Shown here piece after piece: positions 1-64,000 of a DNA stretch of 64,000 nucleotides. How positions within the stretch are numbered: the stretch's first letter is position 1; each line of letters begins with the position of its first letter. The DNA is taken from contig CAWFGE010000012.1 of the NCBI GenBank assembly GCA_963815195.1, forward strand, positions 864,001-928,000, written 5' to 3'. The notes beneath the pieces were generated by a model that was given only the letters and a program-made list of their open reading frames with translations, was not told where the DNA came from and did no database searches. Source of the stretch: an uncultured Planctomycetaceae bacterium. GTDB taxonomy: Bacteria > Planctomycetota > Planctomycetia > Planctomycetales > Planctomycetaceae. Made by a program: the position numbers and the translations under genes.

Positions 1-150
1 AAGGCCAGCGACGCCATCGCCATCGCCGTGTCCGAGTCCACCGGCACCGTGCGGATTTTTCAGGACGGCAAAGTCGTGCTTCGCATCGAGCCGATGGACC
101 GCGGCATGAAGTGGACCGAATACGACACCGAACCGCCCAAAGACGACTAA
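1..150 (+). CDS. 3' end of a diadenylate cyclase (DisA_N/DAC domain) protein, partial
   Basis: Frame 1 reads KASDAIAIAVSESTGTVRIFQDGKVVLRIEP...DD*, resembling the DAC-domain C-terminal motif (DAxAIxVSExTG). Confidence 0.7.
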   Translation, partial: KASDAIAIAVSESTGTVRIFQDGKVVLRIEPMDRGMKWTEYDTEPPKDD

Positions 151-400
151 CGTCATGTTGCCGCTCGAGCGATTGCAAGTGAGGTTAGACGTCAGCAGCC
201 AAAGCGAACGCCGTTTCGCAATTCTCTATCCTCTATCCTCCATCCTCCTTCTCGTTGTAGGGGACGATATTTTTCCAACTGCGTGTCGTCAACAGGCGGC
301 TTTTGGCCATTCCAAGGGAAAGAGTTGGTGTTGACCTGATTCGGCCGATGCCGGATACTTGGTAGAGATGGATTTTGTGTTATTTTGTTCTGGTCGTGGC

Positions 401-871
401 ATGATTCGGTATTTGCTTTCAGTGGTGACCCTCCTGGCGACGGGAGCGCACGCGGTGTTGGGGTGCTGTTGGCATCACCAGCACGCCGGCCGGCACGCCA
501 CCTGCGATGCGGTCCAAAGGGCCGCTGAATCCGTGCCTCACAAAGCCGCGGATGCACACGCGGGCTGCTGTCGGCACGCGCACCACACTCCCAAAGCCGA
601 CGGGGTGGCGGAGGACACGTTCCCCTGCGGGCATCAGCAACATCACGATTCCGACTCCTGCGACCAGGGGCACTGCCAATACCTTTCCAATGCCAAGGTG
701 GAATTGCCCGCCCTCGATTGCCAGGCCGCGTTTGATGACCTGATGGCCTGGATTGCCGGGGCGAATCCGCTCGCCGCGAACCTGAACGGTTCCCATGCTC
801 CACCCGTGTCGGCGGCTCTCTATTCCGGGCGTCTGCACGTTCTCGATCTGACGCAGGTGGCGCTGCTCTAA
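401..871 (+). CDS. Small His/Cys-rich exported protein upstream of the metal efflux operon (DUF2946-like leader)
   Basis: Signal-like N-terminus, CCWHHQH/CCRHAHH/CGHQQHH clusters, HAPP near the C-terminus; ATG at 401 chosen. Confidence 0.6.
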   Translation: MIRYLLSVVTLLATGAHAVLGCCWHHQHAGRHATCDAVQRAAESVPHKAADAHAGCCRHAHHTPKADGVAEDTFPCGHQQHHDSDSCDQGHCQYLSNAKVELPALDCQAAFDDLMAWIAGANPLAANLNGSHAPPVSAALYSGRLHVLDLTQVALL

Positions 872-1029
872 CCGTGCGCCCCGCTTTCTTCCGCATCATG
901 CCTCGGCGACGTTGCGCCTCGCCTTGCGCGGCTGCTTTTGACAGCGCGGTTTGATGCGATCCTGCTCCATCGCGGCGGTTTTCGCTGCGCGGTTTTCTTG
1001 GGCTTCCTTTCCTCGCGAAGGACTTGGCT

Positions 1030-2547
1030 ATGAAGGCTCCGATCTCCCGGATTTCGTCCCGGTTATCCCAGGTTCCCCTCAAATGGCTGGGCTGGGCCGG
1101 CTTGGGAATTCTTGCCCTTGTTCTGGTTTTCACGTTTCGTCTTTGGTTCCCCGTCTTGAATGCCGCGGCCGACGGGTTCGCGGGAACTTCGCCCGGCGGC
1201 GAGGCGAAGTCCGCAGCTGCTGATGGCGACCATGCCGCTCACGAGCACGCCGGCCAAGACCATGCGGGGCATCAGGAATCGCAGTCGATCGAGCTGTCCC
1301 GCCAGGCGCGGCAGAACATCGGCCTCGAAACCGGCGAAATCAAACTGCAAAGCCATCGCCGCTACATCAACGTGCCGGCTCTGGTCACGGAGCGGCCCGG
1401 CGAAACGCATCACAAAATCGCCGCCCCCTTAACCGGCGTCGTGACGGCAGTGCACATCGTGGGAGGCGAGACCGTAGAGTCGGGCGCGTTGTTGTTTAAC
1501 CTCAGGTTGACGCACGAAGACCTCGTCAAAGCCCAGACCGAGTTTCTCACGACGTTAGGGCAACTTGACGTGGAGCGCCGCGAACTGGCTCGGCTCAAGC
1601 AGATCACCACCGGAGCCGTCGCCCAGAAGGTCGTGCTTCAGCGGCAGTATGAAGTGGATAAATTGGAAGCCGTCCTCAAAGCCCAGCGAAATTCCCTGTA
1701 CCTGCACGGCCTTTCGGATGAGCAGGTCGAATCGATTGTCCAAGACCGCGATTTGATCCGCGAGATGAAAGTCCGCGTGCCGTTTTTGCACGCCGATGAG
1801 TCGCTCCACGAAGAGAACGAAGCCCAGCGGCCGCCATTGAAGCCCGTCAGCATCGGGGAATTGCCTTCGCCGGAGGAACACGAGCATCATCTGAAATCCA
1901 AGCCGTTCGTCGTCAGCCAGTTGAACGTGCAGACGGGCGAAGCGGTGCAGACCGGGCAGACGCTGTGCGTGCTCACCGATTACAGCGAGCTTTACATCGA
2001 GGGCCGGGCCTTCGAGCAGGATGCGGACGAGATCATCGAAGCCGCCAATGAACACCGCCGCGTCATCGCGTTTCCCGAACAAACGGGCCAAGGCAGTCCC
2101 ACGGGCGTGGAGCAGCTCGAAATCGAGTTCGTCGCGAACCAGGTCGAACGCGAATCGCGGGCGCTCCCTTTCTATGTCAACGTGCCCAACGAGGTCGTGC
2201 GGAAGAGCACACGCGGGAACCACAAGTTCGTCACCTGGCGGTTTAAGCCGGGGCAAAGGATGCAGCTTCGCGTGCCCGTGCAACTGTGGAAGGATGTGAT
2301 CGTGGTCCCCGTCGATGCGGTCGCCCAGGAAGGTCCGGAGACGTTCGTGTTCGTGGAGAACGGCGGCCACTTCGACCGCCAACCTGTGCATATCCAATAC
2401 CGCGACCAATACGACGCGGTGATCGCCAACGACGGCTCGGTGTTCCCCGGCGATACCATCGCGTTGAACGGCGCCCATCAACTGCAAATGGCCATCAAGA
2501 ACAAATCCGGCGGCGCCGTCGATCCGCACGCGGGACATCATCATTAA
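1030..2547 (+). CDS. Heavy-metal RND efflux periplasmic adaptor (CusB/CzcB-like)
   Basis: N-terminal TM, His-rich linker, biotinyl-lipoyl-like APLTGVV..V..GE.V..G, VVPVDAV, C-terminal DPHAGHHH. Confidence 0.88.
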   Translation: MKAPISRISSRLSQVPLKWLGWAGLGILALVLVFTFRLWFPVLNAAADGFAGTSPGGEAKSAAADGDHAAHEHAGQDHAGHQESQSIELSRQARQNIGLETGEIKLQSHRRYINVPALVTERPGETHHKIAAPLTGVVTAVHIVGGETVESGALLFNLRLTHEDLVKAQTEFLTTLGQLDVERRELARLKQITTGAVAQKVVLQRQYEVDKLEAVLKAQRNSLYLHGLSDEQVESIVQDRDLIREMKVRVPFLHADESLHEENEAQRPPLKPVSIGELPSPEEHEHHLKSKPFVVSQLNVQTGEAVQTGQTLCVLTDYSELYIEGRAFEQDADEIIEAANEHRRVIAFPEQTGQGSPTGVEQLEIEFVANQVERESRALPFYVNVPNEVVRKSTRGNHKFVTWRFKPGQRMQLRVPVQLWKDVIVVPVDAVAQEGPETFVFVENGGHFDRQPVHIQYRDQYDAVIANDGSVFPGDTIALNGAHQLQMAIKNKSGGAVDPHAGHHH

Positions 2548-2624
2548 AGCGGAGAGCCAAGAGCGGAGAGCCGGATAAGATGGACGACGCTTTTTTCCAC
2601 ACCACTTCCATTGGAGACTTAAGC

Positions 2625-2987
2625 ATGTTTCGCTTCGAAAAGTTCGAGGTTTGGCAGAAGGCAACTCCAATTCCAAATAACGGAAAAAGGACCGAAGGTC
2701 CGGCTCTATGTCAGCCCAGGACGCAGTCCTGGGGACGGGGAACGAACAAAATGCAAAAGCCCCAACGGGGCGGTCCTAAACCGGAGAGATGCGCAGGTGG
2801 TTGCGCCCTGGGTGCCCCATAGGGCCGCCCCGTGGGGGCTTGCGTTTGATTCGTCATTCGTAACCCAGGCCGACGCTGCGCTTGGCCTGGGCTGACATAG
2901 AGCCGGGCCTTCGGCCCTGAATGATCTGTCCAAGCCGAGGAGCTCGCCCGGATGCTCAGCGGCTTGAAAACTCGCTTATTGAAATAG
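2625..2987 (+). pseudogene. Four-helix-bundle (23S rRNA IVP-like) gene with its centre replaced by a palindromic repeat
   Basis: RBS GGAGA + MFRFEKFEVWQKA (2625-2663) and QAEELARMLSGLKTRLLK* (2931-2987) resemble the family termini; in-frame stop at 2820. Confidence 0.7.
2689..2916. repeat. Nested palindromic REP doublet (family B)
   Basis: Outer IR GGACCGAAGGTCCGGCTCTATGTCAGCCCAGG / CCTGGGCTGACATAGAGCCGGGCCTTCGGCC plus inner IR GCCCCAACGGGGCGGTCCTA / TAGGGCCGCCCCGTGGGGGC; left arm recurs near 36487. Confidence 0.85.
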
Positions 2988-3046
2988 CCGGCAGAAATCG
3001 TCTTCCGGCTCTCCGCTCTTCGCTCTCCTAGCTCTAAGCTTTTACC

Positions 3047-6000
3047 ATGCTCAACGCCATCATTCGCTTTGGACTCCGGCAGCGGTTGCTCATTATCGCC
3101 TTGGCCCTGTTTTTGTTGGGCTATGGGGGTTGGCAGGCGCTGCATATGGAGATCGATGTCTTCCCGAACCTCAATCGGCCGCGCGTCGTGGTGATGACCG
3201 AAGCCCCCGGCATGGCTCCGGAAGAAGTCGAAACTCTGATCACGTTCCCCCTCGAAACCGCCCTCAACGGAGCCAACGGCGTGCAAGCCGTGCGCAGTTC
3301 CTCCGGCGTGGGCATCTCGGTGATCTATGTCGAGTTCGATTGGGGCACCGACATTTATACCGACCGGCAGATCGTGGCCGAACGGATGGCCCTCGCCGAG
3401 GAACGCATGCCGCCTAACGTCAAACCCACGTTGGCCCCGATCTCGTCCATCATGGGCCAGATCGTGATGCTCGCCATGTGGAGCGACACCGGCGAAACCG
3501 AACCGCTCGAACTGCGAACGCTCGGCGATTGGGTCGTTCGGCAGCGACTGTTAACCATCCCCGGCGTCTCGCAGGTGTTCACGATGGGCGGCGGCCGCAA
3601 GCAATTTAAGGTCCTGGTCGATCCCGATAAACTCCTCACGTACGGCGTGACGCTCCATGACGTCAAACAGGCGGTCTCCAAAAGCAACCGCAACACCACC
3701 GGCGGCTACCTGGACGAGCAAGGCCCCAATGAATTACTCGTGCGAGCCTTAGGCCGGGTGCAAACGACTCGGGATCTGGAAAAGCTCGTGATCACAATCC
3801 GCAACGAACGCCCGGTTGCGCTCAAGCAAGTCGCGACCATTGTGGAAGGCCCGCAGACCAAGCGGGGCGACAGCGCAGCCTTCGTGCGGGAAAAAGGCGG
3901 CGACTTTTCTGGCGGCCCGGCGGTCGTGTTGACCGTCAACAAACAGCCGGGCGCCGACACCCGGCAGGTCACCGAAGCCATCAACGCCGCCGTCGCGGAT
4001 TTGAAAACTTCGCTGCCCAAAGATGTGCGGATCGAAACCACCTATTCGCAGCGAGCGTTTATCGACCGGGCGATTGATAACGTGATCGAAGCCCTGGCCG
4101 ACGGCGGCGTGTTGGTGGTCGTGCTCTTGTTTATCTTTCTGATGAACTTCCGCACGACGTTTATCACGCTGACCGCGATTCCGCTGTCGCTCGTGATCAC
4201 GGCGATGATCTTCGCCGGCTTCGGGTTGTCGATCAACACGATGACCCTGGGCGGCCTGGCGGTGGCCATCGGCGAACTGGTGGACGATGCCATCGTCGAT
4301 GTCGAAAACATCTTCCGCCGGCTCAGAGAGAACCGGCACAAGCCCGAAGCCGAGCGGAAAAACCCGCTGCTTAGTCGTATTCCAGGCGAGCGTGGAGATC
4401 CGCAACTCGATCGTGTTCGGCACGATGATCGTCGTGTTGGTGTTCGTGCCGCTGTTCGCCCTCCAGGGCATGGAAGGCCGATTGTTCGTGCCCTTGGGCA
4501 TGGCGTATATGGTGTCGCTCTTGGCGTCGCTGGTCGTGTCGCTGACGGTGACGCCCGTGCTGTCCTATCTGCTCTTGGCCCAAAAACGGCTGTGGTGGTT
4601 CGTGGCCCCGATGATGGCGGCCGGGCTTTCGGGTTCAATCTTTTATTGGGTGCTCCCCCGGTTGTCGGACATGGTCAACGTGCCCGCGATGTTCTCGGAG
4701 AACCGGTTGACGTGGACGCTGCTGCAGAGCCCGGTGATCTGGCTGGTCATCATGGGCAGCGACCGCTTGAGCCACGGCGAAGAGGAGGGGCTCGTGCTCC
4801 GCGTGCTCAAATATCTCGCGGGCGGTGTGATCCGCCTGAGCACCCGGCTCTCCGTTCCGATTCTCCTGTTGGCGGGCGCGGGCGTGTTGTTCGCCGGGCT
4901 GGTGCTTTCGCGGTCGGAGAACGACTTTCTTCCCCCATTCAACGAAGGCACGGTGCAATTGAACGTCGTCCTGCCGCCGGGCACGTCGCTCGAAACCTCC
5001 AACGAAATCGCGGGCACGGTCGAACGCCGGTTGATGGAGATCAAAGCCATCGACCGCATCGCCCGCCGCACGGGCCGGGCCGAGCTGGATGAGCATGCCG
5101 AGGGCGTCAACGTCAGCGAGTTCATCATCGACCTCGATCCCGAAAGCGATCAGTCCCGCGAAGAGGTGCTCGAAGAAATCCGCGATGCGATGAAGGAGAT
5201 CCCCGGCATCGTCACCACCGCCGAGCAGCCCATCGCGCACCTGATCTCGCACATGATCTCCGGCGTGAAAGCCCAGATCGGCATCAAACTCTACGGTGAT
5301 GATCTGGACGTGCTCCGCTCGAAAGCCAATCAAATGAAAGCCGCGATGGCGGATGTGGAAGGCGTGACGGATTTGATGGTCGAGCCGCAGGTCGTCATCC
5401 CGCAGCTTCGCGTGGAAGTGGATCGCGACAAACTATTGACCTACGGCCTGACGCCCGATGATGTGAGCGAATACGTCGAGACGGCGATGAACGGCGACGT
5501 GGTGTCCGAAGTCCTGTTGGGGCAGCGGACGTTCGATCTGCTCGTGAAGTTCGATGAGCCGTTCCGCGAAAACCTGCACGCGCTCAGGCGGTTGTCGATC
5601 GAACTGCCGGGCGGCGGCACGGCTCCGCTGTCGGCGGTCGCGAAGATTTACGAATCCGGCGGGCCAAACACGATCAACCGCGAGCAAGTCAAACGGCGGA
5701 TTGTGATCCAAGCCAACGTCGCCGACCGCGGCCTCGTCGATGTGGTCGAGGACATCCAAAAACGCCTCAAACAAGTCGAACTCCCGCCCGGTTATTTCTT
5801 GGAATACAGCGGCCAGTTCGAGAGCCAGCAGTCGGCGTCGCGGATGCTCGCCGTGCTGTTCGGGATTTCGCTCTTGGGCGTGTTTCTTGTGCTCTATACG
5901 ATGTTCCGCTCGGTCAACTTCTCGCTGCAGGTGATGGCGGCTTTGCCGATGGCGTTTATCGGTTCCGTGGCGGCATTGGTCCTCACGCATCAAACGCTGA

Positions 6001-6410
6001 CGGTGGCGGCGATGGTCGGGTTTATTTCGCTGGGCGGGATCGCCAGCCGGAATGGGATTCTGCTTCTCAATCACTATCTGCATCTGGTGCGCTACGAAGG
6101 CGAAGGCTGGACGCGGGACATGATGGTCCGAGCCGGCCAGGAACGTCTCGCCCCGGTGCTGATGACCGCCCTCACCTCGGGCATCGGCCTGTTGCCTTTG
6201 GCGATGGCCGCCGGCGAAGCCGGGAAGGAAGTGCTCTATCCCGTGGCGACCGTGGTGATCGGCGGCTTGATCAGCAGCACGCTGTTGGAGTTCTTCGTCC
6301 GCCCGGCTTTGTTCTGGGCCGTCGGCCGCGGCGCGGGCGACCGCCTGATCCGCGAAACCCAAGGCGAAGTCGCCTTGGTCGAAGAAGCTTTCGATACGGA
6401 ACCCCATTGA
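3047..6410 (+). CDS. Heavy-metal RND efflux permease (CusA/CzcA family), frameshift near 4370
   Basis: ORFs 3047.. and 4287..6410 join; motifs IDVFPNL, GELVDDAIVDVEN, ERLAPVLMTAL. Confidence 0.92.
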
Positions 6411-6458
6411 CCCTGTCGCACGGATGTGTGACGAACTTATTTGAAAGGAAGACCCAAA

Positions 6459-6974
6459 ATGACATTTCGCAATCTGTTTTCGCTGCTCCCGCTCGCTGGG
6501 GTTTTGATGTTCGTCGGCTGCGGCAAACTGCCGGATGAAAAAACCGACAAGGCGGCGGACGCCGACCATCACGCTAAAGACGCCCATCCTGAGGAAGGTC
6601 CGCACCACGGGATGCTGATCGAACTCGGCAACGAGGAGTACCACGCCGAGCTTGTGCACGATGAAGAAGCCGGTCGCGTGACGGTTTATCTGCTGGACTC
6701 GGCGGCGAAAAAGCCCGTCCCAATCGACGCCCAAGACATGGCGATCAACGTCTCGCACGAAGGCAAGCCGGAACAGTTCCAACTCGCCGCCCAACCGGAA
6801 CAAGGCGATCCCGAAGGAAAATCCTCGCGGTTCGTTTCCAAGGATCCGGAGTTGATCAAACACCTGGACGAAGAAAACACCAAAGCCCGGCTCGCGGTCA
6901 AAATCGACGGCAAATCCTTTAACGGCGAGTTCAGCCATGAACACGACCACGATCATGGGGCACACGCCGACTGA
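6459..6974 (+). CDS. His-rich lipoprotein associated with the metal efflux operon
   Basis: RBS GAAAGGAAG, lipobox FVGC, GPHHG..ELG...YHAE motif, His-rich tail. Confidence 0.75.
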   Translation: MTFRNLFSLLPLAGVLMFVGCGKLPDEKTDKAADADHHAKDAHPEEGPHHGMLIELGNEEYHAELVHDEEAGRVTVYLLDSAAKKPVPIDAQDMAINVSHEGKPEQFQLAAQPEQGDPEGKSSRFVSKDPELIKHLDEENTKARLAVKIDGKSFNGEFSHEHDHDHGAHAD

Positions 6975-7090
6975 GAGGATTTTCGGTCGCGGCCATCCTG
7001 ATGCCCTTGTTCCCGATACGCGCTTTGCGGTTCAATGGGGATAGGGGCAAACGGCCCGAATGGAAATCCTATAATCCAAGAACGCCCAAC

Positions 7091-7984
7091 ATGCCGACGC
7101 TTAATATCTCCACCGAAATCGCCATCCGCCTGGGATGTTTTCTGGGCGTCCTCGCCCTCATGGCAATTTGGCAATTCTTCACCCCTCGGCGGAAATTGAC
7201 GGCCGGCAAGCCTTGGCGATGGACGAGCAATCTCCTCTTGGTCGCGATCAACACCGGCGTCGTGCGGGTGGCGATTCCCATCACCGCCGTCGCCGCCGCG
7301 CTCGCGGCCGAGTCTCGCGGCTGGGGACTCTTCCATCTGGTGGACTGGCCGGTGTGGTTGGAAATCCTGCTCGCTGTGCTGGTGTTTGACCTGGCGATTT
7401 ATTTGCAGCACGTCATGTTCCACGCGGTGCCCTTGTTCTGGCGGTTTCACATGGTGCACCATGCCGACTTGGATATTGATGTCACCACAGGTCTCAGGTT
7501 TCACACGCTGGAGATTCTGCTCTCGGCCCTGATCAAACTCGGCGTCGTTCTTGTGGTCGGCCCAGCCGCGGTTGCGGTGGTCGCTTTCGAGGTGCTGCTG
7601 AATGCGACAAGCATGTTCAATCACAGCAACGTCCTCCTGCCGCTGTGGTGCGATCGCGTCTTGCGGTTGCTCCTCGTCACCCCCGACATGCACCGCGTGC
7701 ATCATTCCGTGATCGTCCGCGAGACGAATAGCAACTTCGGCTTCAACCTGCCGTGGTGGGATTACCTCTTGGGCACGTACCGCGCTCAACCGGAGGCCGG
7801 TCACGAAGAGATGGCCATCGGCCTCACGCAGTTTCGCGACGAACACCAGGTCGAACGCCTGCCGGGAATGCTACTTTTGCCGTTTACCGGACGCCCCGGC
7901 GGTTATCCCCTCAACCGCCAAGACCGCACGCCGCCTGCGGATGATCCGGCTCCAAAAAATCCGCCGGGGGTGGCACGACCCTGA
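7091..7984 (+). CDS. Sterol desaturase / fatty acid hydroxylase family protein
   Basis: His boxes HVMFH, FHMVHH, FNHSN, HRVHHS; NSNFG..LPWWD. Confidence 0.9.
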   Translation: MPTLNISTEIAIRLGCFLGVLALMAIWQFFTPRRKLTAGKPWRWTSNLLLVAINTGVVRVAIPITAVAAALAAESRGWGLFHLVDWPVWLEILLAVLVFDLAIYLQHVMFHAVPLFWRFHMVHHADLDIDVTTGLRFHTLEILLSALIKLGVVLVVGPAAVAVVAFEVLLNATSMFNHSNVLLPLWCDRVLRLLLVTPDMHRVHHSVIVRETNSNFGFNLPWWDYLLGTYRAQPEAGHEEMAIGLTQFRDEHQVERLPGMLLLPFTGRPGGYPLNRQDRTPPADDPAPKNPPGVARP

Positions 7985-8058
7985 GCAACGCGAAGGGCGT
8001 GGTCTTTGCGATCACCACGCCCTTCGCGCTGCTCAGGGCGTGCCACCCGTGCCACCCC
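7968..8058. repeat. REP doublet hairpin overlapping the desaturase stop codon
   Basis: GGGTGGCACGACCCTGAGCAACGCGAAGGGCGTGGT / ACCACGCCCTTCGCGCTGCTCAGGGCGTGCCACCC with a duplicated GTGCCACCC end. Confidence 0.8.
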
Positions 8059-8159
8059 ATCTGCTTCCTACACTCTACATCTGCTTGAAATGGCGGAATC
8101 GATGTGCTACCGTCGCGGACGGTCCTGAAAACTCCTCCCTGCTCTCAAGGTGAACTCCT

Positions 8160-9330
<1,171 letters not shown>

Positions 9331-9331
9331 A

Positions 9332-9374
9332 AGGCGAGCAGACCAACCTGCGGTCGGTGCCCGCGTCAGCCCCC
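9332..9374 (+). repeat. Intergenic REP (family C, AGGCGAGC..ACCAACCTGCGGTCGGTGCCC..AGCCCC)
   Basis: Near-identical to 61681-61723 and to two copies inside uvrA. Confidence 0.8.
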
Positions 9375-9395
9375 TGGTTTCGTAGAACTCTTACC

Positions 9396-9425
9396 CTCGT
9401 TCCCAAGCCGGAGCTTGGGAACGAG
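9396..9425. repeat. Palindrome CTCGTTCCCAAGC-CGGA-GCTTGGGAACGAG
   Basis: Perfect 13-bp stem between convergent genes. Confidence 0.65.
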
Positions 9426-9445
9426 GCATCGCAGAGTCCAGGAAG

Positions 9446-10287
9446 TTATGGGCTCTGATGGAAATGCTCCAAGGCTTGCTGCAGGGATTCAAAATAATCG
9501 ATTACTTGGTCCATTCGAGAAATCTTTAAAAGCTCGGAGACCGCCGGCGAGACCCCCGCAAGGACAATTTGCGCGTTTTGGCGAATTGCCCGCCTGGAGC
9601 AACCGAAGATTGCACAAAGGAGGAACTCGATACGAATTCGACGTTTTCCAAATTGATGATGATCCTTCGGCAACCTTGGTCCAGTAATCGATCCGCTTGG
9701 GGTCGCAGCATACTCCAATTCTCTTCAATCGCCGTTTGGCGGCTGAGCGTCAGCACGGCGACGTTCTTGTCGAAGTGGAGTTGCAATCCACCGCCAAGCG
9801 TGGAACTCAATTCGGGCCACCATTTTTGGAATACCTTTTCCAAATGTGACTTCTCCAACGGGGTTGTGATGACTTCATTGAGCCGTTCCACCAACCGCCA
9901 CGTGCCTTCCTTGTCGGCATTGACTCCCTGAAACTGCGATATGGGAAGCGCAACTTGGTTCGGCTCCACGCCGACCAAGTACGGAATCAAAGCTCCCTGC
10001 TTCACGGACATTGCCAGGGCACCGGCTTCATAAAGCAACCAGCGAGCGTCCAAGTTTTCTTCGGTGAAGCACAACACGCCAAAGTCGGCTTTCTGCAATT
10101 GTTGATAGAGTTCGCTGGCCCAAGGGCTTCCCGCATGAATGTCGTGTTCGGAAACCCACACTTCAATCGTTTGAAAAACGAAGGGCAGCCAATTCTTAAG
10201 CGCCGTTGCCACGGTCTTGCTGCGATCCCCTGACCAACTGAGAAAAACGAACGTTTTGGTTCCGGATGGAGACCGAGATTTACTCAT
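9446..10287 (-). CDS. TIR-domain protein fused to a C-terminal STAS (anti-anti-sigma) domain, frameshift near 9620
   Basis: VFLSWSG..S...A..L..WL, W.S..DI..G..W, WLLYEAGAL (TIR); then IIINLENVEFVSSS joined to IVLAGVSPAVSELLKISRMDQVI (STAS) in ORF 9446..9718. Confidence 0.75.
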
Positions 10288-10386
10288 GGGATCAGTTCCG
10301 AAGGTTTTCCTAAGATGCGTCGGGAAGCTCGCAGCGCATGACCATAGGTCGCGTCGAATCGCATCCGACATGTTACGTTGATTGAC

Positions 10387-11937
10387 CTACTCCCGCGCGT
10401 TCTTTTGCGCATCCATTGTTCGGGGAAGTCGGCTGGGTTCGAGCCGGTTTTTAATCTGAGGTTCGCGCCCATGCTGCGTTTGTGGCTGAAGGGGACGCGG
10501 TTGGCGTTCGCTTCTTCCAGGATCTTGTGGAGGTCCGCGCGCATTTGGCGGATGCGTTGTTGCTCTTTGGGATCGAAGATCAGGTTGTGCTCTTCGTTGG
10601 GATCGGTTTCGAGGTCGTAGAGTTCATCGAGATCCCAGATGCCGTGGTATTGGATGAACTTGTACCTCGGCGTTCTAAGGGCGAACGTGGTCGGCGTCTG
10701 CGGGAAGTTGTATTCCCAGTAATACTCGTACAAGATGTTCTGCCGCCAGTCGGACGGTTTGATCTTGCCGGCGGCTAATTGCAAAAAGCTTCGGCCGTCC
10801 ATTGGCTGGGGAGTCTTAAGACCCGCGGCTTCGAGAATCGTGGGGGCGATGTCGATGTTGGCCACGACTTCTTCCACTTTGGTGCCCGGCTTCCAGAGTT
10901 TGGGACACACGCCCAACAAGGGCACTCGCATCGAGGCTTCGTAAGCGGTCCGCTTGTCGATCAACCCGTGCTCGCCCCATTGAAAGCCGTTGTCGCCCAT
11001 GTACATGACGAGCGTATTCTCCGCGAGGCCGTTGTCCTTGAGCCATTTCCGCACGCGAGCGATGGATTCATCGACGCTCAAAAGCGCTTCGCAGTAGAGC
11101 CGATAGTGCTCGGCGATGTCGGTGTCTTGATGGTAAGCGAAATCGACGCCATGCCAACTGTTCCGCTGGTTCTTGAGCCACATCGGTTTGTCTTTGTAGT
11201 TCTCGAGCGTGTCGGCCATCGTTTTGGGTTGGGGCAGCGGCTTGTCCTTATACCGGCCCGCGTGGCGCTCGGCGGGATGAAACATGCCGTGCACGCCTTT
11301 ATGCGAAAGATACATAAAGAACGGCTTGCCGCTGTTTTTCACCGAACCGTCAAGCCAATGAATTGCATAGTCGGTGAGTTCATCGGTAATGTAACCTTTT
11401 TGCGGGACGGTTTTGCCATCGACGTTGAGCGTCCATTGTCGGCCGTCTTCGTTGGGGTAATAATGGCCTTGGCCGCGGAAGGAGACCCAGCGATCGAAGC
11501 CGGGCCGCGGGCGCGTCGCTGCTGCCGCCCATGTGCCACTTGCCGAAGAACGCCGTCTGATAGCCCGTCTTTTGGAGATACTGCGGGAAGAAAATCGTGC
11601 CCGGCGGCGTGGGGACGTTGTTATCGACGACGCCGTGATTGTGCATGTACTGCCCGGTCAAAACCGAAGCCCGGCTGGGCGAGCACAAGGACGTGGTGAC
11701 GATCGCGTTCTCGAAGTACACCCCGTCTTTGGCCATCTGATCCATGGCGGGCGTTTCCACCCAGGGATGACCGAGAAAGCTCATCACATCGTAGCGGTGG
11801 TCGTCGCAGAGGATAAAAACCGCATTCATCGGCTTCCTGTCGGAAATTCTTGCAAGCTCCAAATCCGGTTCCGCCGCGCGAGCGTTCCAGGGCCACACGG
11901 CGAGTCCGGCGAACAATGTCAGCATCAGGTGTTTCAT
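10387..11937 (-). CDS. Sulfatase (formylglycine-dependent), about three frameshifts
   Basis: FILCDDHR, CSPSRASVLTG, GKWHM, GDNG..GEHG..DKR, YEASMRVPL; the end at 10387 assumes a homopolymer slip. Confidence 0.85.
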
Positions 11938-12208
11938 GGATTTCCTCGTTGTCAGTTCAAGCGGATTGGGTGTTACCGGTGCCACGCGTGTTCTCTGCGG
12001 TCGCCACCGAAAGTCGCCCTTCGCTCCGCGAAGGTGGCGGATTGGTTATTCGATGAGGTATGGAATCCGAACCTCGACTGAGAACCATCTCCCATTTCGC
12101 GCGGCCTTCGCGGAGCGCGACTGTCCGGGCTTCTGGGACAGACTCTGAGTATAACGGGTTCGCCGGAGGAATCAGCCGTCGGCGAAATCGCCTGCCGGGG
12201 ATCCCAAT

Positions 12209-12254
12209 AAAAAACGCCCCGGTGATCTCGTGGACCAGCGGGGCGGTGGGTTTT
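12209..12254 (-). terminator. Probable intrinsic terminator of the cytochrome c gene
   Basis: CGCCCC...GGGGCG stem followed by a T-run on the minus strand. Confidence 0.5.
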
Positions 12255-12261
12255 GATGGAG

Positions 12262-12636
12262 TTACTTGTGCACCTTATGGCAAGCCATGCAATTGGCGGC
12301 TTTCATGAGGAGCGCGCTGGCGTTGTCTTTGCCATCCACGGCGGCTTGGGCGCCGGTGACCAGAGCGGTCGTCTTGGTCTTCCAGCTTTTCTCGTCCCCT
12401 TTCTTGGGCTTATTGGCGGCCAGGGCTTTGAAATTCTTCAAAAGCTCGGCCTTTTCTTCGTCGCTGGCTTTTCCTTCCGCCACTTTCTTGCACAATCCGC
12501 CCTTCATGCACTTCTGCATGACCTGCTTGATTGTAATCTTTTCGGCTTTTTCGCCTTCCTCGGCTTTGGTACTCGCGGCAAAAACTCCGCCCGCCGCAAT
12601 TCCCACGGCACACAAGGCAATTAGCAGTCTCGTCAC
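12262..12636 (-). CDS. Small secreted monoheme c-type cytochrome (C-terminal CxxCH, cytochrome c'-like)
   Basis: Signal peptide, Lys-rich helical body, CMACHKVHK; RBS GAGGAG. Confidence 0.8.
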   Translation of the reverse strand: MTRLLIALCAVGIAAGGVFAASTKAEEGEKAEKITIKQVMQKCMKGGLCKKVAEGKASDEEKAELLKNFKALAANKPKKGDEKSWKTKTTALVTGAQAAVDGKDNASALLMKAANCMACHKVHK

Positions 12637-12904
12637 GTTGGACTCTCCTCAAAAAGAAACGGGAACACAGACACAGTCCGACAAACAACCCAAAATCCTA
12701 CCCGGAAAATAGGCAAGATGCCAGCGACTTATCAAAATCTTCCGATGAAAGTTTTCTGAACGGTTTGACGGTTTTTCGTGAAAATCCCCTGTTGCCGAAC
12801 CGTACACGTTTGCGGATCGGGGGCAACAAACGTATAAAGGTTTTTCATTTCTCTCCCACAATCTTCCGTCATTTTCAAACAACGATTCGATCGAGGACCG
12901 CGCG

Positions 12905-13816
12905 ATGGCGACGAAGTCGAAAACCCCCGCGGAGACGGAATCGGCCCTGGCTTGGATCCCCGCCGACAAGGATTACCAGATCGCTTTGGAGGATGGGAAA
13001 CTCGTTTGCCAGAATCCCAAGGGCAAACGGTTGGCGTCGGTTCCGAAGTGGCTCAAAGACGGCGAAGCGGCCGGGCAGTTGATCGCTCTCAAGGATTGGC
13101 TGGCTCAGCACGAATCCGAATGCCGGGACACGCTGGAGTTGTGGATGCTTCGCTCGCTGCCGATTCCTCATAAGGTGTTGGTTTCGATCTGGCCGGACCC
13201 GGCGTGGGCGGGGCTTCTCACGAATCTCGTGGTGTGTGCGGTGAAGGGCAGCGACCTCGACCAGGAAGAAGCCGGTTTCCTTCGCGATGTGGATGCCAAG
13301 AAAGGCGTGGGCATCGTGGATTTGGACGGCGAGACCCAGTGGATCAAAAGCGAATCGGTCGCGCTGCCTCATCCGATTCTCCTGGAAGAGCTTGGCGACT
13401 TTCGGGAACTCTCGGTGGAACTCGGATTCGAGCAGGCCCTCGATCAGCTCTTCCGGCAGACCTTTCAACCCGATGAGGAAACGCTCGAGAAATCTTCGAT
13501 TCACGAATTCTCCGGCGGGAAGTTTGAAATGCTCAGCCACGTGATGGGACTTTGCCGGCGGCTGGGCTACCGCGTGCGGGGCGGGAGCGCCACGTGCCCC
13601 GTGTGGGAAAGCGGCCGCTTGATCGAAGCCCGCTACTGGGTCGGAGCCGATTCGCCGGAATACGAATCCTACACAGGCGACCTGATCTTCACCGACGATC
13701 GCGAACGCGGCGTGCCGCTCCGCGATGTGGGACCGGTCGCGTTCTCCGAAGGCATGCGGATGGCCTCGGCGATCTATGCGAAGCGCGTCGTCAAGGAAGA
13801 CGACGACGAGGATTGA
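12905..13816 (+). CDS. DUF4132-like protein
   Basis: LPHPILL...Q...QLFRQ and V.PVAFSE.MR motifs. Confidence 0.7.
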   Translation: MATKSKTPAETESALAWIPADKDYQIALEDGKLVCQNPKGKRLASVPKWLKDGEAAGQLIALKDWLAQHESECRDTLELWMLRSLPIPHKVLVSIWPDPAWAGLLTNLVVCAVKGSDLDQEEAGFLRDVDAKKGVGIVDLDGETQWIKSESVALPHPILLEELGDFRELSVELGFEQALDQLFRQTFQPDEETLEKSSIHEFSGGKFEMLSHVMGLCRRLGYRVRGGSATCPVWESGRLIEARYWVGADSPEYESYTGDLIFTDDRERGVPLRDVGPVAFSEGMRMASAIYAKRVVKEDDDED

Positions 13817-13992
13817 GATCGGCCGTTGCGATCGATCTAAGTAAAGCATCGCGCGGGACCCGCTTCATCGCTCCAAGCTGCGCAGCTTTCGGTTTTTGGC
13901 CGAGCCTTGAGTTTTGTTCGAGGCGGGCCGATGTCGAAGAAGGCGGGAATTCTTCCGTCTTTTTGCGTTCCCCTCTTCACCTGGCGGATGGT

Positions 13993-15540
13993 ATGAGTCA
14001 GACGGTTTTGCCGGCGATGCCGACGGAGACTTGGATCAAAGGCATCTGCCGGCGGTTTTCCCAAGCCACGGGCTGGCCGCTCCGCTACGAGTCCTCCAAG
14101 GCAAGTGTTCCGCGATTTGGATCGGCTCCGGGGGCCGCCCCGCTTTGGCAAACGGAACTTTCCAGCGACAACGGTCTTGCCGGGCGGTTGATTCTCGATC
14201 GGCCCGACGATTCGCTGATCGAGCGCGAGTTTCCCCAAATCCGCGAGTTGTCGATCTTGGTCGCCGAGCTGGTCTCGCAGGCGGAGTTGGCCCAATCGCA
14301 GCTCGAGTGCCGATCTCAGGAGTTGGCGACGTTGGTGGACATCGGCCGGGCGATCCCCAGCGATGACGATTTGACCTCCGCGCTCAGACGGCTGGTCATG
14401 GCGGGCGTGCAATTGACGGAATTTCGCTCGGCGGCGTTTTTTCTATTGGAACCGTCCGGGGAATGCGTGCGGCTGCGGGCCGAGTCCCATCAAGAGTTTC
14501 GCACGGTCCCGTTCCCCAACCGCGATTTGGACATGGACCCCCCGGACTTCCAAGCCCTCAAAACCGGCCGGGTGCAGATCGCGGCGGACGCTTCGCCTTT
14601 GGATGCATTGTGGCTCCCGCGGGGCACGGCGACGGGGGTGGCGCTCGGCGTGCTTCTGGAAGATGAGCCCTTGGGCACGCTTTGGGCCTATGACCGCCGA
14701 CATCGCGAGCCTGACGTGCGGGAATGGCACGTGTTGGAATCCATCGGTGCCCAGATCGCCGCCGTGTTCGAGCGGACGGTCCTTCAATACGAATCCACCA
14801 CCGAGCACCGCCTGCGGCACGACGTGCGCGTCGCTTCGGAAAACCAGGCCCAAGGCCTGTTTCAAAACCTGCCGGCCGACGTCGGGTTTGAATCCGCCGG
14901 CTTCTGCACGAGCCGATTCGAATTGGGCGGCGACTTGTGCGAGGCGATTCCTTTGGACAAACACCGCACGGTGATCCTTCTAGGCGACGCCTGCGGGGAC
15001 AGCGTGCCGGCGGCCTTGGTGATGTCGGCGGTTCGCGGGGCGGTGCATTCGCTGGTCGGTCCCGGCGAGCCGCAAGTGCTCCAAACCGGCCTGATGATGG
15101 AGAAACTCAACCGCGCGCTCCACGCCGTGACGCCCCCGCATCAATTCATGAGCCTGATTTATCTCGTCCTCGATATGCAGAAACGGACGTTGACTTACAC
15201 CAACGCCGGACATCCCGCCCCCATCCAGCTTCAGGACGGCGAAGTCCGCGAACTGGAATCCCACGGAGTGCTGGCGGGAGTCATCAGTAGCGCGACGTAT
15301 GGAAGCTCCACCTGCCCCATTCGTTCGGGCGATCTGTTGATTCTATTCAGCGACGGCATCACCGAAGCCATGAGCGACCGCTGCACGATGTTCCGCTCGC
15401 GCGGCATCATCGACACCGTGAAAGATATCGGCCATCAGTCCGCCCGAGAAGTGCTGGGCGCCATCAGCGACCGCCTCGCCGCCCACACCGGCGGAGCCGC
15501 CGGCGACGACCGCACCCTGGCCGTGATTCGGTTTCGCTAA
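13993..15540 (+). CDS. GAF + SpoIIE/PP2C phosphatase (RsbU-like)
   Basis: LGGDL, LGDACG...PAALVM, YTNAGHP, FSDGITEA, GDDRTL. Confidence 0.88.
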   Translation: MSQTVLPAMPTETWIKGICRRFSQATGWPLRYESSKASVPRFGSAPGAAPLWQTELSSDNGLAGRLILDRPDDSLIEREFPQIRELSILVAELVSQAELAQSQLECRSQELATLVDIGRAIPSDDDLTSALRRLVMAGVQLTEFRSAAFFLLEPSGECVRLRAESHQEFRTVPFPNRDLDMDPPDFQALKTGRVQIAADASPLDALWLPRGTATGVALGVLLEDEPLGTLWAYDRRHREPDVREWHVLESIGAQIAAVFERTVLQYESTTEHRLRHDVRVASENQAQGLFQNLPADVGFESAGFCTSRFELGGDLCEAIPLDKHRTVILLGDACGDSVPAALVMSAVRGAVHSLVGPGEPQVLQTGLMMEKLNRALHAVTPPHQFMSLIYLVLDMQKRTLTYTNAGHPAPIQLQDGEVRELESHGVLAGVISSATYGSSTCPIRSGDLLILFSDGITEAMSDRCTMFRSRGIIDTVKDIGHQSAREVLGAISDRLAAHTGGAAGDDRTLAVIRFR

Positions 15541-16892
15541 GGTTTGAGTCCCTTCGCCCAGGTCTCATGGGCCGCTTTCAGCCGGCCGACCACGTCGGGA
15601 TGCTCCGCGGCGATGTTGTGCATCTCGCTCACGTCGTCTTTCAGGTTCGATAAGAACAACTCATCGGCCTTGGTGATCGGGGCTTTGTGGCTCGTGTCGC
15701 GGGGGTTGCCGATGAGTTTCCAATCGCCCTCGCGGACGGCCCATTGATTGCCCAACTGCCAGAAGAACTGCGGATGCGGAGTTTCCGCTTGATCGGATTG
15801 GATGACCGAAACCAGGCTCCGGCCGTCGAGTTCCCGCTTCGGGAGGTCGGTGCCGCAAAGCTCGGCGATCGTGGGAAACCAATCGCAGCCGGTGCCCAAC
15901 TGCCCGCGGACTTCGTTTTCCGGAACGTGCCCGGGCCAGGAGATCATGGCGGGCACCCGGATGCCGCCCTCGAACAGGCTGAACTTCGCCCCGCGATAAG
16001 GCCCGGCATTCCCGCCGCCGCCGAAGGTGCGTTCCTCCGTGGAATGCCCGTGGTCGGATTGGAAGATCACGATCGTGTTTTCGCGGAGGCCGAACCGGTC
16101 CAGCGTCTTCAGCACCTCGCCGACTTTTTCATCGAGGGTGGAGACGAACGCGGCGTATTGCCGCCGGGGCTCCGGCAGCGATTCGTACCGCTTCCGCCAG
16201 GCGAGGGTGCCTTGGAGCGGATAATGCGGCACGTTAATCGCCCAATAAAGGAAGAACGGTTTTTCGCGGTTCGCTTCGAGGAAGCGGTTGCATTCTTGGA
16301 CCATCAGGTCTGGGAAGAACTCGCCGTCTTTCCAAACTTCCGTGCCGTTTTGCCAAAGGTCATGCCGATTGGGGCCGTTCCAATAGAAAAAGTGCGAATA
16401 GTTGTCGATGCACCCGCCCATGTGCCCGAAGGACTGATCGAAACCCTGGCCGTCCGGCATCGTCTCTTCGGTATAGCCCAGATGCCATTTGCCGACGTGC
16501 CCCGTGGCGTAGCCGGCGGATTTCATCATCTCGGCGATGGTGACCTGCTCCGCGGGCATGCCGGCGTGACCGTGGGCGGACGAGACGTTTCCCGGCACGC
16601 CCGCCCGTTGCGGCACGCGGCCGGTCATCAGGCCGGCCCGTGACGGCGAGCACACGGGAGCCGCGGCGTAAAACTGCGTGAACCGCACCCCGCGCTTGGC
16701 GAGAGCATCCAAATTCGGCGTGACGAGGTCCTTCGCCCCGTAGCAATTCACATCGATCGAGCCCTGGTCGTCGGAAAAGATCAACAGCACATTCGGCCGC
16801 GCCGCCTCCGCGCTCAGGGCGGGAGTGAATGCCACGGTGCAGAGGATCAATCCCAGCCCAAGGGGTTTTGTCAGGTTCATGCGTCTTCCCAT
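15537..16892 (-). CDS. Sulfatase
   Basis: PNVLLIFSDDQG, CSPSRAGLMTGR, GKWHLG, SDHG, FEGGIRVP. Confidence 0.92.
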   Translation of the reverse strand: MGRRMNLTKPLGLGLILCTVAFTPALSAEAARPNVLLIFSDDQGSIDVNCYGAKDLVTPNLDALAKRGVRFTQFYAAAPVCSPSRAGLMTGRVPQRAGVPGNVSSAHGHAGMPAEQVTIAEMMKSAGYATGHVGKWHLGYTEETMPDGQGFDQSFGHMGGCIDNYSHFFYWNGPNRHDLWQNGTEVWKDGEFFPDLMVQECNRFLEANREKPFFLYWAINVPHYPLQGTLAWRKRYESLPEPRRQYAAFVSTLDEKVGEVLKTLDRFGLRENTIVIFQSDHGHSTEERTFGGGGNAGPYRGAKFSLFEGGIRVPAMISWPGHVPENEVRGQLGTGCDWFPTIAELCGTDLPKRELDGRSLVSVIQSDQAETPHPQFFWQLGNQWAVREGDWKLIGNPRDTSHKAPITKADELFLSNLKDDVSEMHNIAAEHPDVVGRLKAAHETWAKGLKP

Positions 16893-17194
16893 GTTGCTGA
16901 ATCCAGTCGAAGATCAAACCAGCCGGACTTTAGTATGCCCCGAAGGCGAGGCGGTTGCAATTCGCCAAACAAGTCCGCGGATAGCGGCGTGTTGCGGTTT
17001 GGCAACAACCGTGTTCGTTCGGGAACACAGCAGCCACGCTTTGAAATCCGGGAAAGCCCTGCGGAGAAGCGGAGACGGCCGGGCGAACGGAGGTTGTTGA
17101 AGAAATCTGAAACGCGGTATTTCATTTGCGAGTCCAGCCCGCCACGAAGTTCTTTCAGCATGTTTGGCCCTTGGCTGCGCACTGGAGAGGCATT

Positions 17195-18057
17195 TTGAAC
17201 GTCAGGCAATTGGCGGAGTTGGCGGGTCTCGTGTCCGTTCACGCCCTGCAAATCGTGGAATCCCCCGTCGAGATTCCCCGCGAAGACTTGGACAATCTAT
17301 GGGCCGTTGCCCAGCGGCGGTCGGAGGCATGGGCCTGCCGCATCAATGCGCTTTCGAAATGGATCCTGCTATTGGCCTCCCCTTTGCGGCGAAGCGGCCG
17401 ATGCCCGGCGTCCACTCATCGAGGAGATTCTCGTCTCCGAGATTCTCACGCGAATCGTGGCGGGCGTGTTGACGGCGAAAGGCCATCAGCAGGAAGAGAG
17501 CGACGCCGCGCGAACCGCGCTCGAGTTGTTCAACGAACATCAAGAAGCCCGGCAGTTGGCGGCTCCTTTACCTGTTGGACATGGCCGATGCCGAGATTCC
17601 CGCGGTCCGCGAATTGGATCGCCTCAGACGATTGGCGGAGCGTTGGACGGATATTCTGCTCGGTCCGTTGGCGTGCGGGTTTGCCCTGAGGAATCTGGTG
17701 TTCGATCCGGCCCGGTCGCGGGAATACGGCCAGTCGATGCTCCCCTACTTGTGCACGCCCGCCGGCAGCAGCCTGTTTGCGGCGGGGCTGACGGCGGCCT
17801 TTCCGGAAACGGTCCTCGGCGTACCGTTGCATGCGGGGCTCCATCAAGACATGGCGGCGGCGGTGCTTCGGCTGTTTCCGCGCGAGGTTTTCGAGTCCGA
17901 CGGCAGCCTGCGGCCCGTCCGCACGGTCCGCATCGGCCGTGATTCGAGACCACGCGACGCCCGGCCCGAGCAACCGGGCCCGTCCAGACCCTCGGTGCAA
18001 GTTCCTCCCATCCATCTCTCCTTCAGCGACCTGAGACGCCGGCTGCAAAATCCTTAA
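17195..18057 (+). CDS. Hypothetical protein broken by about two frameshifts
   Basis: Protein-like segments in three overlapping ORFs (LNVRQLAELAG.., PLIEEILVSEILTR.., ELDRLRRLAERWTDILLG..). Confidence 0.55.
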
Positions 18058-18285
18058 TTTCGAATCCCACCGCAAAACCGGAGGCCTTTCACTCGCCGGA
18101 ATCCTCCGAACCGGCACGAGCGGACTTGCGAGAATTTCCAGAGCGAAATCCAGAATCATTTGTCAATTTGGGCGGTTTCAGTAAACTCTAGGGACAAGGC
18201 TTGCTACAGACCGCCCGGACTGCATACCATCTGATTGAGGAAAGACGCCGAAATCCGCTCACGTTTCAACAGAGGAACTCCACCA

Positions 18286-18890
18286 TGAAGAAATCACTTT
18301 GGGGACTGGCCGCCTGGTTGCTGGTTGTCTCGTCTCTTTCCCTCCAAGCCGGCGAGAAGTTGTATCGGATTAAGCTGGCCTCATCGAAGGACGGCGTTTA
18401 CGGAAGGCCCGTGACCTATCAAGAGGTCCTGCCCGCGCCGGCCCCGCTCGAAGCTCCCGGAACCGTGCAAGTCCCGCCTGTCCCGCCGCCGGCGGATCCC
18501 CCGCGCGGAATCCAACCCGTTCCGGAATATGTGCCGGCGCCGGCTCCTCCCAGTGCGCTTCAACCCATGCCGGAATACGTCCCGCAGCGACCGGTCGAAA
18601 CCTATCAGACGGTCGAGCTTTATCCGTACGTCAAATACGAAGACTTGGACAACGTGCACCCCTTCGCGATGAAAAAAATCGTGGCGGTCAAAGACCCGCG
18701 GGCCCCCAAGCCGCTCTGCGGCACCTGCGCTCCGCCGAGCGTGTTCATTATGATCTGCGTCCCGCCCACCGGCCGGTTTGAGTTCGACGTCAAGCGGAAA
18801 GACTACAGCAAAGTCGAATACGACTACGGCAAATACGAAATCGAAATCACGTCCAAGAACGGCATCGTGTATGTCGACTACGATGATTAA
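18286..18890 (+). CDS. Secreted Pro-rich hypothetical protein
   Basis: RBS GAGGA, signal peptide MKKSLWG.., C-terminal YDYGKYEIEITS...VDYDD. Confidence 0.7.
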
Positions 18891-19050
18891 GTAAAGAAAT
18901 GAGGGCTCGGCGAATCGGGGGGTGGACGCGGATGATCTTTTTGTGTGACGATCACTGATGGATTTCACCTCGCCTTCGGGGAGGTGCAAGAGCTCGCACA
19001 AGATATTCTTTCACACCGTCGTCGTTGCCCCCTGATTATCCAGACAAACC

Positions 19051-19084
19051 AAAAAGAGCACCCGGCAACGGTTGCTCTTTTTTT
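19051..19084 (+). terminator. Intrinsic terminator
   Basis: AAAAAGAGCA..TGCTCTTTTTTT stem with T-tail. Confidence 0.6.
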
Positions 19085-19172
19085 GTTGCGCCGTGACGCA
19101 AAAACCTACTCGCCCGTGCGGGAATCTGACATAATGGGGCCGGCACTTTCATTATCTTTGGGAGGTTGACCG

Positions 19173-20414
19173 ATGCGATACGCTCCGCGACGACTGCTGG
19201 CCCTCGTCCTCTGCCTCGTGTTCGCAGCCGGCGTGAGCCCGGCTTTCGGAGCAGGCAAAATCATTCCCAGCGGTCCCGGAAAAACCGTCGCCCGCTGCGG
19301 GAAAGGCTGGTTGGAGACGATCAACAACTACAAGGTGCTGCATCTCAGAGGCACGCCTTACGAGATGGGCTATCAGCACGGGGCGCTTCTCAAGGACTCC
19401 GTTAAACAGAACCTGGAGTACATGATCAATGTCCGCGGCGACAAGCCGCTCGCCACCGTGGCGGGCGTAGACGTCAAACCGGCCGTGCTCATCCGCAGCA
19501 TCATCGCCATCCAGAAGCCCTATGTTCCCAAGATATATTTCGAGGAACTCGAGGGCCTCTCCGACGCCTCCGGGCTGGATTTGGATTTGGTGCGGGTGGG
19601 GAATTTCATTCCCGAGCTGTTCCATTGCAGCGGGTTTGCGGTGATGAACTCCGCCACGAAGGACGGCACGCTGTATCACGGCCGGGTCCTGGATTATGCG
19701 ATCGATTGGAAACTCCAGGAACACGCCGTGGTCATCGTCGCGGAACCCGACGGCGGGATTCCGTTCGTCAACGTGACCTACGCCGGCTTCATCGGTTCGG
19801 TCACCGGCATGAACGCCCGGCAGGTGTCCATCGGCGAGATGGGCGGCGGGGGACAAGGGCATTGGGGCGGCGTGCCAATGTCGTTTCTGGTGCGGGAAGT
19901 GCTCTCCTCCGCGAAGACGCTGGACGAAGCGATCGCGGTCTTCAAAGACAACCCCCGCACCTGCCAGTATTTCTACGTCGTCGCCGACGCCAAGACCAAC
20001 CGGGCCGTGGGCATGGAAGCCTCGTGGGACAAGGTGCAGATCGTCGAGCCGGGCACCGCCCATCCGCTGCTCCCAAAACCCGTGAAAGACTGCGCTCTGT
20101 TGTCCGCCGGCAGCCGGTACGAGGAACTCGTCAAGCGGGCCGAATCGGAACACGGCCGGCTCGATGTGCAGTCCGCGCTTGAACTGATGGACCGCCCCGT
20201 CGCGATGAAATCCAACCTGCACAACGTGCTGTTCGAGCCGAAGACAACACGGTTCTGGGTCGCGAACGCCAGCCCGGACAAACAGCCCGCCGCGTCGCAG
20301 CCGTATTATCAGTTCCAACTCACGGACCTCTTAAGCCGCCGTCCCGCGGAGGATTCGCCCGTCCTCCCGCCGCCGAAACCCCAAGCCCCCGCGACCACCG
20401 CACGCAACGAGTAG
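19173..20414 (+). CDS. C45-family Ntn-hydrolase (acyl-CoA:6-APA acyltransferase-like)
   Basis: LHLRGTPYEMGYQHG, autoprocessing site H|CSGF, GRVLDY, GMN. Confidence 0.82.
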   Translation: MRYAPRRLLALVLCLVFAAGVSPAFGAGKIIPSGPGKTVARCGKGWLETINNYKVLHLRGTPYEMGYQHGALLKDSVKQNLEYMINVRGDKPLATVAGVDVKPAVLIRSIIAIQKPYVPKIYFEELEGLSDASGLDLDLVRVGNFIPELFHCSGFAVMNSATKDGTLYHGRVLDYAIDWKLQEHAVVIVAEPDGGIPFVNVTYAGFIGSVTGMNARQVSIGEMGGGGQGHWGGVPMSFLVREVLSSAKTLDEAIAVFKDNPRTCQYFYVVADAKTNRAVGMEASWDKVQIVEPGTAHPLLPKPVKDCALLSAGSRYEELVKRAESEHGRLDVQSALELMDRPVAMKSNLHNVLFEPKTTRFWVANASPDKQPAASQPYYQFQLTDLLSRRPAEDSPVLPPPKPQAPATTARNE

Positions 20415-20432
20415 CCCGTTCCGCGAAAGACA

Positions 20433-20708
20433 TCAGCGGAGCGGTTCGTCCCAGCGGCTGGCGTCTTGAAAGAAGATGTCCAAGTGCTTGGCGTTCAAGC
20501 GGAACTGCCGGATGGATGCGAGAATCTCGCCCGCAAGGCCGGCTTGGGATTCGGCTGCTTCCGGACCCACGGCTTTCGCCCACCGCTCGTCCACGCGGTG
20601 GCAAAAACACAACCGGCTGCCGTCGCCGAGTCGGAGCACGGCTTCGGTGAAATCATCGTTCACCTGGGCCGACGAAACGGCGTCTTTCAATTGCTCGGCC
20701 CAGGTCAT
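20433..20708 (-). CDS. Small hypothetical protein
   Basis: ATG overlaps the upstream stop (ATGA), MTWAEQL... Confidence 0.6.
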   Translation of the reverse strand: MTWAEQLKDAVSSAQVNDDFTEAVLRLGDGSRLCFCHRVDERWAKAVGPEAAESQAGLAGEILASIRQFRLNAKHLDIFFQDASRWDEPLR

Positions 20709-21802
20709 GGAAGCTCGCCCGTATGCAGGTAGGTTCGCAGATCCATTTTGCTCAGTCCGGCGATGCCCAAATGCTCCGGCGTGCGTGCGGAGTTCCAAAA
20801 CGGAATGCCAAGCATCGCGGAGTTGAGTTCAATGAGCGAACGCATGACCGGGCAGGCGACGCCGAACTGTTCGCCCAACAATGTCCACGCCGCCAGTCCG
20901 TAGGGCACATCTTCCGTGAGCCAGCGGGTGTCGAGTTTTCCGGGGGCTTTGAGCTGCGTGAGCATTCGGCTGCCGTTGATCGCCGCCCACAAATCGCCCT
21001 GGGGTCCAAACCCCGCCGCATGAAACGCCACATCGACCGCGGGCAGGGTTTGATTAAACGCCTTTGCAATCGCCAGCCGCTCGCGGTCCACCGCATAGAT
21101 CAGCTTGCAAACCCCCGGCGTGACGCCTTCCTCATAGAAATAAAAGTCGCCGCGCGAGTATTCGATCCGCCCGGCATTTAATAAGACTCCCGCCGGGTGC
21201 ACGACGGGATTCATCGCCGCCAACCCGCAGGCGAGGACGTCTTGATAGCTCTTAAGGCCCGGAAACCAGTACTCCAACAGCCGCTGCACCCGCTCCGTTT
21301 GGGTCGCGGGAAACACGCCCAAGCCCAACCCGTTCACAATGCCCCAAATGTGGGCCGAGGTGGGCGAGAGCTTTCGGCAGACATAGGGAGCGGTATCGAC
21401 TTCCGCGATCGTCACGTCCTTGGGGGCACCGGCTTCGCGGACGATGCGGGTGAACTCCAGACTCCCCAACGTGCCGGGCATCAACACCACCGTCTGCCCG
21501 GATCGCAAATGCGGCGCGCACGCCTCGGCGAACGCGCGATGTCCATAGGCCGGGATAATCAACAAGGCGAGATCGGTGCTTGCGAGCGCCTCGGCGAAGT
21601 CCATCGTGACCTTGGCGAGCTTCGCGGTGCCCGTGTTCGCAACGCCGGTGAGTTCGATTTCGCGAGCCTCGCGGATGGGTCGGGTCATGTGCTCGAAGCC
21701 GGCGATCTCGCAGAGTGTCACCTCCGCCCCGGCGAGTTGCAGATTCGCCGCGACCGCAAAGGCCGTATTTCCGCCGCCCAGCACCGTGAGAGATTTCACC
21801 AT
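20705..21802 (-). CDS. NAD(P)-dependent opine (octopine/nopaline) dehydrogenase family
   Basis: VLGGGN Rossmann motif, NPVVHP, FYFYEEG, RWLTEDVPYGL. Confidence 0.88.
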   Translation of the reverse strand: MVKSLTVLGGGNTAFAVAANLQLAGAEVTLCEIAGFEHMTRPIREAREIELTGVANTGTAKLAKVTMDFAEALASTDLALLIIPAYGHRAFAEACAPHLRSGQTVVLMPGTLGSLEFTRIVREAGAPKDVTIAEVDTAPYVCRKLSPTSAHIWGIVNGLGLGVFPATQTERVQRLLEYWFPGLKSYQDVLACGLAAMNPVVHPAGVLLNAGRIEYSRGDFYFYEEGVTPGVCKLIYAVDRERLAIAKAFNQTLPAVDVAFHAAGFGPQGDLWAAINGSRMLTQLKAPGKLDTRWLTEDVPYGLAAWTLLGEQFGVACPVMRSLIELNSAMLGIPFWNSARTPEHLGIAGLSKMDLRTYLHTGELP

Positions 21803-24800
21803 CAGCCACCGCCTTGATAGAGTTCTTCGATCAGCGTTCGCAATTCGGGGTTTTGTATCTGCTTTTGTGTCTGGAAGCAGAGTTTCACCACATCGCGGCC
21901 GTCGTTGTGTTTGCTGATTTCGCGGTCCATGCCCACGTTTAACACCCGGCCCAGCGGAACGCTCCCCGGCTCACAGTATAGATAAAGCTCGACGGCTTTG
22001 GGGCGTTTGCTGTGGACGGTCGCGAAGACGCCGCCGTCGGTTTTGAAATTCACCAGCACCTTGCCGCCCCATTCGGGCTGGGCGTTCGGCGCGGCGTCGG
22101 CCAATAAATCGAACAGCGTTTCCAAGACCGCGGCGTCCCAGCGGACTTTGCCTTTCAGAAACCCCTTCTTGGAGAGGTGCCATTTCTTGCCGAGGACTTT
22201 CCAGGGCGTCAAATCGTCGGGGTTGAGCTTCGCGGTGTGGATTTGCTTGAGGAACCCTTCGCGGGCTTCGCTCAAAAATGTTTTGAACGCCGGTGTGTCG
22301 ATGTCTTTCTTCCAATGCACGCTGATCGTAATTTCCTGCCAGGGGCCTTTGAGGTTTTTTACGCGGACCCGCTCGCCCCGGCCGTAGATGGGGATCTCCT
22401 CGAGATCGTCCACCGGCGTCAGCGCGAGCCGGCTTTGGAGTTCGCTTCGGTTAAAGGTGTTTTTCTTCACGCGGAACTTGAGCGACAACAGCCACTCATC
22501 CCCCGTGAGCGCGTGCAAAAACCAGCCGCCCTGTTTTTCCCGGCCCATAACTTCCACGACCGAGCGGCTGTTCCAATTCGCCTCGGCGAAGCGGTCGTCC
22601 GTTTCCAGTTCATCGATCACAAAGCCGAGGGCTTCGCCTTCCCACTTCGCAGCGTTGCCGTTGTGGGCCACGCGGTCTTCCGTGTGCCATTTTCGGCCCT
22701 CGGTCTGCCAGGGCATCATCGCGCCTTCGGCGACCTGCTTGAGGTCCAGGTCGCCTTGCTGCTTCTTTCTCGCGGCTTTCGCGTTGAAGACTTCCCGCTC
22801 CTCGCGAATGCCGTGCGCCAAGACAGGAGCTAGCATTTCGCCGGTGTGCGAGCGAAACGGGGGTTTGAGTTCGTTCGCATGACCAGGGGGCTTAGGCGGG
22901 CACCGACCGTAAGTTGGTCCGCTCGCCTTTGCATAATCGACGACATCCTCCGGGGTGCCTTCGGTGACGATCCAACCGCCGCCGATGCCCGCTTCGGGAC
23001 CGAGATCGATAATCCAGTCGGCGGTTTTGATCACATCGAGGTTATGCTCGATGACGACCACGGTGTTCCCCAACTCGACGAGGCTGTTGAGGACTTTCAA
23101 AAGCTTGGCGATGTCGTCGAAGTGCAGGCCGGTGGTCGGTTCATCGAGAACGTACAAGGTGCGGCCGGTGTTGGGGCGGGCCAACTCGGCGGCGAGCTTC
23201 ACGCGCTGGGCTTCGCCTCCGGAGAGCGTGGGCGCGGACTGGCCCAAGGTGAGGTAATCGAGGCCGATCGCCGAGAGCGTGGCCAGATAGCCGCGGATCT
23301 TCGGAATGTTCTCGAAGAGATCAAGGGCCTTGCCGATGGGCATTTCGAGCACGTCGGCGATGCTGTGGCCGCGGTATTTCACCGTAAGCGTTTCGTGGTT
23401 GTAGCGTTTGCCCCGGCAGGTGTCGCACTCGACCCACACATCCGGCAGGAAGTGCATTTCGATGCACTTTTGCCCGTTGCCTTCGCAGTCTTCGCAGCGT
23501 CCGCCTTTGCGGTTGAAGCTGAACCGGGCCGGGCGGTAGCCGCGGACGCGGGCTTCGGGCAGTTGGGCGAACAGATCGCGAATGTGATCGAACACGCCCA
23601 CGTAAGTCGCCGGGTTGGACGCGGGCGTATTGCCCAAAGGCTGCTGGTCCACGCGAATGATCTTGTTGATATATTCCAGCCCCAACAGCTCATCAAAGGG
23701 CGCGGGCTGATCGTGCGAACGGTGCAGCTGCCGGGCGACGGCTTTCGCGAGCGTGTCCTCGACGAGGGTGCTTTTTCCGGACCCGGAAACGCCGGTGATG
23801 CAGGTGAAAGTTCCCAGAGGAATTCGCAAGTCGACGTCCCGCAGGTTATGCTGCCGGGCCCCGATCAGTTCGAGCCAGAGTTGGTTGCCGGTGGGTTGTT
23901 GTGTGGGATCGTGGGTTTCTGGTTTTTGGGAATGATCATGGGGCTTACGGGGGCACCGACCGGAGGTTGGTCCGCTCGCCTTGGAATCCATTCTGCGGGA
24001 AACGGGAATCGGGATTGCCTTCTGATCGCCGAGGTACTGCCCCGTGAGCGATGTGTTCCGTTTCGCGAGTTGCTTGGGGGTGCCTTCGTCGACGATGGTG
24101 CCGCCGAGCCGGCCGGCGCCGGGGCCGAAGTCGTACAAGCGGTCGGAGGCTTCGAGCACTTCGCGGTCGTGCTCGACCAGGACCAGCGTGTTGCCCAGGT
24201 CGCGGAGTTTTTTGAGGGCTTTTAAGAGGCGGTTGTTGTCGCGCGGGTGCAGGCCGATGGTGGGTTCATCCAGCACGTAGAGGACGCCGGTGAGCGCGCG
24301 GCCGATTTGACCGGCGAGGCGAATTCGCTGGCTCTCGCCGCCGGAAAGCGTGGGCAGCGGCCGGGAGAGCGTGACGTATTCCAAGCCGACGTCGACCAGA
24401 AACGACAATCGGCTCGTGGCTTCGGTGAGCAGATCGCCCGCGACTTTTTTCTCCGATTTGCCGAGCTTGGCAGTCTTGAGAAACGCGAGCGCCTCGTCCA
24501 ACGGGAGTTCGCAGAGCTGCCCCAAAGTCTTTCCTTGAAACCGCATAGCGGCCGCGTCTTCGCGGAGCCGGCTTCCGCTGCACGCCATGCACGGGACTTC
24601 GCCCGTCAAATCTTTGAGCCGCTGCCGATAGATGTAGGACACCCGCGCGGCTTCTTCAATCGCGGGGAACAGGCCTTTGAATTGGAATTTCAAACCGCTT
24701 CCCAAGCCGTCGCCTTGGGCGACGGAACCGACGACGGAGTCGTCGGCTTGGGGAAGTGAGATCGCAAACCATCGCTCGCCGGTGCCTTGGAGGATCGCCC

Positions 24801-27800
24801 GCTGATGCACGGCATCGAGTTGATTGAACGGCACATCCAGCGGGAGATGCAGATCATTCGCCATTGCCGCGAGCATTTGATTGAAGACGGCGTTATGATC
24901 CGGGTCGGGAAGGGCCGTGAGCGCGCCATCGGCGAGCGAACGATGCGGATGCGAAATCAGGGCGGAAAGATCCGTGCCTTGTTGAACTCCCAACCCTTCG
25001 CAAGACGGACACCAGCCGAGATAGCTGTTGAACGAAAAGTTGTGCGGCGAGAGTTCCTCGAAGCTCCGCCCGCATTGGCCGCAGGCATACATCAGACTGA
25101 AGTTCTCGGTTCGCCAATCGGTTTCGGGGCGGTCGTCATCGCAGTGGGCGACGCGAATCATGCCCTGTCCCAGTTCGAACGCGGCTTCGACCGAATCCGC
25201 CAGCCGGCCCCGGCCGTTCGCTCGCACGGTCACGCGGTCCATGACCACATCGACCTCGTGCTTCCGCCGGCGGTCCATGTTGGGGACATCCTCCAAGCGG
25301 TAGGTCTCGCCGTTGATCCGCACCCGCAAAAGCCCTTGCGATTTCAGGCGTTCCCAAAGCTGCTCGTACTTGTGGCCGACGCGGACTTCCTGCGGGGCGA
25401 GAATCAAGAGCCGGCTGCCCTCATCCAGGCTCATCAGCTTGTCGATGACTTCATCGGTCGTCTGGGTTTCGATGGGGATGTTGCAATCGGGGCAATAGGG
25501 CGTGCCCAGGCGGGCGAACAGAATGCGGAGGTAATCGTAAATCTCCGTGACCGTGCCCACGGTGGAACGCGGCGTGTGGCCCACGGTTTTTTGCTCGATG
25601 GCGATCGCCGGGGAGAGGCCGTGGATATGCTCGACGCGGGGCTTGGGCATCTGGCCCAAAAACTGCCGGGCGTAGGCGGAGAGGGATTCCACATACCGGC
25701 GTTGGCCCTCGGCGTAGAGCGTATCCATCGCCAGCGAGCTTTTCCCGGACCCGCTGGGCCCGCAGAACACGCTCATCTTGTCGCGGGGGATGGTGACATC
25801 GAGATGCTGGAGATTGTGCTGAGCCGCGCCGCGGACGACGATTTGTTTGGTATGTCCGTTGTCCCTTTTTCCGTGTCCGTTGGTCTGGGCGTGGCCGTTG
25901 GACTGCGATTTCGTCTTGCGTTTGATGCCCAGGATGTCCGCAAGCGCGGCTCCGGTGTGGGACGGTTCAGAGCGGGCGATGTCTTCGGGCGTGCCTTCCG
26001 CGACCAAGCTGCCTCCGCCTTCGCCGCCTTCGGGACCGAGATCGATCACCCAATCGGCGGTTTTGATGACGTCCAGGTTATGCTCCACGACGAGCACCGT
26101 GTTCCCGGCCTCGACGAAACCGTGCAAAACTTCTAAGAGCTTTTGGATATCCGCAAAGTGCAAACCAGTGGTGGGTTCATCGAGGAGATAGATCGTCCGG
26201 CCGGTGGAGCGTTTGCCGAGTTCGCGGGCGAGCTTGATCCGCTGGGCTTCGCCCCCGGAGAGCGTGGGCGACGGTTGGCCGAGCTTGAGGTAATCGAGGC
26301 CCACATCGTGCAGGGTTTGCAGGAGCCGGTGGATTTTGGGGATGTTCTCGAAATGGATCAGGGCTTCCTGCACGTCCATGTTGAGGATTTCGGCGATGTT
26401 CTTGCCTTTGTAGCGGACTTCCAATGTCTCGCGATTGAACCGCCGGCCTTCGCAGACTTCGCACGTCACCCACACATCGGCCAGAAAGTCCATCTCCAGT
26501 TTTTTCGAGCCGTAGCCTTCGCAGGCTTCGCAGCGGCCGCTCGGAACGTTGAAGCTGAACCGCCCCGGCTTGTAGCCCCGCATCCGCGACTCGGGCAGAT
26601 GCGTAAACAGGGTGCGGATCTCGTCGAAGAGTTTGACATAGGTCGCGGGGTTGCTGCGGGGCGTGCGGCCGATGGGCGACTGATCGATGTCGATAGCTTT
26701 GTCAAGATTCTTCAGCCCGTTGATGCGGGCGTGCTTGCCGGGCGAGCCGTGGCCGCGGTTGAGATCGCGGTTTAGAGTTTCCCAGAGGATGTCGTTGACG
26801 AGCGAGCTTTTGCCGGAGCCGCTCACGCCGGTGACGCAGACGAACAAGCCCAGCGGGAAGCGAACATCGATGTCCTTGAGGTTGTTGTGCTTGGCCCCTT
26901 TGATGGTGACGGCTTGTTTGCCGGGGGCTCGGCGTTTTTGAGGAATTTCGATTCGCTTTTTGCCGGAGAGATATTGCCCGGTCAGGCTGCGTTTGGATTT
27001 GAGGATTTTGGACAGCGAGCCGCTCGCGACGACCTCGCCGCCGCGCACGCCGGGACCGGGGCCGAAATCGACGATGTGATCCGCGGCCCGCATCGTGTCT
27101 TCATCGTGTTCGACGACGATGACCGTGTTGCCCTGGTCGCGGAGGTCTTGCAGGCTTTCTAAGAGGAGGGCGTTATCCCGCGGGTGCAGGCCGATGGAAG
27201 GTTCATCGAGAATGTAAACCACACCGACGAGTCCGCAGCCGATCTGACCGGCGAGGCGGATTCGCTGGGTCTCGCCGCCGGAGAGCGTGGGGGCGGTGCG
27301 GTCGAGGGCCAGGTAATCCAAACCGCAGCGGAGGAGAAACCCCAGCCGGCCGCGGATTTCCTTGAGGGCTTCCTCGGCGATGTGGAAGGCGGTGGGACCG
27401 AGTTCCAAGGCTTCAAAAAACTCCGCCGCCTCGCGAATGCTCAGCGCGCACACATCCGGCAGCGACCGCGACAGCGGTTTGCCTCGCCCGGCGAATGCCT
27501 GGCTTTTCGTGGTCAAACGGACGTGCCGGGCTTGGGAATTCAATCGGCCGCCCTGGCAGGCGGAGCAGCCGGCGAAGTCCATGTATTTTTCAAGCTGCCT
27601 GCGGCGCATGGGGTTCTTGGCTTTGCGGTAGCCTTCGAGCAGCTCGTTGATGTAGCCTTCCCAAAGCCCTCCATGCTTCCAGACGCCGCCGGAATGCCCC
27701 CAGGAAAAGGTGATGTGCCGGTCCCCGGTGCCGTAGAGGAATTTGTGCTTGGCTTCTTTAGGCAGGTCCTTCCAGGGCGTTTTGAGCAAACTGCCCTCGG

Positions 27801-28884
27801 CCATCTCTAAGTCTTTTTCGATGGCGTCGGCGACGCCGCGGTAGATGTGCTTTCGCCAGCGGCCCACTTCGCGGAATTTGCCTAAGAGTTCAATCGCCCC
27901 GCCGTGGATGGACAGTTTGTCGTCGGGGATCAATCGTTCCAACAGAAACTCGTGCCGCATCCCCAGGCCGTTACAGTCCAGGCACATGCCGAGGGGGCTA
28001 TTGAAACTGAACAGCTGCGGGCTGGGCGGTTCGTAGCTCAGTTGGCATGTTGGGCAGGAATAGTGTGCGGAATAAAGCTGATCGTTGGGGGCGGATTGTT
28101 CATTTTGCTGGGGAAACTCTTCTGGAACGTCCGACGTGACCGGGGGGCTTACACCCCCCGCTCGCCCTTCTTGGCTGACAAGTAAAGTGCCGCCGCTGAG
28201 TTTCAGTGCGGATTCCACGGCTTCCGCGAGCCGCTGCCGGCTGGTTTTGCCGGCGGCGAGGCGGTCGATGATCACGTCGATCGTGTGCCGCATCTGGCGG
28301 TCGAGCTGCAGGTTGTCCGTGAGTTGGACGGTTTCGCCGTCGACCCTGGCCCGCAGGAAGCCCTGCTTGAGCAGATCGTCAAACAGGTCGCGGAACTCGC
28401 CTTTTTGCTGGCGGACCACGGGAGCGAGAATCTGGTATTTCGTGCCCTCCGGAAGCGAGGCGATGCTTTCGATGATCTGCTCGCTGGTCTGGGCGGTGAT
28501 GGCTTCGCCGCAGCGGTGGCAAAACCCCTGTCCGACTCTCGCGAACAGCACGCGGAGGTAATCGTAGATTTCGGTGATCGTCCCCACGGTGCTGCGGGGG
28601 TTGCGGCCGCTGGTTTTTTGTTGGATGGAGATCGATGGAGCCAACCCGCTGACGGCGTCCACCTCGGGCTTGGGCATCTGCCCCAAAAACTGGCGGGCGT
28701 AGCTGGACAGGGACTCGACATACCGGCGTTGGCCCTCGGCGTAGAGCGTATCGAACGCCAGCGAGCTTTTGCCGGAGCCGCTCACGCCGGTCATGCAAAT
28801 CAGCTTATTTTTGGGAAGTTTCAGCGAGACATCCCGCAAGTTGTGTTCGCGGGCACCCCGAATGACGATGTCGGATTGAGGCAT
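21802..28884 (-). CDS. uvrA: Excinuclease ABC subunit A, tandem double-length form with C-terminal extension
   Basis: Four ABC domains (G.SGSGKS x4, LSGGE.QR x4), Zn fingers, two complete UvrA units. Confidence 0.96.
22886..22928 (-). repeat. Family C REP translated in frame in uvrA ([14 protein letters not shown])
   Basis: Matches intergenic 9332-9374 and 61681-61723. Confidence 0.85.
23940..23981 (-). repeat. Family C REP translated in frame in uvrA ([13 protein letters not shown])
   Basis: Matches intergenic 9332-9374 and 61681-61723. Confidence 0.85.
24698..24756. repeat. Double-hairpin palindrome translated in frame in uvrA
   Basis: CCGTCGCC-TTG-GGCGACGG and CCGACGAC-GGA-GTCGTCGG enclosed by CCCAAG/CTTGGG. 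Confidence 0.7.
28139..28166 (-). repeat. Short family C REP translated in frame in uvrA (GRAGGVSPP)
   Basis: GGCGAGCGGGGGGTGTAAGCCCCCCGGT, like 32509-32535 and 36410-36437. Confidence 0.75.
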
Positions 28885-29318
28885 GGAGGATAGGTCAAGC
28901 CATCAGAATGACGGAAGGAATGACGCCTGGAGCGCACTGGGCAGACAAAGCATCAAAAGTATAGGTTTCCTCGTCACAGCGACAACTGAACGCGGCAAAA
29001 ATCGGACGGAGCGCCGCCCTTGCGAACGCGGAGAAAAATTCCTCGAAAAAACGGACATTCCAACGTCAATTCCGAACCGAAAGCGGCTCCTGGTTTTGCA
29101 GAGATCCGGCTGAGGAAATGTTGGGAAAATTTTTCGGGAAATTATCCGAGGGGCCGGTGTTGGGATTGTCCGATAAAACAGCCAAGGGTATAACAAACGC
29201 AACCGGAAGCTGAGAGAAACGGACTCTCAAACAAGAAACCTCCTCAGTGACAGACATCAACCCTCGGTCGGATGCCGATATTGGGACGTAGTGATCCGGT
29301 TCAGGTAACGGGTGAGTT

Positions 29319-29744
29319 ATGAGCGCTACACACGCCGTTGCGGCCTACGAGGTCGATGAGATGAGCCTTTACGAAGAGGCCCACGCCGAAGCCCTTAGAT
29401 ACAAGTGGATCGAGAGCCAAAAGCACGGCCGCGATCTGGGGGACTCGGCGATCCGCGACTGGTACCGCAAATACTGGCGGATCTACTGCCGCTTTTGCCG
29501 GCTGGAGCACGTCGAAGGCAACCGCCGCTGGCGGGAATTCGGCGACGACGACTTCGGCCATCTCTATGCCCTGATCGTCCAGGGCGATCTGTTGATGGAC
29601 CGGATTCTCGACCGCATCTATGCGGGGCACGAAAATCTCGACATCATCAACTGGGGCATGGACTGGGGACTCCCGATGGACCGCCTGGTGGACATCCTCA
29701 TCCGCATCGACGTAAACCGCGCCCGCCTCGACCATCCGTGGTAA
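29319..29744 (+). CDS. Hypothetical protein (DUF4032-like KWIES.K.GRDLG motif)
   Basis: EALRYKWIESQKHGRDLG..AI.DW...YW; host-like codon usage. Confidence 0.7.
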   Translation: MSATHAVAAYEVDEMSLYEEAHAEALRYKWIESQKHGRDLGDSAIRDWYRKYWRIYCRFCRLEHVEGNRRWREFGDDDFGHLYALIVQGDLLMDRILDRIYAGHENLDIINWGMDWGLPMDRLVDILIRIDVNRARLDHPW

Positions 29745-29970
29745 GCGGCCGGCGTGGGGGTCTTCCGTACCGGCGGCTTCCATGGGAGGCTGAATTGCGA
29801 GCCGTTCGGCGGCTTGAGCGTCCGGTTTCTCCCCTCTAAAAAACAAAACCGGGGCTAGCGCCCTGCGGCTAATGCGCTAATGCCGAGTGTGCAGAGTGAG
29901 TTGGCTCCGCACTGCCAGCCGTTTAGAATGCACCCCTCGATCTGGTCCTTTCCCCAAACACGAGTGCAAG

Positions 29971-30840
29971 ATGAAGCTGGCAACCCTCGAGACGAAGTTC
30001 GGCGAGCAAGTGGCCGGAGCGACGAACGAGCCCTCCCCTCGCTATGTGCCCTTGCATAAGGTCGATGATGCGCTGCCTGCGTCGATGATTGAACTCTTGG
30101 CGATGGAGGGCGGGCTCGCGCGGGCTCGGTCCGCGTTTCAAGCCGGGTTGGAAAAAGGGGAGTTTGTCGAAGGCCGGCTGCTGGCTCCGATCCCTCGGCC
30201 GGGAAAGGTGATCTGCATCGGCCTCAATTACCTCGACCACGCCAAGGAAAGCGGCGTCGATGCCCCCGCTGAGCCGGTGTGCTTCAGCAAATTCTCAAGC
30301 GCGGTGATCGGGCCGGAGTCGGCCATCGAACTGCCGCCCACCTCGCAGAAGGTGGACTACGAAGCCGAGCTGGTCGTGGTCATCGGCAAAGCCGGGCGGG
30401 ATATTCCTCTCGAAAAAGCCCAAGACCACGTGGCGGGCTATCTTAACGGGAACGATGTCTCCGCCCGCGACTGGCAGTTGGGCCGGCCTGGCGGACAATG
30501 GCTGCTCGGCAAGACGCCCGACACTTTCGCCCCCCTCGGCCCCTATTTGGTCACGGCCGATGAAATCCCCGATCCGGAATCGCTCGCCGTTCAGCTTCGG
30601 CTCAACGGCGAGACCATGCAAAACTCCAACACGAATCAATTGATCTTCGGCATCGACCGCTTGATCGCCCATCTGTCGGCTTTGGTGACGCTCTCGCCCG
30701 GCGATGTGATCTATACCGGAACGCCGCCCGGCGTGGGCATGGCCCGAAAGCCGCCCGTGTTCCTCAAACCGGGCGACATCGTCGAGGTCGAAATCGAAGG
30801 CCTGGGCGTCCTCAAAAACCCCGTCGTCGCCCGCCCTTGA
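29971..30840 (+). CDS. Fumarylacetoacetate hydrolase family protein
   Basis: ICIGLNY, DYEAEL, NDVSARDWQ, GDVI.TGTPPGVG. Confidence 0.92.
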   Translation: MKLATLETKFGEQVAGATNEPSPRYVPLHKVDDALPASMIELLAMEGGLARARSAFQAGLEKGEFVEGRLLAPIPRPGKVICIGLNYLDHAKESGVDAPAEPVCFSKFSSAVIGPESAIELPPTSQKVDYEAELVVVIGKAGRDIPLEKAQDHVAGYLNGNDVSARDWQLGRPGGQWLLGKTPDTFAPLGPYLVTADEIPDPESLAVQLRLNGETMQNSNTNQLIFGIDRLIAHLSALVTLSPGDVIYTGTPPGVGMARKPPVFLKPGDIVEVEIEGLGVLKNPVVARP

Positions 30841-30882
30841 TTCACGGTCATCCCCCCTTTGCGGCCTGTGTGGCTTCTGCAA

Positions 30883-31704
30883 TCAATCCTTCCAACCCCG
30901 GCGTTGGACGCGGTAGTCGCCGGGGCTGTCGGTGCCGAATTCCCGGGCGGTGACCTCGGGCCGGATGTGATGGAGCAGCTTCAAGATCCACACGCCGCCC
31001 ATGCCCGCGACGAATCCGCCGATGTGAGCCCACCAGGCGACGCCGGCCGTGGGCTCGCCGACCACGCTGACCGTGCCTTGGAAGAACTGGATCGCAAACC
31101 AAATCCCGAGGAACAACGGCGCGGGCAGGACGACCGTGAAAAAGATGACAAACAGCGGCACGAGCGCGACCACTTTCGCCTTCGGGTAGAGCAGAAAATA
31201 GGCGCCCATCACGCCCGCGATGGCGCCGCTCGCGCCGATGGTCGGGATGGTGGAGTCGGCCGCGCTCGCGAGTTGGATTCCGCTGGCCGCCACGCCCCAG
31301 CCCAAGTAAAAGAGGGCATACTGCACGTGGCCGAAGCAGTCTTCCACATTGTCGCCGAAGATGAACAGGAACCACATGTTGCCCAAAATGTGCAGCCAGC
31401 CCCCGTGGAGAAAGATGCACGTCACCAGCGTGAGCCACGCCGGGACGGCGGCGGGGGCGGCGGGGCGTTTGAACTCCTCGATGCGGTCGCCCTCTTGCGT
31501 GTGGACGATCTTGCGGTCGGGGACTTCGATTTTCTCGCCGGGATGCGTCACGCGGGCGGGGATCAGCCCGTATTGCTCCACGTAGCTCGGTCGATCGTCG
31601 GGCCGGATCAATTGCAGAATGAACACGAAGCTCGTGATGGCGATGATGGCGTAATTCACCACCGGCGTCGTGCGCGAAGGGATGTTGTCGTGCAGCGGGA
31701 TCAT
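30883..31704 (-). CDS. Rhomboid intramembrane serine protease
   Basis: FLHGG.LHILGNM, GASGA, AHIGGF. Confidence 0.92.
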   Translation of the reverse strand: MIPLHDNIPSRTTPVVNYAIIAITSFVFILQLIRPDDRPSYVEQYGLIPARVTHPGEKIEVPDRKIVHTQEGDRIEEFKRPAAPAAVPAWLTLVTCIFLHGGWLHILGNMWFLFIFGDNVEDCFGHVQYALFYLGWGVAASGIQLASAADSTIPTIGASGAIAGVMGAYFLLYPKAKVVALVPLFVIFFTVVLPAPLFLGIWFAIQFFQGTVSVVGEPTAGVAWWAHIGGFVAGMGGVWILKLLHHIRPEVTAREFGTDSPGDYRVQRRGWKD

Positions 31705-34700
31705 GGGCGAGGTTTCATGGTCGGATTGCGGACGGGTTCGGCCAGGGCTTCAAAATACCGCCGGGCCAGATCTTCGTATTTCGGGAGGTATTTGTCGCTG
31801 CTGAGGTTCCGCAGTTTCAGCCGAACCGAAGGCGGCAAATGGCCCCAGACGGCGTTCACCATGTCCGGCCGGGGGGCGAGATCGGCATTACCGCCCTTTG
31901 CGGGATTTCGGTGATCGCTCGTGGATTCCGTGGCGTCTTCGTTTTCCTGTTTGGTCCGCTGCGGTTGCTGCGATTCCTCGCCTTGGGCGTTCGCGGTCTT
32001 GTTCTGATTTGGCTCGCGGGCCCCTTGTTGGGGGTTCGGGTTCCCGTCTTCAGGCTGCTGAGGTTGATCGGGCGGCGGCGAACCGGAGGAAGCCGACGGC
32101 GGCTGGGATTGGCGGTCTTTCATCCTGTCGATCAGCTTCTGCAAATTGGCGACGACCTGTTCCTGAATCTCGCGCGTCTCCTCGCCGGTGTCCTTGCCGC
32201 TGATCCGCTCCTGGGCCGAGCGCATGCCCTGAATCGCTTCTTCCAGCGGATTCTTCGTGGGATCGCCCGCAGCGGCTTGCGGATCTTGGCCCACCAGTTC
32301 CTCAAAGAGCTTTTTGTCGAGTTTGGGTTTCACCGCCGGCTGTTTGTCCGTCTTCGTTTTGTCGGCATCGTTTGCCGGCGGTTTTTTGGCTTCGGACGGG
32401 GGCAGTTCGTCCGCGTTCGTTTTCTTCAGTTCGATTTGGGCGGGATAGGCGAAGGCTGCGGGATCGTTAAGGATCGCGAAGAATAGAACTTCAGCATTTG
32501 GGATCAACAGGCGAGCGGGGGGCGTAAGCCCCCTGGTTTTGTTAAATGGTTCAAAAACTGAAGTTGTTTTCTTGGCGGTCCTAAGGTTCAACTCCGACCG
32601 CAAGCGGTCGGCTTGGGGGGGCTTCTCGTCGGACGTATTCTTGGGTTTCGATTTCGGAATCAAGTTGTCGAGATCCAAATCTTTGTTGAGCTGGTCTTCC
32701 AGGGAAGGACCTTTGCCGGGGGCCTTTTTCGGTTCGGGTTTGGGTTCGGGTTTCGGCTGCGGTTGATCGTCCGGTTTTCCGGGCTCGGATTTGAATGCTT
32801 GGGCGAATTGAGCGGTGAGGTTTCGCATGAGGTCTGCGAGTTGCCCCTGCTCGCCGGCCAAGAGATCGAGTTCCAGCTTTTGATCGTCCGTGAGCGCGCC
32901 GGTTTCTTTCTGCACACGGTCCAGCGTTTCGGTCCGGCGGATCAGATCTTCCTGGAGCGTTTTGAGCATTTTGAGCTGCGCGATGTGCGGGATGGCTTCG
33001 CCTTGCGGACCGGCGTTCGCGGCCGCTCCTCCGCCGCCGCCGTCCTGTGCCGGGTCTTCGGTTTTCTTGGGCTTGTCGGGTTCCAAAGCCGCGATCAGAT
33101 CGGTGAAGCGGTTCTTGGCGGCGGATTCGCGGGCGACGGTTTCGCCGTCGGTCTGGCGGTCTTCCAGGCGTTTCGCGGCGAACTCCATTTCGCGGGCCGC
33201 TCCCTTGAGGGCGAGGGCAAACACCTCGGCCGCCTTGACGACTTCGACCAGCCCGTCGGTTTCCGTTTTCAGCCCCCGCTGCACCTCGGCGAGGTCGCGG
33301 AGGGTTTTGAGCTGGGCCCGGCTCCAATTGCTTTCCTGCCGGCGGAGGGCTTCCAGGCGGTTCGTTTCCTCGATCACCGTTTGCTCGCGGGCGATCATGC
33401 TCTTGAGTTCATCGCCGATCCGCTCGAGCATCTCCCGGGCGAGTTGCTCCTCGGCCCGGCGTTCTTCCTCGGCCAATTCGCGCTCGGCTTGCTCCAGGTC
33501 GTCGAGGACTTCCCGCTGTTCCTGCTCCGCCTGGTTCCGCTGGTCTTCCTGGAGAAGCTGCTCGGCTTGTTCCATCCGCGAGGAAGCCCGGCGGAGCGAA
33601 CTTCCCGACCCGCGGGCCTGCAGGCGGCGGAGCCGGCGGGCCATGCTGGAAATCTCCCGCCGAATTTGCTGCTGTTCCTGCCGGAGCCGTTCGAGTTCCC
33701 GCTCGCGCTCGTTGGGGTCGGCGATCTTCTCGGCTTCCTCCACTTTGCGGAGCAGTTCTTCCTGCCGTTTGCGCAACGGCTCGAGTTCCTCGCGAGATTG
33801 CTTCAGCTTTTTGACGAGCGTTTCCGTGTCGCTGACGCTCTTATTTTTCAGAATGTCCGAGAGTTCGCTCAGGTCCTCGAGGGCCTGCTGTTGCTGCTGG
33901 GTCGCTTCGCCGATCTGATTGCGGCCGAGTTGGTTCGCGGTTTCCCGCAGATTCCCGGCGACCGCTTGCTGGCGGAGATGATCGTCCGCGTCCGTCAAAA
34001 GCTCGGCCGCCTGCGGGCTGGTTTTTTCCAGTTCTTTGGCGATGTCCTCGAAGCTCTTGCTGAGACCTGAGATCCGCTGGGCTTGTTTTCGCTGGCGATC
34101 GGCGAGGCGGGCGAGGTCGGCCTGCTCCTGCGGGCTGAGTTGCCGCTCGCTCTTGCCGAAGGTCCGCTTTCCGACGTCGGCCGTCTCGCGGTTGAGGTCT
34201 TCCTGCTGGCCGATCAACTCGCGGACTTCGCCCGTCAGGTCGCGGTGATGCCTCCATTCCGAAAGCTGGGCCAGCATGTCGCCTAAGGAATCGAGCACGG
34301 CCTGCTGATTGTCTTCGGCCTTTCCGAGGGCCGTCTCTTCATCGCGGGACTTCGGTGCATCGGTCTTGGCGGACTTCGGCTTGTCTTCCGGGTTCTCTTC
34401 GGGGGTCAGCCCCTGTTTGGTTTGGGCCAACTTGCGGGCGTTGGTGAGTTCCTGCTCGATCGTCGGCAGGTGGTCTTCCTGCATAATCCCGATCTCGGTC
34501 GCGATCCCTTTGAGCCGCTGCTCCATGTCGGGATCGTTGATTCTGTTCCGCGCGAGTTCTTTGAGCAAACTCTCCGCGCGGGCGGCGACACCTTCGACGG
34601 GATGCGACAGCCGGGAGTTGATCTGCCGCTGCTCGATCTCAAGCCGCTTGAGCAAGTCGATGTCCTCAAACCGCAATTCGCCGGCTTTTTGCAGTTGAAT

Positions 34701-36385
34701 TTTGAGTTCTTGGACCTGGTCGTGAGTTTGGATTTGCTGCTTGTGGGCGGCGTCCAGCTCATCGACGAGCCGGCCTTGCTGCGAAGCGAGTTCGGAGGTT
34801 TTTTCTTCGGGCGAGACGATCGTCAGCTTGCGGGTGATGCTCCGGCCGACGTGCGCGCCTTCCAGGTTGTAATCGTCCAAAGCCTCGGCGTGAAAGGTGA
34901 TCTCTCTGCCGGGCTGAAGTTTCAGCCCGCCCAGTTCCCACTTATATTCCACGGCGTGCTGTTGCGGGCGATCCTTGCCGTCGAATAGCGGAATCGCGGT
35001 GAAGGGCGTTTTGTCGTCGCTGCCGATTTTGTACTGCAAGCGGATTTCCCGCAGGCCCATGTCGTCTTTGGCTCCGACTTTGATCGGAACCATTGCGGTG
35101 GGGGTGACGTCCTCATCGCGGGGCGGCTCGTCGATCCACACGTCGGGCACCAAATCGGCGATGCCCCGGATTTCATACCGCGGGGCGTTCGCGTTTTCGA
35201 AGCCTTCGAGATCCCGCAGATCGAACCACCACGAATATACGCCCGCCTCGGAAATCACAAAATCGATTTCCAGCTTCCGGCCGTTGTTGGAGAGCGGCAC
35301 CTTCACCGGTGGCTGATCTTTGACCCGGAGATTCGCGAACTCGAGCGGCTTGTTGACCACGGCTTTCAGATGCACCTGCGTGCCGACGAGACCGCGAATA
35401 TGCCCCACGCCCGCGGGCAAGGTTTCGATGGGCCGGCCGGAGTACGCGGGCGGAGCCAACGTGAGCTCCAGCGATTCGACCAAAGGGGGCGGCACGACGT
35501 CCAACCGGTGCCAAGGCATTTCGTGATCGTCCCCGCCGACCCGCGGAAGAACATCGGCCCCTTCATCGCCACGAGACTCGCCACGCAGACTTCGGCCGCA
35601 TCGCCGGCGGCATCCCGGAGCGTCGTGCGGCGGAGCGTCTCGGCGATGACTTCGCCTTTGCCGAACTTGTATTCCATCCGCACATCGTCCGGCAATTGGC
35701 CCTTGAGGTCCTTCACATAGATTTCCAAAGTTTCCCCGCGGGCCAGGCGCATCGGCTCGGCGGGGTCGTGCTTCAAAGGTTTTAAATCCTCATCGACCAG
35801 TTGAAGCTCTGTGGTCTTGGGCCAGGGCCGATTGGCAAAGGGGAACACCAGCCGATGGAGCGCCGTCGCCGCGGAGGCTTGATCCAACCCGGCCACGAGG
35901 GCCGTCAACAGGCAAATCGCCACCGCGGCCGTCGCGACTTTCCGCACCCGGCGGGTTTCCACGATGTCGGAGAGATTCACCCGCTCGATCTGGCTCACGG
36001 TGCGTTCGACGACCTGCTGTTGCATCGCGGGCGAACCCAGCCGCGGATCGCTGCCGGCCGAGAGAAACTGCACGGTGCTGGCGAGGCTGTCGTTGAAGCC
36101 CGGGTAGCGTTTTTCGATCCGCAGGGCGATTTCCACATCGCTGATTTTCCGCCGTAAGGGTCGGAGCAAAAGCCGCCAGCCGATCCAACCCGCGGCCGAG
36201 AGGATCCCCAAGCCCAGGATCAACCGCACCCCGGCGTCTTCCAGCCGGAGCGACCAATCGAGCACGCCTTCCAGCAGCGTGGCCCCGAACACCACGGCCA
36301 CGAGCCAACTCAGCCCATACAGCCAAGTCATCTGCCGCAGTCGTCGCCGCAAATACGTCAACCGAGTTTCTAAAGATTCCGGCAT
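31701..36385 (-). CDS. Large membrane-anchored coiled-coil protein (DUF4175-like), frameshift near 35535; the C-terminal part may be a separate gene
   Basis: ORFs 35366..36409 and 31701..35519 join; TM N-terminus, Ig-like PPAYSG and A.DD.GL motifs, long Q/E-rich coils, C-terminal WGHLP. Confidence 0.75.
32509..32535 (+). repeat. Short family C REP inside the large coiled-coil ORF (TRGLTPPARL)
   Basis: AGGCGAGCGGGGGGCGTAAGCCCCTGG. Confidence 0.7.
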
Positions 36386-36399
36386 GGTTTTCGATTCCC

Positions 36400-36539
36400 G
36401 ATCACACAAGGCGAGCGGCCGGCGTAAGCCGGCTGATCACTCACGATTGCTTGAGTTGATTTCAGTCGTTCCAAATTACCGAAAAAGGGCCGAAGGTCCG
36501 GCTCTATGTCAGCCCAGGGCGCAGCCCTGGGAACGCAAA
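36400..36539 (+). repeat. Family C REP followed by the left arm of family B
   Basis: GATCACACAAGGCGAGCGGCCGGCGTAAGCCGG; 36469-36536 similar to 2671-2738. Confidence 0.75.
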
Positions 36540-37101
36540 CGGCGGGGTGGCTGGGGCGCAATGGATTGGATCAATCAAAAAACTCGTTTCGAAAGCTGGG
36601 GCCACGGAAGATCTTTCTCTCACATCCATGGCCCCAGTATTCGCTTGCCTAATTTTATTCGTAGACGAATCTGCGCCCCAGCCACCCAACCGCAATATGT
36701 CAACCGAGCTCGATCACACAAGGCGAGCGGCGGGGTGGCTGGGGCGCAATGGATTGGATCAATCAAAAAACTCGTTTCGAAAGCTGGGGCCACGGAAGAT
36801 CTTTCTCTCACATCCATGGCCCCAGTATTCGCTTGCCTAATTTTATTCGTAGACGAATCTGCGCCCAGCCACCCAACCGCAATATGTCAACCGAGCTCGA
36901 TCACACAAGGCGAGCGGCGGGGTGGCTGGGGCGCAATGGATTGGATCAATCAAAAAACTCGTTTCGAAAGCTGGGGCCACGGAAGATCTTTCTCTCACAT
37001 CCATGGCCCCAGTATTCGCTTGCCTAATTTTATTCGTAGACGAATCTGCGCCCAGCCACCCAACCGCAATATGTCAACCGAGCTCGATCACACAAGGCGA
37101 G
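36540..37101. repeat. Three tandem copies (188/187/187 bp) of a REP-doublet unit
   Basis: Units start at 36540, 36728, 36915; internal IRs GGGTGGCTGGGGCGCA/TGCGCCCCAGCCACCC and CTGGGGCCA/TGGCCCCAG. Confidence 0.92.
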
Positions 37102-37201
37102 CGGCCGGCGTCAGCTGGCTGACTACTCTCGATGGTTTCAGTTGATTTGCCTTTTTCACGATCGCTCGCATTCGTGGGAATTCTTGAAACATTCTGCGTC
37201 A

Positions 37202-39643
37202 TCATACCAGCCGCAGGCGTTTTCTCCATAACCATTCTGCCGAGAGGAGGGCTGCGAACAGCAGCAGAAATTCCGGGCGGTTCCAGAGCGAAATCGGGTC
37301 TTGGGTTTCCAAAGGCACGGGCTGGCCGGGCGGGATTTTGTCCGGCAGATCCTCGGCTTCGCTCAAGGGAACATATTTGCCCCGCGTGGTCTCGGCGGTT
37401 TGCGTGAGTTCCGCCCGGTCCAGGCTGCGCTTGGCCAACTCCCGGCTTTGCGATTCCACGACGAAATCCTCCGCTGGCGGGGCCTCTTTGAAGGCGGGTT
37501 TTACGACCCACGCATGATACGTGCCCTCGGCGGCTCTTCGCATCTGGCCTTCAAACACCGCGGACGCCTGCGGCAGCCGATTGAGTTTCACCGCCTGCTG
37601 CGTGTCGCCCCGGCGTTCGACCATCACGGTCACGCCGTCTTTTTCGAGCGGGACCAGCCGCTCATCCACAAACCGCAATCGCAGCGTGACGGTGTCGCCC
37701 CGCTGGTAGAGTTCCCGGTCGGCCGAGAGCTTCGCCCCGCGGTCTTTCCCTAACATGCGGGACCGCGTGAGATAGCGGATGGTTTGAATCCAATACCGGG
37801 CGTAATAAATATCGCCCCGCCGGAACCGCCACCGCCAGAGTTCGTCGGTCGCGTGAAACATGACTTTCCCCGCGCCGTAGCGGTGCATCGAGATCACGGG
37901 CAGCTTGCCGTCGGGTCCGCTCTTCACGGGATGCTCGACAAAACTCACCGCGCCGGACTTCAACTGCGGGGCCTCGAACAGCCAATACAAATCCGGCAGG
38001 TCTTTCCAGATCTTGAGGCTCTCGTTTTCGGAGTCGGCGAAGCGGAAGATCGCGCTGCTCTTGCGGCCTTCCACGGTGAGTTCCGGATGAAAACCTTCCA
38101 CGATCGTCAGGTCGGAGGGCGGCGCCTTGGCTCCACTGAGCTCCACCGGCAGCATCGTTTCCAAGGGCGTTTCCCGGTACGCCAGCGGATTGAACCGCGT
38201 GCCCGCGACCATGATCAACCCGCCGCCCGCTTCGCGGACGAACTTGGACAAGTTCTCGAACACGACGGGGCTGAGATACGCCGGGTTCAAATCGCCGAGG
38301 ATGATCACATCGTACTTTTGAATGTCTTCCCATTGGACGGGGAAATGTTCGAGCGCGGTCTCGTCTTCCTGGGCGTATTCCAGGTCGGCATCTTGAAGCA
38401 CGACATCCAGCTTGAGCGTGCTGTTGCCTTCGCGGAGCGCTTCCCGCTCCAAAAGATGCTTGAGGTAGCGAAACTCGTAGCGGGGCATCGAATCGGCGAG
38501 GAGCACGCGGATCGGATCCTGGCTCACGCTGACCAACTGCGGCTGCGTGACGTTGTTCTGCGTATTCGTCTCGTCCGGCTTGAGCGGGACTTCCAGCACG
38601 TATTCAAACTCGCCTTTGTTTGGCGGGGCGTGCGTGAGCTCGACTTTGATCGCCTCGCCGTCGGCCCCGGCTTTCACCGTTTGCTCCGCGAGAATTTTGC
38701 TCGAGCCTTTCTGCTTGAGCCTCACCGTGATGTCCTGGTTCTCGAACCCGTAGGCTTTGAGCTTCGCCGAGAACGCGACCGGATCGTTGACGAACGCGAA
38801 GTCCTCGGCGAGCAATCCGTAAATTTGGAGATCGCGAGCAGGCTCTTCGCTGCCCAAGGCGACCGTGTAAATCGGCACGAGGCGATTGCGGGCGGCATCG
38901 GCGATGGTGGTCAGCTTTTCGTTGTCGGTCGTCGTGGTGATGCCATCGCTGAGCAGAATGATCGCCGACGGCGGCGTGCCCCGCAAATCGTCGAGCACCT
39001 TCTGCACAGCCGGTCCGGGGCGGGTCAACTGGCCCTCGGCTTTCAGCCCGGAGAGCACCGGCAGCAGCTTGTCGATGTCCTCGCGCTTGAGATATTCCTC
39101 CTCGTCACCCAGCGGAACGGTGTTGTCGGAGAAGCGGTAAATCCGCAGCTTGTGCCGATCCAAAAGCTGTTTGAGGAACTCGCCCTTGTCCTTGGTCAAC
39201 AGGCCCTTGGCGAGGTTGAGCCGCGTCGGGGCGGCCAGTTTTCCCGACTTTAACAGCCGCTCTGCGGCCGCGGCGAGATCTTTGTCGCGGTACTGGTCCT
39301 CGAAGTTCATGCTTTCCGAATCATCCCAGAGAACGACCACTACCGGCAGCCCGGTGCGGTCCACGGAGAGCTTGAGTTCGGACAGAAAAAACAGCACCAT
39401 CCCCACCACCAACAGGCGGAGCGAAATCAGGCCGACCCGCGTCTTCCAGGGCAGCGTCTGGGCATCGCGGGAATAGATGAAGACGACGTATCCGATGAGT
39501 GCCGCCGCCAACAAGAGCACCGTCCAACTCGGCATCCACGCGGGCCAGGGCGACCGCCACAGATACGTCCAAGCCGTGCCCTGCCCGGGGTCCGTGGGCG
39601 GCACGCCGAGATACCATTCCAAAAAGTGCTTGAGCGGTTGCAT
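37202..39643 (-). CDS. Membrane protein with vWA-like and class I glutamine-amidotransferase-like domains
   Basis: VLWDDSESM, LLSDG, PIYTV.LG, YDVIILGD, FVREAGGGL, ELWRWR, C-terminal EWLWRK. Confidence 0.8.
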   Translation of the reverse strand: MQPLKHFLEWYLGVPPTDPGQGTAWTYLWRSPWPAWMPSWTVLLLAAALIGYVVFIYSRDAQTLPWKTRVGLISLRLLVVGMVLFFLSELKLSVDRTGLPVVVVLWDDSESMNFEDQYRDKDLAAAAERLLKSGKLAAPTRLNLAKGLLTKDKGEFLKQLLDRHKLRIYRFSDNTVPLGDEEEYLKREDIDKLLPVLSGLKAEGQLTRPGPAVQKVLDDLRGTPPSAIILLSDGITTTTDNEKLTTIADAARNRLVPIYTVALGSEEPARDLQIYGLLAEDFAFVNDPVAFSAKLKAYGFENQDITVRLKQKGSSKILAEQTVKAGADGEAIKVELTHAPPNKGEFEYVLEVPLKPDETNTQNNVTQPQLVSVSQDPIRVLLADSMPRYEFRYLKHLLEREALREGNSTLKLDVVLQDADLEYAQEDETALEHFPVQWEDIQKYDVIILGDLNPAYLSPVVFENLSKFVREAGGGLIMVAGTRFNPLAYRETPLETMLPVELSGAKAPPSDLTIVEGFHPELTVEGRKSSAIFRFADSENESLKIWKDLPDLYWLFEAPQLKSGAVSFVEHPVKSGPDGKLPVISMHRYGAGKVMFHATDELWRWRFRRGDIYYARYWIQTIRYLTRSRMLGKDRGAKLSADRELYQRGDTVTLRLRFVDERLVPLEKDGVTVMVERRGDTQQAVKLNRLPQASAVFEGQMRRAAEGTYHAWVVKPAFKEAPPAEDFVVESQSRELAKRSLDRAELTQTAETTRGKYVPLSEAEDLPDKIPPGQPVPLETQDPISLWNRPEFLLLFAALLSAEWLWRKRLRLV

Positions 39644-39873
39644 GAACGGCCAAGAATCTGATTCACAAAGAATGCGAAGTTGCGGATTGCGTCTTTCGTA
39701 GCGGTGGCTTCCAGCCGCCACGTGGATTGCAACACCGCCATGTCAGGCATTATAGGGGATAGGAACGCCGACATGTGAGGGAAATTGCGGGTTGGAATTG
39801 CACTGGAGGCCAAATCCGTTGAAAATGGAACCAGCGCTTTGCGGCCTCGATTCTTGGGAAGGACAGTGTTTTG

Positions 39874-40527
39874 ATGATTCATTCCCTCCGAAAGTTCCCC
39901 GTTCATATCGCGGGATTTCTGTGCATCGGGCTTGCCATTTTGAGGGGCGATCTCGTCACAGCGGAGGAACCGGCGGTTTCCCAGACCCCACGGAAGGACG
40001 AATCCGCTTCCAAAACCTCACCCAAAAACAAAACGGCCCCGATCGTGTCGGGTCGGGAGATTGGCGATTATGTGCCCACGTTTTACACCCGGGCGGTGAC
40101 GGGGCCTTTGATGAACCGCTCGGTGTGTTACGTCTGCCGAAACGGCGGGCGGCCGGTGGTGATGGTGTTTCTGCGAAAATTCGGAGCCGGCGTGAAGCCG
40201 CTGCTCAAGCAGGTGGACAGCTTGGTGGATCACCACCGCGCGGAGGGCCTTAGGAGCTTTGGCGTGTTTGTGACGGAAGACCCCAGCGAAGCGATTTCCG
40301 AGGTGCAGACGTTTTCGTTCGACAACAAGATCGCGCTGCCTTTGACAGTGGCGTCGGATGCCATCGCCGAGCCGCACTGCCAAAACCTCCACGCCCAGGC
40401 CGATGTGACCGTGGTGCTTTACAACAAACGCCGGGTCGTGAACCGCTTCGCGTTCCGCGAGGGCGAGATTCAATCGGACGAAATCGAGCACATCGCCCGG
40501 TCCATCGCCAAGCTGCTGGGCAATTAG
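39874..40527 (+). CDS. Exported thioredoxin-fold-like hypothetical protein
   Basis: Signal-like N-terminus, CYVC, PVVMVF. Confidence 0.6.
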   Translation: MIHSLRKFPVHIAGFLCIGLAILRGDLVTAEEPAVSQTPRKDESASKTSPKNKTAPIVSGREIGDYVPTFYTRAVTGPLMNRSVCYVCRNGGRPVVMVFLRKFGAGVKPLLKQVDSLVDHHRAEGLRSFGVFVTEDPSEAISEVQTFSFDNKIALPLTVASDAIAEPHCQNLHAQADVTVVLYNKRRVVNRFAFREGEIQSDEIEHIARSIAKLLGN

Positions 40528-41321
40528 CGATTTCGCGGCTTCAAGCGGCGGAAAAAAGCACGACGACTGGAAGCCGCCGCTACGGATGTGACCTTTAATC
40601 CCGCATCAAATACAGTCTGCGTCCGCGGCGTTTGATTTTCAGGCCCGCGGGAGAAGTCGTCCCTCATGTTCTCGAACGGGAAGAATCTCTGATTGAATCG
40701 ATCGAATTCATAGAGCCGCTGCCGGATTTTTTCCTGAACCTCTTCGGGAAATCCGTTGAGATTCGGTCCGAAAAACGGGGCCGGTTCGGAAAACGCGGGG
40801 GATCGCCGCTGCGGGACGTGCTGGTGCTGGTCCACGGGAAGTTCCTCGATGGAGAGCCCGTTAAACCGTCCTGAGGGCAAAATGCGATTGGAGCGCGGGT
40901 TGTCGAACGGCTTTTCCAATTCCGGCTGGTCTTCGTCCGCCGTCACCGAACCGGCCGGCGTGGATTGGGGCGGAGCCGACTGCGGGGGGCTCGCGACCAG
41001 CACCATCGCGAAACACACGGCCGCCACCGCGACCGCGGGGATCCAGCCGTTGAAGCGGTCGTACCGGGACGCTGGCAGCGACACCAGCTTCGTGGACAGG
41101 CTCGGCCAGAGACTGTCTTCCACTGCGGCTTGGGAGGCCTCGTCCGCTTCGTCCCGCAGCGGGCAGTTGTCCACCAGCTGCAAGAGGGCCTGCATTTGCG
41201 TCAAATACTTCCGGCACTCGGGGCACGCCTCCAGATGAACCTGGAGGTCCGCCAGTCCTGCTTCATCCAGGTCGTTTCCCGCCCAGAGTGCAATGTCTGA
41301 TTGCGCTCGCCTGCAATTCAT
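40524..41321 (-). CDS. Zinc-finger (zf-HC2) anti-sigma factor
   Basis: MNC...HLEACPECR, TM segment, downstream of the ECF sigma. Confidence 0.8.
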   Translation of the reverse strand: MNCRRAQSDIALWAGNDLDEAGLADLQVHLEACPECRKYLTQMQALLQLVDNCPLRDEADEASQAAVEDSLWPSLSTKLVSLPASRYDRFNGWIPAVAVAAVCFAMVLVASPPQSAPPQSTPAGSVTADEDQPELEKPFDNPRSNRILPSGRFNGLSIEELPVDQHQHVPQRRSPAFSEPAPFFGPNLNGFPEEVQEKIRQRLYEFDRFNQRFFPFENMRDDFSRGPENQTPRTQTVFDAGLKVTSVAAASSRRAFFRRLKPRNR

Positions 41322-41381
41322 GGCATTATTCGATTCTATCCCAAAGAATTTGTTCGCCCATCGGGCCAAGGGCCTCTTCGA

Positions 41382-42095
41382 TCAATCGTCCGATTCGGCC
41401 TCGTTGTCGGAGGAATCCGAATTTTCGGGCACGGGAATCGACGATTCCCCCAGCCGCGCGACCCAAAGGTTTTTGAACTGCTTCCGTGCCTCCGCGAGTC
41501 GCCACCGGATGGTGGCCTCCTTGCGATTCAAAATGGCGGCAATCTCGGATGTGCTGAAATTCTCCAAGTCTCTTAACACCAGCACCGAACGGTATTTTTC
41601 GGGCAACTGGTCCATCACGGCACGGACTTCCTGGCTCAAATCCAGATGGTTGCGGGGATCGGGTGCTGCGGGGTCGGGCGCGGTGTCTCGCGGGGCGTCA
41701 CTGAAGACCGACCACCTGAGCCGCCGCTTCCGCTTTCGCAGATAATCCAACGTGTAATTCACGCCGATGCGAAACAGCCACGGTCCGAACCGGCGGGACG
41801 AATCGAACTGATCCAGCCGCCGATAGGCCCGCAAAAACGTCTCCTGAGCCAAATCCCGCGCTTGCTCGACGTCGGGCACAAACCGCAGGATGACCCGGAT
41901 CAATCGCCGTTCGTAACGGGTGACCAATTCCCCAAACGCATCGCGGTCGCCTCGCCGGACGTCCTCCACGAGCCGGGCATCGGGCACGGAATGCCGATCC
42001 CGGGCGGGAGTTCGCTCCAGAAGTTGAACCGAACCAGGGGAATCCTGGTTTCGTGTGGATTGATCCACCATGATGTCCTCAATCAATTTGAGCAT
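41382..42095 (-). CDS. ECF RNA polymerase sigma factor
   Basis: GDRDAFGELV.RY, DLAQETFLRAY, WLFRI..N, EIA.IL....TIRWRL. Confidence 0.92.
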   Translation of the reverse strand: MLKLIEDIMVDQSTRNQDSPGSVQLLERTPARDRHSVPDARLVEDVRRGDRDAFGELVTRYERRLIRVILRFVPDVEQARDLAQETFLRAYRRLDQFDSSRRFGPWLFRIGVNYTLDYLRKRKRRLRWSVFSDAPRDTAPDPAAPDPRNHLDLSQEVRAVMDQLPEKYRSVLVLRDLENFSTSEIAAILNRKEATIRWRLAEARKQFKNLWVARLGESSIPVPENSDSSDNEAESDD

Positions 42096-42402
42096 GCTCA
42101 GTTTTACTACGAAAGCCGATCTCTGACTGTTGGAAGATTGTGGAGCGATTTCGGCAAAAACTCACATCGCTCCTATTTGATTTTACGCAGTTTCCGCGCC
42201 AAACAAGCGAAAATCCGTTAGCGAGCTAAGCGGTTTTCAAACAATCACAACAACATCAATGAAGAAAAGAACTTATGTCGCCCGTGAATGGAGAAACGAT
42301 CGACGCTTCCATCCCACGGCAAGACTTGTCTATGTCAAAATGGCAGGAATTAACGTTATGCCGTTTTGGCAGCCATTCTGCTTGGCATCATTCTCCCCTG
42401 AA

Positions 42403-43581
42403 CTATGCAAACAACAATTCGTAAGGATCCGCCGCGTCCGCCTGGCTCAGCGGAAGGGTTGTGAACACGCCGGGATGGCCGGGTTGGAGGGTGCCGAGTT
42501 TTGTCTCGGCTCCGAAGAGGGCCACCGCTCCGTTTCGCGTGGCCCAGGTGAGCCATTGGGCGGGCGGCGTTTGCGGGTGTTGTCTGCGGAGGAATTTGAC
42601 TTCTTCCCAAAGATTCAGATCGGGATTCGAGGCCCGGCTGTCCGTGCCCAGCGCGACCCGCACGCCCGCTTCGATAAGTTTCGGCCACGGATGATTCCGA
42701 TGCCCGAAGTAAGCGTGCGTCCGCGGGCAGTAAACCACGCTCAAGTGGGGATGCTCCGCCAGGAAGCCAATGTCTTCGTCGCTTAGATAATTTCCATGCA
42801 CAATCAGCCCGCGGTCCACGTCGGCGAGCGGGATCAGGTAATCGAGAATCCGGGTGCGGCGGGGGATGATGTTCTCCCGCCAGGCTCCGAAGGCGGAGAG
42901 CATCTCCACCAACTCCCCGCTGCCGGCGGAGAGCAGTTCCAGTTCCGCCCGCGTTTCCGCGAGGTGCATCGCCATGGGGGCTTTGTGGTCCCGGCAGAGT
43001 CTGACCAATTGACGAAACAACTCCGGATGCACGCTGTAGGGCGCATGCGGACTCAATCCGCGAATGAGCGCGGGCGCTTCGTTGGCCGAAGCTTCCTGCA
43101 AATGCTGCTTCGCGATGCCAAGTTGTTCCTCGATCCGCTCCGGCAACAACGCCAACAACTCGCGAAACACAACGACGCGAGCCGAGGGCGGGGAGTTTTT
43201 AAGAAACACCCGCGGCGACCAGCCTTCGGTGGCGATTTCGCCGACGGCCCGCGTGCCGGTGCTCACGGTTTCCGCGTAACCTTGCGAGATGATTTTCTCC
43301 ACGGACGCCGCCCGCGACCGCCGATGCGCCACGAGCGCCCGAATCCAATCCGCAAAGGATTCCGCCGTATCCAAAGGCGCGGCGAGATCGCTGAACTCCC
43401 AGTGCGTATGGGCGTTCACCAGTCCCGGTAGAATGGCGACATTCCCCAAATCCACCGCCCGTGGCTCGGCTTTGTCATGAACCGCCGAGATCACCCCATC
43501 CTCGATTTCCACCACGCCGTTTTCCACCGGCGAAGACGAAACGGGAAAAACCCACCGGGCACGATAGCGTTCGGTCGTCAC
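42403..43581 (-). CDS. Amidohydrolase (MtaD/cytosine deaminase-like)
   Basis: PGLVNAHTH, SPHAPYSV, MHLAET, ALGTDS. Confidence 0.88.
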   Translation of the reverse strand: MTTERYRARWVFPVSSSPVENGVVEIEDGVISAVHDKAEPRAVDLGNVAILPGLVNAHTHWEFSDLAAPLDTAESFADWIRALVAHRRSRAASVEKIISQGYAETVSTGTRAVGEIATEGWSPRVFLKNSPPSARVVVFRELLALLPERIEEQLGIAKQHLQEASANEAPALIRGLSPHAPYSVHPELFRQLVRLCRDHKAPMAMHLAETRAELELLSAGSGELVEMLSAFGAWRENIIPRRTRILDYLIPLADVDRGLIVHGNYLSDEDIGFLAEHPHLSVVYCPRTHAYFGHRNHPWPKLIEAGVRVALGTDSRASNPDLNLWEEVKFLRRQHPQTPPAQWLTWATRNGAVALFGAETKLGTLQPGHPGVFTTLPLSQADAADPYELLFA

Positions 43582-43738
43582 ATCCTGGCTCCGCGTCTGG
43601 GCCGAGATTGTTTTGAGTTTTCCAACACGGTCGTCATCGAAGGACGCGCGATGGGAACCCAATGATCGTAACATATCCCCAGCCTGGTCCGCGGAAAACG
43701 TTTCCCCATCCCCAGATTCCCCAAAATCCACGCGCCCC

Positions 43739-43910
43739 CGCCGGGTGCCACTGGCAGGTTGCTGCCAGTGTTTTCCTCAGATCACATTCCAGTTTGATGG
43801 GAGCTTTCGTCAGCCTACTCCGTAAAAGCACTGGCAACAAGTTGCCAGTGGCACCCGAAAGATTTCTTATTGAGAGGACAACGAATTAAACTAACAGTCC
43901 CACCCCGCCG
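43739..43910. mobile_element. 172-bp REPIN-like element A, copy 1
   Basis: Inverted GGGTGCCACTGGCAG..TGCCAGTG / CACTGGCAAC..TTGCCAGTGGCACCC doublet plus a 52-bp tail ending CCACCCCGCCG; four copies in the window. Confidence 0.9.
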
Positions 43911-43960
43911 TTCCAATATTTTTACCCTACGCCCTACGGTATGCCACCCCGCTGCTGCAC

Positions 43961-44584
43961 TCACATTATGACGTTGCCCAAGCTGGACAGTGCTTCTCGA
44001 AGTTCATCCTCAGCACAATTAAACTGCTTTGCGAGGGTTGGTGCATAATCAACTATCGCCGAAGTTATGTTAGGTTGATTCGGTAAGTCCGTTGCCCAAA
44101 CCGAAATCCGTCCCGGCCATTCAATCGCCTCAATCTCATTCCGCCGTTCGTGGGGATTTAGGATCGTGAAGCACGGCCATTTGGGTAGCTTGATGGAACT
44201 AATATCACAATCCATGAACCGGCAGCCATCAAGCACAGCTTCGGAAAAATCGCAGTCCGCGATGCTACCGTTCTCGCAATTGACACCATAATCTGGCCAA
44301 TGTCCGAACTCGTGTCCAACGTAATGGCCTGTGAAAGTGCAGCCACTAATTGCTGCCGCTAACCAAGAAAAATTGGCAAGCTTCTTCTTAACTTCAATTT
44401 GGCAGTCGATTATTTGTACGTTATTCACAATGTGCAGCAACCTTGCCGTGGTTCGCAGGATTAGTCGGCAGTGTCTCAGCGTAAGGTCAGAACCCAAGTA
44501 GTTGTTGTCGTTGTCTGTTAGGATAAGCTCTGTCTCTTCGAGAGTCTGGTTCTCGATGATACGACTTTCAGCATAATCTGGCAT
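43961..44584 (-). CDS. AT-richer hypothetical protein with beta-helix/pentapeptide-like segments
   Basis: RBS GAGAAGGA; CDFSEAVLDGCRFMDCD; visibly lower GC than the flanking core genes. Confidence 0.75.
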   Translation of the reverse strand: MPDYAESRIIENQTLEETELILTDNDNNYLGSDLTLRHCRLILRTTARLLHIVNNVQIIDCQIEVKKKLANFSWLAAAISGCTFTGHYVGHEFGHWPDYGVNCENGSIADCDFSEAVLDGCRFMDCDISSIKLPKWPCFTILNPHERRNEIEAIEWPGRISVWATDLPNQPNITSAIVDYAPTLAKQFNCAEDELREALSSLGNVIM

Positions 44585-44692
44585 GTCCTTCTCCCGAGTG
44601 TGATGTTAAATCAAAATTCGATCATGCGGAACAAAACATCGGCCATCCGTCGGGCATGAAGATCCAAGTTGAACCGAGTAAGTGTAGTAAGT

Positions 44693-44713
44693 GTAGGGCC
44701 GGCTGTGCCGGCC
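44693..44713 (+). repeat. GTAG-type REP flanking the RAYT
   Basis: GTAGGGCCGGCTGTGCCGGCC, perfect inverse of 45317-45337. Confidence 0.9.
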
Positions 44714-44726
44714 TTTTGCCTTTTGT

Positions 44727-45293
44727 TTACTCGCCGGCGGTTTCTTCAATGTCGGAGAAATCCAGCACGCCGTATTTCTCCCAACAGGCCCAATGGTCGG
44801 GATATACACCCTTCTTAACCCAGCGGTGAAAACTGGACCACGGCCATTCGCGGGGGCATCGCACGTAACCGTGTTTCACCGGATTGTAATTTATGTAATC
44901 GAAATGCCGCTCGAAATCGTCCTCCGTCTCCAACGTATGCTCCCAAAACTTTGGTTGCCACACCCCGCGTCGGCCGTCCCGTTTGCGGCCCTCGGTTTGT
45001 CGTTGTTCGCAGCCTCCGAGCGCCAGCCAGTTTTTTGTAAATTCCTTCTTGATCCAACCCCACCGTGTGGAGTAGGCCTTATCGCCGGGCGGCAGCGACC
45101 AGATGGCGTGCAGATGGTCGTGAAGCAGCACAAGTGCGTTGATCGTGAACGGCCATTTCATCCGGCAGCGGCGAATGATGCTGCCGAGCATGGGCCGCGC
45201 CGGGATGCCCGTCAAAAAGCGTGCCCGACGGTCGGAGACGACCGTGAAAAAGAATGAGCCTCCGGGAACATGGGCGCGTCGCCAGTTGGGCAT
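44727..45293 (-). CDS. rayT: REP-associated tyrosine transposase (RAYT/TnpA-REP, HUH Y1)
   Basis: MPNWRR..VPGG.FFFTV, HUH motif DHLHAIW, WQPKFWEH, catalytic Y in YINYNPVKHG, WPWSSF; flanked by inverted GTAG REPs. Confidence 0.93.
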   Translation of the reverse strand: MPNWRRAHVPGGSFFFTVVSDRRARFLTGIPARPMLGSIIRRCRMKWPFTINALVLLHDHLHAIWSLPPGDKAYSTRWGWIKKEFTKNWLALGGCEQRQTEGRKRDGRRGVWQPKFWEHTLETEDDFERHFDYINYNPVKHGYVRCPREWPWSSFHRWVKKGVYPDHWACWEKYGVLDFSDIEETAGE

Positions 45294-45316
45294 GATCGTC
45301 GTTCTCCTCATCGAAA

Positions 45317-45361
45317 GGCCGGCACAGCCGGCCCTACGTGGCTAACAGTGCCACCCCGCCG
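45317..45361 (-). repeat. GTAG REP followed by the 20-bp terminus of element A
   Basis: GGCCGGCACAGCCGGCCCTAC then CTAACAGTGCCACCCCGCCG (45342-45361). Confidence 0.88.
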
Positions 45362-45391
45362 CGGCGGGCCCTACTTCCCTTAGACCGGTTT

Positions 45392-45940
45392 CTACGTGAG
45401 TGGAGCGATTGGCGGAAATGGGTGAAATCCCGGTTCGCTGAATCTGATGTTATCCTCTTTTTGGAGCAGATCTAGGACAGTCGGGGATGCGATGACAACC
45501 GTAGTGTCGTTATCAATGTACGAAGCGAAAAAGCGATCCTCGATTCCTTCGTTTTGCAGCTCGGAGTTCAACGCTCCTAATGTCCGATTCGTGGTCGTGA
45601 GCCAAAAACTGGCGTGACTATCCTCGGGCATTCGCCAAAGCATGAAGCGATCCCCATTTATGAACAGGTCAGCGCGTTTGCCTTGTACGAACGGCATTTC
45701 CAATTGGTGGATCGTTAATCCTAATTGCTCCAATGATGGCTCTACGGAGCGAATGAAGCCGATCGGCCCCCTCTCGGCTATATCTTCTGCGTCTAAGTCG
45801 AAAACGCGGTTCGTACCCTGTTGCAGTATGTAGTTCGACTCGACACATTGCTGGCGCACTTTGTCGGCCATCTCGGTTGAGCAGAGATTGTAAAATCCCA
45901 GGTAATCCAAGGCGTCGACAAGTTTTTGTATATCAGTCAT
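45392..45940 (-). CDS. AT-richer hypothetical protein
   Basis: 182-aa ORF, visibly lower GC, bounded by repeats. Confidence 0.75.
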   Translation of the reverse strand: MTDIQKLVDALDYLGFYNLCSTEMADKVRQQCVESNYILQQGTNRVFDLDAEDIAERGPIGFIRSVEPSLEQLGLTIHQLEMPFVQGKRADLFINGDRFMLWRMPEDSHASFWLTTTNRTLGALNSELQNEGIEDRFFASYIDNDTTVVIASPTVLDLLQKEDNIRFSEPGFHPFPPIAPLT

Positions 45941-45984
45941 TTTGTATTACGCAATCGCAGTGCCATTTGGAACGAAATTGAAGG

Positions 45985-46156
45985 CGCCGGGTGCCACTGG
46001 CAGCTTGCTGCCAGTGTTTTCCTCAGATCACATTCCAGTTTGATGGGAGCTTTCGTCAGCCTACTCCGTAAAAGCACTGGCAACAAGTTGCCAGTGGCAC
46101 CCGAAAGATTTCTTATTGAGAGGACAACGAATTAAACTAACAGTGCCACCCCGCCG
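45985..46156. mobile_element. 172-bp element A, copy 2
   Basis: Appears identical to copy 3 and nearly identical to copy 1. Confidence 0.9.
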
Positions 46157-46265
46157 CGACCCAAGGTTGCAAGCAACCTGCGCCACCCTGCGAATAGGTT
46201 AAATCGGAACATGGCATTTTCCAAAATTAAGGTTGCAGCCGTGGGGATACATGCTGGTTTCGGGA

Positions 46266-46883
46266 TCACCGTTTAACCACCAACTTGTCAGCCGATTCAG
46301 AGACCGGCCCGCCGGGATACCAAATCTTGGATTTGACGTGGTTCATCTTGTAAATCCGAGTTAGCGGCGTATGCCATTCTTCGGCGACTTCAGGGGTGTC
46401 GATCTCCCCAATTGTCGGCGACCGGAGCAATTCAGCGACGGGCTGTTCCGGCAGAACGGCCTTGCCGTCGAATCGGTTCTCGATCACCGAAGCGGCTTTC
46501 CGGAGAGCGATTCGCTCCCTCAATTTGGATCGTTGCGCGACCCCTTCAGGCGATGCCGTGTAATCGCCACTTTGGACGATGTTCAAGAAATTCACGCAAA
46601 GGGCAACCGACAAAACAACCATGCCCCAACGGACCACGCGAAACAACTTCTCCGAGCGGCAGAACAACCCCACGATCAGGATGGCTAGCGTGGGGATGAT
46701 CCATTCCGCCTTTGGTGTCCCATTGGCGTTCAGAACCAATGTGCAAAGCACGCCGACGACGATCATTGGGACAATGGCATTGATGATCTCGCCGGCTCTC
46801 CGCCCCTTCCCGAATCGGAAGGCGACGAACAGCATCGCCAACACCGATGATCCCGCCAACAAGATGAGATGCAACAAAATCAT
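46266..46883 (-). CDS. Hypothetical membrane protein (about four N-terminal TM helices)
   Basis: RBS GGAGG, hydrophobic segments. Confidence 0.72.
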   Translation of the reverse strand: MILLHLILLAGSSVLAMLFVAFRFGKGRRAGEIINAIVPMIVVGVLCTLVLNANGTPKAEWIIPTLAILIVGLFCRSEKLFRVVRWGMVVLSVALCVNFLNIVQSGDYTASPEGVAQRSKLRERIALRKAASVIENRFDGKAVLPEQPVAELLRSPTIGEIDTPEVAEEWHTPLTRIYKMNHVKSKIWYPGGPVSESADKLVVKR

Positions 46884-47026
46884 GGTATCCGGAACCTCCG
46901 ATCATCGGTAAACGCCGAAACCCCAGGTCGTGCCCGGAATCCCGATCACAAATCTGACTGCTCCATAACAATCGGCCCCGTCGAGCCGGGCTTCCACTGC
47001 GTCGGCGATCTCTTTGGAGAAGCAAC

Positions 47027-47198
47027 CGCCGGGTGCCACTGGCAGCTTGCTGCCAGTGTTTTCCTCAGATCACATTCCAGTTTGATGGGAGCTTTCGTCA
47101 GCCTACTCCGTAAAAGCACTGGCAACAAGTTGCCAGTGGCACCCGAAAGATTTCTTATTGAGAGGACAACGAATTAAACTAACAGTGCCACCCCGCCG
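47027..47198. mobile_element. 172-bp element A, copy 3
   Basis: Same sequence and orientation as copy 2. Confidence 0.9.
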
Positions 47199-47281
47199 CC
47201 ACCGCGGATTTCACCCCGTCCATCCAGCCCGAACTCCCTGGAAACAAGCGAGTTCCCAGCGAAAACGGGGAGCGGCCCCGG

Positions 47282-48042
47282 TTACGTTTCCGTCCCGGAA
47301 TCGCCTTCGCTTTCCACGCCGGGCGGCTCGATCCGGCCGCGGCGCTGCAACCAGCGGGCCATCAGCCAGCAACCGATCGCCCACACGGTCCCCGCGGTCC
47401 AGCCGGCGAGCACGTCCGTCGGCCAGTGCACGCCGAGATACACCCGGCTGACGCCGACCGCGATCGTCAAGAAAATCCCAACCGCCACCAGATAAACCTT
47501 CACCCGCCGCGACTTGTGCGCCGGGCCAAAACGGCCGCGAGCGTAAGGTAAGTGATCGCCGACATCATGGAATGCCCGCTGGGAAAACTGCTTGTGTAAA
47601 CATAGGAGCCGTGGGGCACGAGATCGGGCCGGGGCCGGCTGAAGCCGTACTTCAATATCGACCCCACGAGAATCCCGCCTCCGACCGTAACCGCCAGAAA
47701 CAGCGCCATATGCCCTTTTCGCTCCAAAAGCAGATAACCCACGAGCGCGGCCGTGAGTAGCGTGAGCACCGTCATTCCGCCCAGGGCCGTGAAATCCCGG
47801 CCCATTTCCTCGACCCACCGCGGCCCGATGGGGTCTTTCCGGTCGTGCGGATTTCGGAGCGCCAACAGGATCCTTTCATCCACCGTTTGCGTGTCCTTCT
47901 CGGAGACTTCGTCGGCGAGCGCCGCGAACCCCCACAGCCCGGCCGCGATCACCGCCAGCCCCAACAGCAAGGCCAATTCCTCGCGGAGCAGCCCCCGAAA
48001 AAACGGCTTCCACACCGCGATTCGCTCGCGAATCCATTGCAT
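47282..48042 (-). CDS. PAP2 (phosphatidic acid phosphatase type 2) family protein, frameshift near 47520
   Basis: K..FSRPRP, SFPSGHS, SRVYLGVHWPTDV. Confidence 0.88.
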
Positions 48043-48086
48043 GTCGTCATCGCATTCTTCTAACGCGAAATCACAAACCGCCGGCT

Positions 48087-49529
48087 TCAGGCAAGGATGT
48101 CTTTCACGACGTTCCCCGCCACATCGGTCAGGCGTTCGTCCCGGCCGTTGTGGAAGAACGTCAGCCATTTGTGGTTGAGGCCCAACAGGTGCAAAATCGT
48201 CGCGTGCAGATCGTGGATGTGCACCGGGTTTTCCGCGGCTCTTAAACCAATGGCATCCGTGGCTCCATAGGCTATCCCGCCTTTGACGCCGCCGCCCGCC
48301 ATCCAGACCGTGTAACCCCAGGGGTTGTGATCGCGTCCCGTGCCCTGCTCGCTCATGGGCATCCGCCCGAACTCGCCGCCCCAGATCACCAGCGTGTCTT
48401 TTAAGAGCCCGCGGTCTTTGAGATCTTGAAGCAGCCCCGCCACGGGTTTGTCGGTGCGCCGGCAAAAGGTGCCGTGGTTGTCGAGCACGCTTTTATGGGC
48501 GTCCCAGCCGTTGGTGTCGCCGGAATACACCTGCACGAACCGCACGTCGCGTTCGATCATCCGCCGGGCGAGCAAACACCTGACGCCGAATTCGTGCGTA
48601 TCCTTCTCGCCGATGCCGTAGAGCTTTTGCGTCTCGCGGGATTCCCGGCCGAGATCGACCAGTTCCGGGGCGGCGGACTGCATGCGATAAGCGAGTTCGT
48701 AGGCATTCACGCGGGCGGCCAGTTCGCCGTCGAAATCCCGTTGGGCCAGATGCTCGGCATTGAATTGGCGCACCAAATCTAACGTCGCCTGCTGCTGGGC
48801 CGGTCCGACGCCGGGCTGCGGTTTGAGGTTCAGGATCGGATTTTCGCCGGCGCGCATCGTCGTGCCCTGATAAGTCGCCGGGAGAAACCCGCTGCCCCAC
48901 GCGGGCGGTCCGCCTTTGACGCCGCCGCCCGGATCGGGCAAGACCACGAAGGCGGGCATGTTGCGGTTCTCCGTCCCGAGGCCGTAGCTGACCCAACTGC
49001 CCAGGCTGGGTTTCCCCATCAGGATGCTGCCGGTATTCATTTGATAGACCGACTGCGGATGGTTCACGCTGTCGCCGTGGCAGCTTTTCAGCACGCACAA
49101 GTCGTCCGCGCACTTCGCCAGATGCGGCAGAAAATCGCTGAGTTCCAGGCCCGACTCGCCGTGCTGGCGAAAAGGCTTCACCGGGGCCATCAACGGATTC
49201 TTCGCCACCTTCCGACGGGTCATCACTTGGCCGAAGCTCTCCGGCAGCGGTTGCCCGGCGTATTTGATGAGGTCCGGCTTCTTATCGAACAGATCCATAT
49301 GGCTCGGGCCGCCGTGCATAAAGAGATAAATCACCCGCTTGGCCCGCGCGGGGAAATGCGGCGCTTTCGCGGCGAGGGGATCGTCGGCCGGCTTTTCCGC
49401 CGCCAAACCTTCACCGGCCAACAGCGAAGCCAACGCGATCGCTCCCAGACCGCCGCCCGCATTCAGCAAAAAATCCCGGCGGTTCGGAGTCGCAGATTTT
49501 TGACGAGGAGGCGTGATCGGAAACCGCAT
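48087..49529 (-). CDS. DUF1501 protein (Tat-exported)
   Basis: NRRDFL, AKRVIYLFM.GGPSH.DLFD.KP, WD.H, GEFGR.P, GRDH. Confidence 0.92.
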   Translation of the reverse strand: MRFPITPPRQKSATPNRRDFLLNAGGGLGAIALASLLAGEGLAAEKPADDPLAAKAPHFPARAKRVIYLFMHGGPSHMDLFDKKPDLIKYAGQPLPESFGQVMTRRKVAKNPLMAPVKPFRQHGESGLELSDFLPHLAKCADDLCVLKSCHGDSVNHPQSVYQMNTGSILMGKPSLGSWVSYGLGTENRNMPAFVVLPDPGGGVKGGPPAWGSGFLPATYQGTTMRAGENPILNLKPQPGVGPAQQQATLDLVRQFNAEHLAQRDFDGELAARVNAYELAYRMQSAAPELVDLGRESRETQKLYGIGEKDTHEFGVRCLLARRMIERDVRFVQVYSGDTNGWDAHKSVLDNHGTFCRRTDKPVAGLLQDLKDRGLLKDTLVIWGGEFGRMPMSEQGTGRDHNPWGYTVWMAGGGVKGGIAYGATDAIGLRAAENPVHIHDLHATILHLLGLNHKWLTFFHNGRDERLTDVAGNVVKDILA

Positions 49530-49717
49530 GGCCGATTCTCCCGGCGGGAATAAAAATGGATCGAGGACCTTCCTCAATTATGAGGAAAGAATCCGCCGCT
49601 GAAAAGCCGCATCGAGAGGCTTCCGCGGATTCTCGCCGCCTGGGATTGCGATTTTTCGCTGCGATTGACATAACTGGTGACGAACCAAACGAACCTTCAA
49701 ACACACGAAAAGGAACA

Positions 49718-50080
49718 ATGATGCCGAAGTTGACGGTCGAAGGCGTGGGCGAGTTTGAGGTGCCGGCCGATAAACGGCTAGTGCTGGCTTTGGAGCAAGA
49801 TGCGGGCGTGGATCAGCTCCACGCCTGCGGCGGGAATGCCCGCTGCACCACCTGCCGGGTCGAGTTTCTCGCCGGCGAACCGGACAAAATGACCAAAGCC
49901 GAAAGAGACCTGCTCGCGGCCCGGGGCCTCACCGGCGTGCGGTTGAGCTGCCAGATTCTCTGCGGCCACGACATGAGCGTGAAGTGCATCAGCCGGTTGG
50001 AAGGCAGCGGCCGCGCCGACGCCGGCTCTCCCGTCGCCGAAGACATCCACCCCCAACCCGTTGAATGGGTGGAGAAGTAG
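49718..50080 (+). CDS. 2Fe-2S ferredoxin
   Basis: CGGNARCTTC...RLSCQ; RBS AAAGGA. Confidence 0.88.
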   Translation: MMPKLTVEGVGEFEVPADKRLVLALEQDAGVDQLHACGGNARCTTCRVEFLAGEPDKMTKAERDLLAARGLTGVRLSCQILCGHDMSVKCISRLEGSGRADAGSPVAEDIHPQPVEWVEK

Positions 50081-50218
50081 TCTCCCGTAGCGCCGGCTTC
50101 CAGCCGCCGAGATGCATCCCCGGCGCGAAGATGCCGCCGCGACATGGAAACACCCTGCTCAACAAAGCTTGAGCAGGGCATCATTTGCCGAAGGTTGACA
50201 GGAAGTAGCACAAAACAG

Positions 50219-51178
50219 TCAGAATGCGCTCAGGCCCGTGCCTTTGGGCGCTTGAGGCGGAGCCATCTCCGCCAGCGCCGATGCGACGGCCTCGGCCACG
50301 GATCGATCGATGCCGGCCCCGTTTAAGTCGGCCGGCAGGTTTTCAAAAGCCACGGCTTCTTCGGAGAGGCCAATCGTGGACGCGATCAACTCGCTGATGC
50401 CCGCCGGGTCCTCCAGACGCAGCACATGCTGCCCCAACAGATCCCGCCAGCAATCGAGAATGCTCGGGTCGTTGTAGTAGGAAGTCAGGTTCGGCAGCAC
50501 ATAGTAAATCTCGAACTTCTCCCGGGCCTCGGCAAGGATGTCCCGGATCGGAATGTCGGCTTGCAGTTTCTCGCCGAAGACCGCTTCCACTTCCCGCCGC
50601 TTGACTTTCTTGTAGGGCATTTCGTCCCCGATAATGAACGCATAACCCTTCTTTCCGCGTTTTTCCAGGCAATCCATCGCCGTCTTGCGGGCGAGAAAAT
50701 ACAAGGCGAGCTCGTAAGACTCCGTCTTCTGCCCGCCGCCTCCGCCTTCGAGATACAAGTTCCCCAGGTCGTTCTCGATCTCGTTGCCGGACTCAAACTG
50801 CCCGATCTGTAAGGGCACCAGGTCGCAGGTCGCATCGCCAATGGCCCCGATTAAAATCGAGGGATCGTCGAGATAACCCCGCCGGAGACAAAGCCCCATC
50901 AGCGTGGGCAGGTTCTTCTGCAGGATGCGGGGCACCTGTTGCATCGAGCCGGTGACATCGAACAGCACCGCGACGGCATTACTTTGGGGATGGGCTTCGC
51001 TGTCCCGGGCTTCGCGAAGTCCGTGCTTCATCTTGGCCGGGTCCATTTTTTCATGGACGCCCGCGCGGACCCGCCGCTCGCGAATGTCCTCGTCGTAGCC
51101 GAAGGCCGACCGGTTCGCGGCCGACAGGCTCCGGGCTCTCGCGTGATAATGTTCGTCGGACCATCGGGTTCCCCCCAT
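50219..51178 (-). CDS. vWA-like domain protein
   Basis: RBS GAAAGGAG; MIDAS-like FDVTGSM, AIGDA, EGGGGG...ESYELA, FIIGDE. Confidence 0.8.
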   Translation of the reverse strand: MGGTRWSDEHYHARARSLSAANRSAFGYDEDIRERRVRAGVHEKMDPAKMKHGLREARDSEAHPQSNAVAVLFDVTGSMQQVPRILQKNLPTLMGLCLRRGYLDDPSILIGAIGDATCDLVPLQIGQFESGNEIENDLGNLYLEGGGGGQKTESYELALYFLARKTAMDCLEKRGKKGYAFIIGDEMPYKKVKRREVEAVFGEKLQADIPIRDILAEAREKFEIYYVLPNLTSYYNDPSILDCWRDLLGQHVLRLEDPAGISELIASTIGLSEEAVAFENLPADLNGAGIDRSVAEAVASALAEMAPPQAPKGTGLSAF

Positions 51179-51194
51179 GATTGGCTCCTTTCTG

Positions 51195-52160
51195 TTAAGA
51201 CATGTCAAGAGGGTGAAATGCGGGAGGGCCGTAAAGCCCTTCCAGAATTGCGCCAAATTCCTGGCGGACGTTCCATGCGCTTTGCGACCGCATGGTGGGC
51301 GATTCGAGCAAACAGCCTTTCACAAACCGCTCGATCGCGGGCGGAACGTGCTCGGGCATCAAGTTCAAAACCGGATCGCCGCCGGCCAGATAGATCAGGC
51401 TTTTCGCGGCGAGGTAAATATCCACGGAAGGCGTGGCGGGATGTTTTTTCTTGCACTCCGGCGGGTACCAGTCCTTGAACCGCTCGGGAACGAGCTTGAG
51501 GGAGGTGTTCGCTTTCTCTGCGTGAATCCAGCCCACAACGAGGAGGCCGTGGTTCTCGGGGTGAAACAACAAATGCGGCGGCAGCACCGCCCCGTGAACA
51601 TAGCCCTGCTCGTGCACGAACCCCAACGCTTCCAACACGCGGTTGAACATCCAGCCCAGATGCCGGCCGTCCAAGCCGCGGTGATGCCGATCCAAAATCT
51701 GCTCCGCCGAGTAAAACCCCTCCCGCCAGGTAGAGACGTTGACGAGGCCCCGCTTGTGCGGAAACAATTCCACCGGCTGCGGGAAATACTGCCGATAAAC
51801 CTTTTCGCTGCTTTGCTTCTCGAGATGCTGGAGCAGCGAAAACTCATTCGCCATCAAGCGTTTGCCGCTCCGCACGTCGGTGATTTTGAGCACGTATTCC
51901 GCCTCTCCGCTTTTCGCGCGGTGCACCTCGCACAGATCGCCCGAGCCGATGGGCTCGATCATCTCATAGGTCCGCCGGGGCGAGACAATTTCTGATACGC
52001 TTAGGACCTCCGAATTTTTCGGCGGACCGGGATTCGGTTTCCAGAATCTCCTTCTCAAGTGCTCTTGAAACATCGCCAGCACCGTCGCCATCACCAGCAA
52101 CGTGAGAATCGTCCAGCCGGCGGCATTGGATTCCTGAAAGACATCGAGCCAGCGGTCCAT
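51195..52160 (-). CDS. Protein-kinase-fold protein with degenerate catalytic motifs and an N-terminal TM helix
   Basis: IGSGD, VLK, E helix, HGAVLPPH in place of HRDxxxxN, VGW in place of DFG, WYPPE, DIY. Confidence 0.75.
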   Translation of the reverse strand: MDRWLDVFQESNAAGWTILTLLVMATVLAMFQEHLRRRFWKPNPGPPKNSEVLSVSEIVSPRRTYEMIEPIGSGDLCEVHRAKSGEAEYVLKITDVRSGKRLMANEFSLLQHLEKQSSEKVYRQYFPQPVELFPHKRGLVNVSTWREGFYSAEQILDRHHRGLDGRHLGWMFNRVLEALGFVHEQGYVHGAVLPPHLLFHPENHGLLVVGWIHAEKANTSLKLVPERFKDWYPPECKKKHPATPSVDIYLAAKSLIYLAGGDPVLNLMPEHVPPAIERFVKGCLLESPTMRSQSAWNVRQEFGAILEGLYGPPAFHPLDMS

Positions 52161-52175
52161 GTTGCCCCCTTTCCC

Positions 52176-52937
52176 TCAGCGGTTTGACGGCTTTTTGAAA
52201 CGATAGAGTTCCGCCGGGCGGTGGCCTACGTCGGCTTCGCGTTGTCCCGTGGGCACGATCAAACCGGAACCTGAGAGCCGCCGGCGAAACGAATCTTTAT
52301 TGTACCGCCGGCCGAGGATGGTTTCGTGAATGGATTGCAATTGCCGGAGCGTGAATTTCGCCGGCAAGAGCTCGAACCCGATCGGGGCATAATCCAATTT
52401 CCCCCGCAACCGTTTGACCGCGAGGCCCAGAATCTCCGCGTGATCGAACGCGATCGGCAGTTTTTTTCCTGTCTCATCCACCGCCAGGGCCGGTCCGCCG
52501 CGTTCGCCTTTCCAGGGAATTTGGAGGGCGACCAGCCGGGCGTTCTGGTCTTCAAAGCGTTGCCCGATAAGCACCTGGGCATCGACCAGGGCATAATACG
52601 CCACCGTGATGACCCGCGTCCGCGGATCGCGGCGGGGATCGCCGAAGGTGTAAAGCTGCTCCAAAAAAATCCCCCCGAGGCCGACTTTGGTTTCCAGCAC
52701 CCGCCCAGCCGCGGCATCCAGCGACTCCTTCATCCCCACAAACCCGCCCGGCAGACTCCATTTCCCCAATCCCGGATGCTCGCCCCGGCGAATCAGCACC
52801 GCTTTGAGCTGCTCCTCATCCACCGTCACCAGCGCCACATCCACGCTCACGGAAGGATGCGGATACAAGGACGCATCATAGGCGGCGAGAAACTCCTTCT
52901 CGGACAAGACCTCTGGATTCTGCCGCTGTTTTTTCAT
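52176..52937 (-). CDS. nrtR: NrtR-family regulator (NUDIX + C-terminal wHTH)
   Basis: SVDV, WSLPGGFV...ESL, LEQLYTFG.P.RDPR, AFDH..I, FTL..LQ, FRR, RPAELY. Confidence 0.88.
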   Translation of the reverse strand: MKKQRQNPEVLSEKEFLAAYDASLYPHPSVSVDVALVTVDEEQLKAVLIRRGEHPGLGKWSLPGGFVGMKESLDAAAGRVLETKVGLGGIFLEQLYTFGDPRRDPRTRVITVAYYALVDAQVLIGQRFEDQNARLVALQIPWKGERGGPALAVDETGKKLPIAFDHAEILGLAVKRLRGKLDYAPIGFELLPAKFTLRQLQSIHETILGRRYNKDSFRRRLSGSGLIVPTGQREADVGHRPAELYRFKKPSNR

Positions 52938-52947
52938 GCCGACCCCT

Positions 52948-52987
52948 TATCTACATAAAGCATATATGTAAAATGCATCTAAGTCAA
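52948..52987 (-). promoter_or_regulatory. Sigma70 promoter TTGACT-17-TATGCT overlapped by two imperfect 19-bp palindromes (candidate NrtR operators)
   Basis: -35 at 52987-52982, -10 at 52964-52959; TATATGTAAAATGCATCTA (52963-52981) and TATCTACATAAAGCATATA (52948-52966). Confidence 0.65.
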
Positions 52988-53100
52988 GCGGGTGAATGGC
53001 AGATTTTTTTTGGCGGATCGAAAAGCGAATTTGAAATTAACTTGGAATGATTGGGCGATTCTTCAGCTCACAGGAATTCCCCGCTCAGCAAGTCAGGATC

Positions 53101-53272
53101 CGCCGGGTGCCACTGGCAGCTTGCTGCCAGTGTTTTCCTCAGATCACATTCCATTCTGATGGAAAGTTACGCCAGCCTACTCCGTGAAAGCACTGGCAAC
53201 AAGTTGCCAGTGGCACCCGAAAGGCTTCTTATTGAGAGTACAACGAATTAAACTCACAGTGCCACCCCGCCG
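53101..53272. mobile_element. 172-bp element A, copy 4 (diverged)
   Basis: Same length and ends; substitutions fall mostly in the spacer and tail while the palindromes are preserved. Confidence 0.88.
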
Positions 53273-53347
53273 CGAATTGGAATTCAACCAGATCTCGGCT
53301 AATTCCGCCTCGGCAGAGGGCGTCCACACGACCGTTCGCCGCGTCAT
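53273..53347 (-). pseudogene. ParE/RelE-like toxin truncated after 25 codons by element A
   Basis: MTRRTVVWTPSAEAELAEIWLNSNS; ATG overlaps the upstream stop; not listed in the ORF track. Confidence 0.65.
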
Positions 53348-53562
53348 AGGGCTTCCGAGTTCGCCAGGCGTTCCAGGACTTCCGCGGTCGTCCGTCCGCC
53401 TTTCTCGGTCATCGATCGGCGTTTGGCTTCCGCGATCTCGGCTTCGGAGAACGGCTGTGTGAAGCAGCCGATCCGATTGCCCTGCTCGTCAACGACTTCC
53501 AGCGGTTCGAAGGATTCCGCCAATTGCCTGGCTTGTTCCTCGGTGACGACGATTCTTACCAT
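53344..53562 (-). CDS. Small putative antitoxin
   Basis: 72 aa, RBS GGAAGG, C-terminal TTAEVLERL, coupled to the toxin-like stub. Confidence 0.65.
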   Translation of the reverse strand: MVRIVVTEEQARQLAESFEPLEVVDEQGNRIGCFTQPFSEAEIAEAKRRSMTEKGGRTTAEVLERLANSEAL

Positions 53563-53857
53563 ATTAACCTTCCTGTTCGCGAATGATTGGTTTCAGACGA
53601 TCTGTACCAAAATCTTGGGAGGTGTCGCCGGTAACAACATGTAGCCCAGATTGCTCGTACCCCGCACTGAAAGAGCCAAAAAGGAAGACAACCCAAGCGG
53701 CCACGCGTTTAGGAGTTGGCTCGGCAAAACACTCTTCAAGGACTTCTTTCATTTCTTTGCCTTCGCCAGAACAGATGAGAATCGCCTGTCAGGAATTATA
53801 CGGGATAACAGGGTATTTGGTTCAAAGGATTTTTCTTAAAAACCGCCCGCATAATGG

Positions 53858-54853
53858 CTACCCCCCAATCGAGTACATCGGCCGGTCCGGTTGGATGAAC
53901 CTCGCCGTATTGATTTCGTGGCCTTCTTTTTTTGTGGCGATGGAATCTTTGATGGCTTCGGCGATTTGGTCGTCGGGGGCGCCATCGCGGATCAGGGTTT
54001 TGATGTCGGTTTCTTCCAGGCTGAACAGGCAGTTGCGGAGTTTGCCGTCGGCGGTCAAGCGAAAGCGGTTGCAGCTCATGCAGAAGGGCCGGCTGACCGA
54101 GGCGATGAAACCCACGCGGCCCTTGCCGTCTTCAAACACGAAATCCGTCGCGGGGGCGCTGGGGTCTTGATGGCCTGTGGGAACGAGGGGCATGATTTCC
54201 TGGGACAACGTTTCGATGATCTCGTGGGCGAAGAGGACCTTGTCCCGCTCCCAGGCGTTGTCGGCATCGAGCGGCATGAACTCGATGAACCTGAGCTCCA
54301 CGCCGGTCTCGCGGGCGAAGCGGCCGAAGGGGACGATCTCATCTTCCGTGAGGCCGCGGACGGAGACCGCGTTGACCTTCACCGGATCGAAGCCCACCCG
54401 CTGGGCGGCCTGGATGCCTTCGATGACCTGCTCGTAACCTTCCCGGCGGGTGATCTGTTGGAACTTGACGGGATCGAGGGCGTCCAAGCTGACGTTAATT
54501 CTTCGGAGGCCGGCGTTCCAGAGGTTTTGGGCCTCATCGGCGAGGAGGATGCCGTTGGTGGTGATGCCGATGTCGCGGATTTCCGGGATGGCCGCGAGCT
54601 TTTCGACCAAGACGGAAAGTTCCCGCCGGACCAAAGGCTCGCCGCCGGTGAGGCGGATTTTGTTGACGCCCAGCTTGACCGCGATGCGGACGAAGCGTTC
54701 GATTTCCTCGAACGTCAAAAGCTGCGACTTCTGCATGAACTGCACGTTCTCGGCCGGCATGCAATAAAAGCAGCGGATGTTGCAGCGGTCGGTCACGCTG
54801 ATCCGCAGGTTGTTATGCACGCGGCCGAAGGAATCGACGAGTTGTTCCGGCAT
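53858..54853 (-). CDS. moaA: GTP 3',8-cyclase MoaA
   Basis: LRISVTDRCNIRCFYC, LTGGEP, FIEFMP, FC.SCNR.RLTADG, C-terminal IGG. Confidence 0.95.
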   Translation of the reverse strand: MPEQLVDSFGRVHNNLRISVTDRCNIRCFYCMPAENVQFMQKSQLLTFEEIERFVRIAVKLGVNKIRLTGGEPLVRRELSVLVEKLAAIPEIRDIGITTNGILLADEAQNLWNAGLRRINVSLDALDPVKFQQITRREGYEQVIEGIQAAQRVGFDPVKVNAVSVRGLTEDEIVPFGRFARETGVELRFIEFMPLDADNAWERDKVLFAHEIIETLSQEIMPLVPTGHQDPSAPATDFVFEDGKGRVGFIASVSRPFCMSCNRFRLTADGKLRNCLFSLEETDIKTLIRDGAPDDQIAEAIKDSIATKKEGHEINTARFIQPDRPMYSIGG

Positions 54854-54996
54854 CGGGGTCTGTCCAGGGATGGTTTGCGGCGTTCGGTTCTCGGTCGTCG
54901 GATCGGAACGCGGGGGCGGGGAATGATCCCTCAATTTTAGAGCGGGACGGGTCAGCTTGTCCACCGGCCTTTTTTCGGCATCGTTTCCCATTGGGT

Positions 54997-55269
54997 TTTT
55001 AACGCAAAGGCGCAAAGAGAAGACGCAAAGAACAGCGCGGCTTCTGCCCCAACCAAAAAGCTATGAACCGCGGATAACGCGGATAGGCGCGCATAAAAAA
55101 GATAGAACGCAAGAAAGGGAAAGAAAGCCACTGAAGCTTTTAGCAACGCACCTTAAGCATTTAAGCATTCAGATTTTTTCCAGAAGGATTTCATGCTGAA
55201 AGCGGATTGCTGAATGCGGGCTGCTTTCTTTGTGCTCTTTGCGTCTTCCCTTTGCGTCTTTGCGTTAAA
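54997..55269. repeat. Long imperfect inverted repeat of short CGCAAAG units enclosing an AT-rich spacer
   Basis: TTTAACGCAAAGGCGCAAAG..AAGACGCAAAGA versus TCTTTGCGTCTT..CTTTGCGTCTTTGCGTTAAA. Confidence 0.7.
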
Positions 55270-55294
55270 TCGATTTCTTGGAGATGTCGATTGC

Positions 55295-56887
55295 TCAATC
55301 GATCGCGGCGGGGGCGAAGTTTTGGAGGCGGTTTTGGTTTTGATTCTGCAGGGCTTGCTGGACGGCTCGGCGGCGGCCGCCGCCGCCGGCTTCTTGAATG
55401 GCGGTGCCGATGGTCGCGGGGTTCAAACCGCCGGTGAGCTGCAGGCCATCGATCTCCGCGCCGATCTGCCGGGCCTGCGTGAGGGCGTTGATGCGGGCGA
55501 GGCTGGTTTGCAGGTAGCGGTCCTGGATCGCGAGCACGGTCGGGTAGTTGAGCTGGCCCTGCTCGTAGCCTTGGATCGTCAGGTTCAGCGTTTTCTGGAG
55601 CTTGGGCAGCACGTTGTCCCTCAGGCGCTCGGCTTCGTTCTTGGCCTGGACGTAATCGCGATACGTCGCGGAGAGCTGATCGCGGAGCACGAGCTTCACC
55701 CGCTCCACCTCCGTCTTGGCCCGCTGGAGTTCCTGGCAGGAGTTATAGATCTGGCCCTGGTTGCGGTCGAAGAACGGCACCGGCAAGGCGACGAGCGCAT
55801 TGATGGTGCCATAGTCCATCACCCGGTCGTATTGGCCCACGACCTGCACGGTCACGTCGGGCACGGGCGTGGCTTGGTTCCGGATGAGAGTGCGATGGGC
55901 GATGCCCACCTGGGCTTCGGTGCTGTGAAGCTGCGGATTGGCCGTGAGCAGGCGGCCCAGTTCCTCGTCAAAGTTCAACTCGGGGAGCTTCGTTTCCGGT
56001 TCGATGAGATGGGTCATCGGCATTTCCGGCTGGCCGACAAACACCGCCAGCCGCCGCCACGCCGCCTCGTGCTCCGCCTTAATGTTCTCGAGAGCCAGTT
56101 CGACCTGGGCCACCTGGACCTCGGCTTGAAGGACGTCCGTTTCCGGGACCTGTTGGCCTTTGAGGAGTGCCTGGGCGGCTTTGAGGCTTTGCTCGGTGAT
56201 CTGGAGGATTTTCTCGACGAGTGCCACCTGCTGTTGCGCGCCGATGACGTCGAAGTACCGCCGGCGGACATCGGTGAGGACGCGGATTTTCTGGGCTTCG
56301 AACTGCCATTGGGTGTTTTGGATGCCGAAGACTTCGATGTCGCGGTTCTTCTGGAGTTTATTGGCGGTGATGAACGTCTGCTGGACGAGCATCCCGTTGG
56401 TGTGGGACTGGTCCGAGCGGGTCGTGTCGCTTTGGACGTAGCCCAGGGTCGGGTTGGGATACAGGCCGATTTGGAGCCAGTTGCCGCGCTCTTTTTCGAC
56501 CTCGGCCTGAGCCAACCGCAGCGTGGGATTGTTGTCGAGGGCGATCTGCTCCAACTGGGCGAGGGTCATGCCTTCCGGTGACGGAGCGAAATCAGGACTC
56601 GGTGCCGGGACCGGAACGCCGGGATTTGACGGAGGAGCGTTGTCCGCCCGGGCCGGTTTGGGTTGAGCCTTCGCGGGCTCGTCATCGTGGAGCGCCAACG
56701 GCACGAATCGGCCGTCGGTTTGCGCGATCCCGCCATTTGCCGATGTCGAAACGTGAGTCGTCGCGGGCTTGCAAGCGGCAAGCCGTTTCGGAGCCTGGGC
56801 GTCCCGCATGGAGTCGACGTTTGCGCAAGACGAGCACAGCAGAACCAGGCTGGCCCAACTCAGGGAAGTATATGAACACCGAGGCAT
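55295..56887 (-). CDS. TolC/CzcC-family outer membrane efflux protein
   Basis: Lipoprotein-like N-terminus, AL.NNP.L, YPNP, P.FDRNQG, Y.QG. Confidence 0.88.
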   Translation of the reverse strand: MPRCSYTSLSWASLVLLCSSCANVDSMRDAQAPKRLAACKPATTHVSTSANGGIAQTDGRFVPLALHDDEPAKAQPKPARADNAPPSNPGVPVPAPSPDFAPSPEGMTLAQLEQIALDNNPTLRLAQAEVEKERGNWLQIGLYPNPTLGYVQSDTTRSDQSHTNGMLVQQTFITANKLQKNRDIEVFGIQNTQWQFEAQKIRVLTDVRRRYFDVIGAQQQVALVEKILQITEQSLKAAQALLKGQQVPETDVLQAEVQVAQVELALENIKAEHEAAWRRLAVFVGQPEMPMTHLIEPETKLPELNFDEELGRLLTANPQLHSTEAQVGIAHRTLIRNQATPVPDVTVQVVGQYDRVMDYGTINALVALPVPFFDRNQGQIYNSCQELQRAKTEVERVKLVLRDQLSATYRDYVQAKNEAERLRDNVLPKLQKTLNLTIQGYEQGQLNYPTVLAIQDRYLQTSLARINALTQARQIGAEIDGLQLTGGLNPATIGTAIQEAGGGGRRRAVQQALQNQNQNRLQNFAPAAID

Positions 56888-56972
56888 AACTCGCTCCGAA
56901 ACCGAAGATGGAAAAAGCGGATGGGCGGGCCCTTGAGGAAATCACCGCCCGGGGGGTGTCTCGGCACGTTGC

Positions 56973-57371
56973 CTAAATCCGCAGCTTTCCCAAGCGCGCT
57001 CGGAGCGGCGTCGATCGTTCTGTGTGCCAATCTCGGCGCGGATGTTCCGGTCCCTCCACAGCGAGCCTCTCTCGGTGGACCTCACCAAAGTCGGCCGATT
57101 CGATTGGGCGAATACTTTGGGGCGTTTTTCCCAAGCGAGGCTCCAGAACGGATGCCTGGCAGAAAGGACACTTGGGGCCCTGGTGCCCGTCTTTTCGCGG
57201 CTTCGGCAGCGGAGAGGGATTTTTTTCGGACCCGTGCGTTTTGCTGCAGCAACAGCAAGGGGCGTTCGGCGTTTCCGTGGGAGCCTTCGCAGCGGCGCAA
57301 AGGCAGCAGGGGACGATGGTTTGCCAAACCACCGCCACAATCAACCCGATGCACGCCGCTCGGTGCTTCAT
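56973..57371 (-). CDS. Small Cys-rich exported protein upstream of TolC (DUF2946-like)
   Basis: Signal-like N-terminus, PCCLC, PCCCC, CPFC. Confidence 0.55.
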   Translation of the reverse strand: MKHRAACIGLIVAVVWQTIVPCCLCAAAKAPTETPNAPCCCCSKTHGSEKNPSPLPKPRKDGHQGPKCPFCQASVLEPRLGKTPQSIRPIESADFGEVHRERLAVEGPEHPRRDWHTERSTPLRARLGKLRI

Positions 57372-57668
57372 GTTCAAACGATCCCCAAGCCGAGAGGAAA
57401 TTCTGAGCAACCTTGTCGGTGGTATCGGCCGATCCGAAAAGAGGACTTGACACGGAAATTCCGGTTGCAGGGATTCTCCGGGGGAGAAATTGGGAATCCG
57501 CGCGATTGACAGGCGATGGGCCGGATTCAATAATAGATTTGTTGATGGGCGTCGCGCCGGCGTCCATTCGATTCCGGTCATGACTGCCCCCTCCGAGCGA
57601 TGTTCGCGCTCGAGGGGTTTTTTGTTGGAATGGGGTTGGATCGAAATGCCTGCAGAAAAGGAATCCCG

Positions 57669-58142
57669 ATGACGTTCAAACATGAAAAGCCGGTTGTTCC
57701 TGTGATTTGGGTGGTGGTCGCGGACCGTTCGCGGGCCAGGATCCTCTCGGCCGACTGGCCCGAGCCTTCGGAGTGGACGGAAGCCGCCGACATGGTCCAT
57801 GCGGAAGGCTCACTGAAGGGAACCGACGTCAACACCGATGGGCCGACCAATTTTGGCGAAACAATGCGCGGCCACCATGACGGCGAACCCAAGACCGACT
57901 TCAAACATCAGACGGCCGAGCGGTTCGCCGATGAAATCATCGCCAAGCTCGAAGAGGGCCGGGTGAAAAACCAGTTCGGGAAATTGGGGGTGGTTTGTCC
58001 GCCGCTGTTTTTGGGCGTCCTCCGAAACAAGTTGTCCTCTCAATTGGAGCAAATGGTGACGCTGGAACTCGACAAGGACTACACCCACGTGAAATTCAAG
58101 GACATCTGCGCCCATTTGAATTCCGAGTTGGCATCGGCCTGA
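57669..58142 (+). CDS. Host attachment protein / baeRF-like family
   Basis: RBS AAAGGA; WVVVAD..RARI, FA, V.PP.FLG.LR, KDYT. Confidence 0.82.
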   Translation: MTFKHEKPVVPVIWVVVADRSRARILSADWPEPSEWTEAADMVHAEGSLKGTDVNTDGPTNFGETMRGHHDGEPKTDFKHQTAERFADEIIAKLEEGRVKNQFGKLGVVCPPLFLGVLRNKLSSQLEQMVTLELDKDYTHVKFKDICAHLNSELASA

Positions 58143-58155
58143 GGGAGTTTCTCCC

Positions 58156-58953
58156 ATGACCGAATCGCTGTTGGAAACCACCGCCGCCGACGGGGTGTTG
58201 CGGATTGCGCTCGATCGGCCAAACAAACGCAACGCCCTCTCGCGGGAACTGATTCGCCAACTGCATGTGGCGGTCGATCAAGCCGCGGGTGATGAGGGCG
58301 TCCGGCTCGTCGTGCTCGCGGCGAACGGGCCGGCGTTTTGTGCGGGGATGGATCTGGCCGAGATGCAAGACCGCGCCGGCCAACCGAACGCCCGGGAAAT
58401 TTGGCAAGAGGACACCCAGGTTTACCGCGATCTCTTGGTGGCGATTGTGACGCTGACCAAACCCACGCTCGCGGTCGTCCAAGGGCCGGCTCTGGCGGGC
58501 GGGATGGGTCTGGCGATGGCCTGCGATTTGGTATTGGCGACCGACGCCGCCGTCTTCGGTCTGCCCGAACCCAAGCGAGGCATCACCGCCGCGGTCGTCG
58601 CCCCGTTGGTCTGCTATCGAGCCGGCCTCAGCACGGCGTCTTATCTCTTGCTCTCCGGCAAAAACCTCACCGCAACCGAAAGCGAACAACGCGGCCTCTG
58701 TCATCAAGTCGTTTCCAGTGAAGATCTCAAAACCGCGGAACAAGATCTTTGCCGCAGCATCCTCACCGGAGCCCCCGCCGCGCTGGCCATGACGAAAGCC
58801 CATCTCTTGAACACAGCCGGCAAGGACCTCATCGCCCAACTGGACGCCGGGATGGAAGTTTCCGCGAAGGCCCGCGAGACAGCGGACGCCCGCGAAGGCC
58901 TCGCCGCGTTCTTGGAAAAACGCCACCCGAAGTGGTCCCCGCCGGCAGAGTGA
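58156..58953 (+). CDS. Enoyl-CoA hydratase/isomerase family
   Basis: DRP.KRNALS, FCAGMDL, ALAGG, FGLPE, EGL.AF.EKR.P.W. Confidence 0.92.
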   Translation: MTESLLETTAADGVLRIALDRPNKRNALSRELIRQLHVAVDQAAGDEGVRLVVLAANGPAFCAGMDLAEMQDRAGQPNAREIWQEDTQVYRDLLVAIVTLTKPTLAVVQGPALAGGMGLAMACDLVLATDAAVFGLPEPKRGITAAVVAPLVCYRAGLSTASYLLLSGKNLTATESEQRGLCHQVVSSEDLKTAEQDLCRSILTGAPAALAMTKAHLLNTAGKDLIAQLDAGMEVSAKARETADAREGLAAFLEKRHPKWSPPAE

Positions 58954-59001
58954 CGGCGTTATTCGAAATCGCCCGTCCCAAGGGCCCGACGCGCGGATTC
59001 A

Positions 59002-59052
59002 ACAGAATCATGGTTTTTTACAAAATCATGATTTTGTGAACCATGATTCTGT
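59002..59052. repeat. AT-rich palindrome
   Basis: ACAGAATCATGGTT..ACAAAATCATGATTTTGT..AACCATGATTCTGT. Confidence 0.7.
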
Positions 59053-59259
59053 GATTAGGACCGGAGTGCATGCGGTCCGGTCCGAGATTTGTGCGAGGAG
59101 TGCGATTCTTCGGATAAGCGTCGTGGACGATCGGGAGCGTTGACGTTTATTGGATTGGGCCGGGTTTTTGTTATGCTAATGGAACAAGGCGGCGCGGAAC
59201 CTTTCTCGCTCGTGGGTGTTCTTTAACCCAGACTTCTTCACTTCCTTTTGGAGCACGAC

Positions 59260-59997
59260 ATGATGGACAATCTCACTTCCGGCCGGCGGCGGTTCTTGCA
59301 GGGGGCGGCCCTCACGACCGCGGCGTTTGCAGTGCCCGGCGTGTTTGCCGAGGAGCTTTCCCGAACGCCCCGCCAGACCGAGGGGCCGTTTTATCCCGAC
59401 CATTTGCCGCTCGATACCGACAACGATCTCTTGATCATCAACGACACGATCACCCCCGGCGTCGGACAGATTACCCATTTGACCGGGCGGGTGCTCAGCC
59501 CCGCGGGCGAACCGGTGCGTGGCGCCGTCGTCGAAATCTGGCAAGCCGACAACCACGGCGTTTACATCCACTCGCAAAGCGCGGGAAGCGGGAACCGCGA
59601 CAAAAACTTCCAGGGCTTCGGGCGGTTTCTGACTGGCTCGAAAGGCGAGTATTACTTCCGCACGATCCGCCCCGTGCCTTATGTGCCCCGCACGCCGCAC
59701 ATCCATTTCGCGGTGAACATCAAAGGCAAACGCTACCTGACGACGCAGTGTTATATTAAAGGCCACGAACTCAACGACCGCGACGGCGTGCTCAGGGGCC
59801 TCCGGGATCCCAAGGCCCGCGAACTCTTGATGGTCGATTTCAAGCCGATCAAAGCTTCGAAGCTGGACGAATTCGCCGCGAACTTTGACATCATCATCGG
59901 CACCACGCCGGAAGATCCCGAAGAGCGCGGCCCCGGCGGCCGTCCCCCCGCAGGCGGTCCGCGCGGCAATCGCCCCCAAGGCCCGCCCCGCCGGTAA
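59260..59997 (+). CDS. Intradiol ring-cleavage dioxygenase-like protein, Tat-exported
   Basis: RRRFL, TEGPFYP, EIWQAD..G.Y, RTPHIHF. Confidence 0.88.
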
Positions 59998-60018
59998 TTG
60001 AAGCGGGCGCATCGAAAC

Positions 60019-60076
60019 AGAGCCGCGCACGAAGTCATCGGATTCTAAAAAGACCGCTTACGGCGTGCGCGGCTCT
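60019..60076. repeat. REP doublet (family D, AGAGCCGCGCACG)
   Basis: AGAGCCGCGCACG..CGTGCGCGGCTCT; the same family recurs at 63777-63865. Confidence 0.75.
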
Positions 60077-60223
60077 TGCCCTTCAATTCCCGGTTCAAGT
60101 GCGGCTCTGGCGCTTGAATCTCTGGCTCGAAGAGCGGTACACTGAACCATCATTCTTATGAAGGACCGCCTTCCTCCACCGGTTTTTTCACATTTCCCTG
60201 ACCTCCCGCCAGGAGCCTTGCTC

Positions 60224-61678
60224 ATGTCTCATCAATCGCGCCGTGAATTCTTGGAACGTTCGATGTTTGCCGCCGCGGCCGCCGTCGCCGCCGGTTCGGG
60301 CAGCACCAGGCTCCTCGCCCAGGAACAGCAATCGTCCAGCCCGAACGAACGGCTGCGGGTGGCGGTGCTGGGTGTTCGCAGCCGGGGCAAGACGCATCTG
60401 GACGCTTACAAAAAACGGGCCGACACCGAAATCGCGATCATTGTCGATGTGGACGAAGTCATCGGCCAGAAGGCGGTCGACGACATCGAAAAAGCGACCG
60501 GCAAACGCCCGCATTACCTCAAGGACATGCGGCAGGCGTTTGACGACAAGTCCATCGATCTCGTGAGCATCGCCACGCCCAACCATTGGCATTCGCTCGC
60601 GACGATCTGGGCGGTGCAGGCCGGGAAAGACGTTTACGTGGAAAAACCGGTGAGCCACAACGTCAGTGAAGGCCGGCGGGCGGTGCAAGCCGCGCGGAAG
60701 TACAACAAAATCGTGCAGACCGGCACCCAATGCCGATCCACCGGCGCAACGACCGCCGCGGTGGAGTTTGTACAATCGGGCGGCATCGGCGAAGTGAACC
60801 TCGCCCGCGGGCTGTGCTACAAACCCCGGGGCTCTATCGGGCCGCGCGGCAAATATCCGATCCCGCAATCCGTCGATTACAATCTCTGGACCGGCCCGGC
60901 CGCGCTCTTGCCGCTCACCCGGCCGAAGCTGCACTACGATTGGCATTGGCAGTGGAACACGGGCAACGGCGATTTGGGCAACCAGGGCATCCATCAAATG
61001 GACATTTGCCGCTGGGGTTTGGGGCTCGACGGCATCGGCCAAGGCGTACTCAGCTACGGCGGACGCTTCGGATACGAAGACGCCGGCGAAACCGCCAACA
61101 CTCAGGTCAACATCCACGACTACGGCGACAAGCAAATCATCTTCGAAGTCCGCGGCCTGCCTACCGAAAGCCTCCGCGGAGCCAAGGTCGGGGTGATCTT
61201 CTACGGCACCAAAGGTTACGTCGTGATGACCCAATACACCGCCGGGGCCGCGTTCGATTTGGATGGCAACCTCATCAAACCGTTCACCGGCGGCGACGAC
61301 CACTTCGGCAATTTCATCAAGGCCGTCCGCACCCGGAATCCCGAAGACTTAAACGCCGACATCGAAGAAGGCCACTACTCAAGCGCCCTCTGCCATCTGG
61401 GGAACGTCTCGATGAACCTGGGCGATCTCGTCACCGGGGCCCAAGCCAAGGAACGCCTGGACGGCAACCGCGAATCGCTGGAAACGTTCGAGCGGTTCTC
61501 CGAGCACCTGGGCAAAAACAGCGTCGATCTGGGCAAGACCAAGCTCCGCCTGGGCAAGCAGCTCAAAATCGATCCGCGGAAGGAAGTCTTCGTGGGCGAG
61601 TTCGCGGAACTGGCCAATCCGCACCTGACCCGCGAATACCGCAAAGATTTCGCGGTGCCCAGCGAAGCGCAACTGTGA
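60224..61678 (+). CDS. Gfo/Idh/MocA oxidoreductase, Tat-exported
   Basis: SRREFL, IATPNHWH, DVYVEKP, GTQ.RS, NQG.HQ.D. Confidence 0.92.
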   Translation: MSHQSRREFLERSMFAAAAAVAAGSGSTRLLAQEQQSSSPNERLRVAVLGVRSRGKTHLDAYKKRADTEIAIIVDVDEVIGQKAVDDIEKATGKRPHYLKDMRQAFDDKSIDLVSIATPNHWHSLATIWAVQAGKDVYVEKPVSHNVSEGRRAVQAARKYNKIVQTGTQCRSTGATTAAVEFVQSGGIGEVNLARGLCYKPRGSIGPRGKYPIPQSVDYNLWTGPAALLPLTRPKLHYDWHWQWNTGNGDLGNQGIHQMDICRWGLGLDGIGQGVLSYGGRFGYEDAGETANTQVNIHDYGDKQIIFEVRGLPTESLRGAKVGVIFYGTKGYVVMTQYTAGAAFDLDGNLIKPFTGGDDHFGNFIKAVRTRNPEDLNADIEEGHYSSALCHLGNVSMNLGDLVTGAQAKERLDGNRESLETFERFSEHLGKNSVDLGKTKLRLGKQLKIDPRKEVFVGEFAELANPHLTREYRKDFAVPSEAQL

Positions 61679-61680
61679 TC

Positions 61681-61723
61681 GTAGCGCGCGGACCAACCTG
61701 CGGTCGGTGCCCGCGTAAGCCCC
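61681..61723 (+). repeat. Intergenic family C REP
   Basis: GCGCGGACCAACCTGCGGTCGGTGCCCGCGTAAGCCCC. Confidence 0.8.
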
Positions 61724-61978
61724 AGGATTTCAACGAATCACAAAAAAGCCATTCCGATCATTGGGCTGACGCCCAACGCTCGCCGGTTTGATTCCCAACT
61801 TCAAAGAACACCGGAGAAATTTTACGTCTCCGGTGTTTTTTCTGCGCGGAGTTGGTATATCCGGTGAATGTGCTGGGAACTTTCCTCTCGTTTCCCCACA
61901 GGGAAACTCCGCCGGTTGCCGCCGGAAAATTACGGTTCTATAATTCCATTGCATTTCGTTAATCACCTTGAGGGAACC

Positions 61979-63686
61979 GTGTCCGCCCCATCACCAACGC
62001 AACGCATTCTGGTTTTAGGATCGACCGAGGGAGCGCCCTCGCCCCTGTTGGACCGTCTCAAATCCGACCACGATTTCGTGGTTCCCGAATCGATCGCCGC
62101 GGGTTTGGAAAATCTCAAAGACGACAAAATCGCCGGGGTCTTGTTTCTGGGGCACGAGTTTCCCGCGGCCGGCGGGCTGTTGGAAACGGGCGGGGTGCTC
62201 GAGGAGATTCCCGACGCCGTGGTCCTGGTGGACATCAACCTCACCATCCTCTGGTCGAACCGCCGCCTGAACGAACTGGCGAGTTGCGACGAGAACCTGG
62301 TGGGCAAGGGCTTTTACGACACCTTCGGCTCGCCGGAAATTCTGGGGCCGGATTTCTGCCCGTTCCACACGGCTCTCGGCTCCGGCGAATCGGCAAGAAG
62401 CACGCTCAGGGTGGGCGAGAAGTCCTACTTTGAAGTCCACGCCAAGCCCGTCTTCGACGAAGACGAAATGCCGAATTTTCTGGTCGTGATCGTCCGCGAC
62501 GTTTCGATCGAAGTGCTCCAGCGGCAAAAGCTCAATGCGATTTACCATGCGGGGCTGGAACTCGGCGATCTGGCCCCGCATGAGCTTTTGGAGATGTCCG
62601 TCAGCGACCGCATCGAACTCTTGAAGTCCAAGATCCTGCACTACACGCAGGATCTTTGGAATTCGACATGGTCGAAGTCCGCCTCGTCGACAAGCGGACC
62701 CGGCAATTGGAGCCGCTGTTGGCTTATGGCATGCAGCCCGACGCCAGCGACCGCGTGCTGTATGCCGAGGCCCAGGGCAACGGCGTGACCGGCTTCGTCG
62801 CGGCCACCGGAAAGAGTTACCTCTGCGAAGACACCGGGAACGATCCGTTGTATCTGCCCGGCACTGCGGCGCCCGCAGCTCGCTCACCGTGCCTTTGATT
62901 CTGCACGAGGAAATCCTGGGCACCTTCAACGTCGAAAGTCCGCGGCCGGGGGCGTTCAACGAGAACGACTTGCAGTTTTTGGAGCTGTTCAGCCGGGAAG
63001 TCGCGGTGGCCCTCAACACGCTGGAGCTGTTGGTCGCCGAGAAAATGACGAGCGTGACGCAGAGCACCGAGCAAATTCTGCACGAGGTCGCGCATCCGGT
63101 GGATGAGATTCTCAACGACGCCGCGTGGATTCTGGAGCGCTACATCGGCCACGAGCCGAACGTTTCGGAACGCTTGCTCCGCATCCTCAAACGCACGCGG
63201 GACATCAAGCAGCTCATCCAAAAAGTCGGCGAGACGATCGCCCCGGAAGGCGCGAAAGGCTCGTTGCCGCTGCGTCCCGAACGCCCCAAGCTTCGCAGCA
63301 AACGGATTCTGGTCGTGGACAGCGACGATTCCGTCCGCCGGGCCGCCCACGAACTCTTGGGGCGGTTTGGCTGCGAAGTCGAGACCGCCCACAACGGCGA
63401 AGAAGCCGGCCTGATGGTCCGCAGTTTTCCTTACGATGCCGCCATCGTCGATATTCGCCTCACCGACATGACCGGCTACGAATGCTTCCAGCAGTTGCGA
63501 AACACCGCGCCCAACCTGTCCGTGATCTTGATGACGGGCTTCGGCTACGACCCCACCCACTCCATCGTCAAAGCCCGCCAGGAAGGTTTGAAGTCGGTCC
63601 TTTATAAGCCCTTCCGGCTCGACCAACTGCTCACCGAGGTCGAAAAGTCTGTCTCCGACGAAGTCGCCGGCAGTCCCGCGTCGTAA
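61979..63686 (+). CDS. PAS-GAF-receiver domain signalling protein, two frameshifts (near 62658 and 62870)
   Basis: PAS segment, GAF (GVTGFVAATG.SY, VES....F...D), REC (ILVVD, D, MTG, KPF). Confidence 0.82.
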
Positions 63687-63960
63687 ATCCGAAGCACCAA
63701 ACCCGAAATCCGAAACAAATTCAAAACCCCAAATCCAGTACTTCCAAAAAAGCTCAGGAAATTGGTTCGGTTTTCAAGAGCCGCGCACGAAGTCAGCGGT
63801 TTTCAGAGCCGCGCACGAAGTCAGCGGTTTTCAGGGACACAGACCGCTGACTTCGTGCGCGGCTCAGGACCAATTTGGGGACTCGATGTCCAGGGTTTGG
63901 AGATTGGAACTTCGGTCATTGGAATTCGTTTCGGATTTCGAGATTCGGATTTCGGATTTT
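63686..63960. repeat. Heptamer-unit inverted repeat enclosing family D REPs (28-bp direct duplication plus an inverted copy)
   Basis: AAATCCG-type units versus CGGATTT-type units; AGAGCCGCGCACGAAGTCAGCGGTTTTC at 63777 and 63805; inverse at 63843-63865. Confidence 0.8.
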
Positions 63961-64000
63961 AGCTGATCGTGAGATCGTTGATGTCGCCCAATGCGTCGAA
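63959..64000 (-). CDS. 3' end of an unidentified gene (partial)
   Basis: FDALGDINDLTIS* open to the window edge. Confidence 0.4.
   Translation of the reverse strand, partial: FDALGDINDLTIS

Follow-up and report, generated by a model that had tools for sequence, protein, structure and literature searches.

How can genes of foreign composition come to stand in a row, in one orientation, between near-identical repeats? This question is raised by positions 43739-47198 of the 64,000-nucleotide stretch of an uncultured Planctomycetaceae genome analysed here (the window). The original prediction described an integron-like gene array without an integrase, in which a palindromic element serves as cassette boundary and a RAYT drives gene capture.

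Organization of the array

Three co-oriented 172-bp copies of an element, called A, alternate with three co-oriented genes (g1, g2 and g3) and one RAYT. The features are as follows.

43739-43910, minus strand: element A copy 1 (A1), with a CG-ended T end, a 55-nt tail, REP-spacer-inverted REP and a CG end; host/foreign border before the amidohydrolase gene
43911-43955, minus strand: decayed REP remnants behind g1, an H-like end and a GTAG foot, by sequence and family resemblance
43961-44584, minus strand: g1, 207 aa, pentapeptide-like, GC 0.48; predicted orphan immunity protein against a SitA5-type toxin C-terminal domain
44611-44679, minus strand: final 22 codons of the cognate toxin gene; the homology begins at the terminal CT of the RAYT unit
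44680-45342, minus strand: GTAG-type REPtron, with the RAYT gene at 44727-45293, inverted REPs at about 44693-44714 and about 45316-45337, and a CT joint at either end
45342-45361, minus strand: 20-nt stump of an additional element A copy that the REPtron cut at CT
45392-45940, minus strand: g2, 182 aa, unnamed family, GC 0.50, preceded by a short upstream frame
45985-46156, minus strand: element A copy 2 (A2), from sequence comparison of the copies
46157-46212, minus strand: at 46157-46192 half a REP from another family, and the truncated beginning of the following gene, by sequence
46266-46883, minus strand: g3, 205 aa, predicted membrane protein, GC 0.56, GC3 0.70 (near host)
47027-47198, minus strand: element A copy 3 (A3); host/foreign border behind the PAP2 gene
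53101-53272, minus strand: element A copy 4, 93% identity, a different sub-variant, inside the 64-kb window

Much of the earlier description of the locus is borne out. A2 matches A3 exactly, and A1 differs from both at 2 of 172 positions, so that the three predicted copies at 43739, 45985 and 47027 share 99-100% identity. Two of the genes had been called AT-richer than the host, and g1 and g2 indeed lie well below the host GC of about 0.60. The predicted REP-flanked RAYT scores 164 bits against NF047646 (cut-off 80) and lies between inverted GTAG REPs. All four termini placed at 43900, 43942, 45350 and 46145 are present; of the claim that every gene carries one on its 3' side, the reading of two changes, that at 45350 being the stump of an A copy and that at 43942 a decayed end resembling another REP family. 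Other points were revised: the copy at 53101 adds a fourth to the tally, the palindromic part covers 116 of the 172 nt, and g1, listed among three genes of unknown function, is a predicted immunity gene. The PAP2 gene is split over two frames, probably by indel errors in the assembly.

A sigma-70 scan found two sites, the chance level, and none within element A; Rfam gave no matches; a replication-strand bias was sought, and the GC skew is too flat. JGI metagenomes contained no match to the host-junction 30-mer and a single match to the element A pattern, in another organism. Sequencing-run contigs, which drop rare forms, contained near-identical pieces in run X1, which may be the source sample, and a few in X2, with no excision joint; the piece running from g3 into A3 is 30 nt long, below the 31-nt detection bar.

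Element A and its cognate RAYT

Element A consists of a 116-nt REPIN plus a tail, and both sides end in CG. It has the inverted REP doublet, the hairpin-forming capacity and the repetition between genes that characterize REPINs. The 116-nt core folds at -36.8 kcal/mol, compared with -13.8 +/- 2.8 for 200 mononucleotide shuffles, and the 12-mer terminus of the element occurs 73 times where a fifth-order Markov model expects 6.7. Genome-wide, seven near-full-length copies were found at ≥91% identity, together with shorter ones. One base is common to A1-A3 and absent from three copies on contig C15, and on C21 the same 9-nt flank accompanies two A-family copies, in inverted orientation. A target duplication of 5 bp, CGGCG, was considered and rejected, since the families and the empty alleles have only CG in common.

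HUH and catalytic tyrosine motifs are present in the RAYT sequences, which fall into two clades; the window RAYT shares about 24% identity with the other clade. Every copy examined of the window-type RAYT has GTAG-type REPs, whereas the REP foot of element A occurs at 27 of 30 clade-2 loci and the window-type GTAG REP at 1 of the 30. Because the window RAYT has its own GTAG-type REPs and the REP of A flanks a different clade, the cognate enzyme of element A, judged by sequence, is the second clade and not the window RAYT. Likewise, element A is assigned as a non-autonomous REPIN derived from that clade, whose loci carry its REP. The T half of element A adjoins broken RAYTs on C13 and C15. The sole intact-looking RAYT of this clade in the source genome, which has a variant REP, is a candidate intact enzyme (C11:44466-45059); the C11 RAYT also passes the NF047646 cut-off. 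The window RAYT is neither single-copy nor non-mobile: a 99% fragment lies on C20, and genome G001 has two copies at 97% identity. Its unit evidently cut into an element A copy at CT.

Cargo genes

The assignment of g1 as an orphan immunity gene is a prediction from the context of its homologs. The 22 codons of SitA5-type toxin tail that precede g1 end at the CT joint of the RAYT unit, and the g1-toxin homolog has CT at the position matching the joint. The g2 family comprises 170 unnamed clusters at E ≤ 0.001; the query used here had no match in 300 other genomes of the phylum, and no Pfam family is common to the 23 relatives scanned. The stop of the short frame upstream of g2 overlaps the g2 start. 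The gene g3 has one homolog (51%), and a 41-codon open tail before it begins at the CG of A3. In the Atlas, both g2 and g3 match unnamed clusters. The three genes show no common origin, and the cargo keeps pieces of former neighbours, namely the toxin tail before g1 and the truncated gene start after g3.

Similar arrays and their enrichment

Comparable arrays occur at about 12 loci of the source genome and also in one congener and a second genus, and several REP families build them at many loci. G001 has an independent array with four 238-bp elements (99.6-100% identical) and two SMI1/KNR4 genes, as well as a PT-HINT toxin-immunity array that is intact and contains a single REPIN. In G044, a single-contig genome of the other genus, a g1 homolog and the same toxin tail lie between two REPINs. 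The islands are rich in stumps, nested elements and broken RAYTs.

Ends of the A, H and GTAG families lying 0.45-6 kb apart form 27 near pairs, counted as end-pairs from about 12 loci with 6 of the 10 A pairs from the window array, against fewer than 0.5 expected; 26 are direct. Their median identity is 99-100%, compared with 92-98% for distant pairs. Genome-wide mapping, which had been suggested as a check, found the elements enriched beside low-GC genes. Of 478 low-GC ORFs, 430 lie away from A/H/GTAG REPs, and 202 host-like genes lie near them, as judged with a rough gene caller that did not detect g1. The immunity-gene scan covered 67 of 83 island ORFs, all beside REPs. A second check, the comparison of the amidohydrolase-PAP2 interval across relatives, showed that the two genes are not neighbours in G001-G003; it was uninformative because gene order between species of the genus is scrambled every 1-3 kb, so that nearly every block of this size maps elsewhere.

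Joints and host duplications

For 29 of the 95 two-ended elements, a flank had a homolog lacking the element. Clean insertion, with contiguous flanks and no duplication, is the mark of IS200/IS605 non-autonomous elements and was seen in 0 of the 29; 17 join unrelated DNA and 12 lie in local duplications, in a test biased toward repeated or mobile flanks. The predicted dinucleotide, CG or AG, stands in the empty allele of 27 of 29, with a query that included the dinucleotide. Insertion followed by adjacent deletion would also yield such non-contiguous flanks. Across the joints, the rule reads as a 3'-C joined to G or T.

At five loci of the source genome, cargo lies inside host duplications (65-264 nt, 90-99% identical) that start at the CG of the element, and G001 has one such cargo-enclosing duplication (55 nt, 84% identical); random CG controls gave 2 of 600. 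One duplicated pair is 90% identical in nucleotides, yet its 55 encoded residues are identical, the expected outcome had one copy been acquired from a relative. Some duplications end on no cut dinucleotide, and the window array itself has no host duplication.

Origin of the array

We lean towards a model in which the array was built by RAYT strand transfer, joining REP ends to unrelated DNA at CG/CT, together with homologous recombination that stacked the pieces. Element ends, junction dinucleotides, truncated genes at joints, local near-identical direct copies and host duplications are directly seen. The RAYT would nick single-stranded DNA just 3' of the inverted REP, between C and G in the A and H families or between C and T in the GTAG family, and the 3'-C would be transferred to the G or T of another nicked strand. 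An element that had landed behind a foreign gene could then leave with it as a circle through a second upstream nick, often inside a toxin gene. Such a circle might recombine with a resident element copy, giving element-gene-element, or with the end of a host gene carried on it, which would leave a host duplication starting exactly at CG. Selection would retain pieces with whole genes, for example immunity genes. Active capture, as against local hopping and deletion, is what we infer, with neither circles nor excision observed, nor any gain or loss between strains. More tentatively, planctomycete REPIN-RAYT pairs may form a distributed, integrase-free means of gene acquisition, in which toxin-immunity operons of rivals are cut at CG/CT and the immunity gene is kept and stacked between duplicated REPINs.

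An account without capture, which we consider rather unlikely, is that islands, often toxin-immunity ones, arrive whole, REPINs hop in, and RAYT-driven adjacent deletions trim the DNA to a distant CG/CT, the array being a by-product. Direct orientation, local identity, toxin tails and non-contiguous flanks would all follow; the PT-HINT array of G001 with its single REPIN could well represent an early stage; debris and broken RAYTs abound in the islands; and the majority of foreign genes have no REPs. This account, however, requires a deletion in 17 of 17 informative cases with no clean insertion left, yields no cargo-enclosing host duplications starting at CG, least of all divergent copies, and sits poorly with A at both island borders and three genes without common origin. 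If instead RAYTs merely scatter REPINs, RecA could recombine near-identical copies, whether resident or carried by incoming DNA, and so shuffle the adjoining genes into arrays. Copies of 170-240 nt at 99% identity serve as recombination substrates, gene order in the genus is scrambled, and the inverted C21 pair with its common flank fits, but recombination alone cannot give cargo that starts and ends mid-gene at CG/CT, nor the CG-anchored host duplications, and we hold it improbable as a full explanation. Recombination between copies is itself a component of the strand-transfer model.

That REPINs invaded a true integron cassette array severed from its integrase is very improbable. The genes are small and co-oriented, and the predicted lack of an integrase holds near the array; the genome does encode one, a single gene above the TIGR02249 cut-off on contig C25, with the nearest weak match 111 kb off on C12. 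The integrase sits on another contig, and the cargo starts inside upstream genes. A crude pattern-plus-fold attC scan, which lacked a positive control, found none in the array and also none near the real integrase. An assembly artefact, with repeats misjoining unrelated contigs, is hardly to be expected either: the split PAP2 frame points to indel errors, yet the layout recurs in G001 and in single-contig G044, the joints follow fixed dinucleotide rules and the duplicated copies differ in sequence. Returning to strand transfer, element A does delimit foreign cargo, as the cassette-boundary idea supposed, and its ends join unrelated DNAs, with the correction that the window RAYT is not its enzyme. 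The idea of a single integron-like platform gives way to several REP families at many loci, with cargo cut from operons mid-gene.

How RAYTs benefit the host and how REPINs move in cells are questions raised in bioRxiv 10.1101/2021.07.10.451892 and PMC8266576. The natural junctions of the genome follow a rule (3'-C to G or T) and point to a new cut dinucleotide, and the substrates are defined; with the candidate C11 enzyme, RAYT gene capture is therefore directly testable. The acquisition reading, if true, would provide the long-sought host benefit of RAYTs, add a route to orphan-immunity arrays besides rAID and integrons, and might also be a cause of the extreme scrambling of gene order in the genus.

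Comparison with known systems

The array shares with REPIN/BIME-RAYT (TnpA-REP) systems and REPtrons the inverted REP doublet hairpin, a cognate HUH Y1 nuclease flanked by the same REP, fixed-dinucleotide joints (CT for the GTAG family) and tandem clusters (PMC3116915, PMC3333891, PMC8266576, PMC6006769). In vitro, TnpA-REP links cleaved REP DNA to an oligonucleotide that ends in a 3'-C, and the sites reported for RAYT cleavage are CT and CA, and with changed guides CC, GA and GT, cleavage between C and G not being among them (PMC8266576). Sequestration of flanking genes by TnpA-REP was already proposed in 2012 (PMC3333891). Beside prochlorosin genes, too, RAYT genes and fragments are interspersed with a variable gene repertoire (bioRxiv 10.1101/2020.03.09.984088).

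The rAID orphan-immunity arrays of Bacteroidales similarly have co-oriented short low-GC genes, conserved intergenic motifs and predicted orphan immunity proteins, including SUKH/SMI1; unlike them, the present arrays have no tyrosine recombinase, their motifs are mobile REPINs at many loci, and immunity is predicted only (PMC12247911). A search of mainly open-access literature found no paper on REPIN-delimited immunity arrays.

Integron cassette arrays likewise alternate gene and repeated site in a single orientation. In contrast to them, the present array has no adjacent IntI and no attC found, its repeats are 99-100% identical within the array, and its cargo is cut from operons mid-gene. IS91/ISCR elements and Helitrons combine HUH chemistry, one precise end and the capture of adjoining genes and fragments, all of which have a counterpart here. 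Their one-ended gene capture is named in PMC3333891. Unlike them, the present system has a small Y1 RAYT, rather than Y2 or RepHel, and palindromic two-REP ends.

Element A and its copies

The three 172-bp elements of the original prediction (A1, A2 and A3, at 43739, 45985 and 47027) were confirmed at their positions in this genome of 8.9 Mb in 25 contigs, of which the window covers C12:864001-928000. Its gene content appears planctomycete. A2 and A3 are identical in sequence, and A1 has two differences from them over its 172 positions. A fourth copy (93%) was found at 53101, immediately upstream of the following genes:

50219-53272, vWA-like gene, Ser/Thr kinase and NrtR-type NUDIX regulator

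In gene direction, element A runs from a CG-started terminus through a 55-nt tail, a REP, a 50-nt spacer and an inverted REP to a closing CG. Its 116-nt core folds at -36.8 kcal/mol, compared with -13.8 ± 2.8 for 200 shuffles. The genome contains seven near-full-length copies (at least 91%) in a family of about 20 members. The start, CG-NNN-GGGTGGC, also opens REP families H and W. Three tandem W-family REPINs (187-nt unit) lie at 36399-37148 within a duplicated host flank ending at CG. A metagenome contig that is unrelated and richer in GC carries an A-family element sharing this terminus-tail-REPIN plan (L172:1730-1900). Near the array, the PAP2 gene (47282-48042) is split over two frames, probably by an indel in the assembly. 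A frameshift also seems to affect the gene before 36409.

RAYT genes

Two RAYT clades with about 24% mutual identity were identified. The window RAYT, located between array genes g1 and g2, scores above the NF047646 cut-off in a profile search, and its motifs resemble, by eye, those of subclass 2.2 in Table 1 of PMC6006769. It is flanked by REPs of the GTAG family in all copies examined; a 99% fragment lies on contig C20, and the congener G001 carries two copies (97% identical). The left end of the RAYT unit, in gene direction, meets a 20-nt stump of element A at CT. This stump is the terminus noted at 45350 in the original prediction.

The second clade is represented by one intact-looking gene (C11:44466-45059) and by broken copies that adjoin the tail-side half of element A. 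When 150 other genomes from the family were searched, 45 carried it. The REP foot of element A was found at 27 of the 30 second-clade loci listed, one of them from this genome, and a GTAG REP at 1 of 30, indicating that element A belongs to the second clade. The window RAYT was therefore rejected as the cognate enzyme of element A, its own REPs being GTAG.

Association with low-GC genes

Genome-wide mapping bore out the predicted enrichment of element A beside low-GC genes, with flanks below 53% GC at 36% of its tail-side ends (n = 22), compared with 7.5% among 4885 intergenic controls. The values were 33% for H ends (n = 39), 45% for GTAG ends (n = 71) and 9% for the W family (n = 120). In 14 cases the tail-side end of element A points toward the 3' end of a co-oriented frame; the arrangement is opposite in 3 cases, and 5 have no frame (control, 173:159). 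REPs of these families lie near 48 of the 478 low-GC ORFs and 202 of the 6173 host-like genes that a rough gene caller predicted, an odds ratio of 3.3, so the majority of foreign genes have no adjoining REP. Like ends spaced by 0.45-6 kb form 27 pairs at about 12 loci (expected, <0.5), 26 of them direct, and near pairs are more alike than distant pairs. This close-pair effect is absent from the W family.

Cargo genes

The g1 gene has 58 matches, itself counted; the best named locus shares 75% identity, and the remaining loci are mostly myxobacterial. In most of the 28 loci among the matches listed, the g1 homolog is immediately preceded by a conserved C-terminal domain, and the single full-length example that was scanned proved to be a SitA5-family polymorphic toxin. 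Before g1, the final 22 codons of this toxin domain are kept, beginning at the CT that closes the RAYT unit. The homolog also has CT at the joint position, a single case that may be due to chance. The g2 gene is a member of an unnamed 170-cluster family, and g3 has one homolog. Upstream of g3, a 41-codon open tail begins at the CG of A3; downstream, a gene start is cut off at a half REP. Most of the 67 island ORFs scanned (of 83) had no family match; the matches, scored without a control set, were one Imm22, three SMI1/KNR4-type, DUF7674, DUF4274 and ankyrin proteins.

Arrays in related genomes

An independent array in G001 contains four 238-bp CG-ended direct elements (99.6-100% identical) between co-oriented genes, two of which are SMI1/KNR4. 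Its inter-element pieces begin or finish mid-gene; for one of them, a Clp-like fragment, homology to the genome under study (G000) ends at the CG. The host flank of this array corresponds to G000 C20, the site of a different REP-bounded toxin fragment plus partner gene. In a second G001 case, a gene end is duplicated (84%), and an element-gene-element unit lies inside the duplication. In G044, which belongs to another genus, two 190-bp REPINs enclose a g1 homolog that retains the same toxin tail. For two further planctomycete homologs of g1 no toxin tail was seen, and at one of these a simple scan found no flanking hairpin. The loci of two further congeneric species, G002 and G003, give a less clear picture. 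The proposed cross-genome alignment was run; gene order among G000-G003 is broken every 1-3 kb despite a DNA identity of 80-89% (L021-L026 versus G000), so this comparison is uninformative, speaking neither for nor against the prediction.

A two-gene toxin-antitoxin-like pair (86%) occurs at L030 (G001 C19) and G000 C20:129817-130588, behind A-type REPs in contexts that differ by species; in G001 the pair itself is repeated in tandem. A PT-HINT toxin-immunity array (Tox-HNH, Imm50; L027:4189-10549, G001 C4) contains an H-family REPIN and is bordered by a GTAG RAYT. A probable leucyl-tRNA synthetase gene of G044 is followed by about ten small genes of low GC, among them Imm11 and a homolog of g1, with several repeat types between them (L212:7071-14640).

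Junctions and proposed mechanism

The junction test comprised 95 two-ended elements, drawn from G000 and from six G001 loci, with a bias toward repeated flanks and nested elements counted in. An element-free homolog of one flank was available for 29 of the 95, and none of these 29 was a clean insertion: the other flank does not continue within 400 nt in 17, and 12 lie inside local duplications. The joint in the empty allele is CG or AG in 27 of 29.

At five G000 loci (C15 at 388 and 624 kb, C6, C4 and C21), cargo is enclosed by a host duplication starting at the element's CG, compared with 2 of 600 random CG sites. At C15 388 kb, the duplication is 65 nt, and two A copies surround a 297-aa gene. 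At C15 624 kb, the duplicate copies are 90% identical, yet 55 coded residues are identical. The C6 copies diverge at the stop codon, and the C4 duplication extends from a CG to the CT that follows a GTAG REP. For several of the other duplications the far end lies on no such dinucleotide, and no host duplication was found at the window array itself. Fragments of a single Clp-ATPase-like gene occur at C11:81780-83555, C15:543262, C20:287881 and L203:5759-6605, all of them abutting a REP end with the cut at CG.

The direct observations are the ends of the elements, the dinucleotides at the joints, the truncation of cargo, the direct copies lying close together and the duplications. According to PMC8266576 and PMC3333891, RAYTs make single-strand cuts at CT near a REP, also at a distance, and join the 3'-C to the cut end. 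We slightly favor a mechanism in which every REP end would be joined independently to unrelated DNA, and circles of gene plus element would arise and integrate by recombination at a resident element or a host gene end. The C|G cut lies outside what the published guide rule explains. Local hopping of REPINs into a pre-existing island, with adjacent deletion afterwards, would account for much of the same evidence but leaves the divergent host duplications unaccounted for, and we regard it as less likely.

Comparison with known systems

The array components are those of a REPIN-RAYT system. The original prediction of an integron-like platform was not upheld, as the array gave negative results in the integron tests that could be run. 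An integron integrase lies at G000 C25:20804-21541, at a contig end, with a C-terminal piece at C21:244862; a crude scan found no attC near the integrase. In G002, an integrase-like gene is located close to an H-family REPIN (L206). A literature search, mostly outside subscription journals, found no paper on REPIN-delimited immunity arrays. The layout works like that of rAID, as PMC12247911 describes it, but the recombinase of rAID is absent from the array here. The arrangement is real and recurrent.
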